Shown: positions 1 through 64,000 of the stretch, one piece after another | How the letters are laid out: the number at the start of each line of letters is the position of its first letter | Position numbering within the stretch: the first letter of the stretch is position 1 | From: Eledone cirrhosa | Taxonomy: Eukaryota | Direction of reading: 5' to 3' | Assembly (NCBI GenBank): GCA_964016885.1 | Contig: OZ024755.1 | Span: 27,094,001-27,158,000 of the forward strand | Length of the DNA stretch: 64,000 nucleotides | Notes under the pieces: generated by a model | What the model was told of the DNA's origin: nothing | The model's database searches: none | What the model saw: only the letters and a program-made list of their open reading frames with translations | Program-made: the position numbers and the translations under genes

Positions 1-382
1 ACCGCATTAGCAAGACATTCTTGAATATTTAAGGGGGCCATGTGAAAATGATGTTAATGAGAACAAACCTTTGGTTTTACTTTATTACTTTTACACCAAG
101 GCAACTTTGGTACACATTACTGTCAAAAACTCCTGCCTCACCTCCTCTATATGTTATTGTGTATCTGGCACCACCTACACCAAGGTGACTTTGGTACACA
201 TTACTGTCAGAAACTCCTGTCTCACCTCCTCCATATGTTATTGTGTATCTGGCACCACTTATACACCAATTTGTTTACACTTGTAGTTGGTCATTGCTGT
301 TTTCATATCAGGGGGGGGGGGGGGTAACAATTTTTTTAGATGTTGAGGTGGGGCATGGGGCACAAAAGGTTGGGAACCACTG
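1..382 (-). mobile_element. hAT-type non-autonomous element end with internal 84-bp tandem repeat
   Basis: The terminus reads CAGTGGTTCCCAACCTTTT on the minus strand, a typical hAT MITE end. Same family as 18993-19518. Confidence 0.65.
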
Positions 383-1600
383 GTCTAGCCCTTCCAAATC
401 AACCCTCCCTCTGCAAGTCAATAAATGTCTGCTTTTTCTAACAAAACTCTAAGAACTCTAACTTTACTCATTCATCTTTATTCCAACTTTTAAAAAAATT
501 GTGAGCATTGGTTTCCATTGACAAGAAGCCAACATCCACTTCTAATTCTGTCAAATGGTTATATTTTCATCTGACCTTCATTGTTGATTATTGAGCTAAT
601 CCTATGCAGTTGTAATATCACCACTTGATAAATGTTTTAATAATTAAACTAATTATTGCCACAACATTAACATCAACTAAATACAAATATGTTCTATTCT
701 TAGATTTATTATTGTTAATAAGAAGAAACTTCTTTAGTTATAAAATATTAAAGAAATTTCTCCCTGTTGCATTATAAACCATTGAAAAATGTTCAATAGT
801 AACTAACTTAATTTCTGATTAAATACTATTAGTCATTCAGTAATTATTTCTGAAGTAATCTCATTAAAGCTGTTATATTGATTTTTGAACTACGTAACAA
901 TAGTTCTTCTGTGCTATTTTCCTTGGAGTACAGTAGACCTATAGATTTGATTTCTTTTCTCTAACCTCCATGAATGTCTGTATATTTAAGAGATGTTTCA
1001 TAGTAGGTGCCAAAATTTAGATACAAACTTAAAGCCTGTATTATTGATTAATTAAAGCTGTGGGTATTTATAGCCTTTCTTGACTATTTCACTTATAGAT
1101 GTCAAGTTACTTAGCTAGAGCTAAGCTGAATTGCAATTTTTCAGTAAGACTTGGTTCTACTCATTTTAATTTACTCCAGTTTGATATCTTATTAACAAAG
1201 ATTTCTAATATTGGCACAAGGCCAGTCATGTTTGAAAAAGCTACCGATGATTATATTGACTCTCATACTGACTGGTCAGGTACTTATTTTATTGATTCCT
1301 AAAGGATGAAAGGAAAAGTCAGCTGTGGCAGGACTTGAACTCAGAATATGAAGCAACATGACTAAATACTGCAAGGTATTTTTTCTGGCATACTACAAAT
1401 TCTGTCAATCTCCCACTCTAGTAGTAAATAATAATAACAATAACAATAATTTATTTATTGGCCACTAGGGCCAAAACACAAAGGACAACATAAATGAAGA
1501 GGGAGAGTGAGGGTTTACTTAAATTGAGTAAACTGAGAAAACAAAAACAGATAACAAAGTAACAATAAATTAACAACTACAACAATAATGATGATAATAA

Positions 1601-1912
1601 TAATTGTTTCTACTTTAGGCACAAGGCCAGTAATTACCCAGTGCATTACTGGTACTTTATTTTATCGACCCCGTAAGGATGAAAGGCAAAGTCAACCTTG
1701 GCGGGATTTGAACTCAGATCGTAAAGGGGCGTAACTATGCTGGAAAGCATGGCGTCCGACCCTCTACCGATACTGCCAATCCACCGCCTTATTAATTGTT
1801 TCTACTTTTGGCACAAGGCCAGCAATTACCCAGTGTATTACTGGTACTTTATTTTATCGACCCCCGAAAGGATGAAAGGCAAAGTTAACCTCGGCGGGAT
1901 TTGAACTCAGAA
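1601..1912 (-). mobile_element. tRNA-derived SINE family A (full copy 1601-1788 plus adjacent partial copy)
   Basis: Pol III A box (TGGCAGTATCGG) and B box (GAGTTCAAATCC); body gcctttcatccttacggggtcgataaaataaagtaccag; (ATT)n tail. Confidence 0.8.
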
Positions 1913-1947
1913 TGGCAAGTGCTGTAACTTGGGGAGGAGGAAGTCAA

Positions 1948-2179
1948 TTAACCCTTTAGCATTTACATTACTCTATATATATACTATTGTATTTTTGCAG
2001 TAGAGGCTTTACTTCACATAATTATCTCACATAATATCGAATCTATGAGATTTTGATATTATTTATTTTGAGAACAATACCTTTACATAAGTATAAGTTG
2101 CTGGTTACAGCCGGATTTGAACTGAAAGAGTTAAGAGAATTCTAGCTGGATATGGCCGATTTAAATGCTAAAGAGTTAA
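1948..2179. mobile_element. TTAA-flanked piggyBac-type MITE inserted in an older SINE
   Basis: TTAA-CCCTTTAGCATTTA...TAAATGCTAAAGAG-TTAA; SINE sequence resumes on both sides. A degenerate copy lies at about 2374-2583. Confidence 0.78.
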
Positions 2180-2595
2180 ACGACCTCAGTGCATGACTGG
2201 TACTTTATTTTATCAACCCTGTAAGGATGAAAGGCAAAGCTAATCTCCACGGGATTTGAACTCAGAACATAAATGGACATAACTCTGTCGCGGATCAGGG
2301 TGTCTGACGCTCTAACGATTCTACCAATCCATCGTCCTCAATAATAATAATAATATGTTATTAAGTATTTCATTTAACTCTATATATATACTATTGTATT
2401 TTCATGGTAAAGGCTTTACCTCCTAATTATCTCCCATAATATCAAATCTATGAGTTTTTGATATTATTTATTTTGAGAACAATACCTTAACATCAGTAAG
2501 AGTGGCCAGTTACAGCCGGTTTGAATAGAAGGAGGTGAGGGAATTCTGGGTGGATATGGCTGGTTTAAATGCCAAAGTGTTAATGTAATTAACAG

Positions 2596-2765
2596 AAGAG
2601 GGTCGGACGCCATGCATTGCAACATAGTTATGGCCCTTTACGATCTGAGTTCAAATCCCACCGAGGTTAACTTTGCCGTTCATCCTTACAGGATCTATAA
2701 AATAGAGTACCAGTAATGCACCGGTGTAGTTGCTGGCCTTGTGCCAAACGTAGAAACAATTATTA
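2596..2765 (+). mobile_element. SINE family A, 5'-truncated
   Basis: B box, family body and tail. Confidence 0.75.
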
Positions 2766-3134
2766 GGTTGTGTTATACCTGCATTAACTCTGCCACAATG
2801 TGTTTTAGTTGCAACATATGATATCAGATCTAATTACTTGCTAAATAAATACAATTCCAAGAAATAACATTTCAAGTTACATTGCTTGCATGTAAAAACT
2901 TCACTCCGACATATTGCATCTTTTAAAATTGTTTGCAAATTATATGAGACCATATAAAATTTAGAAGCATATTTGACTATCCTACTTCAGATTAAAGCTA
3001 TTGACCTGATCTTTTGTGAAAATTTACTAGAATACTTTCCAATTACTTTTTATTTTTTTAATTCTATCATCATTGTCGTCTTATGGCTGTTTGCTGATAT
3101 GGGTTAGACTATTTAGTAAATAGTAATTCTGTCG

Positions 3135-3278
3135 CAGCCAGTGTCACTGGCAATTGTCCGCGGGGCACAGCCCCTTTACTGCTGTGCCCTAGGCCCAGGG
3201 GCCAATCACCCTCGCCCTCTCCATTCTTCTGTAACACTAGAATTCTTGCCTTTCCCTTCCCTTCCCTTTCCATTTTCT

Positions 3279-3280
<2 letters not shown>
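3135..3280 (+). mobile_element. Short 3' remnant of the CRE-like element
   Basis: gtgtcactggcaattgtccgcggggcacag...ccaatcaccctc matches the 33765-33930 copy. Confidence 0.6.
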
Positions 3281-3357
<77 letters not shown>

Positions 3358-4254
3358 TTTCTTATTTTACATTCCATTCTTTCTTCTTAATAAAATACAT
3401 AAAATTTGAATGTCTTAAATATCAAAATTACTCAATATTCTTTCTGTAAAATAATATCTTAACTATAGACTAAGGCAATATTGGAAGAACTTGAATTCAG
3501 AAGTCAAAATCTAACCAGTTTAATTCTTTTTGGCAGTTTCGAAATCATGTAACCTCTTGTGTAATATGTTACCAAATATATTTGCACTGTTTTCAACAAA
3601 TATATCTACAGAGTTGCAAAAAGAAATCCTTTAGGGTAATTTCAGAAGTTGCTATTCTGTGGATAAACTTTTAAATTAAATCAGTTTTGATAGTTTTGCT
3701 ATGAAAGAGTAGCTGAGCTAGTTACGACTTCAGGCAATGAGAGAACAGGAATTCAGTAATTTTGATGTTGATGCTTGTATTTTAGAAACTCTTTCACAGC
3801 AGTACTAAAATATGTTTAAATATGATTGCACATATCATATTTAATGTATTTTGGCATATATTTCTATGATGTGTTGTAAATTTTCCAATTTTCTTTCATG
3901 TCTCAAATATGCAAAATAGCTTCTAACTAGTGATTTAAAATTATATTTAGGCATTATCATTTTATGTTCATTTTTCCATACTAGCATGGGCTGGAGGGCT
4001 TATTACAGGCCAAGTTAGTACTTAATTGGAGCTACTGTACTCGTAGACCAGCTGGTGGTCACATCTTGTTTTATTATTCATTGAGGCCTGACATCAGGGT
4101 TTTAAGGTTGACTGATCTTTAACAAAACATTAGTCAACCATTGGCTTTAGAATCCTGATACCCACCTTGCCAGATTGTGGATTGTGATATAATATGTTCT
4201 AAGGCAGGCTCATCCAACACCAACCAGTATAGAAAAAAGGCTGTCTTAAGTCAG

Positions 4255-4505
4255 AAGGCTTATTAGGCTGGTGCTTATCCCAGTTTCATGGCATGAAGTG
4301 ACTGAGAGTACAAGACTTCCCCCTGGACAAGACATCAGTCCATCGCAGGGTTAAACCCCCAGCCATTGCTGGTACTCATTTTTATACTGGAGCAATGTGA
4401 AATGAAGTGTTTTGCTCAACAACACAACACAACACACAACCCAGTCCAGGAATCGAACCCATAAGATTATGATTCTAAGTCCAACACCCTTACCACTAGG
4501 CCACG
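4255..4505 (-). mobile_element. tRNA-derived SINE with family-B-like head and a different 3' half
   Basis: Minus strand: TGGCCTAGTGG...GGTTCGATTCC, ttgagcaaaacacttcatttcacattgctccagt, then ccctgcgatggactg... Confidence 0.7.
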
Positions 4506-4914
4506 TTAATTGTTGATGTAGATAATGATGATGATGATGATGATGATGATTTCAGTAGTATAAGTTGTAAGCTCTAAACAGACTGTGTCTGTGATCCAGG
4601 TTTTATTTTTCCTTAAGTAGCTGTTTTGCTTTAGTCTGTTAGCCCTTTAAGCATTTAAACCAGCCATATCTGGCCAGGATTCTCTTCCCTCTTTCTGTTC
4701 AAACCGACTGTAACCAGCCTCTCATACTTTTCTCGTTGAATTATAGTAAAGTGGTTGAGTATATTCACAGATATTTTTCCTGTTAATATAATATCTTTAG
4801 ACATACTCAATGTGATGTTGTGTGACAAGCCTTTTGAATTACAGAAACAGTCTATGTGATAGGCAGTCACATGGGTTCTGTCAAATCTATTTTACCCACA
4901 AAGCTTTTCGCAGC

Positions 4915-5136
4915 TTAACCCTTTAGCATTTAAACCAGCCATATCTGGCCAGAATTCTTTCACCTCTTTTTGTTCAAACCAGCTGTAACCAGCCACATAT
5001 ACTTATATTAAGGTATTGTTCTCAAAATGAATAATGTCAAAATCTCATAGATTCAATATTACGTGAGATAATTATGTGAGGTAAAACCTTTACTGTGAAA
5101 ATATAATAGTACATATAGAGTAATGTAAAGGGTTAA
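4915..5136. mobile_element. piggyBac-type MITE
   Basis: Same TIRs and body, opposite orientation to the 1948 copy; a partial copy lies at about 4640-4727. Confidence 0.75.
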
Positions 5137-5886
5137 GGCTCTTCAGAAAAGTCCTGGCTATCACAATTTCCAACACTGGGTCATATTTAATCAAATAAGT
5201 AACTGTATGCTCTGTTTGGTTTGTATCATTTCTAGTATTGTTACTGTTTGCTAATTACAGTATCCTTTGTATATACAGTTTATATATAATTATCTTTTAT
5301 TGTTGTAATTAGTGTACACTTATCTTTTTGTAAATATAATTAGTGTGTAATTCTCATGTGTTTATATATATAATTGCTATTCAGCTGCACAAATATTATT
5401 AAAGAAGCTAGCAGATGATTTGTGCTAGACAATATAGCTTATGATATTTTCTTACATCATATATTTATGTATTTATCATGTTTTATATATCCCTGAAGGT
5501 TCTGAATCTCCATAGGGGTCAACTTTGTTCTCCCTCACTTTCTCTCTATCTCTCACTCTCTCCCTGCCTCTTTCTTACAATCTCTTTCTCCCACCTCTCT
5601 CTCTCTCTCTCTAAGGCACTCTCATCCAACAAACACCAGTATGGGAAAATGTGTTAAATGTTGATGATGATGATGAATGCAGTAGTATAAGTTTTAAACC
5701 CTTAACAAACTCTTTCTCTAACTCTTTCACTTTATCCCCCACTCCCCCTTTTCTCTCTCTCTCTCATTAATAAAGTAATGGTTGAGTACTTTGGTCAAGA
5801 GAATCATCTACATTAATCTCCCAAAAATGTGGGAAATTCTTATCTAAATAAAAGTATGTATGTTTGGAGTTGTGGACATACATGTA

Positions 5887-5918
<32 letters not shown>

Positions 5919-6139
5919 ATCATCATCGTTTAATGTCCATCTTCCATGCTAGCATAGGTTGGATGGTTTTGTTTCATTTGATACGGGAATGGTCGGGAGG
6001 CCGTGTCTCACTCGTACAGAAGTGTCTCTGTCAGGTTTTTTACAAATGGATGCCCTTCCTAACACCAGCCACATTTACAAGGGTATGTATGTAATAAACT
6101 GAAAGACAATCCATATGCCTGAGCTAGTTAGGTAGATTC

Positions 6140-6425
6140 TCTTCTTCTTTGCCCACTTATTCCTGAGAGGGTCATGAGGGAACAGTCCTCAACACTCCCT
6201 CCAGTGGGTCCTTCAGAACCAACCATCTCCAACTGATTCGGCTGGATCCCCAAGTTTTACCAGCGAAGCTCATGGATGGTATCCAACCATCTTGCTCTGG
6301 GCCTACCCCTGGGTCTCCTACCAGTTGGTTTTGCCTGTAAAATCTGTCCAGTGATTCTTTCCTGAGACATTCTAACCACATGCCCATAGTATCGGAGCTG
6401 TGATCTCTCAATCCGGAGAACATTC
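6140..6425 (-). mobile_element. RTE-like LINE 3' end, second family
   Basis: Homologous to 50220-50565 and 46740-47150. Confidence 0.7.
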
Positions 6426-6514
6426 TCGATGGTGTAATTTATGTGATTTAGTGAAATGTATATACAATTTATCTATTTATTTCCTGGAGGTGTGAATGCA
6501 GCATAGCTGAATGT

Positions 6515-6731
6515 TTAACCCTTTAGCATTTACATTACTATATATATTATTGTATTTTTGTGCTAAAGGCTTTAACTCATATAATAATCTCACTTAATAT
6601 CAAATCTATGCAATTTTGATATTATTTATTTTGAGAACAATAAGTATGAGCGGCCAGTTACAGCTGGTTTGAAAAGAAAGAGGTGAGAGAATTCTGGCCA
6701 GATATGGCCGATTTAAATGCTAAAGGGTTAA
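6515..6731. mobile_element. piggyBac-type MITE
   Basis: Perfect TTAACCCTTTAGCATTTA / TAAATGCTAAAGGGTTAA termini. Confidence 0.8.
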
Positions 6732-6969
6732 ACAACCCCTTAAAAAAACTAAAACAATGATATCCATCGCTGTCTTTGTTGGATCACTGGAATTAAACCA
6801 AAGTCTAACTGCAGCCCTTTGGACAAGGGAGGATGCACAGCAAGGGTCACTCATCACAAATAGAGTATATGTATCAATAATCTGTAAATACTCAAGAACT
6901 AGAATTTCTACAAAATGCGCAATGTTTTTTTGAGTAACATTTGCTGCATAGAAATTGTGCAGAAGCCCT

Positions 6970-8435
6970 TCATCATCATCATCATCATCATCGTTTAATG
7001 TCCATCTTCCACGTTAGCATGGGTTAGACGGTTTTGTTCCATTTGATGCGGGATTGGTCGGGAGACCCTGTCTCGCTCAAACGGAACTGTCTCTGGCTGG
7101 ATGCCCTTCCTAGCACCAACCACATTTACAGTGTGGACTGGGAGCCTTTTTACCGTGTCTCCTACACAACCACTTTACAGTGTGGACTGGGAGCCTTTTT
7201 AACGTGTCTCCTACACGACCACCTTACAGTGTGGACTGGGTGCCTTTTTACCGTGTCTCCTACACGACCACCTTACAGTGTGGACTGGGTGCCTTTTTAC
7301 CGTGTCTCCTACACAACCACTTTACAGTGTGGACTGGGAGCCTTTTTACCGTGTCTCCTACACAACCACTTTACAGTGTGGACTGGGAGCCTTTTTACCG
7401 TGTCTCCTACACGACCACCTTACAGTGTGGACTGGGTGCCTTTTTACCGTGTCTCCTACACGACCACCTTACAGTGTGGACTGGGAGCCTTTTTACCGTG
7501 TCTCCTACACAACCACCTTACAGTGTGGACTGGGAGCCTTTTTACCGTGTCTCCTACACGACCACCTTACAGTGTGGACTGGGTGCCTTTTTACTGTGTC
7601 TCCTACACGACCACCTTACAGTGTGGACTGGGAGCCTTTTTACCGTGTCTCCTACACAACCACTTTACAGTGTGGACTGGGAGCCTTTTTACCGTGTCTC
7701 CTACACGACCACCTTACAGTGTGGACTGGGAGCCTTTTTACCGTGTCTCCTACACGACCACCTTACAGTGTGGACTGGGAGCCTTTTTACCGTGTCTCCT
7801 ACACGACCACCTTACAGTGTGGACTGGGAGCCTTTTTACCGTGTCTCCTACACGACCACCTTACAGTGTGGACTGGGTGCCTTTTTACCGTGTCTCCTAC
7901 ACGACCACCTTACAGTGTGGACTGGGAGCCTTTTTACCGTGTCTCCTACATGACCACCTTACAGTGTGGACTGGGAGCCTTTTTACTGTGTCTCCTACAC
8001 AACCACCTTACAGTGTGGACTGGGAGCCTTTTTACCGTGTCTCCTACACGACCACCTTACAGTGTGGACTGGGAGCCTTTTTACCATGTCTCCTACACGA
8101 CCACCTTACAGTGTGGACTGGGAGCCTTTTTACCGTGTCTCCTACATGACCGCCTTACAGTGTGGACTGGGAGCCTTTTTACTGTGTCTCCTACACGACC
8201 ACCTTACAGTGTGGACTGGGAGCCTTTTTACCGTGTCTCCTACACAACCACTTTACAGTGTGGACTGGGTGCTTTTTGTCCACACAGTGGACGGAAATGA
8301 GAGGATGGGGTAGGGTGTAAGGGTGGGGCTTATATTGGGTTAAGAGGTGCCTACTGGCTGTAGGTTTGTATGCAAGGGAAGGCGGGTCTTCTGTACAACT
8401 GCATGGCGCCAAACATCTCGATCCAGTGACATTGA
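6970..8435 (-). mobile_element. RTE-like LINE 3' end containing an expanded minisatellite
   Basis: (CAT)n tail at 6970; 8300-8435 is homologous (reverse complement) to 38775-38900. Confidence 0.75.
7128..8277. repeat. 49-bp minisatellite, 23 full units plus a partial unit
   Basis: The unit acagtgtggactgggagcctttttaccgtgtctcctacacgaccacctt starts at 7128, 7177 ... 8255 (exactly 23 x 49). Confidence 0.97.
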
Positions 8436-8699
8436 TATATTTTTTCATTGTACTGTGTTGTTTACTTGTTATTTCTGTTTACTTTTTACATATATATGTG
8501 TGTGTGTTTCCTTATATTCATCATTTGTTTGTGTCCCATGACTTAGCAGTTCAACAACAAAAGATCAATAAAATAGTACCAGGCTCGAAAATAAAATACT
8601 GGAGTCAATATGATTGAATAAATCCTTTCGAAGCAGTATTTCAACATGGCCACAATACAATATAATGGCTGAAACCAGTGAAGGAATAAAAGAATATAC

Positions 8700-8931
8700 C
8701 TGTGTGTGTGTATATATGTATGTGTGTGTATAGATATATATGTGTGTGTATATATATATATATGTGTGTGTGTATATATGTATGTGTGTGTATATATATA
8801 TATATATGTGTGTGTATATATATATATATGTGTGTGTATATATGTATGTGTGTGTGTATATATATATATGTGCAAACCCATGCAAGCGTGGAACACGGAC
8901 GTTAAACGTTGATAATGATGATGTGTGTGTG

Positions 8932-8985
<54 letters not shown>

Positions 8986-9037
8986 TGTGTGTGTGTATAT
9001 ATACATGAGTGTGTACATGTGTGTTTCTGTATATATG

Positions 9038-9094
<57 letters not shown>

Positions 9095-9130
9095 TGTATA
9101 CATATGCATACACACATATACACATACATT
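8700..9130. repeat. (TA)n/(TG)n compound microsatellite with a LINE-tail remnant
   Basis: Direct inspection. Confidence 0.95.
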
Positions 9131-9672
9131 ATGTATGTGCATACATAGAAAAACAGATACAACATATAGAAAAAAAAAGCAGCTACGTTTGTGTTTTGTA
9201 AAATTAATGGATTGTATTTTTAGTCCATTATCATGTCTAAGTAAAGAAATTTTATTATTTTTCATTGCTAACACTTTCCATTACACATCTACTCTTTGTA
9301 GTTGAAGTAATGGAAAATATTCTTGATATTTCTTCATACTTAATCAATGGTTTCTATATTTTATTTAAGAAGACTGATATAAAGTCACTGAACTGCTTTT
9401 ATGTTTGATAGATTGATAGATTATTTGTATACCAAGAAATACACATTTTAAAGTTGACAATTTTATCTTAGAATAAGGCTATGCCTTTGATATGGGATAG
9501 GTGCTGATAATAGATTTTATGGTAATAATATATTACTGGTAATTGTTTTATAAATTTTTAATCCAGTAAATTACTTGTACTTGTTTTATTAACTAAACAG
9601 ACAAATAAAAGCAGCTCTTAGTGTATTTGGGGCACATCAGCCTAGTTGACAGGACTATAGATATCTGAGATA

Positions 9673-9940
9673 CAAGTAAAATTCCTTTATAATGAATACT
9701 ATTATAACAAGTTTTTCTGTATAATGAATGTGGACATGGACAAACGCTCAATTTGTAATAACAATCAAATGCTCAATTTGTAATAACAATCAAATGCTCA
9801 ATTTGTAATAACAATCAAATGCTCAATTTGTAATATAATCAAACGCTCAATTTGTTTCAGTTGATCTTGTTATAAAGAATTTTTCGTTACAACAAATTTT
9901 TTTTTTATACACTGAATTTCGTTATAACGTAATTTCACTG
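9673..9940. mobile_element. Degenerate pogo/Tigger-like MITE with 25-bp tandem repeat (9741-9855)
   Basis: The right end is gttataacgtaatttcactg-TA; caaatgctcaatttgtaataacaat is repeated about 4.5 times. Confidence 0.5.
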
Positions 9941-10325
9941 TATATGAATTGTAATTACATAGTCAACTAAGAGGTTAGCAGTTCATATTGTCATCTTAAT
10001 TGAGACAGATGGATTAGATTTGGTCTTGGTTTTTGAGAATATTTCAAGGACTACATTCATCACTGTCATTAACATTTTCATGTCCACTTTTCCATGCTGG
10101 TGTATATTGGACAGGACTTTTCGAGTCAGTGTTTTATGGTTGGGAGCCCTTTCTCAAGCTTTTTATGAGTGGGAAATGGAAAACAAAATTTTATCAACAA
10201 TTGTTAGCGACTCTCAAGGAGAAGGGGATATGAATTTGGATAATTAAGTTAAAGAGTGATGTACTGAATGCCATACACAATATATTTTTGATATATATAT
10301 ATGTATGTCACGACAAAAAAACACA

Positions 10326-10779
10326 CAGTCCACGCTGTAATGTGGCCGTGTAGGCAACACGGTAAAAACCTCCCAGCCCCACACTGTAAATGTGGTTGGT
10401 GTTAGGAAGGGCATCCAGCTGTAGAAAACCCGCCAGACAGTCCACGCTGTAATGTGGCCGTGTAGGCAACACGGTAAAAACCTCCCAGCCCCACACTGTA
10501 AATGTGGTTGGTGTTAGGAAGGGCATCCAGCTGTAGAAAACCCGCCAGACAGTCCACGCTGTAATGTGGCCGTGTAGGCAACACGGTAAAAACCTCCCAG
10601 CCCCACACTGTAAATGTGGTTGGTGTTAGGAAGGGCATCCAGCTGTAGAAAACCCGCCAGACAGTCCACGCTGTAATGTGGCCGTGTAGGCAACACGGTA
10701 AAAACCTCCCAGCCCCACACTGTAAATGTGGTTGGTGTTAGGAAGGGCATCCAGCTGTAGAAAACCCGCCAGACAGTCC
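10326..10779. repeat. 112-bp tandem repeat x4 inside a LINE 3' UTR copy (10305-10885)
   Basis: cagtcc recurs at 10326, 10438, 10550, 10662 and 10774. Confidence 0.95.
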
Positions 10780-11040
10780 TATGCGAGCAAGACAATCACT
10801 CTTGCCTCAAGTGGGAAAACCCCCGTCCAAACCCATGTAAGCGTGGAACCCGGACGTTAAACGTTGATGATGATGAAGATGATGATATGTGTGTGTGTCA
10901 GTGTTTCTGCATCCAAAAACCCTCTGGAATTGCTTGGTGTGAGTGAGACTACTCACGGCATCATTACATCTATTTCCTATCCACATAATCTCATTTGTGA
11001 TGTACCCTCTCTTAGCGCTGTTAGGAAGGGCAGACCTGAA

Positions 11041-11068
11041 GTGTATATAATATATGTGTATATGTATG

Positions 11069-11123
<55 letters not shown>

Positions 11124-12370
11124 ATATGTATATATATATATGTGTATATGTATATATATATGTGTATATGTATATGTATATATATGTGTATATGTGTATA
11201 TATATATGTGTATATGTGTATATATATATGTGTGTATATGTATATGTATATATGTGTGTATATGTATGTATATATGTGTATATGTATATATATATGTGTA
11301 TATGTATATATATATGTGTATATGTATATATATATGTGTATATGTATATATATATGTGTATATATATATATATATGTGTGTATATATATATATATGTGTA
11401 TATGTGTATATATATATGTGTATATGTATATATACATGTGTATATGTATATATATATATATGTGTGTATATGTATATAATGTGTATGTATATATGTGTGT
11501 ATATGTATGTATATATGTGTATATGTATATATATATATATATGTGTATATATATATGTGTATATATATGTATATATATATATGTGTATATATATATATGT
11601 GTATATATATATGTGTGTATATGTATATATATATGTTTATATGTATGTATATAATGTGTATATGTATGTATATATATATATGTATATATATATATATGTA
11701 TATATATATATGTGTATATGTATATAATATATGTATATATGTATGTATATAATATATGTGTATATGTATGTATATAATATGTGTATATGTATGTATATAT
11801 GTGTATATGTATGTATATAATATGTGTATATGTATGTATATAATATGTGTATATGTATGTATATAATATATGTGTATATGTATGTATATAATATATGTGT
11901 ATATGTATGTATATAATATGTGTATATGTATGTATATAATATGTGTATATGTATGTATATAATATGTGTATATGTATGTATATAATATGTGTATATGTAT
12001 GTATATATATATATATATAAATGTGTGTGTATATGTATATATGTGTATATATATGTGTGTGTATATGTATATATGTGTATATATATATATGTGTGTATAT
12101 GTATATATGTGTATATATATATATATGTGTGTGTATATGTATATATGTGTATATATATATGTGTATATATATATATATGTGTATATATATATATGTGTGT
12201 GTGCATATGTATATATGTGTGTATATGTTATATGTATATTTATATATGTGTATATGTTATCTATATATTTATATATGTGTGTATATGTATGTATATATAT
12301 ATGTGTGTATATGTATGTATATATATATGTGTGTATATGTATGTATATATATATATGTGTGTATGTATGC

Positions 12371-12429
<59 letters not shown>

Positions 12430-12500
12430 TGTATATGTATAGATATATATACGTGTGTATATATATATATATATATATATGTGCATGCACGCACATACAC
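11041..12500. repeat. 1.46-kb (TA)/(TG) compound microsatellite
   Basis: Direct inspection. Confidence 0.97.
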
Positions 12501-12794
12501 ATTGAAGAAACAGAAAAGCAGCTTGAAAGTATGTATAATATTTTTTTTTTATTTTAGATCAGATTAAAAAAAAATGTCTTCAATGCTATTTTAGTGGTTT
12601 TTTGTTTTAGTTTTAATATCGTTAAATCACTAAGAAAACTATTTCACTGTAATTTGTAATTTGTAAGTAGTTTTCTCGGTATTTATTGTTAACTGGAACT
12701 TTAGGCAGCAGCAGCAGCAACAACAGCAGCAGTCATATCTAAAATCAATAACATTAATAAGTATGTGGGGAGGGGGGGATAGATGGATGGACAG

Positions 12795-12845
<51 letters not shown>

Positions 12846-12848
<3 letters not shown>

Positions 12849-12914
12849 ATGCTTGCATGGAAAAATTGGTGTAAAATGGTGATGATGATATATATATACA
12901 TATGTATATATTTA

Positions 12915-12956
<42 letters not shown>

Positions 12957-13023
12957 CATACTAGCATGGAAAAATTGGTGTAAAATGGTGATGTTGATAT
13001 ATATATACATATGTATATATTTA

Positions 13024-13075
<52 letters not shown>

Positions 13076-13144
13076 CTCATGCTAGCATGGAAAAATTGGT
13101 GTAAAATGGTGATGATGATATATATATACATATGTATATATTTA

Positions 13145-13177
<33 letters not shown>

Positions 13178-13308
13178 GTGTATATATATATACTCATGCT
13201 AGCATGGAAAAATTGGTGTAAAATGGTGATGATGATATATATATACATATGTATATATTTATGTGTGTGTGTATATATATATATATATGTATATATATAT
13301 GTATATAT
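12846..13308. repeat. ~110-120-bp composite tandem repeat (LINE 3' tip plus microsatellite) x4
   Basis: gcatggaaaaattggtgtaaaatggtgatg recurs four times. It recurs again at about 13650 and inverted at about 13850. Confidence 0.88.
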
Positions 13309-13624
13309 GGAGGCACATGGCTTAGTGGTTAGAGCATTGGCCTTGCAATCGAAAGGTTGTGAGTTCAATTCTCAGACTGGGTGATGTGTTGTTTCCTTGA
13401 ACAAGACACTTTATTTCACATTGCTCCAGTTTACTCAGCTGTAGAAATGAGATGATAGGGACTGTAAAGTGGTCGTGGAGGTGCCACAGCAAAAAATGCA
13501 CCCAGCACTCACTGTAAATGAGGTTGGTGTTAGGTTGTAGAAATCAAGCCAGAATCAGTTCCCATCCCACCCTTGCAAGCAGGGAAAAAGCGGATGTAAA
13601 ATGAAATGATGAAATGATGATGAT
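13309..13624 (+). mobile_element. tRNA-derived SINE family B (CORE-like middle, RTE-type tail)
   Basis: A box TGGCTTAGTGG and B box GAGTTCAATTCT; ccttgaacaagacacttta; tail shared with the LINE 3' UTR. Confidence 0.78.
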
Positions 13625-14070
13625 ATATATATATATATATATATATATACCCATGCTAGCATAGAAAAATTGGTGTAAAATGGTGATGATGATATATATA
13701 TACATATGTATATATATATGTGTGTATATATATATATATATCCATCCCAGATTGAACCAAGGATAAACATGTATATATATATATTAATATATATATATTA
13801 ACATATATATATACACACACGCAAATATATACATACATATATATATATCATCATCACCATTTTACGCCAATTTTTCCATGCTAGTATATATATATATATA
13901 TATAGAGAGAGAGATAGATATATATATATACATATATAGATAGATAAATAAGTAGGGAGATAGAAAGATAAATAGGGAGATAGATCTTCTGGCAACAGTT
14001 TTTTTTTAAATTACATTTGGCCTAACTTGTGAATTGTTTCAGTGAGTAAATTTTCTAGGTTGCTACTCCC

Positions 14071-14666
14071 AGAGTAGTCGTAGTAGTAGTAGTAGTAGTA
14101 GCGGTAGTAGTGGCAGCAGTAGTAGTAGTAGTGGCAGAAGCAGTAGTAGTGGCAGGAGTAGTGGCAGCAGTAGTAGTAGCGGCAGTAGTAGTGGCAGCAG
14201 CAGTAGTAGTGGCAGCAGCAGTAGTAGTGGCAGCAGCAGTAGTAGTGGCAGTAGTAGTGGCAGCAGCAGTAGTAGTGGCAGTAGTAGTGGCAGCAGCAGT
14301 AGTAGTGGCAGTAGTAGTGGCAGCAGCAGTAGTAGTGGTAGTAGTAGTAGTAGTGGCAGAAGCAGCAGCAGTAGTAGTGGCAGCAGTAGTAGTAGTAGTA
14401 GCAGTAGTAGTGGCAGCAGTAGTAGTAGTAGCAGCAGCAGTAGTGGCAGCAGTAGCAGTAGTAGTAGTAGCAGTAGTGGCAGAAGCAGTAGTAGTGGCAG
14501 CAGCAGTAGTAGTGGCAGCAGTAGTAGTAGTGGTAGCAGTAGTAGTAGTGGTAGCAGTAGTAGTAGTAGTGGCAGAAGCAGTAGTAGTGGCAGCAGCAGT
14601 AGTAGTGGCAGCAGTAGTAGTAGTAGTAGTGGCAGAAGCAGTAGTAGTGGCAGCAGTAGTAGTAGT
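14071..14666. repeat. GTA/GCA/GTG trinucleotide tract
   Basis: Direct inspection. Confidence 0.95.
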
Positions 14667-14734
14667 TGTCATTGCCCCTATTACTACTGCCATTGTGGGC
14701 AACCCCACCATTATCTTCATTAACACAGTAATTG

Positions 14735-15624
14735 ATCATCACCATCATCACCACCATCATCACCACCACCATCATCACCATCATCACCATCATCACCACC
14801 ATCACCACTATCACCATCATTACCCCTATCATCATCATCACCATCACCACCACCATCATCACTATCATCATCACCACTGTCATCACCACCACCACCACCA
14901 CCATCATCATCACTATCTCCATCATTACCACTATCATCATCACTATCACCACCACCACCATCACCACTATCATCATCACCACTATCATCATCACCATCAC
15001 CACCACCACCACCATCATCACCACTATCTCCATCATTACCACTATCATCATCACCATCACCACCATCACCACTATCATCATCACCACTATCATCATCACC
15101 ATCATCACCACCACCATCATCATCATCATCACCATCATCACCATCATCACCACTATCACCATCACCATCACCATCACCACCACTATCATCATCACCATCA
15201 CCACCACCACCATCATCACCACTATCTCCATCATTACCACTATCATCATCACCATCACCACCACCACCATCACCACCACTATCATCATCACCACTATCAT
15301 CACCATCATCACCACCACCATCATCACCATCATCACCATCATCACCATCATCACCACTATCACCATCATTACCACTATCATCATCACCATCACCACCACC
15401 ACCATCACCACCACTATCATCACCACCACTATCATCATCACCACCACCATCACCACCACCACCATCACCACTATCATCATCACCATCATCACCACCACTA
15501 TCATCATCACCATCACCACCACCACCATCATCACCACTATCTCCATCATTACCACTATCATCATCACCACCACCACCATCACCACCACCACCATCACCAC
15601 TATCATCATCACCATCATCACCAC
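14735..15624. repeat. CAT/CAC/TAT trinucleotide tract
   Basis: Direct inspection. Confidence 0.95.
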
Positions 15625-15984
15625 ATGTTACCTGAATTATCTTTCAACTAGCAACTTCAATGATATCATTTATATCATCCATTTATCCATCCACCAACTT
15701 AATTCACATTCTCGATGTCTTTGCGATCATCTCCACTTAAGTAAATGGATTCTTTGTGGTTTTAATGTTGAGTGTTTCATTTCGATGATCAACAGAACTC
15801 TTTACTCGTTGAATTATAATAAAGTGGTTGAGTATATTCACAGATACTTTTCCTGTTAATATATCTTTAGACAGACTCAATGTGATGTTGCGTGACAAGC
15901 CTTTTGAATTACAGAAACAGTCTATGTGATAGGCAGTCGTATAGGTTCTGTCTAATCTATTTTACCCACAAAGCTTTTCCCACC

Positions 15985-16215
15985 TTAACTCTTTAGCACT
16001 GAAACTGGCCACATCTGGCCAAAATTCTCTCACCTCTTTCTGTTCAAACTGGCTGTAACCAGCCACTCATATTAAGGTATTATTCTCAAAATAAATATCA
16101 AAATCTCATAGATTCGATATTATGTGAGATATTATGTGAGATATTATGTGAGATAAAGCCTTTACCACAAAAATACAATAGTATATATAGAATAATGTAA
16201 ATGCTAAAGGGTTAA
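15985..16215. mobile_element. piggyBac-type MITE
   Basis: Family TIRs and body. Confidence 0.75.
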
Positions 16216-16295
16216 ATGTATGGTACAAATACTTTGTCAATGTGTTTTCTAGTGGGATCAAGATGTCTAAGTGAATTTCTTTACTGGCTATGCCT

Positions 16296-16650
16296 CATCA
16301 TCATCATCATCATCATCATCATCGTTTAACGTCCATATTCCACGCTTGCATGGGTTTGGACGGGAGTTTTCCCACTTGAGGCAAGAGTGGTTGTCTCGCT
16401 CGCATAGGACTGTCTGGCGGGTTTTCTACGGCTGGATGCCCTTCCTAACACCAACCACATTTACAGTGTGGAACTGGGAGGTTTTTACCGTGTTACCTAC
16501 ACGGCCACATTACAGCGTGGACTGTGTGTTTTTTTGTTGTGTCACCTACACGACCTCATTTGTTTCGGCCTGGATGTTGTGGTACCAACATAACTTTACA
16601 TTGAAAGGGGCGGTGTGGATGGGGTGTGAGTAGTGGGACGGGGGTGTATG
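16296..16650 (-). mobile_element. RTE-like LINE 3' UTR copy
   Basis: Reverse complement of about 38900-39222. Confidence 0.75.
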
Positions 16651-16844
16651 CCTACTTATAACAATACTATAACCATCAGCATCAACAATACTGTTGCTCT
16701 TTAGTACATTTCACATTGGGTAATAAAACACAATCTGTTGTTACCCAGTTTAATACCAATGCTGAGCTCTTGGGTGGCTTTGGTAGAGTCCATTTTGTTG
16801 AAGCCATTTGAACTCGGTCTCCTGTGTAAGGATAATTTCCTCCC

Positions 16845-17030
16845 TAGAAATGGCTTCTGCAGGACTAGAACTGTTTCATTCGGGAGAAATCATCAGGAAG
16901 CCTGATGATTTCTCCCGAATGAAACAGTTCTAGTCCTGTAGAAGCCATTTCTAAATTAAATATTTATACTCTGCTATGTATTGAATACCTTACTTACTGT
17001 GGTTACCCCTGATTGAACCCAGGATAAACT
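16845..17030. mobile_element. Penelope-like remnant: fold-back palindrome with a hammerhead motif, followed by a tail ending in (TA)n
   Basis: Inverted arms of about 54 bp span 16845-16953. The minus strand reads GGCTTC-CTGATGA-tTTCtcccGAAt-GAAACAG..CTG(C)A-GAAGCC; the plus arm has CTGTA at the cleavage site. Confidence 0.7.
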
Positions 17031-17047
17031 TATATATATATATATTT

Positions 17048-17257
17048 ATAACGAAGGAGTTGTGGTAAGGAACCAGATGGACCATAATGCACCAGAGTAT
17101 TCAATACTTAGGGTAGTAGAATGGGTAATAGGAAAAAGTATGACCCCGACGGCAGAGCTCAAACCGTTTCGATGGCTATTTGTGGACTGAAATAGCCATC
17201 CAGAAATAACCGTCGAAACGGCTTGAGCTCTGCCGTCGGGGTCATACTTTTTCCTAT
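17048..17257 (-). mobile_element. Penelope-like remnant with fold-back palindrome and 3' half of a hammerhead
   Basis: Inverted arms at 17128-17181 and 17204-17257. GAAACGGC..GCCGTC forms stem III with a GUC triplet. Flanked by (TA)n. A second, deleted copy lies at 39223-39348. Confidence 0.62.
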
Positions 17258-17795
17258 ATATATATATAAATCCAAGCAAATAGTTTCATCATAATTACAA
17301 CCACTATCATCATCATTACCGCCACTATCATCATCATCACCATCATGGACATCTAACACCACTACCATTTGTGATATACAAATTTCATTATAAACATGGA
17401 AGTTGTAAACATCATCACTCAAACTGCTACATAGGAGATGCAAATATGACATATTCTCACTAGTTAACCACGCACGTACAACCAGGAGTTGTCACAGCAC
17501 ATTATGACACAACACATGCAATAAAATTAGATAGAAAAACATTAGTTGACAATACTATAATCCTATATAGAACTCTACAAAAACTGCATCTCTGGAGACT
17601 TTAATAAAAGCAAAATATAAGTCGTAAATCAACAGTTATATATAACACAGATAAAATTAGTTATGAAATCTACCAGTACTTAACTGTGAAATGATTTTTG
17701 TAATCTTGCTTTAAGGATTTTATCAGTATTCCCATGATCCTTTGTAAGCCATTTCAAAATGCATGACCAACACACCATTATTGACATAATTTATG

Positions 17796-17976
17796 GGCGG
17801 TGGATTGGCAGTATCGGTAGAGGGTCGGACGCCATGCTTTCCAGCATAGTTACGTCCCTTTACGATCTGAGTTCAAATCCCGCCGAGGTTGACTTTGCCT
17901 TTCATCCTTAAAATAAAATAAAGTACCAGTAATGCACTGGGTAATTGCTGGCCTTGTGCCTAAAGTAGAAACAATT
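17796..17976 (+). mobile_element. SINE family A with 17-bp TSD
   Basis: TSD attattgacataattta at 17777-17793 and 17974-17990. Confidence 0.85.
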
Positions 17977-17998
17977 ATTGACATAATTTAATTCTTAT

Positions 17999-18121
17999 AA
18001 TTGTTTCTACTTTTGGCACAAGGCCAGCAATTATATCCAGTGTATCACTGGTACTTTATTTTCTCGACCCTGTAAGGATGAAAGGCAAAGTTAACCTCGG
18101 CGGGATTTGAACTCAGACCAT
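17999..18121 (-). mobile_element. SINE family A, 5'-truncated, with TSD aatttaattcttata
   Basis: Reverse complement of the family 3' part; the flanks are duplicated. Confidence 0.8.
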
Positions 18122-18329
18122 AAATTTAATTCTTATACTGAGGCCAATATGGTGTGAAACATTAATGGACTAATGGATTTAAGAAATCTATTGCTCCAAA
18201 CTCCACATAAAGGACTAATATAGAGATATGAAAGATCTTTAATAAAAAGGGATTAAAATTGAACAATTGAACAGTATTTAATATAACACATAAAAGTTAA
18301 TGAGAACAAACTTCAGTAGACATTACAAG

Positions 18330-18640
18330 TCATCATCGTCATCATCATCATCACTCGTCGACTACTGTTGAGATGATGGATCTCACTCTCATGCCCCAGA
18401 ATCCCCTGTCCCCCATCGCTGCCCCCAGGTCCTGTCTGCTGATTCCCGTATCCCCAGAGATAACGTCAGGGAATGACAGCTTCCTACTCCTGGTCAGGCT
18501 GGAGTCAGGGTTCCAGAGCAAGAGAGCGGATATGATTTCATTGCTGGCACGGTGACAGTGGCCAGCAAATTGAGCTCTCCGGGATTTTAGAAGGGATTAC
18601 AAGTAGGGAGCACAGATACTGTCCGAATACAGAGGAGCCG
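18330..18640 (-). mobile_element. RTE-like LINE 3' end (third-family relative)
   Basis: Minus strand LLKSRRAQFAGHCHRASNEIISALLLWNP...FPDVISGDTG...AAMGDRGFWGMRVRSIISTVVDE*, then (GAT)n. Confidence 0.75.
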
Positions 18641-18699
18641 AACTCCCACTGTCATCGCCTCCATCTCTCACTATTCTGAGCAGATGGGGTACCACTGGA

Positions 18700-18990
18700 G
18701 CCCCATGGTTCCAGTGGACAGAATAGAGAAGGCGTTTCCTCGGAGGAAGGTGAGGGAGATGCACTGGATGAGTCATTCCATCTCACGAGGCTCACACCTG
18801 CAGCTAGCCAGCTCAGTGCCTATGGTGGTGACTAGGGAGGTAGCTCTAGAGCCAATGACAACAAAAGTCTCCACTGCTAGGAGCTTGGTTGCAAACCTGT
18901 CAGAGAGGGACCAATATTTGGAGAGTTTACAGCCCGAAGTGCAGCACAGCCTGGGTTAGTCGCAGACTGCACCAGGTTGCTGCTGGAGAT
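18700..18990 (-). mobile_element. CRE-like (restriction-like endonuclease) retrotransposon C-terminal fragment
   Basis: Minus strand KLSKYWSLSDRFATKLLAVETFVVIG...EPREME*LIQCISLTFLRGNAFSIL, homologous to the 33848..34198 ORF. Confidence 0.6.
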
Positions 18991-18992
18991 TG

Positions 18993-19518
18993 TGTTACTG
19001 TGTGTATCTGGTACCACCCACACCAAGGTAACTTTGGTACACATTACTGAGAGAAACTCCAGTCTCACCTCCTCCTCCAAACACGTTACTGTGTGTATCT
19101 GGCACCACCCACACCAAGGTAACTTTGGTACACATTACTGTGAGAAACTCCAGTCTCACCTCCTCCTCCAAACACGTTACTGTGTGTATCTGGCACCACC
19201 CACACCAAGGTAACTTTGGTACACATTACTGTGAGAAACTCCTGTCTCACCTCCTCCTCCAAACACGTTACTGTGTGTATCTGGCACCACCCACACCAAG
19301 GTAACTTTGGTACACATTACTGTGAGAAACTCCTGTCTCACCTCCTCCTCCAAACACGTTACTGTGTGTATCTGGCACCACCTTTACACCAATTTGTTTG
19401 TACTTTACAGTTGATCATTGCTGTTTCCATATACATTTTTTGCGATGAGGGTTGAGGGGCATGACAATTTTTGAGATGTTGAGGTGGGGCATGGTGCACA
19501 AAAGGTTGGGGACCACTG
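18993..19518 (-). mobile_element. hAT-type non-autonomous element end with 91-bp tandem repeat x4
   Basis: gtatctgg recurs at 19004, 19095, 19186, 19277 and 19368. The terminus CAGTGGTCCCCAACCTTTT is on the minus strand. Confidence 0.7.
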
Positions 19519-19974
19519 CTCTAAATAGTTTAAGTGTCAGATGAAAAGAAAAGCAATTCAAGTGAAAATGAAATATAATTCAATTGAGATTATCATTTTA
19601 TCTATTTTATTTTATTTTATTTTCTGAATTGAAAGAAATCTTTCAATTCTCTTGGGATACACTCTGCTAACATCTTGGATTTATATTTCAACATAACGAT
19701 CATGTTGCTATGATATATTGATTATTGTTGTTGTTGTTTTTATTCATGTTTTGTTTCGTATTACACCTGTAATGAATTTATACTTTCTTCTATAGCAATC
19801 CCTTCTACCTATCTATCTGCCTAGCTATCCATCCATCTGTCTGTCTAGCAATCCTATCTATCTGTCTAGCTATCCATCCATCCTCCAAAAGAGAACAAAA
19901 TCCCCACCTGTCTGTCTAGCTGTGCAATATATCTGCCTGTCTATGTAGCTCTCTATCTGCATATATATATATAT

Positions 19975-20310
19975 GGAAGCACATGGCTTAGTGGTTAGAG
20001 CATTGGCCTTGCAATCGAAAGGTTGTGAGTTCAATTCTCAGACCGGGTGATGTGTTGTTTCCTTGAGCAAGACACTTTATTTCACATTGCTCCAGTTTAC
20101 TCAGCTGTAGAAATGAGATGATAGGGACTGGGGTCCCTATCATTCCACTGCAAAGTGGTCGTGTAGGTACCACGGCAAAAAGCACCCAGCACTCACTGTA
20201 AATGAGGTTGGTGTTAGGAAGGGCATTCAGCTGTAGAAATCAAGCCAGAATCAGTTCCCGTCCCACCCTTGCAAGCAGGGAAAAGTGGACGTAAAATGAT
20301 GATGATGATG

Positions 20311-20311
<1 letters not shown>
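19975..20311 (+). mobile_element. SINE family B
   Basis: Near-identical to 37123-37463; (GAT)n tail. Confidence 0.82.
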
Positions 20312-20590
<279 letters not shown>

Positions 20591-21027
20591 GTCTGTATGT
20601 CTCTTTATCTGCATCTCTCTCTCTCTCTAAAAAATATTCCCATTCTACTTTTTTTCCTTTCTTTCTATTGCATATTCTTTAACTTTGTGCTGTGTTGTGT
20701 TACATCAAAATTCCACTCAATCCAATACCATCAGCAAGACACCTGCCTCTTTTAAATAATAATCTACTTAGCTTTTCAACTGACTCTATAAACAAAATTT
20801 CTAACAATTACAATAGAACTGACTGGTGAAATATTTGGCTCCCATTATGTACTAAAGCAGAGGTTCTCGAACTTCTTGGGCCACCACTCCTTCTCAAGGC
20901 AATGTAATAACCTCAGCACCCTCCAACCCTATTTCCAGAGAGACTTGCCTGCACGCAAATTGTAAATAATATATATGGGTAAAAACCGAAGCTGAAGCAT
21001 ATAGACAATATGCCAATACACCCCTCC

Positions 21028-22630
21028 CACTGTAAAGTGGTCATGTAGGTATCATGACAAAAACACCCAGTCCACACTGTAAAGTGGTCATGTAGGTATC
21101 ATGACAAAAACACCCAGTACACATTGTAAAGTGGTCATGTAGGTATCATGACAAAAACACCCAGTACACATTGTAAAGTGGTCATGTAGGTATCATGACA
21201 AAAACACCCAGTCCACATTGTAAAGTGGTCATGTAGGTGTCATGACAAAAGCACCCAGTCCACACTGTAAAGTGGTCATGTAGGTGTCACGACAAAAACA
21301 CCCAGTCCACACTGTAAAGTGGTCATGTAGGTGTCACGACAAAAACACCCAGTCCACACTGTAAAGTGGTCATGTAGGTGTCATGACAAAAGCACCCAGT
21401 CCACACTGTAAAGTGGTCATGTAGGTGTCACGACAAAAACACCCAGTCCACACTGTAAAGTGGTCGTGTAGGTGTCACGACAAAAACACCCAGTCCACAT
21501 TGTAAAGTGGTCATGTAGGTGTCATGACAAAAACACCCAGTCCACATTGTAAAGTGGTCATGTAGGTGTCACGACAAAAACACTCAGTCCACATTGTAAA
21601 GTGGTCATGTAGGTGTCATGACAAAAGCACCCAGTCCACACTGTAAAGTGGTCATGTAGGTGTCACGACAAAAACAGCCAGTCCACACTGTAAAGTGGTC
21701 ATGTAGGTGTCACGACAAAAACACCCAGTCCACACTGTAAAGTGGTCATGTAGGTGTCATGACAAAAGCACCCAGTCCACACTGTAAAGTGGTCATGTAG
21801 GTGTCACGACAAAAACACCCAGTCCACACTGTAAAGTGGTCGTGTAGGTGTCACGACAAAAACACCCAGTCCACATTGTAAAGTGGTCATGTAGGTGTCA
21901 TGACAAAAACACCCAGTCCACATTGTAAAGTGGTCATGTAGGTGTCACGACAAAAACACTCAGTCCACATTGTAAAGTGGTCATGTAGGTGTCATGACAA
22001 AAGCACCCAGTCCACACTGTAAAGTGGTCATGTAGGTGTCACGACAAAAACAGCCAGTCCACACTGTAAAGTGGTCATGTAGGTGTCACGACAAAAACAC
22101 CCAGTCCACACTGTAAAGTGGTCATGTAGGTGTCATGACAAAAGCACCCAGTCCACACTGTAAAGTGGTCATGTAGGTGTCACGACAAAAACACCCAGTC
22201 CACACTGTAAAGTGGTCGTGTAGGTGTCACGACAAAAACACCCAGTCCACATTGTAAAGTGGTCATGTAGGTGTCATGACAAAAACACCCAGTCCACATT
22301 GTAAAGTGGTCATGTAGGTGTCACGACAAAAACACTCAGTCCACACTGTAAAGTGGTCATGTAGGTGTCATGACAAAAAAACCCCCAGTTCACACTGTAA
22401 AGTGGTCATGTAAGTGTCACGACAAAAACACCCAGTCCACACTGTAAAGTGGTCATGTAGGTGTCATGACAAAAAACACCCAGTCCACACTGTAGAGTGG
22501 TCATGTAGGTGTCATGACAAAAACACCCAGTCAACACTGTAAAGTGGTCATGTAGGTGTCATGACAAAAAGCACCCAGTCCACACTGTAAAGTGGTTGTG
22601 TAGGCGCCAAGGTAAAAAAGCACCCAGCAC
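21028..22630. repeat. 47-bp minisatellite, about 33 units, with 376-bp higher-order periodicity, inside a LINE 3' UTR copy (about 20985-22802)
   Basis: Unit cactgtaaagtggtcatgtaggtgtcaYgacaaaaacacccagtcca; rare variants recur every 376 bp. Confidence 0.95.
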
Positions 22631-23003
22631 TCACTGTAAATGAGATTGGTGTTAGGAAGGGCATCCAGCTGTAGAAACCGAGCCAAAATCAGTCCTGTAT
22701 GAGCAAGACATGGTCACCTGACCTGGCATTGCCCACAACAGGACAACCTGTCTAACCCATGCTAGCATGGAAACATTGACGTAAAACGATGATGATGATG
22801 ATTATATAATAAATAAAATCGTTAATTTATATATAAGAAATAATTGTCTTATGTTGTTTATTACATAACTAAATAGCTATGTAACCTACATAGAGCACTC
22901 TGCTTTCCTTTACCTTTCCTACGGAAACACTTAATATAAGAAATGATATAATATATACTATACATAAATAAATATTATATATTTTTCATTTTACTATATT
23001 TAT

Positions 23004-23420
23004 ATCATCATCATCATCATCATCACCGTTTTACGTCCGTTCTTCCACGCTAGCATAGGTTAGACGGGTTGTCCTGTTGTGGGCAGTGTCTGGTCGGCTG
23101 ACCATGCCTTGCTCATACAGGAACTGATTTGGCTTGATTTCTACAGCTGGATGCCCTTCCTAACACCAACCTCATTTACAGTGAGTGCTGGGTGCTTTTT
23201 CGTGGCGCCTACACGTCCACTTTACAGTGTGGGCTGGGTGCTTTTTTGCCGTGGCACCTCCACGACCACCTTGCAGTGGGAGGGTGTGGGGGCATATTGT
23301 CTATATGCTTCAGCTTGTACCCATGGGAGGTCGGGTACTCTGTATTACTGCGTGACGCCAGAGGTCACGGTCGTGTGTCATTGCCTTTGAGAGGTGTAAT
23401 TGGGTAAGGTCGGCTCATTT
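23004..23420 (-). mobile_element. RTE-like LINE 3' end
   Basis: The minus strand encodes ADLTQLHLSKAMTHDRDLWRHAVIQSTRPPMGTS*, then UTR and (GAT)n. A sister copy lies at 37946-38275. Confidence 0.75.
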
Positions 23421-23444
23421 GATATCTAATATACTATTATATCA

Positions 23445-23728
23445 CAACCATAAGGTTGTGAGTCGATTCCCGGTCGCACATTTTGTCCTTGAGCAAGACT
23501 CTTTATTTCATGTTGCTCCAGTCCACTCAGCTGGCAAAAATGAGTTGTACCTGTAATTTGAAGAGCCAGCCTTGTCACATTTGGTGTCATGCTGAATCTC
23601 CCTAAGAACTACATTAAGGGTATGCGTGTCTGTGGAATGCTCAGCCACTTACACGTTAATTTCATGAGCAGGCTGTTCCATTGATTGGATCAATTGGAAC
23701 ACTTGTCGTTGTAACTAACAGAGTGCCT
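23445..23728 (+). mobile_element. tRNA-derived SINE with family-B-like middle and a third type of tail
   Basis: ccttgagcaagactctttatttcatgttgctccagtccactcagctg followed by an unrelated 3' sequence. Confidence 0.62.
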
Positions 23729-24869
23729 TCATATCATCTCTACCACCCCCTTAGACCCCAGCACCCGCTAGACCTTCTCAACACCACCACCCCCTTTGAG
23801 AACCTCTGTACTAAAGAGTGTAGGCGGTAAACTCCCAATAAAACAAATCTTTGATCTAGTTTCATCTGTATAATAACTATGCACTAAATATTTTACTTTA
23901 TTCTTCCTTCTTGGGACTGCATCCATCTGTTATTCTGACCTTTCCTTATACTTTCTCTACAAACATTGACCTTCAAATTTTCAAGCTGAGCATTAACTAC
24001 ATCAGTTTGTGTGGGTTTTGACTAAAATATATGTAGTCTTTAAATGCTTGGATAAAGCCATTTCACTCCATTTCACTTTGCATATGTTGATAAGCAGTCT
24101 CCTTGGGGAAAAAATCATAGTTATGATTAATCTCCAAATATTCTTGGGAGTCTGTCAACATATTTGTCAATAAGTGACTTTGCTTTCCCCTCAAAAATTG
24201 CTGGCCTTGTGCCTAAATTAGAAATCATTATTGTTATTGGCGGAACTGGTAGAGTGCTGGACAAAATACTTTGTGGGGTTTGGTTGTATTTCTACTTTCT
24301 GAGTTCAAATCTCGATGGGAACAATTTTGTATTTCAGTAACTGAGGGTTTGTGAAATATGTACTAGTCAAGTACTTGTTTGACTTACCCCACTATACCTC
24401 TCCACCCCCAAATATCCTGGCTTTATGCCTAAGTTTATTGATTGGCAGTATCAGTAGAGTATCAGTAGAGTATCAGGACAAATGCTGAGCAGAATTTGTT
24501 TTAGTTCTTTACAATCTGAGTTCAAATCATGCTGAGATAAACTTTGCCTTTCATCCTTTCGAGATTGCTGAAATAAAGTAGCAGTAAGGTACTGTACTGT
24601 GGTGAGTATACCTCACATCCAGCCTCCCCATCAATTGCAGGCCTTGTGTTGAAATTAGTAGATTGTCAGTATCGGTAGAGTGTCAGACAACATGCTTTGC
24701 AGCATAGTTTATGCCCCGTTATGTTTTGTGTTCAAGTCCCGTCAGGATTAGCTTTGATTTTCATCCTTACAGTGTCCCTACCCCCAGGAGTTATAGGAAT
24801 ATGCATGCATGCAACAAAGATTAATCAATTTTTAGCAATCATTATTATTATTATTATTATTATTATCAA

Positions 24870-25278
24870 GGCGGTGGATTGGCAGTATCAGTAGAGGGTC
24901 AGACGCCATGCTTTCCAGCATAGTTACGTCCTTTTACGATCTGAGTTCAAATCCCGCCGAGGTTGACTTTGCCTTTCATCCTTACGGGGTCGATAAAATA
25001 AAGTACCAGTAATGTACTGGGTAATTGCTGGCCTTGTGCCTAAAGTAGAAACAATTATTATTATGGTGGATTGGCAGTATCGGTAGAGGGTCGGACGCCA
25101 TGCTTTGCAGCAAAGAGTTATGACCCTTTATGGTCTGAGTTAAAATCCCGCCGAGGTTAACTTTGCCTTTCATCCTTACGGGGTCGATAAAATAAAGTAC
25201 CAGTAATGCACTGGGTAATTGCTGGCCTTGTGCCAAAAGTAGAAACAATTATTATTATTATTATTATTATTATTATTG
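24870..25278 (+). mobile_element. Two tandem SINE family A copies within (ATT)n
   Basis: Copies at 24870-25060 and 25064-25250; older degenerate relatives lie at about 24190-24770 and 25280-25670. Confidence 0.82.
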
Positions 25279-25674
25279 CATAGCAGAATTGACAGAGCAC
25301 TAAACAAAATGCCTATATTATTGTCTTTTTACATTTTGAGTTCCAACTCAGCAATTCTTGCTGTCTTTAATCCTTCCTTGTTTGATAATATGTATCAGTA
25401 GAGTACTAGAGTTGTTCTAATCGACTATATTCTCCACAGAAAGTGCAGCCTTCTGCTTATGGCCTAAATCTTTGTTGGTAGAATCGTTAAAGAATTGAAC
25501 AACATTTTTTATGTTATTTAGTTACAGCTCTTTTTATTCCAAGTTCAAATCCCACTGAGGTCAACTTTACCTTTCATCCTTCTGGTGTTGAAAAAATAAA
25601 CTGCCACTCAAATACTGGAGTCAATTTAATTGTACCCCTCTCCCTTAAATAAAAAATGCTGGTCTATTTATTAT

Positions 25675-25890
25675 TTAACCCTTTAACATTTAAACCGGCT
25701 GTATCTGGCCAGAATTCTCTCACCTCTTTCTGTTCAAACTGTCTGTGACTGGCCACTGATACTGCTGTTACGATATTGTTCCCAAAATAAGTAATATCAA
25801 AATTTCATAGATTCGATATTATATAAGATAAAGCCTTTACCACAAAAATTGAATAGTATATAAAGAGTAATGTAAATGCTAAAGGGTTAA
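25675..25890. mobile_element. piggyBac-type MITE
   Basis: Family TIRs and body. Confidence 0.78.
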
Positions 25891-26154
25891 GTGGTGTGGC
25901 CTTTTCTACCAGGAAACTGTACTTAAATCATTGTTACTAAAAGCAAGGTTATCCATGGTAGGATATAAACTTGGAATGTAAAGTGAGAAACAAAGCAAGT
26001 AGTCCACCGTATTACTCTTTGTCTTACTCCACTTCACTACTTTGTTGATATTCCTAGCAACAGGTCAGCCATGATTGAACAGACCTTTGGTCATGTGTGT
26101 CCCAGCTGTGATATCCCATTAAAAAAAAAAAAAAACGTGTACCCTCGGCATTTA

Positions 26155-26475
26155 CAGTCCTGATATGTGTGGTCCCTGTTATTCACGGATTTTTCCCTAG
26201 GACCTAACTACTAATTGTTTGTGGAAACCATTGTATATTCGCGGAATTGTAAAATCTTCCACAATTTTATTATGGCTTTTTTCATGGCAATATATATTTT
26301 TTCACACTTTTAACTCTAAATTATCAATAACAATATACTGTATTTGCCGGCCTATATTTTACGTTATGTTTTGACATTTGTAGGCATTTTTATGGTCCAC
26401 GTCCAATATTCGCGGTTTTCCACTCTTCATGGGTGCTCTAGGAACATAACCCCCGTGAATTCTGGGGGACAACTG
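26155..26475. mobile_element. Tc1/mariner-superfamily (pogo/Tigger-like) MITE
   Basis: TA-cagt...actg-TA ends; a related truncated copy lies at about 42710-42955. Confidence 0.6.
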
Positions 26476-27579
26476 TATATATAATGTATCTAAGAGTACA
26501 TTGTCCTGCAAACACGCATCATCATTCCTTTTTAAGGTGGTAGGATGTGATTTGAGAGCAATTTGGTTGCTATTTCTAGCAAGCTGAACAACCATGTAGA
26601 GGTTTTCCCTTTGGTTCACTACCACTTTTATGGTAGTAAGAATAGATGATGTTGATGATGCTGATGATGTGTGTATGTATGTAGGTGAGTAGCAAGCAAT
26701 CTCCGAAGTTAGTTTCCCAAACTTTCCAACAACATCCAGCACAATGAATGTAGTCTGTCTAGTTGGTAGTAGTGGAACTGAGTAACTGTTCCATAGCAAC
26801 TGTTACCACTCTGTAACTGAGCTACTGCTCACTCAACTGGCAATAAACTAACACCAACGTATTTTTGTTTGTTTCTCTTTTGTTTTGGTTTTGTTTCATT
26901 TTATTTATTTATTTAGTTTCTTCCATAGTTTATTGATTCTTTCAGTACAATTGTTATATGTCTTCTTTAGATTTTCAATTAACTCCCCTTCACCAACCTA
27001 ACTCTCTATTGTTATGAAATGCTTGCATCAATATATTCCCAATGAGTCACTCATTCATATAGCCATCGTATATTTTATCTATCTAACTATCCTTCTTATC
27101 TATCCCAATTATTTATATGTCATTCAGTCTATTTGTCTGTCTATCTACCTTATCTGTCTTTCTTACCTATCTATAATACCTGTCTATTTTATCTGTTTAT
27201 ATAATCTGTCTGACTATATTATCTATTTATCCAGTTTGTCTGTCTGATCTACCTTGTATGTCCAGTATATCTTCTATCCTGTCTACCTGTCTGTTCTGAC
27301 ATAAATGTCACATCTCTATGTTGAATCTGTCTTTCCTATCCAGTTGACTAACTCACTGGTTCTGCTGTAAGTCTTTCCCACATCACACCCCACCATCTTA
27401 GAAAAGGAAGACGACATTGGACGATTTTAGTCAGATATGAAAAATAGAAATAGAAAAATCAATCAAATAATCTGGGGTTAAACAAGTACCACAATCCATT
27501 TTCTCCAAGCATCCTATCAAGCTAGATATCTACTGCCTGTCTTATCTATCTGAATACTGTCTTTCTATATGTATATATA

Positions 27580-27945
27580 TCATCATCATCATCATCGTTT
27601 TACGTCCGTTCTTCCATGTTAGCATGGGTTAGATGGTATATCATCATATAAGGATAGGGTAGGGGTAGTGGATTGGGGTGTATATTTGGTTAAGAGGTGC
27701 CTACTGACTGTAGGTTGCGCTTTGTACATAGGCAAGGCAGGTCTTCTGTATTATCAGATCGTCCCAGGTTTTTCTCTGTCTACCTACTCCATAGCTGCCA
27801 CCAATTTTGATCGCCCTGCACTTTTTTTATACAGCTGTCGTCTTTCATATGCAGCACATGTCCATACCAATGCAATCTTCTCTCCAGAACACAACATTTG
27901 TTACCTCTTATGCTTAGTCTCCCTCTTGGTTCGTTTATGTTTCGC
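27580..27945 (-). mobile_element. Degenerate RTE-like LINE fragment
   Basis: Minus strand LSIRGNKCCVLERRLHWYGHVLHM..., plus the family tail. Confidence 0.7.
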
Positions 27946-28234
27946 CTTTATATATATATATATAATATACAGAGACAACATTTATATACATATATAAAAG
28001 ATCGGAGGCCATATTCAGTTGATTCAGGTTTATTTAAAACTCTGTTATTCATATTTCACTTAGGACTATCAGTTATGATAGCTTGAGCTCTTTAGATGGC
28101 AAAATCTAAACTGGATCTGTTGCCAAATTTCATTGAGAGACTAAATAAGTATATTGAAAAGATAGTTATCAACCTAATTTGGAATTCACTACAAATATAT
28201 AAATATATATATTTTCATATATATCTATATATAT

Positions 28235-28570
28235 AAAATTTAAAAAGTGAAGAATAACATAGTCAACAATACAAACAAGGAAATTTATTTACAGTCTAAC
28301 AAATGTTTCGATGATAGAGATGTCTAGAAATTGCGAAACACATGCAACCTCCATCATTTAAAATACATGCAACCTCTATCATTTCATCAGCTTTCACCCT
28401 TAACAGGATCTTTCAGAAGATCCCGTTAAGGGTGAAAGCAGCGATTCTTTGCTTAAATTTTAATCTGTTATTTTAATAAATATTTGCTCTAGGGTTCTTA
28501 TGTACTTGATATATATTTATCCTTATCGAGCCCTCTTTGGATCTTAGTCTTCACATTTATTATTATTACT
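28235..28570 (-). mobile_element. Degenerate Penelope-like remnant with hammerhead-like core
   Basis: The minus strand has CTGATGA (28384-28390), a stem ATGATAGAG/CTCTATCAT, GAAAC-ATTT-GT and AATAAA. An adjacent hairpin lies at 28390-28439, and (TA)n flanks the element. Confidence 0.5.
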
Positions 28571-28585
28571 ATTATATATATATAT

Positions 28586-28775
28586 GGCGGTGGATTGGCA
28601 GTATCGGTAGAGGGTCGGACGCCATGCTTTGCAGCACAGTTACGTTCCTTTACGGACTGAGTTCAAAACCCGCCGAGGTTAACTTTGCCTTTCATCCTTA
28701 AGGGGTCGATAAAATAAAGTACCAGTAATACACTGGGATAATTGCTGCCCTTGTGCCAAAAGTAGAAACAATTAC
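28586..28775 (+). mobile_element. SINE family A
   Basis: Full-length, with A and B boxes; flanks attactattatatata are duplicated. Confidence 0.82.
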
Positions 28776-28820
<45 letters not shown>

Positions 28821-28823
<3 letters not shown>

Positions 28824-29170
28824 AAAGAATAACAAGGACCATTGATTACGCCTTCATTGCATTTATTGGTAGGTGACACGTGTTTCACCACTGATCAGCT
28901 CAAGGTTCAATCTGTATCGATCTTACCCGACTCTATAATCGAGCTGCCGATTATAGATTCGGGTAAGATCGATACAGATCGAACCTTGAGCTGATCAGTG
29001 GTGAAACACGTGTCACCAACCAATAAATGTAATGAAGGAGTAACCAATCATCCTTGTTATCCTTTCAATATATTACACTCTGTCTAGCTCTACACCTCAA
29101 CACAAGTGAACCTAAACATCGAGTGCTCACCCGGGTGAACCTGCAGTAACTCCAAGTTACACTCCTTAGA
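28821..29170 (+). mobile_element. Penelope-like remnant: palindrome with ~125-bp arms plus tail, inserted in (TA)n
   Basis: Arms at 28821-28941 and 28948-29073. They contain GAAAC-ACGT-GTC followed by AATAAA. Confidence 0.62.
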
Positions 29171-30088
29171 TATATATATATATATATGAAAATATAATCA
29201 TATATATATATATATATATATATGAAAATATAATCATATATATTTATATATATATGAAAATATATATTTATATATTTGTAGTGAATTCCAAATTAGGTTG
29301 ATAACTGTCTTTTCAGTATACTTATTTAATCTCTCAATGAAATTTGGCAGCAGATCCAGTAATATTATATGTTATATGTGAGTGTAGGTTCATGAATTCA
29401 ATAAAGAAATAAAGCAAACATCTCTCACGAATGTCAATGTTGTAGTGCACCTAAGCACTGTACACAATAATTTCATTATTATGATTGACAAAACACAAAT
29501 GACCTGGATATAAGAGGAATCAAATGAAGTGTACAAGAGAGAAAATTACTGGTATGGGCATGTGATGTATATGGAGTTAGTCAGTTTTGTAAAGCAAAGT
29601 CGAGTGTTCAAAGCCTTTGGAAGAGGTCAAGACTGATCTCAAGATGCTGAGCCTCACAGAGATGACGAAGGACGGTGGTAATTGGTGACACATGGTACTA
29701 GAGAAGGCTCACCAGCCCATGCAAGCATGGCAAAACAAACTTTAAAATGATGAAAGTGATGGAGGTGTGGATGTCTACATTTGGTTTTCTTGTCCATTAT
29801 ACTCCTGTTAAGTGTCTAGTTGCTGCCATTTTCTCTTTGATGCCATCTCATCTAACACTCATCCTTGCGTCTATTCTCTCTACCATGTCGTTTATGTAAC
29901 AAAGGATGGCATTGGATCTGTTATGTTCAATTCCTCCAACTACCACACTTTTTAACAAGGGATTGTTACATTAAATCTGTCCTTATACTCTACATCCTAC
30001 CATCACTCTTCTGTATCGCACCCCTTCCTCTCTCCCAACTCATTATTGATGATGATATCTCTTACCACTCCTTATTACTATGTATTAC

Positions 30089-30127
<39 letters not shown>

Positions 30128-30227
30128 ATATATATATATATATATACTGAAGTATACTGGAAATATCAAAAAGTAAGATCACTCAGACCATAGGACGAGT
30201 TTAGTATAAATAATTGCATATATTATT

Positions 30228-30288
<61 letters not shown>

Positions 30289-30934
30289 TACCAGGAAATA
30301 TATAGCTGCCATCATTGTCTCTCTCTTCCAAACTTCCACTCCTCTACTGCATTCTTGCCCTAATCACTGTTTCTCCTATCATATTCTCTCACCTTTCACT
30401 GTCTCTCTCCTTGAACCTTTCTCTATCATTGTTCAGTTTTCTACTCATTCTTTTGGTTAGGTAGCTTTGATCAAATGGAAACGGTGTAGTATTGTGAAGA
30501 CTCTTTAATCTTGCTGAGGATATGACATCTTCTGTAGTGCTGCTGCCATAATAAAATTCATACAGTTCATCCTGTCAGGTGGTTGATGTTGTGAAGAGCA
30601 TCTAGCCATAGAAACCATGCCAAAAATAGAATGTATGAATGAAATGAGGTCTTTGACCTATTAAATAGGTCACTAATTATGAATGATGACTGACTTAACC
30701 TTTGTTGAAACATCTGTTCCATATCAGCATAGAAGTCATGTGTAAAATTGTGATAATTATACACACAAACGCACACAAATTTTGTCTTATCTAGACAAAA
30801 TTTCATATAAAAATATCAGTGACTTCACACTATAAATAGATACTATCTATCTATCTATCTATCTATATATATATATTGGTGTCAGTATAATGTATGTCCC
30901 ATTAAATTACATTAGCAAAAAAAAAAAAGAGAGA

Positions 30935-31180
30935 TGAGTGGGGCAGGCTGGCCTGAATAGAGGTGTGATGACAACCAACAATTTCAGCGAAGCAGAGGCC
31001 ATTATAGTAGTGGTAGAAGAGGAAATACACCTTTGGACTAGAGGTTACAGTATGTTGGTCAATAAATTCATCCCCATCAGTGGAGTGATTTTGGGGGTAG
31101 TGTGGTCTAGGACAGCAGAAAAGGAGATGGACAGATGGTGTTGAGGACAGGAAGGAGTTTGATGGAATGTACGGCAATGG
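30935..31180 (-). mobile_element. Old LINE fragment (Jockey/CR1-group-like C-terminus)
   Basis: LFYHYYNGLCFAEI resembles the LFYRYYxGxCSxEL motif. Confidence 0.4.
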
Positions 31181-31677
31181 CAAGAGACTCTTACATAGCC
31201 AATTGATCTGTTTATAATAGCAGCAGAATCACCCTCAAATCACATCCAACTGTCTTAGAATAAGAAAGACATATTGTGTGATGTGATCTTAGTTGTACGA
31301 TGTCTAAAATTATGATGCGATTGTCACAGCTGAAACATTATGGTCATGAGTCTGTACAATATGGGCTGATCTGGGCATAAACAACAACAACAACTACTAC
31401 TACTACTACTATTGTCAGTTGATTGACCAGAGGGGGCATGAAATCTTTGCCATGGTCATATTTGAAATCAAAACAATGAAACTCAGATCTATGTACTGTG
31501 AAGTATTCAGTGTAACATCGAAGTAACTAGTGATAAAGCTTCTTACAAACCAGGTCTCAGTTTATGTGGAAAGCTCTACTCAGTCTCTTGACCCACTTGA
31601 AATGGCTATCAAATCTTCCTGAAATCACATCCTAAAATCTGAAAAAAGAATAGAATACATTAAATAATGTATCCATC

Positions 31678-32095
31678 CACACCGCCCCTTTCAATGTAAA
31701 GTTATGTTGGGGCCACAAAATCCAGGCCGAAACAAATGAGATCGTGTAGGTGTCACGACAAAAAAAGAACAGTCCACGCTGTAAATGTGGCCGTGTAGGC
31801 AACACGGTAAAAAACCTCCCAGCCCCACACTGTAAATGTGGTTGGTGTTAGGAAGGGCATCCAGCTGTAGAAAACCCGCCAGACAGTCCACGCTGTAATG
31901 TGGCCGTGTAGGCAACACGGTAAAAACCTCCCAGCCCCACACTGTAAATGTGGTTGGTGTTAGGAAGGGCATCCAACTGTAGAAAACCCGCCAGACTGTC
32001 CTATGCGAGCAAGACAATCACTCTTGCCTCAAGTGGGAAAACTCCCGTCCAAACCCATGCAAGCGTGGAACATGGACATTAAACGATGATGATGA
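31678..32095 (+). mobile_element. RTE-like LINE 3' UTR copy with two 112-bp units
   Basis: Same subfamily as 10305-10885. Confidence 0.78.
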
Positions 32096-32212
32096 ATGTA
32101 GTCTTAGAGACCAACATAACATATGGGATGGTTATGGCTGGAGTGTCTTACTCATTTATATAATGTATAAGTTATACAACTTTTTCTTTCCACTTACATA
32201 TCCCATTATGCA

Positions 32213-32563
32213 CTAGGGTCAGCTGAAAAGTTCATAGGTTGACCAAGATACTCTTATGGAATTACCAAATAAGGTTTATTTTTCAACATAATCCCTGGAA
32301 AGAAACAATGCAGTTATTAATAAGAAGAGTTAAAATTAATGCGTGTAAGGTTTCACAGCTCTAGCATCACTCCTTCATAGTCAGCCTATGACCAACATAC
32401 TCTCGTGGAATGACCAAATCAGGTCAATTTTTCAACATAGTCTGTCCTTGGAAAAAAACAATTCAGTTATTAATAAGAAGAGTTGAAATTAATGCATACA
32501 AGATTTCACAGCTCTAGCATCACTCCTTCATAATCAGCCTATGAACTTTTCAGCGGACCCTTG
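32213..32563. mobile_element. mariner-type MITE with internal tandem duplication
   Basis: TIRs of about 28 bp, agggtcagctgaaaagttcataggttga/tcagcctatgaacttttcagcggaccct; TA at the right flank; internal duplication of about 150 bp. Confidence 0.75.
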
Positions 32564-33384
32564 TAACTTTATCATTTAGTTGGTTGTTGACCACCAGTAT
32601 TTGAACAATCAGTAAAATTCTCAGTTTTGTATATATTTTAGTCATTTTATTATCTATATATACATAAACGAAGAGGGGGAATTGGCGGAGTCATTAGAAC
32701 GTCGGATAGAATGCTTTGTGGTATTCGTTCCTGCTCACTGCTTTCTGAGTTCAAATCCTGCCAAGGTCAACTTTGCATTTCATCCTTTCGAGGTCGATAA
32801 AAAAAGTACCAGTCTAGTACTGGGGTTGATTCTTCCTCTGTATCTCTTATTTCCTCTCTCTCACTTTCTATCTTTCTCTGGAAGAAATCTGTTGTGCTCA
32901 GGCCTGGAGAGGGATGGGCTCCGCCAGGCTTAAAAATGCCCAAGAAACCCTGTATGTCAATATGGCGCCCCTACAACTCTATCATACATATACATATATG
33001 TATTTTAAACAACATACATGTATATCAAATAAGCCAGCTATTAATCTATGGAAGGGCATAAATGCCATAAACTTCACAAATTAATTTCCTCTTATCACCT
33101 GAAGGCTATAGAGCTGATTATGCAATTATTGATACCTCATTGTATTTTAAACAAATTACACACAACAATGTAACCATGTATGTTACTCTCCTATACAGAA
33201 TATCATCATCATTTCTTTTTAAATTGTTTAGAAAGGAAACAAAAGCAATTGATTTTATTTATCAACTTTGTTCATGTGATGAATAAATGTTTATCCTGTT
33301 TGTATATCTAGAGCTGTAATCTACTTTCTTCGTATTAAAACCACCTCACTATTACTTGGTAGATATATATATAGGATATATCTA

Positions 33385-33690
33385 TCTAGGGCGGGTAAAA
33401 TTCCCGAGATCCATGGACAAGTTCTCTCCAGCGGTCTCTGTCCCTCATTATCGCTGCCATGTCCTGCGTCTCCAACAGACCAGTGTCTGTCCTTAGGGCA
33501 TCAACATACGTTAACCGTGTGTCCATGAAGGGTCGCCCACAGGAGCACTGAGTGCAATGTCAACTCTGGATGTCGGTGAGCATGTCCAGCTAACCTCAGT
33601 CTCCTCTGTGTCACTTTTGAGCTGACTTTTGGGAGGCTCCCATACAGCTCTGAGTTTTTCATCCTCAGTGTATACTGATTAGGATATTGT
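33385..33690 (-). mobile_element. RTE-like LINE 3' fragment
   Basis: Minus strand NSELYGSLPKVSSKVTQRRLRLAGHAHRHPE...LLW and LTYVDALRTDTGL...MRDRDRWR. Confidence 0.72.
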
Positions 33691-33764
33691 AGTCAATATT
33701 GTAAACCTGTTCATTGAGTTCAGTGCAATAGGATGAAAACTTTACAGGAAACATTATCATTACG

Positions 33765-34090
33765 AGAAAAAAAAGAAAGAGAACGGGGAGGGGAGGGCAA
33801 AAGCTCTGGTGTTGCAGAAGAGAGGGGAGGGTGATTGGGCTTTGAGCCTAGTGCAAGAAGGCAGAAGTGCTGTGCCCCGCTGATAAGACGGCAAAAGCAT
33901 TCCCCCGGACGATGGCCAGTGACACCCGCTGCAACAGCCACCCAACCTCGCAGGGTTCCCTCCTCAAACGGGCCCCCGATGCTCTGATCTTGTGGAGGAG
34001 CTTGGCAGTATGGGGTCCAAGTATGCCTGAGGTCTCAATGATGACCAGTGCGAAGAGAAAGCGGCCGGACAAACTCCCGTATTTGTTTAT
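33765..34090 (-). mobile_element. CRE-like retrotransposon 3' end
   Basis: NKYGSLSGRFLFALVIIETSGILGP...LLQRVSLAIVRGNAF, the KY...ETxG...RxSxAxxRGNA tail of RLE-bearing elements. A shorter + strand copy lies at 3135-3280. Confidence 0.65.
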
Positions 34091-35245
34091 TGTTTCTTTC
34101 TTCTGTGAGGCGGGCTGTGATACTAGGATGTCATTTTGTTGTTCTTTTAATATTTTATTGTTTTCAAACATTGAACTGTGGCCATGCTGTGGCATCATCT
34201 TGAAGGGGTTTAATCATTAATATTGAGTCCCAGCACTAATCTTTTAGTCTAGTACTTATTTGATGAATCCTTATTTGTTAAACAGTGAAGTTAGCGGATA
34301 TAAAGAATCACGTATAAAAACATTGCTCTTTATGCATATGTACATACACACATGCACACACACACTGACAAACTTTCACATGTTTTTCCATCTACTAAAT
34401 TTTACTCAAATTATATTGATCAACCCAAGACTATAGTAGAAGAAACTCTGGCTCAAAGTATCACTCAGTTATTTTATCGTCAAATCCAATTTCATTTACC
34501 ACAATAAGGAAGTGACCCATAATATATATCACATGTAGTTGTTGTTTAACCCCAGCTCTGTCTTGATTGAACTCACCTATGATCGGAGGCACCCCAGTCT
34601 TGACCATGCCATATTTTTGTATATCTAGAATTGTTTTCAGTGTTTCCTTCCATTTTGTAAGATGGCAGAGCATGATTTGTGGCAATTTGGTTGTTATTTC
34701 TTGAAGAGGTTTTCTCATTTTTTTTTGCTACAGGTCAACCTTGATCTATATCTTAAAAGGGAATTTCTGTTCAGCTGCATTGATAATTTTTTATGGCAGG
34801 TAACATAAAATGTGTCGTATCAATACGGGAATAGCTTGAAGATGTTTGTAGATGTTCTTTTTGAAAGAGATTTGGCTGCTAATTTTAGCAAGTTGAGTAA
34901 TCACATGGTCCAAAGTTGTGATGGTATTTGTTGTTGTTTAGCCCTAGTTTGATCTTGGTTGAGCAAACTTATGATCAAAGATATTCCAACCTATGTGTCT
35001 TTCCTTTTTGAAGTACAAGGATCCTCTCATTTTTTTTTTTTTCTTTTCCTACAAAAAATGCTCGGTACCTTAAAGAAATCCATATTCACCTACAATAGTT
35101 GTTATTGTTGTTAAGTCCTCTGTCAGCCTTGACTGAGTACATCCACGATCAAAGATGCTGCAGCATAACTGTCTCACCTTTTTGTACATCTATTTAATTT
35201 TGATGAGTTTAATGAGTCCCTGTTTTTTTTAAGACAGAGTATAAT

Positions 35246-35442
35246 TTAACCCTTTAGCATTTAAACCAGCCATATCTGGCCAGAATTCTTTCACCTCTTT
35301 CTATTCAAACCAGCCATAACTGGTCACTCATATCGATGTTAAGTTATTGTTCTCAAAATAAATAATATCAAAATCCCATCGATTCAATATTATGTGAGAT
35401 AATTATGTAAGATAAAGCCTTTACCACAAAAATACAATAGTA
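35246..35442. mobile_element. piggyBac-type MITE, truncated
   Basis: Left TIR and body present; right TIR missing. Confidence 0.7.
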
Positions 35443-36671
35443 AATTATTTTTAATGTTAATTTGTTGAAATACCAAGTTATGGGATATAAACAAACATAA
35501 ACAAACAATAAATGTAGACATATCCCACCCCACATTCACACACATGACATGTTTCTGCACAGTTCCTACCTACCAAAGTTCATTCATTCACATAACATTG
35601 GTCAACTTGAGGCTGAAGCAGAAGACAACTTGCTCAAGAGGTGCCATGCTGTGAGACTGAACTTGAAACTACAAGGTTCCAAAGCAAACAGCTTCACCAC
35701 GCTACCATAAACTGTGTATCTTTACCAAATATCTTCTAATGATAAGAAGGAATATTATTCCTAATTTTATGTATTTAGAAACGTTTTTTTTTTCTCTTCT
35801 TTTCTCTTTGAATTCTTCCCTTCTCTCTCTCTCTCTCCTCTTTGTTGCATTGTGTATTCCTCAATATGTACAGTTATATAGCTGTTTGCAAATGACATGT
35901 ATAGGCATTATATTGCATGCCATTGTTTAGAGTTGCATTTTTTATAGGCTGACATCTTTGGGATTTCTTGTTTGTTTATTTTTTACTAAATATCTAGAAT
36001 CTTCTCCTCTCCTTATCCTCGCTTACCATACATTTTGAACAAAAGGAATCCAAATATATATATAAATATATATAAATAAAAATGAAAGTAAATAAACAAA
36101 TCTTCCAACAAAATTGACATAGAGATTGCATTTCAAAAAATCTTATATGATAATCTGAGCATTTGTGTGCCATCCTCCTGAAATACCAAATATCAGAGAT
36201 TTCTTTGGTTTGTTTAGAAAGAAAAGACAGAAGGGAGAGGGGTGGTAGCTTTAGAATAACATCAGTGGCTATAATTATTTGTTGTTGTTGTTATTGTTGT
36301 TGTCTTCAGTGTTTTGTTGTATTTTCTTCTGCTTGATTGAGAAGGAATATCTGAATTTTTTTTTAATTTAATTTTTTTTTTTTTTTTTTTTGTATAATGT
36401 TGAAAGTAGTTAATTTCAGAACAGCTAGAATATGAATGTCATAAAAAAAAAAAATGTGCTTGCTATTGTTGTTGGTTAGGTCTAGATTAACTGAGCAGAC
36501 CTGTAATCAAAGAATGTTTGTTATTACCATCTTTGGCATTAAGAAGGGCATCCAGCTGTAGAGATCAAGCCAAGATACAGAACTGTATGAGCAAAATATG
36601 GTCTCCAGACCTCTGACTTGCCTTATAACATGACAACCTGTTTAACCCATTCAAGCATGGAAAAATAGATG

Positions 36672-36707
<36 letters not shown>

Positions 36708-37122
36708 CTGGTCTTTAATTTTTCTTCCATATAGCTAAGACTAAAGCAGTCATTGTTGTGGAGATGTTTGAGCATTGGATATTTATTTGTGCCAGCTTTT
36801 TACACTGAATTCAAAACCTGCCAAGATCCACTTTGCATTTCATCCATTTATGGTTGGTAAAGAAAATACGAGCCCAGTGCTGGTCAAATCTTCTCTCCTT
36901 CCAGCTGTCACATCCTGGATACTCCGAGGTTTCAATAGAAGTGGGTAGGGTCAAGAGGGTGTCTGCATTTGCTTGTAACTGTATGGGCACCTAAAACCCT
37001 TCATGAAAGCATGGTGCAAGTCATAGTGGGTTGTGAGTGACAGTCGTTGGTTTACATCTAGAACTCATTACTGTATTTTCCTTTTTAAGATAGTGGCATG
37101 GAAATTATCGTCATTATCATAT

Positions 37123-37463
37123 GGAGGCACATGGCTTAGTGGTTAGAGCATTGGCCTTGCAATCGAAAGGTTGTGAGTTCAATTCTCAGACCGGGTGATG
37201 TGTTGTTTCCTTGAGCAAGACACTTTATTTCACATTGCTCCAGTTTACTCAGCTGTAGAAATGAGATGATAGGGACTGGGGTCCATATCATTCCACTGCA
37301 AAGTGGTTGTGGAGGTGCCACGGCAAAAAAGCACCCAGCACTCACTGTAAATGAGGTTGGTGTTAGGAAGGGCATCCAGCTGTAGAAATCAAGCCAGAAT
37401 CAGTTCCCGTCCCACCCTTGCAAGCCGGGAAAAGCGGACGTAAAATTATGATGATGATGATGA
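37123..37463 (+). mobile_element. SINE family B
   Basis: tRNA head, CORE-like ccttgagcaagacacttta, then gttaggaagggcatccagctgtag and (GAT)n. Confidence 0.82.
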
Positions 37464-37551
37464 TTGTCACAATTGTGTTTGAGGATAACATTGTGATGAT
37501 GATCGTATTTGTGGATAACATTCAATTGGTGTGAATTTACCACACGCACAC

Positions 37552-37582
<31 letters not shown>

Positions 37583-37945
37583 AGTACAATGGGAACTGTG
37601 AAAACAGATATATTACATTGAAGCTGGTGCAATAGCTGGTGCAATAGTTTGCCTGAAGTGAACTCTGATTAGCTGGCCTCTAATAGAAAGCACTCTTGCT
37701 ATGCTAATTGAGTCTCTTTATAGGTATATAGGCCTACATTATCTAATGTATCCTTTCCTTATATAAGATGGTAGGATGTGTTTTGAGGCATGAAGTAGCT
37801 GCTCTTTCCAGCAGTGTTGCATGCCTATCTAGAGGCTCACTTATTGGTTTCTGAAAATATTTCACCATCATTAGGGATATAGTAAAGTTAGGTGGTTATC
37901 AGAGAAAGAAAGAGATAGAGATAAAGTGGGAGAGGGATATATATA

Positions 37946-38275
37946 CATCATCATCATCATCATCATCACCGTTTTACGTCCGTTCTTCCATGCTAGCATG
38001 GGTTAGACGGGTTGTCCTGTTGTGGGCAGTGTCTGGTCGGCTGACCATGCCTTGCTCATACAGGAACTGGATGCCCTTCCTAACACCAACCTCATTTACA
38101 GTGAGTACTGGGTGCTTTTTCGTGGCGCCTACACGTCCACTTTACAGTGTGGGCTGGGTGCTTTTTTTGCCGTGGCACCTCCAATATAGACAATATGCCC
38201 CCACACCGGTGGGGGGTGTGGGGGCATATTGTCTATATGCTTCAGCTTGTACCCATGGGAGGTCGGGTACTCTGT
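37946..38275 (-). mobile_element. RTE-like LINE 3' UTR copy
   Basis: Near-identical to 23004-23345. Confidence 0.75.
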
Positions 38276-38337
38276 AATATGTTAATAAGACTGAAATTGA
38301 ACCATCAACTCAGTTGAGGTATGTCATACATCAATTC

Positions 38338-38409
38338 ATATATTTTATCTGATGAGGACGTACGGAAAAAACAGCACAGTACCTCCGAAATATATATAAT
38401 AAAACATAT
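38338..38409 (+). ncRNA. Minimal type I hammerhead ribozyme motif (copy 1)
   Basis: Stem I atatattttat/ataaaacatat (10 of 11 bp). Core CTGATGA at 38349-38355. Stem II GGAcGTAC/GTACcTCC. GAAA at 38387-38390. Two-bp stem III with a palindromic ATAT loop. Predicted AUA cleavage after 38398. Confidence 0.8.
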
Positions 38410-38601
38410 ATTTTGATTATGTAAATGTCTCCATTTATTAATATTTTGAATAATTTTTTCAACTCTTTCTGACATTCATTTGCATACTCACACATAACTT
38501 TGAATTACCCTAAATAAAAAAATTTGTCCACTATCCAGCGAACCTCCAACCGTCAAGTTTGTTTTTCTGCGGGTATGTCAACATTTATAAAACAAATTTT
38601 G

Positions 38602-38667
38602 TATTTTATCTGATGAAAGCGCACCAAAATTTGCCTTGGTTGCCCTTGAAATATATATAATAAAATA
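38602..38667 (+). ncRNA. Minimal type I hammerhead ribozyme motif (copy 2)
   Basis: Stem I tattttat/ataaaata (8 bp). Core CTGATGA at 38610-38616. Stem II AAGcGCACCAA/TTGGtTGCcCTT. GAAA at 38648-38651. ATAT loop III. Predicted cleavage after 38659. Confidence 0.78.
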
Positions 38668-38718
38668 ATTATGGTTTTATAAATATAGTTTCCATTTATT
38701 AATATATATATATATATT

Positions 38719-39222
38719 AGAAAAACCTGGGACGAGCTGATAAACTCCGACCTCACACACTTACACCTCTCCAAGACAATGTCACTGGACCGAGACCTTT
38801 GGCGGTACTCAGTAACAGAGAAGACCCGCCTTACCTAAATACATAGTAAAACCTACTACAGCCAGTAGGCATCTCTAACAAAATACCCCCCCCCCCCCCC
38901 ACCCCATCCACGCCACCCCGTTCTATGTAAAGTTATGTTGGTGCCGCGCCATCCAGGCCGAAACAAATGAGATCGTGTAGGTGTCACGACAAAAAAACAC
39001 ACAGTCCACGCTGTAATGTGGCCGTGTAGGCAACACGGTAAAAACCTCCCAGTCCCACACTGTAAACGTGGTTGGTGTTAGGAAGGGCATCCAGCTGTAG
39101 AAAACCTGCCAGACAGTCCTATGCGAGCAAGACAATCACTCTTGCCTCAAGTGGGACTACCCCCGTCCAAACCCATGCAAGCGTGGAACACGGACGTTAA
39201 ACGTTGATGATGATGATGATGA
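38719..39222 (+). mobile_element. RTE-like LINE 3' end (ORF C-terminus, 3' UTR and (GAT)n tail)
   Basis: 38719-38838 encodes RKTWDELINSDLTHLHLSKTMSLDRDLWRYSVTEKTRLT*, the RTE-type RKTW...DRxxWR C-terminus. It is followed by the UTR that seeds the arrays in this window. Confidence 0.78.
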
Positions 39223-39343
39223 TAACAAAGGAATTGTGGTAAGGAACCAGATGGACCATAACGCACCAGAGTACTCAATGATTAGTGTAGTAGAGTGGGA
39301 AATAGGAAACGGCTTGAGCTCTGCCGTCGGGGTCATACTTTTT

Positions 39344-39348
<5 letters not shown>
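39223..39348 (-). mobile_element. Internally deleted copy of the 17048-17257 element
   Basis: Shares gtggtaaggaaccagatggaccataa and gaaacggcttgagctctgccgtcggggtcatac; the palindrome centre is missing. Confidence 0.8.
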
Positions 39349-39389
<41 letters not shown>

Positions 39390-39744
39390 AAAGAGAGAGA
39401 GAGAGAGAGAGAATGACAAGCAAAGGAACAAATTACATATAATTCATGAATAGAAATTAATTATATGAAATTGCAATTTGCTGCTGCTTCCACAGTCTTT
39501 CCTCCTCCCCCCACCTCCCTGTTATAGTGTCTGGTAGCCGTCTATAACACATAGACTGGATACATGAGGGTCATAGACATTAGAACGTGACCCTCACTCA
39601 TTTAATTACACCATTATTGTCCTATAAAAAAGAAGAAAGGAAAAAAAGTATCCAAAATGTTACCCGGCACAATGTCAACTGACTTGGCTCCAGAAACTAG
39701 CTTTCAGGGGGAAATAACAAAAACATTGTTACTGCATTAATAAT

Positions 39745-39785
39745 AATGATGATGATGATGGTGATGGTGATGGCGGTGATGATGA

Positions 39786-39819
<34 letters not shown>

Positions 39820-39839
39820 GGTGGTGGTGGTGGTGGTGG

Positions 39840-39874
<35 letters not shown>

Positions 39875-40560
39875 GCGGTGATGATGATGATGATGGTGGT
39901 GGTGGTGGCGGTGGTACTAGTGGTGATGGTGATGGTGGTGGTACTAGTGGTGGTGATGGTGGTGGTGGTTTTGATGGTAGTAGCAATGGTGGTGGTGGTA
40001 CTAGTGGTGATGATGATGATGGTGGTGGTGGTGGCGGTGGTACTAGTGGTGGCACTGGTGGTGGTGGTGGTGGTTTTGATGGTAGTAGCAATGGTGGTGG
40101 TGGTGGTGGTGGTGGTACTAGTGGTGATGGTGATGATCGTGGTGGTACTAGTGGTGATGGTGGTTTTGATGGTAGTAGCAATGGTGGTGGTGGTGGTACT
40201 AGTGGTGATGTTGATGATGGTGGTGGTGGTGGTTTTGATGGTAGTAGCGCAGGTGATAATGATAATGATGATGATGATAGCATTGATGGTGATACTGATG
40301 GTGATACTGATGATGGCAATGATTTGGATGGTAGGAGCACTGCTGATGATGATGGTGGTGGTGATGATGATAATGTCAGTGATGGGGATACTGATGGTGA
40401 TAATTAGGATGGCAGAATCACTGCTGGTGATGATAGCGATGATGATAATGATGTTGATAATGATGATGATGATAGCAGCTCTGGAAATGGTTATGATGAT
40501 GGGGGCAGTGATGGTGTGTGTGTGTGACAGTGATACAGATGTTAATGGTGGTGATGAAAA
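39745..40560. repeat. GAT/GGT trinucleotide tract
   Basis: Direct inspection. Confidence 0.95.
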
Positions 40561-40872
40561 TAATGTATAATTACTTTCTCATGCTGGCATGAGCTGCCTA
40601 AGACCTTTTTTCATGCAGTGTTTTATGGCTGGATACTAATTCTTTGATCATAGGTTTGCTCCTCAATCAGACCTGACCTGGGGCTAAACAACAATAATTA
40701 CACTTAGGTCTTTTCAAATGAAACAATTGTTACTGATTGTAGCCATTTCTATGTTATATACTGCATTGGATTTCTAATGTCATAGTTATGATGACCTAAA
40801 TGGTTTTGCTTTCAGTTGCTTCTTGTGATGTGCAGCTAGTGTCGGATTTGGACAAATGAGGCCCTGTGCTAG

Positions 40873-41084
40873 TTAACCCGTTAGCATTCACCTTACTCTA
40901 TATTTACTATTGTATTTTCACAGTAAAGGCTTTACCTTACATCATTATCTCACATAATATTGAATCTACGAGATTTTGATGTCACTTATTTTGAGAACAA
41001 TACCTTATTATAGGTATGAGCATCCAGTTATGACTGGTTTGAACAGAAAGAGGTGAGAGAATTCTGGCCAGATATGGCCCGTTT
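40873..41084. mobile_element. piggyBac-type MITE, truncated
   Basis: Degenerate left TIR and family body. Confidence 0.7.
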
Positions 41085-41223
41085 CATCATGAAAAAATTT
41101 GAGGGTTTGGAAGATGGGACCCTTCTGGATAACGGGGCCCTGTGCTTAAGCAGACCTAAGCACAATGGTAAATCTAGCCACTGGCCACTGGTTACATATT
41201 TCAGTGCATTATATAGTAAAAAA

Positions 41224-41411
41224 CGGTGGATTGGCAGTATCGGTAGCAGGTCGGACACCATGCTTTGCAGCATAGAGTTACGGCCCTTTACAATCTGAGT
41301 TCAAATCCCGCCCAAGTTAACTTTGCCTTTCATTCTTACAGGGTCGATAAAATAAAGTACCAGTAATATACTGGGATAATTGCTGGCCTTGTGCCAAAAG
41401 TGGAAACAATT
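41224..41411 (+). mobile_element. SINE family A
   Basis: A and B boxes and family body. Confidence 0.8.
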
Positions 41412-41536
41412 ATATATTAGAAGAGCAAACATAGATGGGCTGGCCACATGTCATTTCAGAGACAACAGGTGGACTATTAGTGACATAGGGGACACAGAGG
41501 CAGTGGAGCAGAAAAAAAAGGGCAGCCAAAGGCCAT

Positions 41537-42142
41537 ATCATCACCACCAACACAACCACCATCACCATCATCACTACCATCACCACAACCACCAATACCA
41601 ACACCACCACCACTACGACCGCCACTCACAACCACTACCACCACAACCACCATTACCACCACTACAACCACCAATACCAACACCACCACCACTACGACCG
41701 CCACTATCACCACCACCACCACCACCACTATGACCGCCACTATCACCACCACCATCACAACCACTACCACCACTATCACCACCACAACCAGCACCATCAC
41801 AACCACCATCACCACCATCATCACAACCACTACCACCACCTCCCCTACCACCACCACCACAACAACAAAAAACACCACAACCACCATCATCACCACCAAC
41901 ACCACAACAAAAACCACCACCACCAACTCCACTATCATCATCACAACCACCACCATCACCACTACCATCATCACCACCACAACAAAAACCACCACCACTA
42001 CCATCATCACCACCTCCACTACCATCACCACCACAAACACGACCACCACCATCACCATCACCATCACCACCGCCACTACCATCATCACCATCACCACAAT
42101 TATTGCCCTTGTCACTGCCATCAAAAATATCATCATCATCAC
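41537..42142. repeat. CAC/CAT/CAA trinucleotide tract
   Basis: Direct inspection. Confidence 0.95.
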
Positions 42143-43026
42143 GGAGTACATAAAAATATTTTTAATTTCATTAAAGACAACGTTTCCGCCATAATATTCT
42201 TATATAAACATTCTCCATTCATAGCCACTCGATTACACTCCCCCCCCCCTCTCCCTCTCCCTGTCTCTCTCTCTCTCCGTCTCTCTCGCTCTCTCTCTCT
42301 CTCTCTCTCGCTCTCTCGCTCTCTCTCTCTCTCTCTCTCCCCCCTCTCTCGCTCTCTCTCTCCCCCCTCTCCATATCCCCCCTCTCTCGCTCTCTCTCTC
42401 ATATACAAACAAACAAACATATTTCCATTTAAAAATAATGTTTCAAGTTTCTTCTAAAACAAGGATGTTATAATTTAAATTAATATGTATATATATGTAT
42501 GTATTTGTGTGTATGTATGTATGTATGTATGTATGATGTATGTATGTATGTGTATATGTGTGTATGTATGTGTATTGTATATCAGTATTTGTTGTATACA
42601 TACTTATGTGTATTTACTCATTCATTTACTCATTCATAATTGAGAAAGCCTTTACCCTAACATTTCTGAATCTTTTTTACTTAAGGGAGTTTCTATTTGT
42701 AGTAACGTAGCATTCGCAGAATTTTCCTAAGAAAGCAAATAATTGTTCGTGGAAACCACCACCGCATATTCACGGAATCAGAAATATCTTCTGCGATTTT
42801 TATTTTTTGGCTTTTTTCATGGCAATATATGTTTTTTTAATGGTAAATTATTAATAACAGTATAAGACACCCTTTTTTTTTTAATTATATTTTACATATT
42901 TTGAAGTTTATAAGAATTTTTATGGACCACATCCAATATTCGTGGTTTTTCACTCTTTAAAAAAAAAAAACTTTATTTGTGTTATTATAAATTTAATTTA
43001 TATGTTTTTTTGTTGTTTATTTGCAG

Positions 43027-43150
43027 GTATTTGACAGTGCCCCATCCAGTGAAATGACTGAGAAATTTGGGGATGTATTGCAGTTCTGTAGCCAAGTTGC
43101 AAAACTTATGGTTACTGAGATACGAAGGAGGGCATCTAATCAATCTACAG
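43027..43150 (+). CDS. WDFY3: WDFY3 coding exon (VFDSAPSSEMTEKFGDVLQFCSQVAKLMVTEIRRRASNQST)
   Basis: tttgcag acceptor and gtgagg donor; 124 nt; phase 0 to 1. Confidence 0.93.
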
Positions 43151-44437
43151 GTGAGGAATATAGCATTGGTTTTATTAACTCTTAACATCCTGTACCATAT
43201 GCAGCCACATTAGCAAGACGGCCTTGAAAAGTATAAAACAGCTCATTGATTACATCACATTAAAAATTTAATGTCTTTACTTTAGTTTACAACAAATGTT
43301 CTCAACAATTGTCCATTAGTAAAGATATTATAAACATTTGAATTAACAAGCTTCTTTCAAGATGTTTTTTGCTAAATAATTTCAGGATGTTAAGAGTTAA
43401 TAATCTAATCTTCATTGAGTGTGGGAAACAAAACATATTGATATTTTATAAAATATTTATCCCTGAATCCCCCCACCCCATCCCTTGCACAATCATGCCA
43501 ACATGGAAAGCCGGACACACCCCACAGTACCACCAGATATCATTTATTTTTCCCTGAGGCTACTCCTGCCTCTATGGAGTGGTAACAGGTAACCTAAGCC
43601 CCACTTTAACTCCCACCCCACTTCTTATCACTATGTTCCCAGCCTGACCAAGGTTACAAGTGCCCTAGTGTTGAAATATGATAGTACTGGTTCCACAATA
43701 AAATGTGCCCAGCCCACACTGAAATATGGAAATATATGTTTTTTTAATGATAAAAGGCACCCAACTTACTTCTAATGGGACAACCCACGTTAACGTGGAA
43801 AATGGACATTAAATGATGATGATGATATATACATGATCTTTATACAATACTTAAGAAATACGTTTGCTCATTAAGTTTAATGCTGCGACCATGGCTTGAA
43901 CTCAGAGAGAGGACAAACCACTGTGTCTATGCAATAACTAGGCAAATTCAGAATGACTACTCTCATGAGAAATTTTCTCTTTGAAGCTGCTGTTAGCTAA
44001 AGCACTGTTAAAGTATGAGGCTACCTCAGAGTGGAAAGTCTTTTACCTTTATTAGTAACTAGGTTTTTGAAATCTATTGGGAGGTTGCAAGACTTTATTT
44101 ATATAATTTACTTTTTCATTTGGTGTATAGTAAGGTTTGTATGTCTTTGATTCCAATATAGTGGCTGTTGTTTTTATTTATTTATTTTTTATTCATATCC
44201 TTTTAGAAACCAAGCCCCAAATGGTACATATGAGCAAGCCATGATCACCTAAATTGTCTAGCCTTAGAATGTGACAACCCATCTAACCCATGTAAGCATG
44301 GAAAACAGATGTGGAATAGTGATGACGATAATGATGATGTAGTTCAGTGATTAAATATAGTTTTCTTTTTAGCTTGCTGACAGCTTGAAAGTATAATTTT
44401 TGAAATTAATTCCATGTATACATTATCTTTATTACAG

Positions 44438-44712
44438 AAGCTGCAAGCTGTGCTATTGTAAACTTCCTGGAGGTGGAATCAAGCCAAGAGAACAATCGTG
44501 GCTGGATCTTATTGCAGACCTTAAACTTGCTTTCGACTGGTTCACAAGCTCTTGTTGACTGTATGACCGCCGCTGCTTTGCCCTCAACCCTGGTCAAATG
44601 TCTCTACTTGTTCTTTGATTTACCCAATGTGCCCTGCACAGATCTTTTAGTTGATGGTTGTCAATTTACACCGAAGGAGCGCCGTATTTTATTACAGAAA
44701 GTTTTCGTCCAA
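44438..44712 (+). CDS. WDFY3: WDFY3 coding exon (EAASCAIVNFLEV...RRILLQKVFVQ)
   Basis: attacag acceptor and gtaagt donor; 275 nt; overlaps ORF 44473..44724. Confidence 0.95.
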
Positions 44713-44937
44713 GTAAGTACTTAAGTGTGGATTGTTTACTCTTTTATAGGTTCCAGTTATTGAACTGTGAACATGATGGGTACAGTCCTTGTTGATTTTA
44801 ATGATCTGAATTCTTCACTAGTACTTATTTTTTATTGATTTAGAAAGAATGAGAGTTGAAGTTGATCTAAGTGGGTTTCTGAACAAAGAATATAAAGACA
44901 GGTAACCAAATACTGCAACATTACTGATTTTGCTATA

Positions 44938-45157
44938 TCCACTGTAAAGTAGTCGGGTAGGTGACATGACAAAAAGCACCCAGTCCGCACTGTAAAGTGG
45001 TTGGTGTTAGGAAGGGCATCCAGTTGTAGAAAACCTGCCAGAAACAGTTCTGTACAAGCAAGACACGGTCACCCGACCAATCTCGCCTCAAGCGGGACAA
45101 ACCATCCAACCCATGCTAGCGTGGAAGATGGACATTAAACGATGATGATGATGATGA
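44938..45157 (+). mobile_element. RTE-like LINE 3' UTR copy
   Basis: gttaggaagggcatccag motif and (GAT)n tail. Confidence 0.72.
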
Positions 45158-45490
45158 CTACTTTAAGGTTTAGTAAAAACTTAGTTTAATGCCAGTTTAC
45201 CATGCTGTTCTTCATCATCTCGTCTCTCACACCTGACATTGTCAGGTCTTACCTCACATCTTCATTTTAAATCTTCTTCAGTCTACTTTTACTGTTGTTA
45301 CATGCCATCATCAATTGATGACACATTTCTTTCCAACATATATTGTCCATTCTCATGAATATATATCCATACAAATGTATCCATCTTTCCTGTGACTTAA
45401 CTTGTACTTCCATCTTTTCCATAAGTCAACTCAAAGTATCTAACAGAACAGAACACAGCCACAAATATTTGGTTTAATTTAGTTTTCTCG

Positions 45491-45740
45491 CATAGCCACA
45501 TGTGATATGCCATCCCTCAATACACTTTATCTCACATAGCCTTATGTGATATGCCATCCCTCAATACACTTTATCTCACATAGCCATATCTGATATGCCA
45601 TCCCTCTATACACTTTTTCCACATAGCCATAACTATCACACTATCTCTCAATATACTTTATTTCACATAGCCATATCTATATATACATAGCCATATCTAT
45701 ATATACATAGCTATATCTTTATTTCACATAGCCATATCTC
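45491..45740. repeat. Degenerating 44-bp tandem repeat
   Basis: catagcc recurs at 45491, 45535 and 45579, then in shorter variants. Confidence 0.75.
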
Positions 45741-46739
45741 CTACTGACACATGAACTCTTGAAACACACATTAATTCTTTCTTAACTCTAAAGCCAGTTT
45801 TTACTGTCTCTACTCTCATTGGAGCATATGATCATTGTATAATCAAGGCAATCAATTGCATATCATCCTATTACTAACAAACAAACCCTGTAATCATACG
45901 GCCCTTTACTTCTTTAAATCAGCTAATTTGTTAAATCTGTGCCAGTTTTATGCTGTAGATATATTTCCTCTCTGACTCATAAGAAACAGCTAACCTGATG
46001 GCGGAAATTATTCTTTTAGTTGTGTCCTTCAAGATATTTCACACAACCAAAGTGGTTTACTTTCAGTTTCATAACTGAAGTTCAAGCTGAATATCATCGA
46101 ATATATTGATCTCAGCTACCTATTAAGACCTACAAAGGCTGTGTGTGCTAGCCTGAATTCTCTCACAAAATAATATGATGATTTATTCTGTTTGTTACTA
46201 GATGTAATAAAAAACAAAACAAAAACTCTACAGTGTCTTTATTCAGCTCTAGATTGTCAACTCATTGAGGGAGCTTGTTTGTGGTAATTCAACTTGTTAG
46301 AGATAGTTGCCAAATCTTCTTCAGATCACATCATAAAAATAACTGGACTTCCATCAGTTTCAGCAATGAATGTTCAGTTGTTTGATAGCTGTGTGGTTAA
46401 TAAGTTTTCTTCAAAATTATATGGTTCTGAGTTTAATCCCACTGCATGACATATTGTACAAGTGTCTTCTACCATAGTCCTGGGTTGGCCAATAACTTGT
46501 GACTGGAATTTGCTAGGCAGAGACAGTGTTGAAGCCTGTCACATTTTTTGCTGATGTATATTGGCAAAAGATGTAAACATCAGGTAAAAAACAGTGCTCT
46601 AGAAATGAAGTCCTTTGCAAGAACAAAGTCTTCTACACTGAGTTATAGACACTTCCTTGTTACTCTTGTCATCAGAAATACAAGTAAAAAGTGGTTTGGT
46701 CATTAGAAATTATAACCAATGATGTTATTGTCATTACCC

Positions 46740-47150
46740 AAGATTGAATACGATCGCGAATACAAGCGGCCAAAATGGGGTTCCTCCAAAGAGTCTTTTT
46801 AGTAATGTTAATCGATAAACTCTGTAGCTTAGAGATCAGAGAGTCAGTCCAGATAGAACTGCTACTTCTCCAAATTAAGAGATCACAGCTCTGATACTAT
46901 GGCAATGTGGTTAGAATGTATCAGGAAAGAATTGCTGGACAGATTTTAAAGGTGAAACCAACAGGCAGGAGACCCAGGAGTAGACCCCGAGCAAGATGGT
47001 TGGATAACATCCATGAGCTTGGCTGATCACGCTTGGGGATCCAGCCGGATCAGTAGGAGACGGTTGCTTCTGACAGGGCCTGCTGGAAGGAGTGTTTGAG
47101 GAATTTGCCCCCACGACCCTCAGGAATAAATGGGTGAAGAAAAGATGATG
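46740..47150 (+). mobile_element. RTE-like LINE 3' end, second family
   Basis: KRSQL*YYGNVVRMYQERIAGQILKVKPTGRRPRSRPRARWLDNIHELG. Confidence 0.72.
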
Positions 47151-47471
47151 TTATTGTTTACAAATTTTGATATGAAAAATGCATAAATAACTTATATATT
47201 TCTGGCAATATTATACCATGACCCTCCCCAAATATAGAATAAATAACTGGGTCACCTCTCTCTTTTATATATCAAGGAAGATGGAACGTGCTTATAACCA
47301 TTCCACTCCTCAAACAATCGAGGTGAATATGGTTGATGTTTTAACTTGAAATTTTGTAAGCTGATGCTTGTATGTTACAAAATGTGAAGAGAGGAAGTTT
47401 GAGAGGGCTGTGGTGTATGGAGACATAGGATTATTTACTTCATATAGTCATTGTAACTGTTCTGATTGCAG

Positions 47472-47664
47472 CTACTTGTTCGACTGTGCAGCCATGTTTC
47501 CCCTGCTGAAGAACTGGCAAGGAAAGATGACCTGAGTTTGTTATTTAATGCTATCACCTCATGGTGTCACCTACACAGCATTCCTTGGCGTAAGAGTGCT
47601 GGTGAAATTCTGGTAACACTTTCGCGACATGGACTGACACCAGCAGTTGTCAAATATATTCATG
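47472..47664 (+). CDS. WDFY3: WDFY3 coding exon (LLVRLCSHVSPAEELARKDDL...VVKYIH)
   Basis: ttgcag acceptor and gtaaat donor; 193 nt. Confidence 0.95.
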
Positions 47665-48024
47665 GTAAATGTATTCACAATTTCATAATACTCATACAGC
47701 CCAATTATTTTTATATAATGTCAATGGCTTTTCATACCATTGAGAGATTTTGTATATTGAATAAATAAACAAACCTTTCTTCATCCATTAAAAGAAAACT
47801 TATAAAGTCAGTTTTTTTGCTCAGTGTTTAATGAGCTTCAATTGTGTTTCAAAAGAGTATTTTTTGTTGATATTTTATTTTTAATATATTGATAGAAAAT
47901 AAAAATATATATATGTATATATATATATTAAAAAATTCTATAAATGTTAAGAGAAATTACTGTGGATTAGAGAATAATATTTGTGTTCATTTATATGGAA
48001 AAAGCTGTAAGTATGGATAAAAGT

Positions 48025-48253
48025 TTAACCCTTTAGCATTTACATTACTCTATGTTTACTATTATATTCTCATGATAAAGGCTTTACCTCGCATAATTAT
48101 CTCACATAATATCAAATCTATGAGATTTTGATATTATTTATTTTGAGAACAATACCTTAATGTCAGTATGAGCAGCTGGTTACAGTTGGTTTGAACTGAA
48201 AGAGGTGAGAGAATTCTGGCCAAATACGGCCAGTTTAAATGATAAAGGGTTAA
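48025..48253. mobile_element. piggyBac-type MITE
   Basis: Family TIRs and body. Confidence 0.78.
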
Positions 48254-48934
48254 TGGTTCTGCAGAGTGGTATTATATTATTTAAAATGTGTGAAACAACA
48301 CAGCTAAGCAAAATGTGTTGTTATAATCAGCTTTGCAGCATGGCTTAGTAGAATGATATTGAATAAGTTAACTGTGGGATAATGCAAGGATGGATGGATG
48401 AAAGTAATAAAAGATTGATAAATATTACTCAATATGATATAAGTGATAAAGAATGATAAGTTATATGATACTTTACTTCTCTTAGCAAAGAGGTATCAAA
48501 GAGCTTAGCAGTAATATCTTTAGTTTGGTTCCATGCTCTACTGCATATTGAGATGTTCTTTGGTGGTTCTAGCAGTATATCAGTTTGTGTTTGTTTTTTT
48601 TTCCCGAGAAGAGATTGTGTTTCTATAGAAAGGAACACTCTTGGTGGTCTCTGAGAGAGTGTGTATGGGTGTAAGAAAGAGAGAGAGAGTGTGTATGTGT
48701 GAGAGTGAGAGAGAGTGTGTATGTGTGAGAGTGAGAGAGTGTGTATGTGTGAGTGAGAGGGTATGTGTGTGAGAGAGAGAGAGTATGTGTGTATGTGTGT
48801 GAGAGAAGAGAGTCAGTTAGTCAGTCAACTCTTGAACCTGATTGGTAGTTTATGTATTGACCTTGGAAGAATGAAAGGCAAAGTTGACTTCAGCAGGATT
48901 TGAACAATTTTACAATTTTACCAATTCTCCACCT

Positions 48935-49532
48935 TTAACCCTTTAGTATTTAAACCGGCCATATCCGACCAGAATTCTCTCACCTCTTTCTGTTCAAACC
49001 GGCTGTAACTGGCCACTCATATTGATGTTAAGATATTGTTCTCAAAATAAAGAATATCAAAATCTCATAGATTCGATATTATGTGAGACAGAGCCTTTAC
49101 TGAAAATATTTGAACTCAGAACATAAAGAACTGTAACTCTATGCCATAAAGCATATTGTCCGATGCTTCTACTAGCCAAATCTATCCAGAATTCTCTCCT
49201 CACTTTCCGTTATATATGCTATTGTATTTTTATGGTAAAGACTTTATCTTACATAATTATCTCACATAATATTAAATCTACGAGATTTTGATGTTATTTA
49301 TTTTGAGAACAATACCTTAACGTCAATATGAGTGGCCAGTTACAGCCGGTTTGAACAGAAAAAGGTGAGAGAATTTTGGTTGGATACAGGTGGTTTAAAT
49401 GCTAAAGGGTTAAAGTATTATTCTCAAAATAAATAATATCAAAATCTCATAAATTTGATATTATGTGAGATAAAGCCTTTTTTGTGAAAATACAATAGTA
49501 AATATAGAGCCATGTAAATGGTAAAGGGTTAA
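48935..49532. mobile_element. Cluster of nested or rearranged piggyBac-type MITE copies in both orientations
   Basis: TIR ends at 48935, 49413 and 49532, with intervening SINE fragments. Confidence 0.72.
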
Positions 49533-49608
49533 TAATAATAACCTAGTATCTGGTATATTTATTGCAGTCAATTCATCTTTGATTCCTTTTGTGTGTCCTT
49601 TCCTCTAG

Positions 49609-49795
49609 AAAAAGGTTGTGTCCGTCATTGTATTGAAAACATGCAGCAGGCTCAAGACTTGCGTCCTATTGAAATGGTTGAAATGGTTGTCACTGTTTTC
49701 TGTTTCCTCAAAGACTCCAGTGAAGTATCTCATACGTTACTGGATGACTTTCGTTCAAACCAAGGCTATATTTTCCTCTCCGAATTCCTTCTGAA
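49609..49795 (+). CDS. WDFY3: WDFY3 coding exon (EKGCVRHCIENMQQ...FLKDSSEVSHTLLDDFRSNQGYIFLSEFLL)
   Basis: ctctag acceptor and gtaagt donor; 187 nt. Confidence 0.95.
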
Positions 49796-50219
49796 GTAAG
49801 TATGTTCTTTCTTTACTTTTTTTTGCAGGTGAAGTGTGATTTTTTTTTTTTTTAAATGTATACAAAATGTCATCTCGAAAATTCGGGTTAAAGCACCAGT
49901 GTATTAGAATTTATAGAATAATGAGAAACACAATGCAAAGAAAACTGCCAAAACAGTAAAATGTCATCAATGACAACGTTGGGTAAAATATTACTTCAAA
50001 GGACAGGAATAAATAGCTAGAAGTGTGTTGGACCGGAGAAGTGGTAGAGAGGAGCAGAGAGAGAAGATGGAAAATTGGAAATAAAGGAGACAAAAACTCA
50101 CAATTTCATATGTCATCAGCCCTTGTACCGGCATGCAGTTTTACATGATTTAAAAATAAATATTATTTGATTAAATAATATAATTTAATTTACAATTATT
50201 TTGTAAACCCAAGATTGGA

Positions 50220-50565
50220 TTAATGTGACTCGATAAAGTGCGTAGCTCAGAGATCAACGAGTCACTCAAGGTAGAGTCGCTACTTCTCCAAATTGAGAGA
50301 TCATGGCTCCGATACTATGGACATGTGGTTAGAATGTATCAGGAAAGAATCACTGGACAGATTTTAAAGGCAAAACCAACAGGTAGGAGATCCAGGGGTA
50401 GACCCTGAGCAAGATGGTTGGATAACATCTATGAGCTTGGCTGGTCTCGCTTGGGGATCCAGCCGGATCAGTTGGAGACGGTTGCTTCTGACAGGACCTG
50501 CTGGGAAGAGTGTTTGAGGACTGTGCCCCCAGAACTCTCTGAGTGGGCAAAGAGGAGAAGAAGAA
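50220..50565 (+). mobile_element. RTE-like LINE 3' end, second family
   Basis: LRYYGHVVRMYQERITGQILKAKPTGRRSRGRP*ARWLDNIYELGW...ASDRTCW; (GAA)n tail. Confidence 0.75.
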
Positions 50566-51287
50566 TTATTTTGTTATTTTCCTTAGTAAAAGGATTATAA
50601 AATTATTATTTAAAAGAATCAAAGACTCGGTTTTCAGTAACATGGAGTGGAGTTTCATGTTTTTACCATTTCCATCTTACATCAAAATAAAATAATATTA
50701 AGTGTATTGAACAGATTGAAGTAGATTTGCATTGCTGAAGACTAGATCTTTAATGATTTTACTTATGTCACATTCCAGGTCATGTGTGATGTTAACTGAT
50801 TGAATAATTGTTTCAAACAGTTGGCACTTCTCACTATTTCATAATTGGGATTTCTAATGTATGAGAATGGTCAGAAAATTGGTTTGATTTTACTTAAACT
50901 TCCAATTAATCTCATTTTCAAGGGGTTAATTAGCAGTTTAAGTAAAGTAAATTAACATCAATGGACTATTCAAAAACTGGGTTGTGTACATTACTATAGT
51001 AATTGCATAGTCATAGCTCTTTAGTTAAGAGGTTTGTTTAGCAATCATGTGTACTCGGTTCTCTCCTTCTATGCAGCTCTTTTGGTAACTGTTTTTCATA
51101 TACCATAGCATTCTGTTAGCACACCATAAGTCTACATAGTCAGACATACTGACGTAGCTATAATAAGATGGAGATGACTGAAAGACATTAGAAATGTTGT
51201 TATTTCTTATGAAATAGAGTTAGTCTATTTATTTCTTTTATTGATTTCTATTTATTTAGTTCTTCATTTATTTACTTTCTGTTTCAG

Positions 51288-51454
51288 ATTGGAGTTAAGT
51301 CCTGGTGAAGACAGCCAACAAGCTCTCCGAAACCTTGTACTACTTGTTGGATCTTTGACCACATGTGGTTTTGTTGAGTTAAAACCTGGTCAAGCCAGCA
51401 CTGGTTCTCTGTTTAATATGCCAGGATTCACTGTTCCACAGGCCACTGGGAAAG
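51288..51454 (+). CDS. WDFY3: WDFY3 coding exon (LELSPGEDSQQALRNLV...PGFTVPQATGK)
   Basis: tttcag acceptor and gtatga donor; 167 nt. Confidence 0.94.
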
Positions 51455-51794
51455 GTATGATCAACTCCATTACTTTATTATCTAATCTATATATAAATTT
51501 GAGTGATTTCTGTCCGTCCGTCACACAATGAGTAAAAGGAAGAAAGGGGATGGTGAAAAAGCTATAGCAAAACAGCGGCTGGCATTTCATTTGCTACACT
51601 GTGTATGAGTCTGTTTGTGTAAATATGTGTGTTTGTGTGAATGTGTATTTTGGTAAGTGTGTCTGTGTTTGCATGTTTATATTTATATACTCATAAATGT
51701 ATGCATATGCACATCCACACATTTACACACCTATACACACATACAGATCAGCATGTTAAAAAAAGTTCTATTGGTATAAACATAAGGAAGGCAG

Positions 51795-52755
51795 TACTAC
51801 TATATGGACCTTATCGTCTTGAAAGATGGCTGGATGGAACATATAGAAATCTGTTCAGAAGAATCAAAAACATATGCTGGAGATCACACACAACACTTGA
51901 AACTGTCTACAGAGATTTGATTCCTATATCCCTCAGACTCAAGCAAAAAAAGATGACAGTTTGCTGGTCACTGTCATCGAGCTGACAAAGAAATCATTTC
52001 ATCGTCTTGAAAGATGGCTGGATGGAACATATAGAAATCTGTTCAGAAGAATCAAAAACATAAGCTGGAGATCACACACAACACTTGAAACTATCTACAG
52101 AGATTTGATTCCTATATCCCTCAGACTCAAGCAAAAAAAGACGACAGTTTGCTGGTCACTGTCATCGAGCTGACAAAGAAATCATTTCATCGTCTTGAAA
52201 GATGGATGGATGGAACATATAGAAATCTGTTCAGAATAATCAAAAACATAAGCTGGAGATCACACACAACACTTGAAACTATCTTACAGAGATTTGATTC
52301 CTATATCCCTCAGACTCAAGCAAAAAAAGACGACAGTTTGCTGGTCACTGTCATCGAGCTGACAAAGAAATCATTTCATCGTCTTGAAAGATGGCTGGAT
52401 GGAACATATAGAAATATGTTCAGAAGAATCAAAAACATAAGCTGGAGATCACACACAACACTTGAAACTATCTACAGAGATTTAATTCCTATATCCCTCA
52501 GACTCAAGCAAAAAAAGACGAGTTTGCTGGTCACTGTCATCGAACCGACCAAGAAATCATTTCATCTCTCCTTCTGCGGCATCCCTCTGGATGTGTCTAT
52601 TCACGAAAACTGACTTTCCAAGACACCATAGCTCGGGATTCAGGGTTGGACATAAGGGATCTGGAGACAGCAATGCAAGACCAAACAGTTTGGAAAGGTA
52701 TTGTCAAGAGAATTCCAACTGCCCACAGAGAAGTTGAAGGATGATGGTGATGATG
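51795..52755 (+). mobile_element. RTE-like LINE 3' fragment (third family) with 188-bp internal quadruplication and 11-bp TSD
   Basis: LDGTYRNLFRRIKNISW...FAGHCHRADKEIISSLLL...AMQDQTVWK; TSD aaggaaggcag at 51784-51794 and 52756-52766. Confidence 0.8.
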
Positions 52756-52867
52756 AAGGAAGGCAGCATTTTAACACTGAAATGTAATTACAAACTTGTA
52801 GTAGTGGTAGTTATGTGCCATATACTTCAAAACTACAATTACTTCTGCTGCTACTACTGATAATATT

Positions 52868-53050
52868 TGCTTCTACTTATAGCACAAGGCCAGCAATTAC
52901 CCCAGTGAATTACTGGTGCTTTATTTTATCAACCCCGTAAGGATGAAAGGCAAAGTTAAACTCGATGGGATTTGAACTCAGACCGTAAAGGGCCGTAACT
53001 CTATGCTGCAAAGCATGGCGTCCGACCCTCTACCAATACTGCCAATCCAC
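52868..53050 (-). mobile_element. SINE family A
   Basis: Reverse complement of the family consensus. Confidence 0.78.
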
Positions 53051-53338
53051 TTCCCTACTACTAATAATAATGTCACAAATAGTAGTAGAAATACGGATGT
53101 TAGAACCGTTGATTATGGTGCTGACCTTGGGCTAAATACCAAAAGCAACCAAATAATCTCATTGCTTTTGAATAATTTAGATATATGTAATCAATGTTTT
53201 ACCTCCTGTTGATAGGCAGCTGAATTGTTCTGCAAATTTCTACATTCATAGAAATTATTAGTAGCAAGTTATTATTGCTCTTTTAATTTTTTTTTTTTTT
53301 CGCATTTTGTAATTGTGAATTTCTATTGTACTCTATGG

Positions 53339-53543
53339 CAGGCATGTCAAACTGAGGGTTCCCTGAGGGCCACATGGGTCACATATGTGTTGTCTGAGGG
53401 TCACACACCACAACTAATTGCACACATTACAACTAATTTTACAAAAATAAAACATGCTCGCATTGTAAAAACCTTTGTGCAGGCCGCAGGTGTGCTTGTA
53501 AAGAGCTGCTTGTGGCCTGCGGGGTGCTTGTTTGACATGCCTG
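53339..53543. mobile_element. hAT-type MITE
   Basis: 14-bp TIR caggcatgtcaaac/gtttgacatgcctg; 8-bp TSD ctctatgg/ttctatgg. Confidence 0.8.
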
Positions 53544-53706
53544 TTCTATGGGATCAAACATCTCGTTTAGTAGTGGCTGACCTTTGGCTAAACTCCAACA
53601 ACGACACTAACAACAATATGTAGTCGCCACACACCTATATGTTGTCACTTGACTTGTTAGATACAGCTGTTAAATATCACCCAAGAAGGAAGGGGGACAC
53701 ATTGGA

Positions 53707-53944
53707 TTAACTCTGTAGCGTTTAAACTGGCCATATCCGGCCAGAATTTTCTCAACTCTTTCTGTTCAAACCAGCTATAACCAGCCACAACCAGCTGCTC
53801 ATACTCATATTAAAGTATTGTTCTCAAAATAAATATCAAAGTCCCATAGATTCGGTATTATGTGAGATAAATACATAAGATAAAGCCTTTACTGGGAAAA
53901 TATAATTGTATATATATATAGTAATGTAAATACTAGGGGGTTAA
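53707..53944. mobile_element. piggyBac-type MITE
   Basis: Degenerate TIRs and family body. Confidence 0.72.
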
Positions 53945-54210
53945 GATGTCTTATATATGTGCAAAATAAGATGGTGATGACTGGAAGATCATAGGTCTAC
54001 TTAGTTGGACATACTGGCTTAGCTTTAATAAGATGGTGATGACTGGAATACATTTGATCATAGGTCAACATAGTCAGACATACTGACTTAGCTTTAAACT
54101 ACAACAATTGAAAATAAAATAATTTCTTTTTGTAAAATTTCTTTACCATTTTATTTTCATTTGTTTCTTTCTTTTTCTTCTGATAGTTAAATATTGTATG
54201 TTACTTGCAG

Positions 54211-54266
54211 GTGTCAGTGTGAGAAATATCCAAGCTTTTCAGGTACTCCAATCAGTATTTCTTAAG
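54211..54266 (+). CDS. WDFY3: WDFY3 short coding exon (GVSVRNIQAFQVLQSVFLK)
   Basis: ttgcag acceptor and gtaaat donor; 56 nt; matches the SVRNxQAFxVLQxxFLK motif; not in the ORF track. Confidence 0.92.
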
Positions 54267-55968
54267 GTAAATATCATTTATCTATTTAACCCTTCTCAGT
54301 ATTTCTATTTTCTTGTAGATTTTCCAAAACATCTGGATTTTGAGAAAGATTCTTAACACAAGTAGTGTTTAATTCTGAATTGTTTAGCACTAATTATAAT
54401 TATCTTGACACAGTAAAGGAGGCTCTAAGTGGCCAATAACTTTGTTAGAAGTAGTACCCAGCCAAATACTCCTCAAATTATATTTTAGTTGTGTGGTTAA
54501 GAAGTTTGTTTCATGAAGTAGGGACCCTTCCATTGTTTAGGTTTATCTACTGCCAGCATGCTATATATAAAGAGCTTAGTATGCCATGGTTGATAGTGTA
54601 TAGGCGTGCACTGAGATTATGTCATCTTCAGATATTCCTGAATGGTATGGTTGCTCTGAAGTATTTTCCCCATGGCTCATCATTTACATTTAGCAAAGAC
54701 CAAGATTGAGTGCCTGGCATCTACAATGTTGTTTGGCACTCGTATGTCTCTACAAGTTGATAAATATGACCGATAGTACATCAAACTTTGTATTCTATAG
54801 ATGGTTAGTGGTGAGCAAGAATGACTAAATAATTCATAAATTCATATAGAAGTAATATTTTTTAAAATCAACCAGTCAAAAAGTCTGAATAATAAAGTTT
54901 TTTTTTTCATTTGTATATGTAAATTTAGATTGAACTAGGTAAAAAGACAATTATGAAAGGGAAAGAATGTAGCTGATTATGTTGAAACAAAGTTATTACT
55001 GGTACATATTTTATTGACATTAGAGTGTTGTAAAATATTACCAACTCAAGCAGAATTCTAACTTTGCTTGTGTAGCATAATGTTTCTTCTTGATTAGACA
55101 TACTGCCAGTTGTGAAATGCGGGGGAATGTGGCTGATTACATTGGACCAGTATATTACTGGTACTTCCAATTCACTTTAATACTTTATCGCTTGGTCAAT
55201 GGAAGGAGAACAAGACCAATATCATTTGCATAACCTCTGTGACTCGTGAAGGATGAAATAAACCATGACTTCTAGGGTTATTATAATACAAAACAGCATT
55301 TTAAGATATTGAGTTATCATCAGGCCATAAACATGGTTTGAAGGCTTACAGCAAAGTAAACATCACTACAAGCACCCAATGGTCAAGTGGTGGTTATAAA
55401 CTAGTGAAAAAATCAGATATCACTTGGCAAATTTCACTCACGAGTTTAAGTCATCTCCAGATAATAGTAGGAGAGAAGCCCAAGAAGCTGTGCACCTGGA
55501 TCAAATTGAGAATAATGTGATTGTGAAGCAAACTTTCTAATCATAAAACAATACCGTTGTCCATGTCCAATACATATAATTTTTTTGTTATACTTGAACT
55601 TCTATACTTGTTTCATAAGCAATCTGAGTTTATATATATATTGATGTTGGCTCTGTTCAGACTCACCACTTGATTATCTTTTCAATAATCTGAATAATTC
55701 CTTCATTGATACTTCAATCACAACATCTTCAAATTCCCTATCAAACATATACTTACATATTTATCTTAGTATTGGGAATAGTTCCAAACTGTTGTTGTTA
55801 GTCTGTTCTTTGTATTTAGATTCAATTCTGGTAGCATCCCAAATAAATCAATCATGTTTTATATAGAAGATGAAGAAAGAGAAGAAAAAATGCACTAAAA
55901 AAACTCACACACATACACACATATACAAATATGTGTGTATGTATATGTACACACGTACACACACACAC

Positions 55969-56001
<33 letters not shown>

Positions 56002-56088
56002 TATATATATTTATACGACAACATATAAAATCTTCTTGTAATAATACATAGCATGGGTACACAGCATTCTTATTATTTTAACTTTTAG

Positions 56089-56279
56089 GGCGGTGGATTG
56101 GCAGTATCAGTAGAGCGTCAGACACTATGCTTTGCAGGATAGAGTTATGGCCCTTTACGTTTTGAGTTCAAATCCCGCCGAGGTTAACTTTGCCTTTCAT
56201 CCTTACGGGGTTGATAAAATAAAGTACCAGTAATACACTGGGTAATTGCTGGCCTTGTGCCAAAAGTAGAAACAATTAT
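56089..56279 (+). mobile_element. SINE family A
   Basis: Full-length copy. Confidence 0.8.
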
Positions 56280-56336
56280 GTAAAATCTCCCCATTTTGCC
56301 TCATTTCTTCCTGTTTGTGTCATTTACAAAGCTTGG

Positions 56337-56495
56337 CTAGATGTGGTTCTGCCACAGCTGAACACATTGCTGTCCTTTCTCATTAAACTCTGCCAAGTCC
56401 AATGCTGTGCAGGGGTGTTCCAGCAGGGGACATATCAGGAGGCGCTGTGTAGTCTGTGGTATGATGCTGCAGTCACACACAACATCCTGCCTGCA
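56337..56495 (-). mobile_element. LINE C-terminal Cys-rich fragment
   Basis: CDCSIIPQTTQRLLICPLLEHPCTALDLAEFN resembles the CxCG..QT..H...CP knuckle. Confidence 0.5.
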
Positions 56496-56814
56496 AGTAT
56501 CTGAACTTCTTGGGCATTTGTAATCTGCCATGCAAAAACTTTTCATTCTTATTTTTAAATCCAAATGTGTGTGTGTATACACACACACACACACATACAC
56601 ACACACACACTACAGTAAACAGAAACATTTTGCCTGTAACATATTTAATAAATAATCTTTACTTAATCCACCAGTATTGAGTGCTCCACTTTTCATTCAT
56701 CATCAACAATGTGCACTCTCTCTCTCCCTCCCTCTCTCTCTCTCTCTCTCTCCCTCTCTCTCTCTCTCTCATACATAATATTTCATGGTGAAAATTATTT
56801 CTTTTTTATTCCAG

Positions 56815-56961
56815 GCCAGTTCAGTTCACCTCTGTAGTAATATTCTTGATGTCATCAATAGCATCTATCACCAAGACAATGCCAATTATTTCATTCTTGA
56901 GTCACAGCACACTCTATCTCAATTTGCTGAAAAAATTCACTTGAAACCTCCAGATATACAG
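56815..56961 (+). CDS. WDFY3: WDFY3 coding exon (ASSVHLCSNILDVI...NYFILESQHTLSQFAEKIHLKPPDIQ)
   Basis: ttccag acceptor and gtcagt donor; 147 nt. Confidence 0.95.
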
Positions 56962-57507
56962 GTCAGTATAATTAATATTTAATAGATTGTACTTTTTACT
57001 ACTTTACTTTGATGGTAAACTCCGCCAGTTGCAGACTGCGCATCAACATGAGATATTTTTCTCCACAAAGTTTGATCACCAGCAGCAGAGTTTAAAGAGC
57101 AAAGATAAAGTCCAGTCCATAAGTTGACATTATCAAGCCAATAGTAAATTGTAATTGCCTTTAATATCAAATACTGTGTGTGAGAGAGAAAGAGAGAGAG
57201 AATGCCTAACCATGTCCTAAATGTCCCTTCTTCAGGGTTTAAGGGACTTTTATGGTATTTTTACTAGTGGACAGATCATTGAGACAGTTGGCAGTAAACT
57301 AAAGACTTTCATTTTTAAAGTAATGCAGTCACAGTGCTGTTTTTTAATTTTCAAGAATATTTCACTCATGTGGTTTCATTGGATGTTATAAGTCAAAACT
57401 GAAAATAGAATAAACACACAAAAAAAAAAATGAATTGATAAAAAAAAAATTGAAAACTGTCAAAAATCTTTCTTGTTTAAATATTTATTTTTTTATATAT
57501 TTTGCAG

Positions 57508-57605
57508 CAAAAATTCTTTGAATTGTTAGAATTCATTGTATTTAATTTGAACTTTGTGCCCTGTAAAGAGCTCATCAGTCTGAGCATACTCATCAAAACT
57601 CAACA
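57508..57605 (+). CDS. WDFY3: WDFY3 coding exon (QKFFELLEFIVFNLNFVPCKELISLSILIKTQ)
   Basis: tttgcag acceptor and gtaagt donor; 98 nt. Confidence 0.93.
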
Positions 57606-58269
57606 GTAAGTAGCTACCTTTGAATTACTAGTTTTTACCACTAATTACTACAAACTAATTTCACTACATTTCATATCTCTCTCTCTCTATCTCTCTCTCT
57701 ATATATATATATTGAATTTAATGTCTGTTTAATGTCTGTTTTTCATGCTGGCATGGGTTGGACTGGTTGTAACAGACTAAGTCAGTACTTAGAGTTATTG
57801 TCCTCTCAGACGAGCTACATTTCATATTTATCTCCACAGCTAGATGCCCTTCTTATCACCAACCACTTTGTAGAGTGTACTGGGTACATTTTGTCGTGGC
57901 ACCAACATTAAGGAAGTTGTCATGTCTTTTACACAACCAAATCATCCCTTTGTATGGCATAGTTTTTACAGCTCGATACCCATTCTAACATCAACCACCT
58001 TACAGTGCATACTCTGTGCATTTTATTGTGTCATCAGCACTAGGGAAGTTCTCATGTCCTTGACACAAATGAAACGTCCTCTCAATTCTTTTGGCATGGT
58101 TTCTACGGCTGGATGTTTTTACTAATGCCAATCCCTTTATCGAGTGTACTTAGTGTATTTTATAATAACACAAACATAAGAGAGGTTGACATATAGCATG
58201 GGAGAGATTGATGCCACTGACAAGTCCTTTGAACACTTTATTAGGCTATCTATCCTGTTTCATCTCTAT

Positions 58270-58660
58270 ATGATTGGTGTTGGCGACATGACAAAAAGCA
58301 CCCAGTCCATCTGTAAAGTGATCGTGTTGGTGGCTTGACAAAAAGCACTCAGTTCAATGTAAAGTGGTTGTGCTGGTGATTCAACAAAAAGTGCCCAGTC
58401 CACCATGTAAAATGGTTGTGTTGATGACATGACAAAAAAGCACCCAGTCGTACCTGTAAGGTGGTCATGCTGGTGACACAATAAAAAGCACCCAACCGAC
58501 ACTGTAAATGTGGTTGGTGTTAGGAAGGGTATCCAGCCATAGAAACCAAACCAGAAATGAGCATGACACAGTCATCTGATTGAACTTGTCTCACAACAGG
58601 ACAACTCCTCTAACCCATGCTAGCATGGAAAATTGGACATTAAATGGTGATGATGATGAT
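58270..58660 (+). mobile_element. RTE-like LINE 3' UTR copy with about 5 diverged ~48-bp modules
   Basis: Repeated aaaaagcacccagt...tgtaaagtgg, then the family tail. Confidence 0.72.
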
Positions 58661-58708
58661 TGTATAGACACTATGTCTGATATGTACCATTCTATATTCT
58701 CTGTGCAG

Positions 58709-58869
58709 TTCCATTGAATGCAGTATTATCTGCATGAAAAGTTTGCTGAAAATATTACGCTACCATACTGTCTACAAAGATGTATTTCGAGAAGTTGGTA
58801 TGCTGGAAGTCATGGTAACATGTCTACATCGGTATGCTGCTCTTCTGAAAGATACTCAGAATGGATTTG
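58709..58869 (+). CDS. WDFY3: WDFY3 coding exon (SIECSIICMKSLLK...KDVFREVGMLEVMVTCLHRYAALLKDTQNGF)
   Basis: gtgcag acceptor and gtaatt donor; 161 nt. Confidence 0.93.
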
Positions 58870-59221
58870 GTAATTATCATTATTTTTCCTTCCTATTTCT
58901 ATTGGGTCCTCAAATATGAAATTTGTAGAAATTTGTTTGTTTTTTTTTCCTACAAATTTCATACTTGATGACCCAATATTTCTTATATTGATGGTTGTTG
59001 TTGTTGTTTAGTCCTTAGATCAGTCCTGCTTGAGTTCACCAAGCAAGACTTGGTTCCCTGACAGTTTCATCTCAGACTGTGACAACTTGTCCAAACTTTA
59101 CCAACATGGAAAGCAGATGTAAAATGACAGTGATGATATATAATATAGTGCATTGGTATCATGTAATATCGCTTATTATATATATAATAAGTTTAATAAT
59201 GTAATTATAACAGCATAACAA

Positions 59222-59610
59222 TCATCACCATTTTATATTCGCTTTTCCCTGCTTGCAGGGGTTGGGCAGGTCCTCTTCAGCACAACATCTCCCCACTCAT
59301 CACAGTCCTTCGTCATCTCCTCTGTGAGTTTGTGATCTGTGGTCAGCTCTCACCACCTCCACCTATGTTTTCCATGGTCTTCCTCTACTGTGTCTTCCTT
59401 CCACTGAGATTACTTGATACTTCTTCACCCAGAGGTTATCATCCATGCATATCACATGGTCATACCAACGTAGTCTTCTCTCCTGCACATTACAGCTTAT
59501 TCCTCTTATACACAGTTTCTCTCTCAACTTGTCTATGCTTGGTCGTTCACACACATTGACATTACACATCCATCAAAGCATGCTTGCTTCATTTCTCTCC
59601 AATATTCCTG
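59222..59610 (-). mobile_element. RTE-like LINE 3' fragment
   Basis: ORF 59363..59569: LREKLCIRGISCNVQERRLRWYDHV...GRGRPWKT-like. A related + strand fragment lies at about 29500-29760. Confidence 0.75.
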
Positions 59611-59685
59611 CTTAAAGTGTTAGAAAGATGTTTTCTGGATTGTAAGTACTAGGAATCAAAACTATCTTTTTATTATCTATTCTAG

Positions 59686-59778
59686 AACATGAGGAAATAT
59701 CAGAAGAGCAAATGACATTGGGATTCTACGTCATGGAAGCTTTAGCAACTCTGCTGAATGGCAATAGTGCCAATGCAA
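59686..59778 (+). CDS. WDFY3: WDFY3 coding exon (EHEEISEEQMTLGFYVMEALATLLNGNSANA)
   Basis: ttctag acceptor and gtaagt donor; 93 nt; phase-compatible with both neighbours. Confidence 0.9.
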
Positions 59779-60160
59779 GTAAGTATTTCTTTGATGGTTG
59801 TTATGTGAATTTACAAAGTATATCTAAGAGCTCTTTATGTAATATGGTATTCTTTTTATAAAACCCTATACCATTTTTGTAGGCTATTGTTATTCAACTG
59901 AGTTAAATTTCTTATCATAAAACCAGATTTTGGGGGTTTTTTTTCTAATATTGGTAGTAAATTAGCAGAAGCATTCGAATATCAACAAAAATACCTTGTG
60001 GTATTTATTCCAACCTCTTGTATTCTGAGTTTGAATCCTGTCAAAGTCAATTATACCTTTCATCTTTCCAGGGTCCATAAATAAAATACCTATCTTTACT
60101 GGTAAACTTGGAGAATCGGTAGAGTATCAGATATGATGCTCTACAGTATTTATTCTGAGT

Positions 60161-60378
60161 TTAACCCTTTAGCATTATTATTATATTTTTATGGTAAAGG
60201 CTTTACCTCATATAATTATCTCACATAATATCGAATCTATGAGATTTTGATTTGGCTATTATTCATTTTGAGAACAATACCTTAATGTCAGTATAAGTGG
60301 CCAGTTATGGCTGGTTTGAACAGAAGGAGGTGAGAGAATTCTGGCTGGATATGGCCAGTTTAAATGTTAACGGGTTAA
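60161..60378. mobile_element. piggyBac-type MITE
   Basis: Family TIRs and body; interrupts an old SINE. Confidence 0.75.
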
Positions 60379-60631
60379 ATCTTACCATAGCTTACTTGAA
60401 TGAAGATATAATTGGTCACCCAGTTTAACACCACCACCTGTCTATTGGAATCATTCAGGTTGGTTCTTTGTTTTGAGGGTGACTTCCTTTCTCCTTCCCT
60501 CCAGTCTTGGAGGCCCTAAAAAGCGTCATGAACATTGTTCTCCTCTCCCTGACTAAACATAAAAAAAAAAATAAATGTTAGCATTAGAGATTTCAATTTC
60601 TGGCTTATTTCTTTGATTTTCTTCTTTGCAG

Positions 60632-60825
60632 GTGTGTTCCATGAGTGTGGAGGAGCACGATGTGCTCATAATATGGTGCCTTATGTTGATTGCCAGCACC
60701 AAGCCCTTAACATTGTCCAGCAGCTGGTTCTGTCTCCTGGAGGTGATGATGACATGGGCACACTGTTAGGACTCATGCACACAGCACCCGTAACTGCACT
60801 GCAACTTAAAACTCACATATTAAAG
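60632..60825 (+). CDS. WDFY3: WDFY3 coding exon (VFHECGGARCAHNMV...GDDDMGTLLGLMHTAPVTALQLKTHILK)
   Basis: tttgcag acceptor and gtatgg donor; 194 nt. Confidence 0.95.
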
Positions 60826-61111
60826 GTATGGCAGAAAAATCCAGATATATCTATGCCTGTTTTTGTTTATTTTTTATTTCTTTAGATAAATTGAGGATTT
60901 TTTTAATGAGACAGTCTTTATGTTCTATCCTATTTATAAGTCAATCAACCATGTAGCTTTTTTAATTTTTCATGAATTGTCATAATATTTGTTAGTTTCA
61001 ATTAAATGATTTTTGAATATAAGTTAATGGAAGAGTTTTTATACTGATGGCTACTTTTCCCACTAACCATTAGATGTGGCATTTACTAAAAGCTATAATA
61101 ATTGAAGCAAG

Positions 61112-61524
61112 TTAACCCTTTAGCATTTACATTATCCTATATATACTATTGTATTTTCATGGCAAAGCCTTTATCTCACATAATATGGAATCTATGAGAT
61201 TTTGATGTTATTTATTTTGATGTTAATACCTTAACATCAGTATGAGTGGCCAGTTACAGTAAGTTTGAACAGAAAAAGGTGAGAGAATTCTGGCTGGATA
61301 CAGCTGGTTTAAATGCTTAACCCTTTAGCATTTACATCACTCTATATATACTATTGTATTTTCATGGCAAAGCCTTTATCTTACATAAAATGGAATCTAT
61401 GAGATTTTGATGTTAATACCTTAACATCAGTATGAGTGGCCTGTTGCAGCCGGTTTGAACAGAAAAAGGTGAGAGAATTCTGACCAGATACAGCTGGTTT
61501 TTATGCTAAAGGGTTAAAGGTTAA
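61112..61524. mobile_element. Two piggyBac-type MITEs, the second (61317-61517) within the right TIR of the first
   Basis: taaatgc-TTAA-[MITE]-TTAA-aggttaa. Confidence 0.78.
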
Positions 61525-61584
61525 ATAATGTAAGAGCATCATTGTTTTAGCCAAATAATATATTTGTTGCTCATTATTTTGTAG

Positions 61585-61723
61585 TCTCTGCTGAACGTTC
61601 TACGTGAAAGCCATCGTACAAGAACAGTGTTTCGTAAAGTTGGAGGATTTGTGTACGTGATGTCGGTGCTTGTGTCAATGGAAGGATGTTTATCTGAACC
61701 TCCTAAGTCACCATGGCACTCAG
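61585..61723 (+). CDS. WDFY3: WDFY3 coding exon (SLLNVLRESHRTRTVFRKVGGFVYVMSVLVSMEGCLSEPPKSPWHS)
   Basis: ttgtag acceptor and gtaagt donor; 139 nt. Confidence 0.95.
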
Positions 61724-62109
61724 GTAAGTTACACTACTACTACTATTTCATTAGAAATACTGTAATGAATGACTTAAAGATACATCTGCACATGTACTCC
61801 TATTTATCTATGTATATGCACACATCCACACATAAAAGCATGTATACACATATACATACACCAACCCTTACCATCATCATCATTTTATGCCTGGTTTTCA
61901 TGGTGGCATGGCTTGGACGGTTTCTTACAATCCAGGTCAATTTTTATTCAGTGTTACTGCCTTCTTAGGCAAATGAGGGACCATGTCGTATCATGATTTA
62001 GCTTTCCTACCACCAACCACATTACACAGTTTACTGACTTTGCACCAACACTAGAAAGGTTTATTCAGTACCTTGTAAATGAAATTTATACATGTAATGA
62101 TGGTTGTGA

Positions 62110-62500
62110 TGGTGACAACAAAAATCACCCAGCCCACACTGTAAAGTGGTTGTGTAGGCGTCTCAGCAAAAAGTGTCCTGCCCACACTGTAAAGTGGTTG
62201 TGTAGGCGTCTCGACAAAAAGTGTCCTGCCCACACTGTAAAGTGGTCATGATGGCAACACGGTAAAAAGTGCCCATCCACACTGTAAAGTGGTCGTGTAG
62301 GCGTCTTGGCAAAAAATACCCAGTACTCACTGTAAATGAGGTTGGCGTTAGGAAGGGCATCCAGCTGTAGAAACCAAGCCAGAAATAGGTTCTGTATGAG
62401 CAAGACATAGTCATCTGACCTGATATTGCTCACAACAGGACAACTCGTCTAACCCATGCCAGTGTAGAAAAATGGACGTCAAACAGTGATGATAATGATG
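62110..62500 (+). mobile_element. RTE-like LINE 3' UTR copy with about 5 ~48-bp modules
   Basis: cccacactgtaaagtggttgtgtaggcgtc repeats, then the family tail. Confidence 0.75.
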
Positions 62501-62781
62501 AATGATAATCCAAGGTGTATGTTGTAATTTGGCCATTACTGCTGACTCACCAGTGAGAAGGTGTCATGGTTGAAACACCCAATGCATGTTGGACATTGCC
62601 TGATGACACCAACACCTCCTGGCTCAGGCTATGTTCACTGAAGGTTAATGAATGTGAGGTATCTTCTTGAAGATGTACATTATCGCTTATATATAGTGAT
62701 TGTGTGTAAACAAAGATTTTTATATTTGTATTGAATATTGTATCTTCTGTATCTTACTGTTGTATTTTCTATCTATTTTAG

Positions 62782-62882
62782 TTGATAGAGAAGAAATTTT
62801 AACAATGTTAAAAACAGTCTTTAATACACTGACAGTTGCCATGCGATATGAACCTGCAAATGCTAAATTCTTCTCAACTGAG
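62782..62882 (+). CDS. WDFY3: WDFY3 coding exon (VDREEILTMLKTVFNTLTVAMRYEPANAKFFSTE)
   Basis: ttttag acceptor and gtaagc donor; 101 nt. Confidence 0.94.
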
Positions 62883-63017
62883 GTAAGCAAAATAAATATT
62901 TAGTTTTGAAAGGAGATATTTTATATTTTTTATTTTTCTTCTGCACATAAAATACAATATATTTCTCTACTTTGCCCAAGGTTTTCTTATTCATGTCTTT
63001 TCTCTTTACATTTCTAG

Positions 63018-63181
63018 GTTCGGTATGATAGTTTAACAGAAGCTGCACGTCTACTTGGCTGTTTTTCCAATACCATTGACATTTTACCAGATTCAGAAGA
63101 TACAAATCAAAAGGAAACTCAGTCTATCTCAGATTCCATTGCCATTTTTGAAGACTTCTTCAATCATGTTAAAGATAGCAA
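63018..63181 (+). CDS. WDFY3: WDFY3 coding exon (VRYDSLTEAARLLGCFSNT...FFNHVKDS)
   Basis: ttctag acceptor and gtaaga donor; 164 nt. Confidence 0.9.
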
Positions 63182-63768
63182 GTAAGATTCTGTCTTCATT
63201 TCTAAAAAAAATTGTTTCTTGTTTTATTTTATATTGATGATTCAAGAGGAAGGGGAGTTTTCATAACTCTTTTCAGTTCCCACAAATCTGGAAGGGAGGG
63301 AAAGAAAGAGTAAGATATTGTTAAACTGGGGACCTGGTCTGAAAGCTTGCAACAGTTTGGACTCTACGAATAGCACCCAAAGGAGAGTTCATGGTGTTAA
63401 ACTGGACAACAGATTGAGACAACCACTCTAGAATTCAGAACATAAAAAGTGAGAACTAATACCACATGGCATCCCATCTAATGCTCTTAATGATCATGCC
63501 AGTCTCTCTTGCCTAGATTTAAAGATCATTGGCTACACAACATCTCATGTGAAAACCTTAATTTGAACTCACTTTGTCTTTCAGATTAAGTTCTTTGGCT
63601 GTTGTAGCTAAATTCTTTTAAAAATATGTAACATGGCAAAAGTAAAAATTCCTTGAAAAATTTAGTCATTTATGTTTTTCCTTATCAATAAACCATGAAA
63701 CTTTCCATTTATTATGTTATTTCATACAGTTTGACTTATGTTTGATTTGTATTTTCTATATTTTTCAG

Positions 63769-63855
63769 AACCAAGCATCTTATACCCTTGACACTTCAAT
63801 CAGCCTGTTTGATGATACGCTTTTTTTATGATATGGCTTTAGATTCCTTTGATCG
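63769..63855 (+). CDS. WDFY3: WDFY3 coding exon (TKHLIPLTLQSACLMIRFFYDMALDSFD)
   Basis: tttcag acceptor and gtatgt donor; 87 nt; ends in the conserved AxDSFD motif. Confidence 0.9.
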
Positions 63856-63885
63856 GTATGTTAACATTTTAATACTAATCACAGT

Positions 63886-64000
63886 TTAATCCTTTACCAT
63901 TTACATAACCCCATATATATATACTCTTGTATTTCACAGTAAAGGCTTTATCTTACATAATTATCTCACATAATATCGAATATATGATTTTTGATGTTAT
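63886..64000. mobile_element. piggyBac-type MITE running off the window end
   Basis: Degenerate left TIR and family body. Confidence 0.68.

Follow-up and report, generated by a model that had tools for sequence, protein, structure and literature searches.

The hammerhead pair described here lies within a single 64,195-nt intron of WDFY3, on the plus strand and in sense orientation. The host gene was identified by tblastn with WDFY3 homologues, which puts the end of the first coding exon about 21.2 kb upstream of the window (the whole 64,000-nt stretch of DNA analysed) and the start of the next exon at about position 43027. Splice signals are present at both ends of the intron, and the downstream exon is 87.5% identical to that of cuttlefish WDFY3, which points to a cephalopod source, probably an octopus. 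An earlier note on this DNA, made from sequence alone, had claimed sense-strand placement in a WDFY3 intron about 4.4 kb upstream of the exon. The exon mapping confirms both points, the distance being measured to the 3' splice site. The pair is followed by the 3' end of an unrelated LINE-like element, which may be RTE-like; at another locus (L029) this repeat is preceded by an ORF with RVT_1 and PHD domains. Matches to contigs and RAD reads consist of repeat-family pieces; one contig matches the unique flank at 37590-37897 with one difference, and none extends across the locus to show either the junction or an empty allele. Elsewhere in the window, a tRNA-like match at 37132-37189, slightly below the Rfam threshold (28.1 bits), is probably the head of a SINE. 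Tandem arrays with units of 47-49 and 112 nt (7126-8277, 21028-22604 and 10325-10779) are kin to a common SINE-like repeat that also flanks the hammerhead pair.

Features at the hammerhead locus, in window positions
Feature	Position	Strand	Basis
Family A stub: 3' pseudo-LTR end, Hydra-type Penelope-like (by sequence motifs), 5' side lost	38287..38453	+	best copies 94-98% identical
Hammerhead 1, type I minimal	38343..38404	+	predicted cut after 38398 (structure descriptor)
Parts of hammerhead 1	stem I 38343-38348/38399-38404; core 38349-38355; stem II 38356-38386; GAAA 38387-38390; H17 38398		
Family B stub: 5'-truncated 3' pseudo-LTR end, second Hydra-type Penelope-like family (by sequence motifs)	38454..38707	+	best copies 91-97% identical
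Hammerhead 2, type I minimal	38602..38667	+	predicted cut after 38659 (structure descriptor)
Parts of hammerhead 2	stem I 38602-38609/38660-38667; core 38610-38616; stem II 38617-38647; GAAA 38648-38651; H17 38659		
(TA)n run at family B end, likely insertion target	38702..38717	+	sequence; ends of B copies
3' end of LINE-like element with (GAT)n tail, unrelated repeat	38718..39223	+	91-95% matches in L011, L017, L029, L040
WDFY3 second coding exon	43027..43151	+	tblastn of WDFY3 homologues; splice signals

To recover the motifs we used a type I structure descriptor, a check that the earlier note had proposed, requiring the core, stem I and stem II. It returned exactly two matches in the window with both strands scanned, both on the plus strand. 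In each, a CUGANGA...GAAA...UH core is closed by stems I and II, with a stem I of 6 bp in hammerhead 1 and 8 bp in hammerhead 2, and a stem III of 2 bp carries a palindromic loop III. The fourth pair of stem II is a C.C mismatch in both. The motifs stand 261 nt apart at the positions first reported. They agree fully in stem I, core and stem III, and their stem II sequences differ and yet each pair. They were rightly described as Penelope-type hammerheads, minimal and of type I, whose loop III is palindromic. A loose sequence-only core pattern matched seven times in the window against a shuffle mean of 4.19, which is not above chance. Rfam covariance models, the other search suggested at the outset, gave 11 matches at E<=1 in 36000-41000, and no hammerhead family was among them. 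This miss counts against membership of the Rfam hammerhead families only. By sequence and structure both motifs are real hammerheads, and their cut sites are predicted. At 16863-16935 the window also holds another hammerhead-core-like sequence as a short inverted pair, one copy on each strand; it failed the stem descriptor.

The two motifs belong to two different dispersed families, A and B, whose stubs abut directly at 38453/38454 with no TA repeat between them, and the A stub stops at the usual 3' end of its family. A genome search with 38300-38720 gave 2980 first-look candidates, and the 40 scored match only 38454-38717, the window itself excepted. The corresponding search with 38270-38460 gave 720 first-look candidates, matching 38287-38457. 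When the A|B junction was used as the query, 1060 candidates were returned and, among the 40 scored, only the window spans the junction. Of 48 loci retrieved for an A or a B copy (L002-L020, L032-L060), one holds both families, on opposite strands; A followed by B on the same strand was not found in any of these 48. In local alignment the 261-nt stretches match each other only across about 75 nt around the ribozyme and, in addition, in a short 3' tail (78% over 50 nt). The earlier note had read the halves as diverged tandem units of a single 261-nt repeat. With so short an alignment, and with a separate dispersed family behind each half, that reading does not hold, and the copy-number search it called for finds the junction once among the scored candidates.

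Copies of both families have defined ends. Of 32 A copies, 23 end on (TA)n at a fixed point and 7 run on into the element; for B the counts are 13 and 6 of 20. Fixed ends on (TA)n, or continuation into the element, are as expected of terminal and internal pseudo-LTRs, respectively. Many family A copies (L032-L060) begin no more than about 6 nt before the window copy does, which suggests a fixed 5' boundary and a unit of about 173 nt, in a sample chosen for matching the window's A stretch. Equal-scoring family B copies also recur at a spacing of 100-140 kb (G000:C1:217328197-217712316 and C3:74331396-74613760), suggesting large tandem segmental duplications or assembly duplication.

These results bear on whether the pair could be a two-unit retrozyme, or a tandem duplication, whose 261-nt RNA is released as a circle and inserted again. 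The spacing is near that of the 220-240 bp retrozyme units of corals, as given in the available part of the source (PMC7229834). Moreover, the joined cut ends would rebuild a complete hammerhead, since stem I is common to both motifs. However, the units are unrelated outside the ribozyme and tail, TRF finds no tandem array at the pair's locus, and each half has its own protein-coding parent. Together with a junction that is single-copy among the 40 scored candidates, this makes a retrozyme origin, or any origin from tandem units of one repeat, extremely improbable; the halves come from two transposon families.

The parents of both families retain pieces of coding sequence. Family B occurs as direct repeats 4094 nt (L021) and 3676 nt (L022) apart that bracket a broken ORF. 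The ORF remnant contains a GIY-YIG domain (PF01541, E 1.2e-5) and RWR, DKT, CxCX5C and CxH motifs, with a CxxC that is degenerate in L026. A Pfam search with the RT piece of B gave no match, while a protein search returned 87 relatives, mostly unnamed and 31-47% identical, with no clade label among them. For family A, the parent in L064 has RT and EN pieces upstream of A that are 60-66% identical to those of B, with CxCX5C, CxxC and CxH all present. A second locus, L061, shares the EN end and 3' UTR with L064 at 92-97%, again upstream of A. Thus, A is linked to an RT at one locus (L064) and to an EN at two (L064 and L061). A complete pLTR-ORF-pLTR copy of family A was not seen among the fetched loci, and the pieces of its ORF that were recovered do not include the part with the DKT and RWK motifs. 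In the window, no PLE ORF remnant of A or B was found, the tblastn matches reflecting an unrelated short repeat with which the query ends. Linkage to a PLE RT/GIY-YIG ORF, which the earlier note had advised looking for, is therefore present in the parents of both families. Directly behind the B element of L021 lies another PLE, distinct from B, at L021:7843-9675 on the minus strand; its RT and GIY-YIG frame is open over 611 aa.

According to the available text of Craig et al. 2021 (PMC8557442), the Hydra clade is marked by a C-terminal GIY-YIG domain, DKT and RWK motifs, a CxCX5C linker, an EN end with CxxC and CxH in place of CCHH, the presence of hammerheads and insertion at (TA)n. Its elements are generally shorter than 3 kb, and Hydra-1_Obim of Octopus bimaculoides is a listed member. 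Judged by their sequence motifs, A and B are Hydra-type Penelope-like families, with the RT of B assigned by motifs and a by-eye likeness to Hydra-1_Obim. In a search of the literature on octopus and cephalopod hammerheads, with subscription papers outside its scope, only Craig et al. 2021 was relevant by title and abstract.

Both families are part of a very large population. A tight pattern for this hammerhead sub-type gave 23,385 + 23,042 = 46,427 matches in 3.0 Gb, about one per 65 kb, and the reversed control gave none. Same-strand pairs with a spacer of 150-300 nt number 265 + 247 = 512 genome-wide. About 54 would be expected under random scatter, a figure on the low side, since the half-patterns are less strict than the full pattern. 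In the first 30 of the 512 pairs, all on contig 1, the spacer holds a TA run of at least 10 nt in 28. Both stems could be resolved in 16 of the 30, and 9 of these 16 pairs join different families (stem II identity at most 0.63). What sets the window pair apart is solely the lack of a TA run between the two stubs. According to the part of a review available (PMC6765202), new PLE insertions tend to fall within or beside earlier copies. Three same-strand hammerheads in a row are found at G000:C1:271492626-271493049 and C1:408010458-408011021, the first of which mixes families (L149, L150).

The earlier note had taken the pairing of both divergent stem IIs as what selection on structure would leave, and named stem II covariation among genomic copies as a check. 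Covariation is indeed present. Among 13 cluster representatives from 146 fetched copies, base pairing holds in 77 of 78 cells for stem II pairs 1-3 and 5-7, a count that leaves out pair 4 after it was seen unpaired. Shuffling, which ignores relatedness, gave a mean of 66.0, and none of 10,000 shuffles reached 77. The swaps, A-U/G-C and C-G/U-A, run across transposon families, and so do not speak for selection at this locus. Loop III fits T-RYRY-A in 46,427 of 48,104 genome matches and is self-complementary in 139 of the 146 fetched copies, a sample partly chosen by that pattern; mainly three self-complementary words are used. Covariation between families and a self-complementary loop III indicate that selection acted on the transposons. 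Measured against their family majorities, the window copies themselves show 2 changes in 167 positions for A and 4 in 254 for B, where overlapping loci may count a copy twice. One of the A differences, at position 38364, costs hammerhead 1 its ninth stem II pair, consistent with neutral decay, and hammerhead 2 has zero differences from the family B majority within the ribozyme. By this comparison, the window copy gives no sign of host selection.

Two further regularities are seen across the copies. All 146 have two mismatched pyrimidines at stem II pair 4 (C.C in 94, C.U in 48 and U.C in 4) while its neighbours covary; the position might serve as a conserved contact, either within the tertiary fold or with a protein. 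The loop III words divide into AU-rich and GC-rich classes and, by base pairing, the AU-rich words can cross-pair with each other but not with the GC-rich one. It is possible that these classes act as a code of dimer compatibility between families.

Because the earlier note proposed that the two copies form a cis-dimer and cut the pre-mRNA, we considered whether the pair is likely to cut. A cis double hammerhead can be drawn without a pseudoknot: the two motifs exchange their stems I, stem III has 8 bp, all of them A-U, and every pair forms. As a model, the proposed dimer stands. Under constrained folding it is about 12 kcal/mol better than two monomers. However, the double-hammerhead fold lies 14.6 kcal/mol above the unconstrained ensemble, and the dimer stem III has a pair probability of 0.01 when 341 nt are folded and of 0.0 in each of three longer contexts. 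Nearest-neighbour models leave out any help from tertiary contacts or proteins, and a degree of cleavage is therefore possible. Minimal PLE hammerheads are described as inactive as monomers and weak as dimers in the accessible portion of PMC4209133. For an Anolis PLE, the part available of PMC11167929 reports insertion in vitro without a need for cleavage and no RNA-seq reads starting or stopping at the cut site. Both the folding and the published low rates weigh against efficient cutting by the pair, and we estimate from the models and from these related elements that cutting in the WDFY3 transcript would be slow or absent.

It could still be argued that the pair has been exapted by the host, cutting the WDFY3 intron co-transcriptionally and tuning splicing or mRNA level, in the manner proposed for the intronic ribozyme of CPEB3 (PMC10919898). 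The sense orientation, the intact cores, the position about 4.4 kb before the 3' splice site and the drawable double hammerhead would all suit such a role. However, both copies are young and one A change weakens stem II. At the genome-wide density of the motif, two in a 64-kb intron need no special cause. The poor cleavage of PLE hammerheads even as dimers (PMC4209133) and the missing read ends in Anolis (PMC11167929), both from partial texts, also speak against it. We find exaptation very unlikely.

Taken together, our results make it probable that two Hydra-type stubs were inserted one after the other, the second nested in the (TA)n tail of the first, and that both are now passengers. Our verdict on the locus is that it is ordinary transposon debris, the tail ends of two very common Penelope-like families. 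Because no TA repeat lies between A and B, unlike in nearly all of the other examined pairs, we infer the order of events. Family A would have arrived by target-primed reverse transcription at a (TA)n tract, with its 5' side cut short. The family B endonuclease would then have nicked the same tract, and the truncated 5' end of B would have been joined to the last bases of A with loss of the intervening TA. The ribozymes themselves were probably shaped by selection in transposon RNA, where tandem pseudo-LTRs would dimerise via their palindromic loops III. As part of the WDFY3 pre-mRNA, the two motifs would be passengers, cutting slowly or not at all and without a host function.

The bare junction also invites a one-step origin, in which reverse transcriptase starts on B RNA at (TA)n and jumps to the normal start point of A RNA, so that a chimera enters as a single insertion. 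The exact usual 3' end of A does meet the truncated 5' end of B with no TA and one shared T, the families share stem I, the core and the 78%-identical 3' tail, and the two copies are similarly young (96-98% identical to their best relatives). However, nested insertion at (TA)n is common in this genome, as the examined pairs attest (28 of 30), and the term 'template jump' does not occur in the PLE papers searched for it. Retroelements ordinarily leave small deletions of the target at their 5' junctions, which likewise counts against a chimera. We therefore consider a one-step origin unlikely, and prefer sequential nested insertion.

As one of hundreds of accidental pairs, the locus carries little weight alone. 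However, at least 46,000 intact hammerheads of one sub-type, with 512 close pairs, make a useful genome-wide set. It could be used to ask whether PLE hammerheads cut host pre-mRNA in vivo, in which case introns should be poor in sense copies and sense pairs, and whether heterodimers between families are able to give rise to retrozymes. Such heterodimers are conceivable, given the stem I and core common to the families and the few self-complementary loop III words. That nested cross-family stubs form working heterodimeric hammerheads in host pre-mRNAs, seeding retrozymes through the excised chimeric RNA, seems to us unlikely, and at this locus the chimeric A-B unit has not been amplified, the window being its one instance among the 40 scored. 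If it were true, each excised chimeric RNA would regain one intact ribozyme on circularisation, a direct route to the birth of a retrozyme, and this one genome would hold about 500 natural test cases. The window pair would serve as a handy natural heterodimer construct.

The element class is already known, and A and B are further families within it. The comparisons that follow are with the parts of the cited sources that were available. With the Hydra clade, A and B share GIY-YIG, DKT (seen in B), CxCX5C, CxxC/CxH (the CxxC intact in A), a hammerhead near the 3' end and (TA)n ends. The hammerhead of Hydra-1_Obim has other stem I, II and III sequences, which makes A and B other families. B carries RWR where the clade has RWK, and its units measure 3.7-4.1 kb with other repeats included, against a usual length below 3 kb. 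The fixed C.Y mismatch at stem II pair 4 is absent, by eye, from the paired stem II columns of the listed Hydra motifs. The minimal hammerheads of Cervera and De la Pena 2014 (PMC4209133) are likewise type I, with a long stem II, a very short stem III and a palindromic loop; they too are scattered as single stubs and opposite-strand pairs, and are predicted to work as dimers. However, they have an extra unpaired base before stem II that neither motif of the window pair has, and the window pair, unlike those systems, is cross-family. The count for one sub-type here also exceeds the 4,000-9,000 given for coelacanth and Xenopus. Metazoan non-LTR retrozymes (PMC7229834; bioRxiv 10.64898/2026.07.22.740005) resemble the pair in being non-coding and in carrying two type I hammerheads on one strand, with a few hundred bases between them, and are, like both families here, related to PLE pseudo-LTRs. 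Retrozymes, however, are tandem repeats of one unit, whereas the window joins two halves that are unrelated outside the ribozyme into a pair without amplification.
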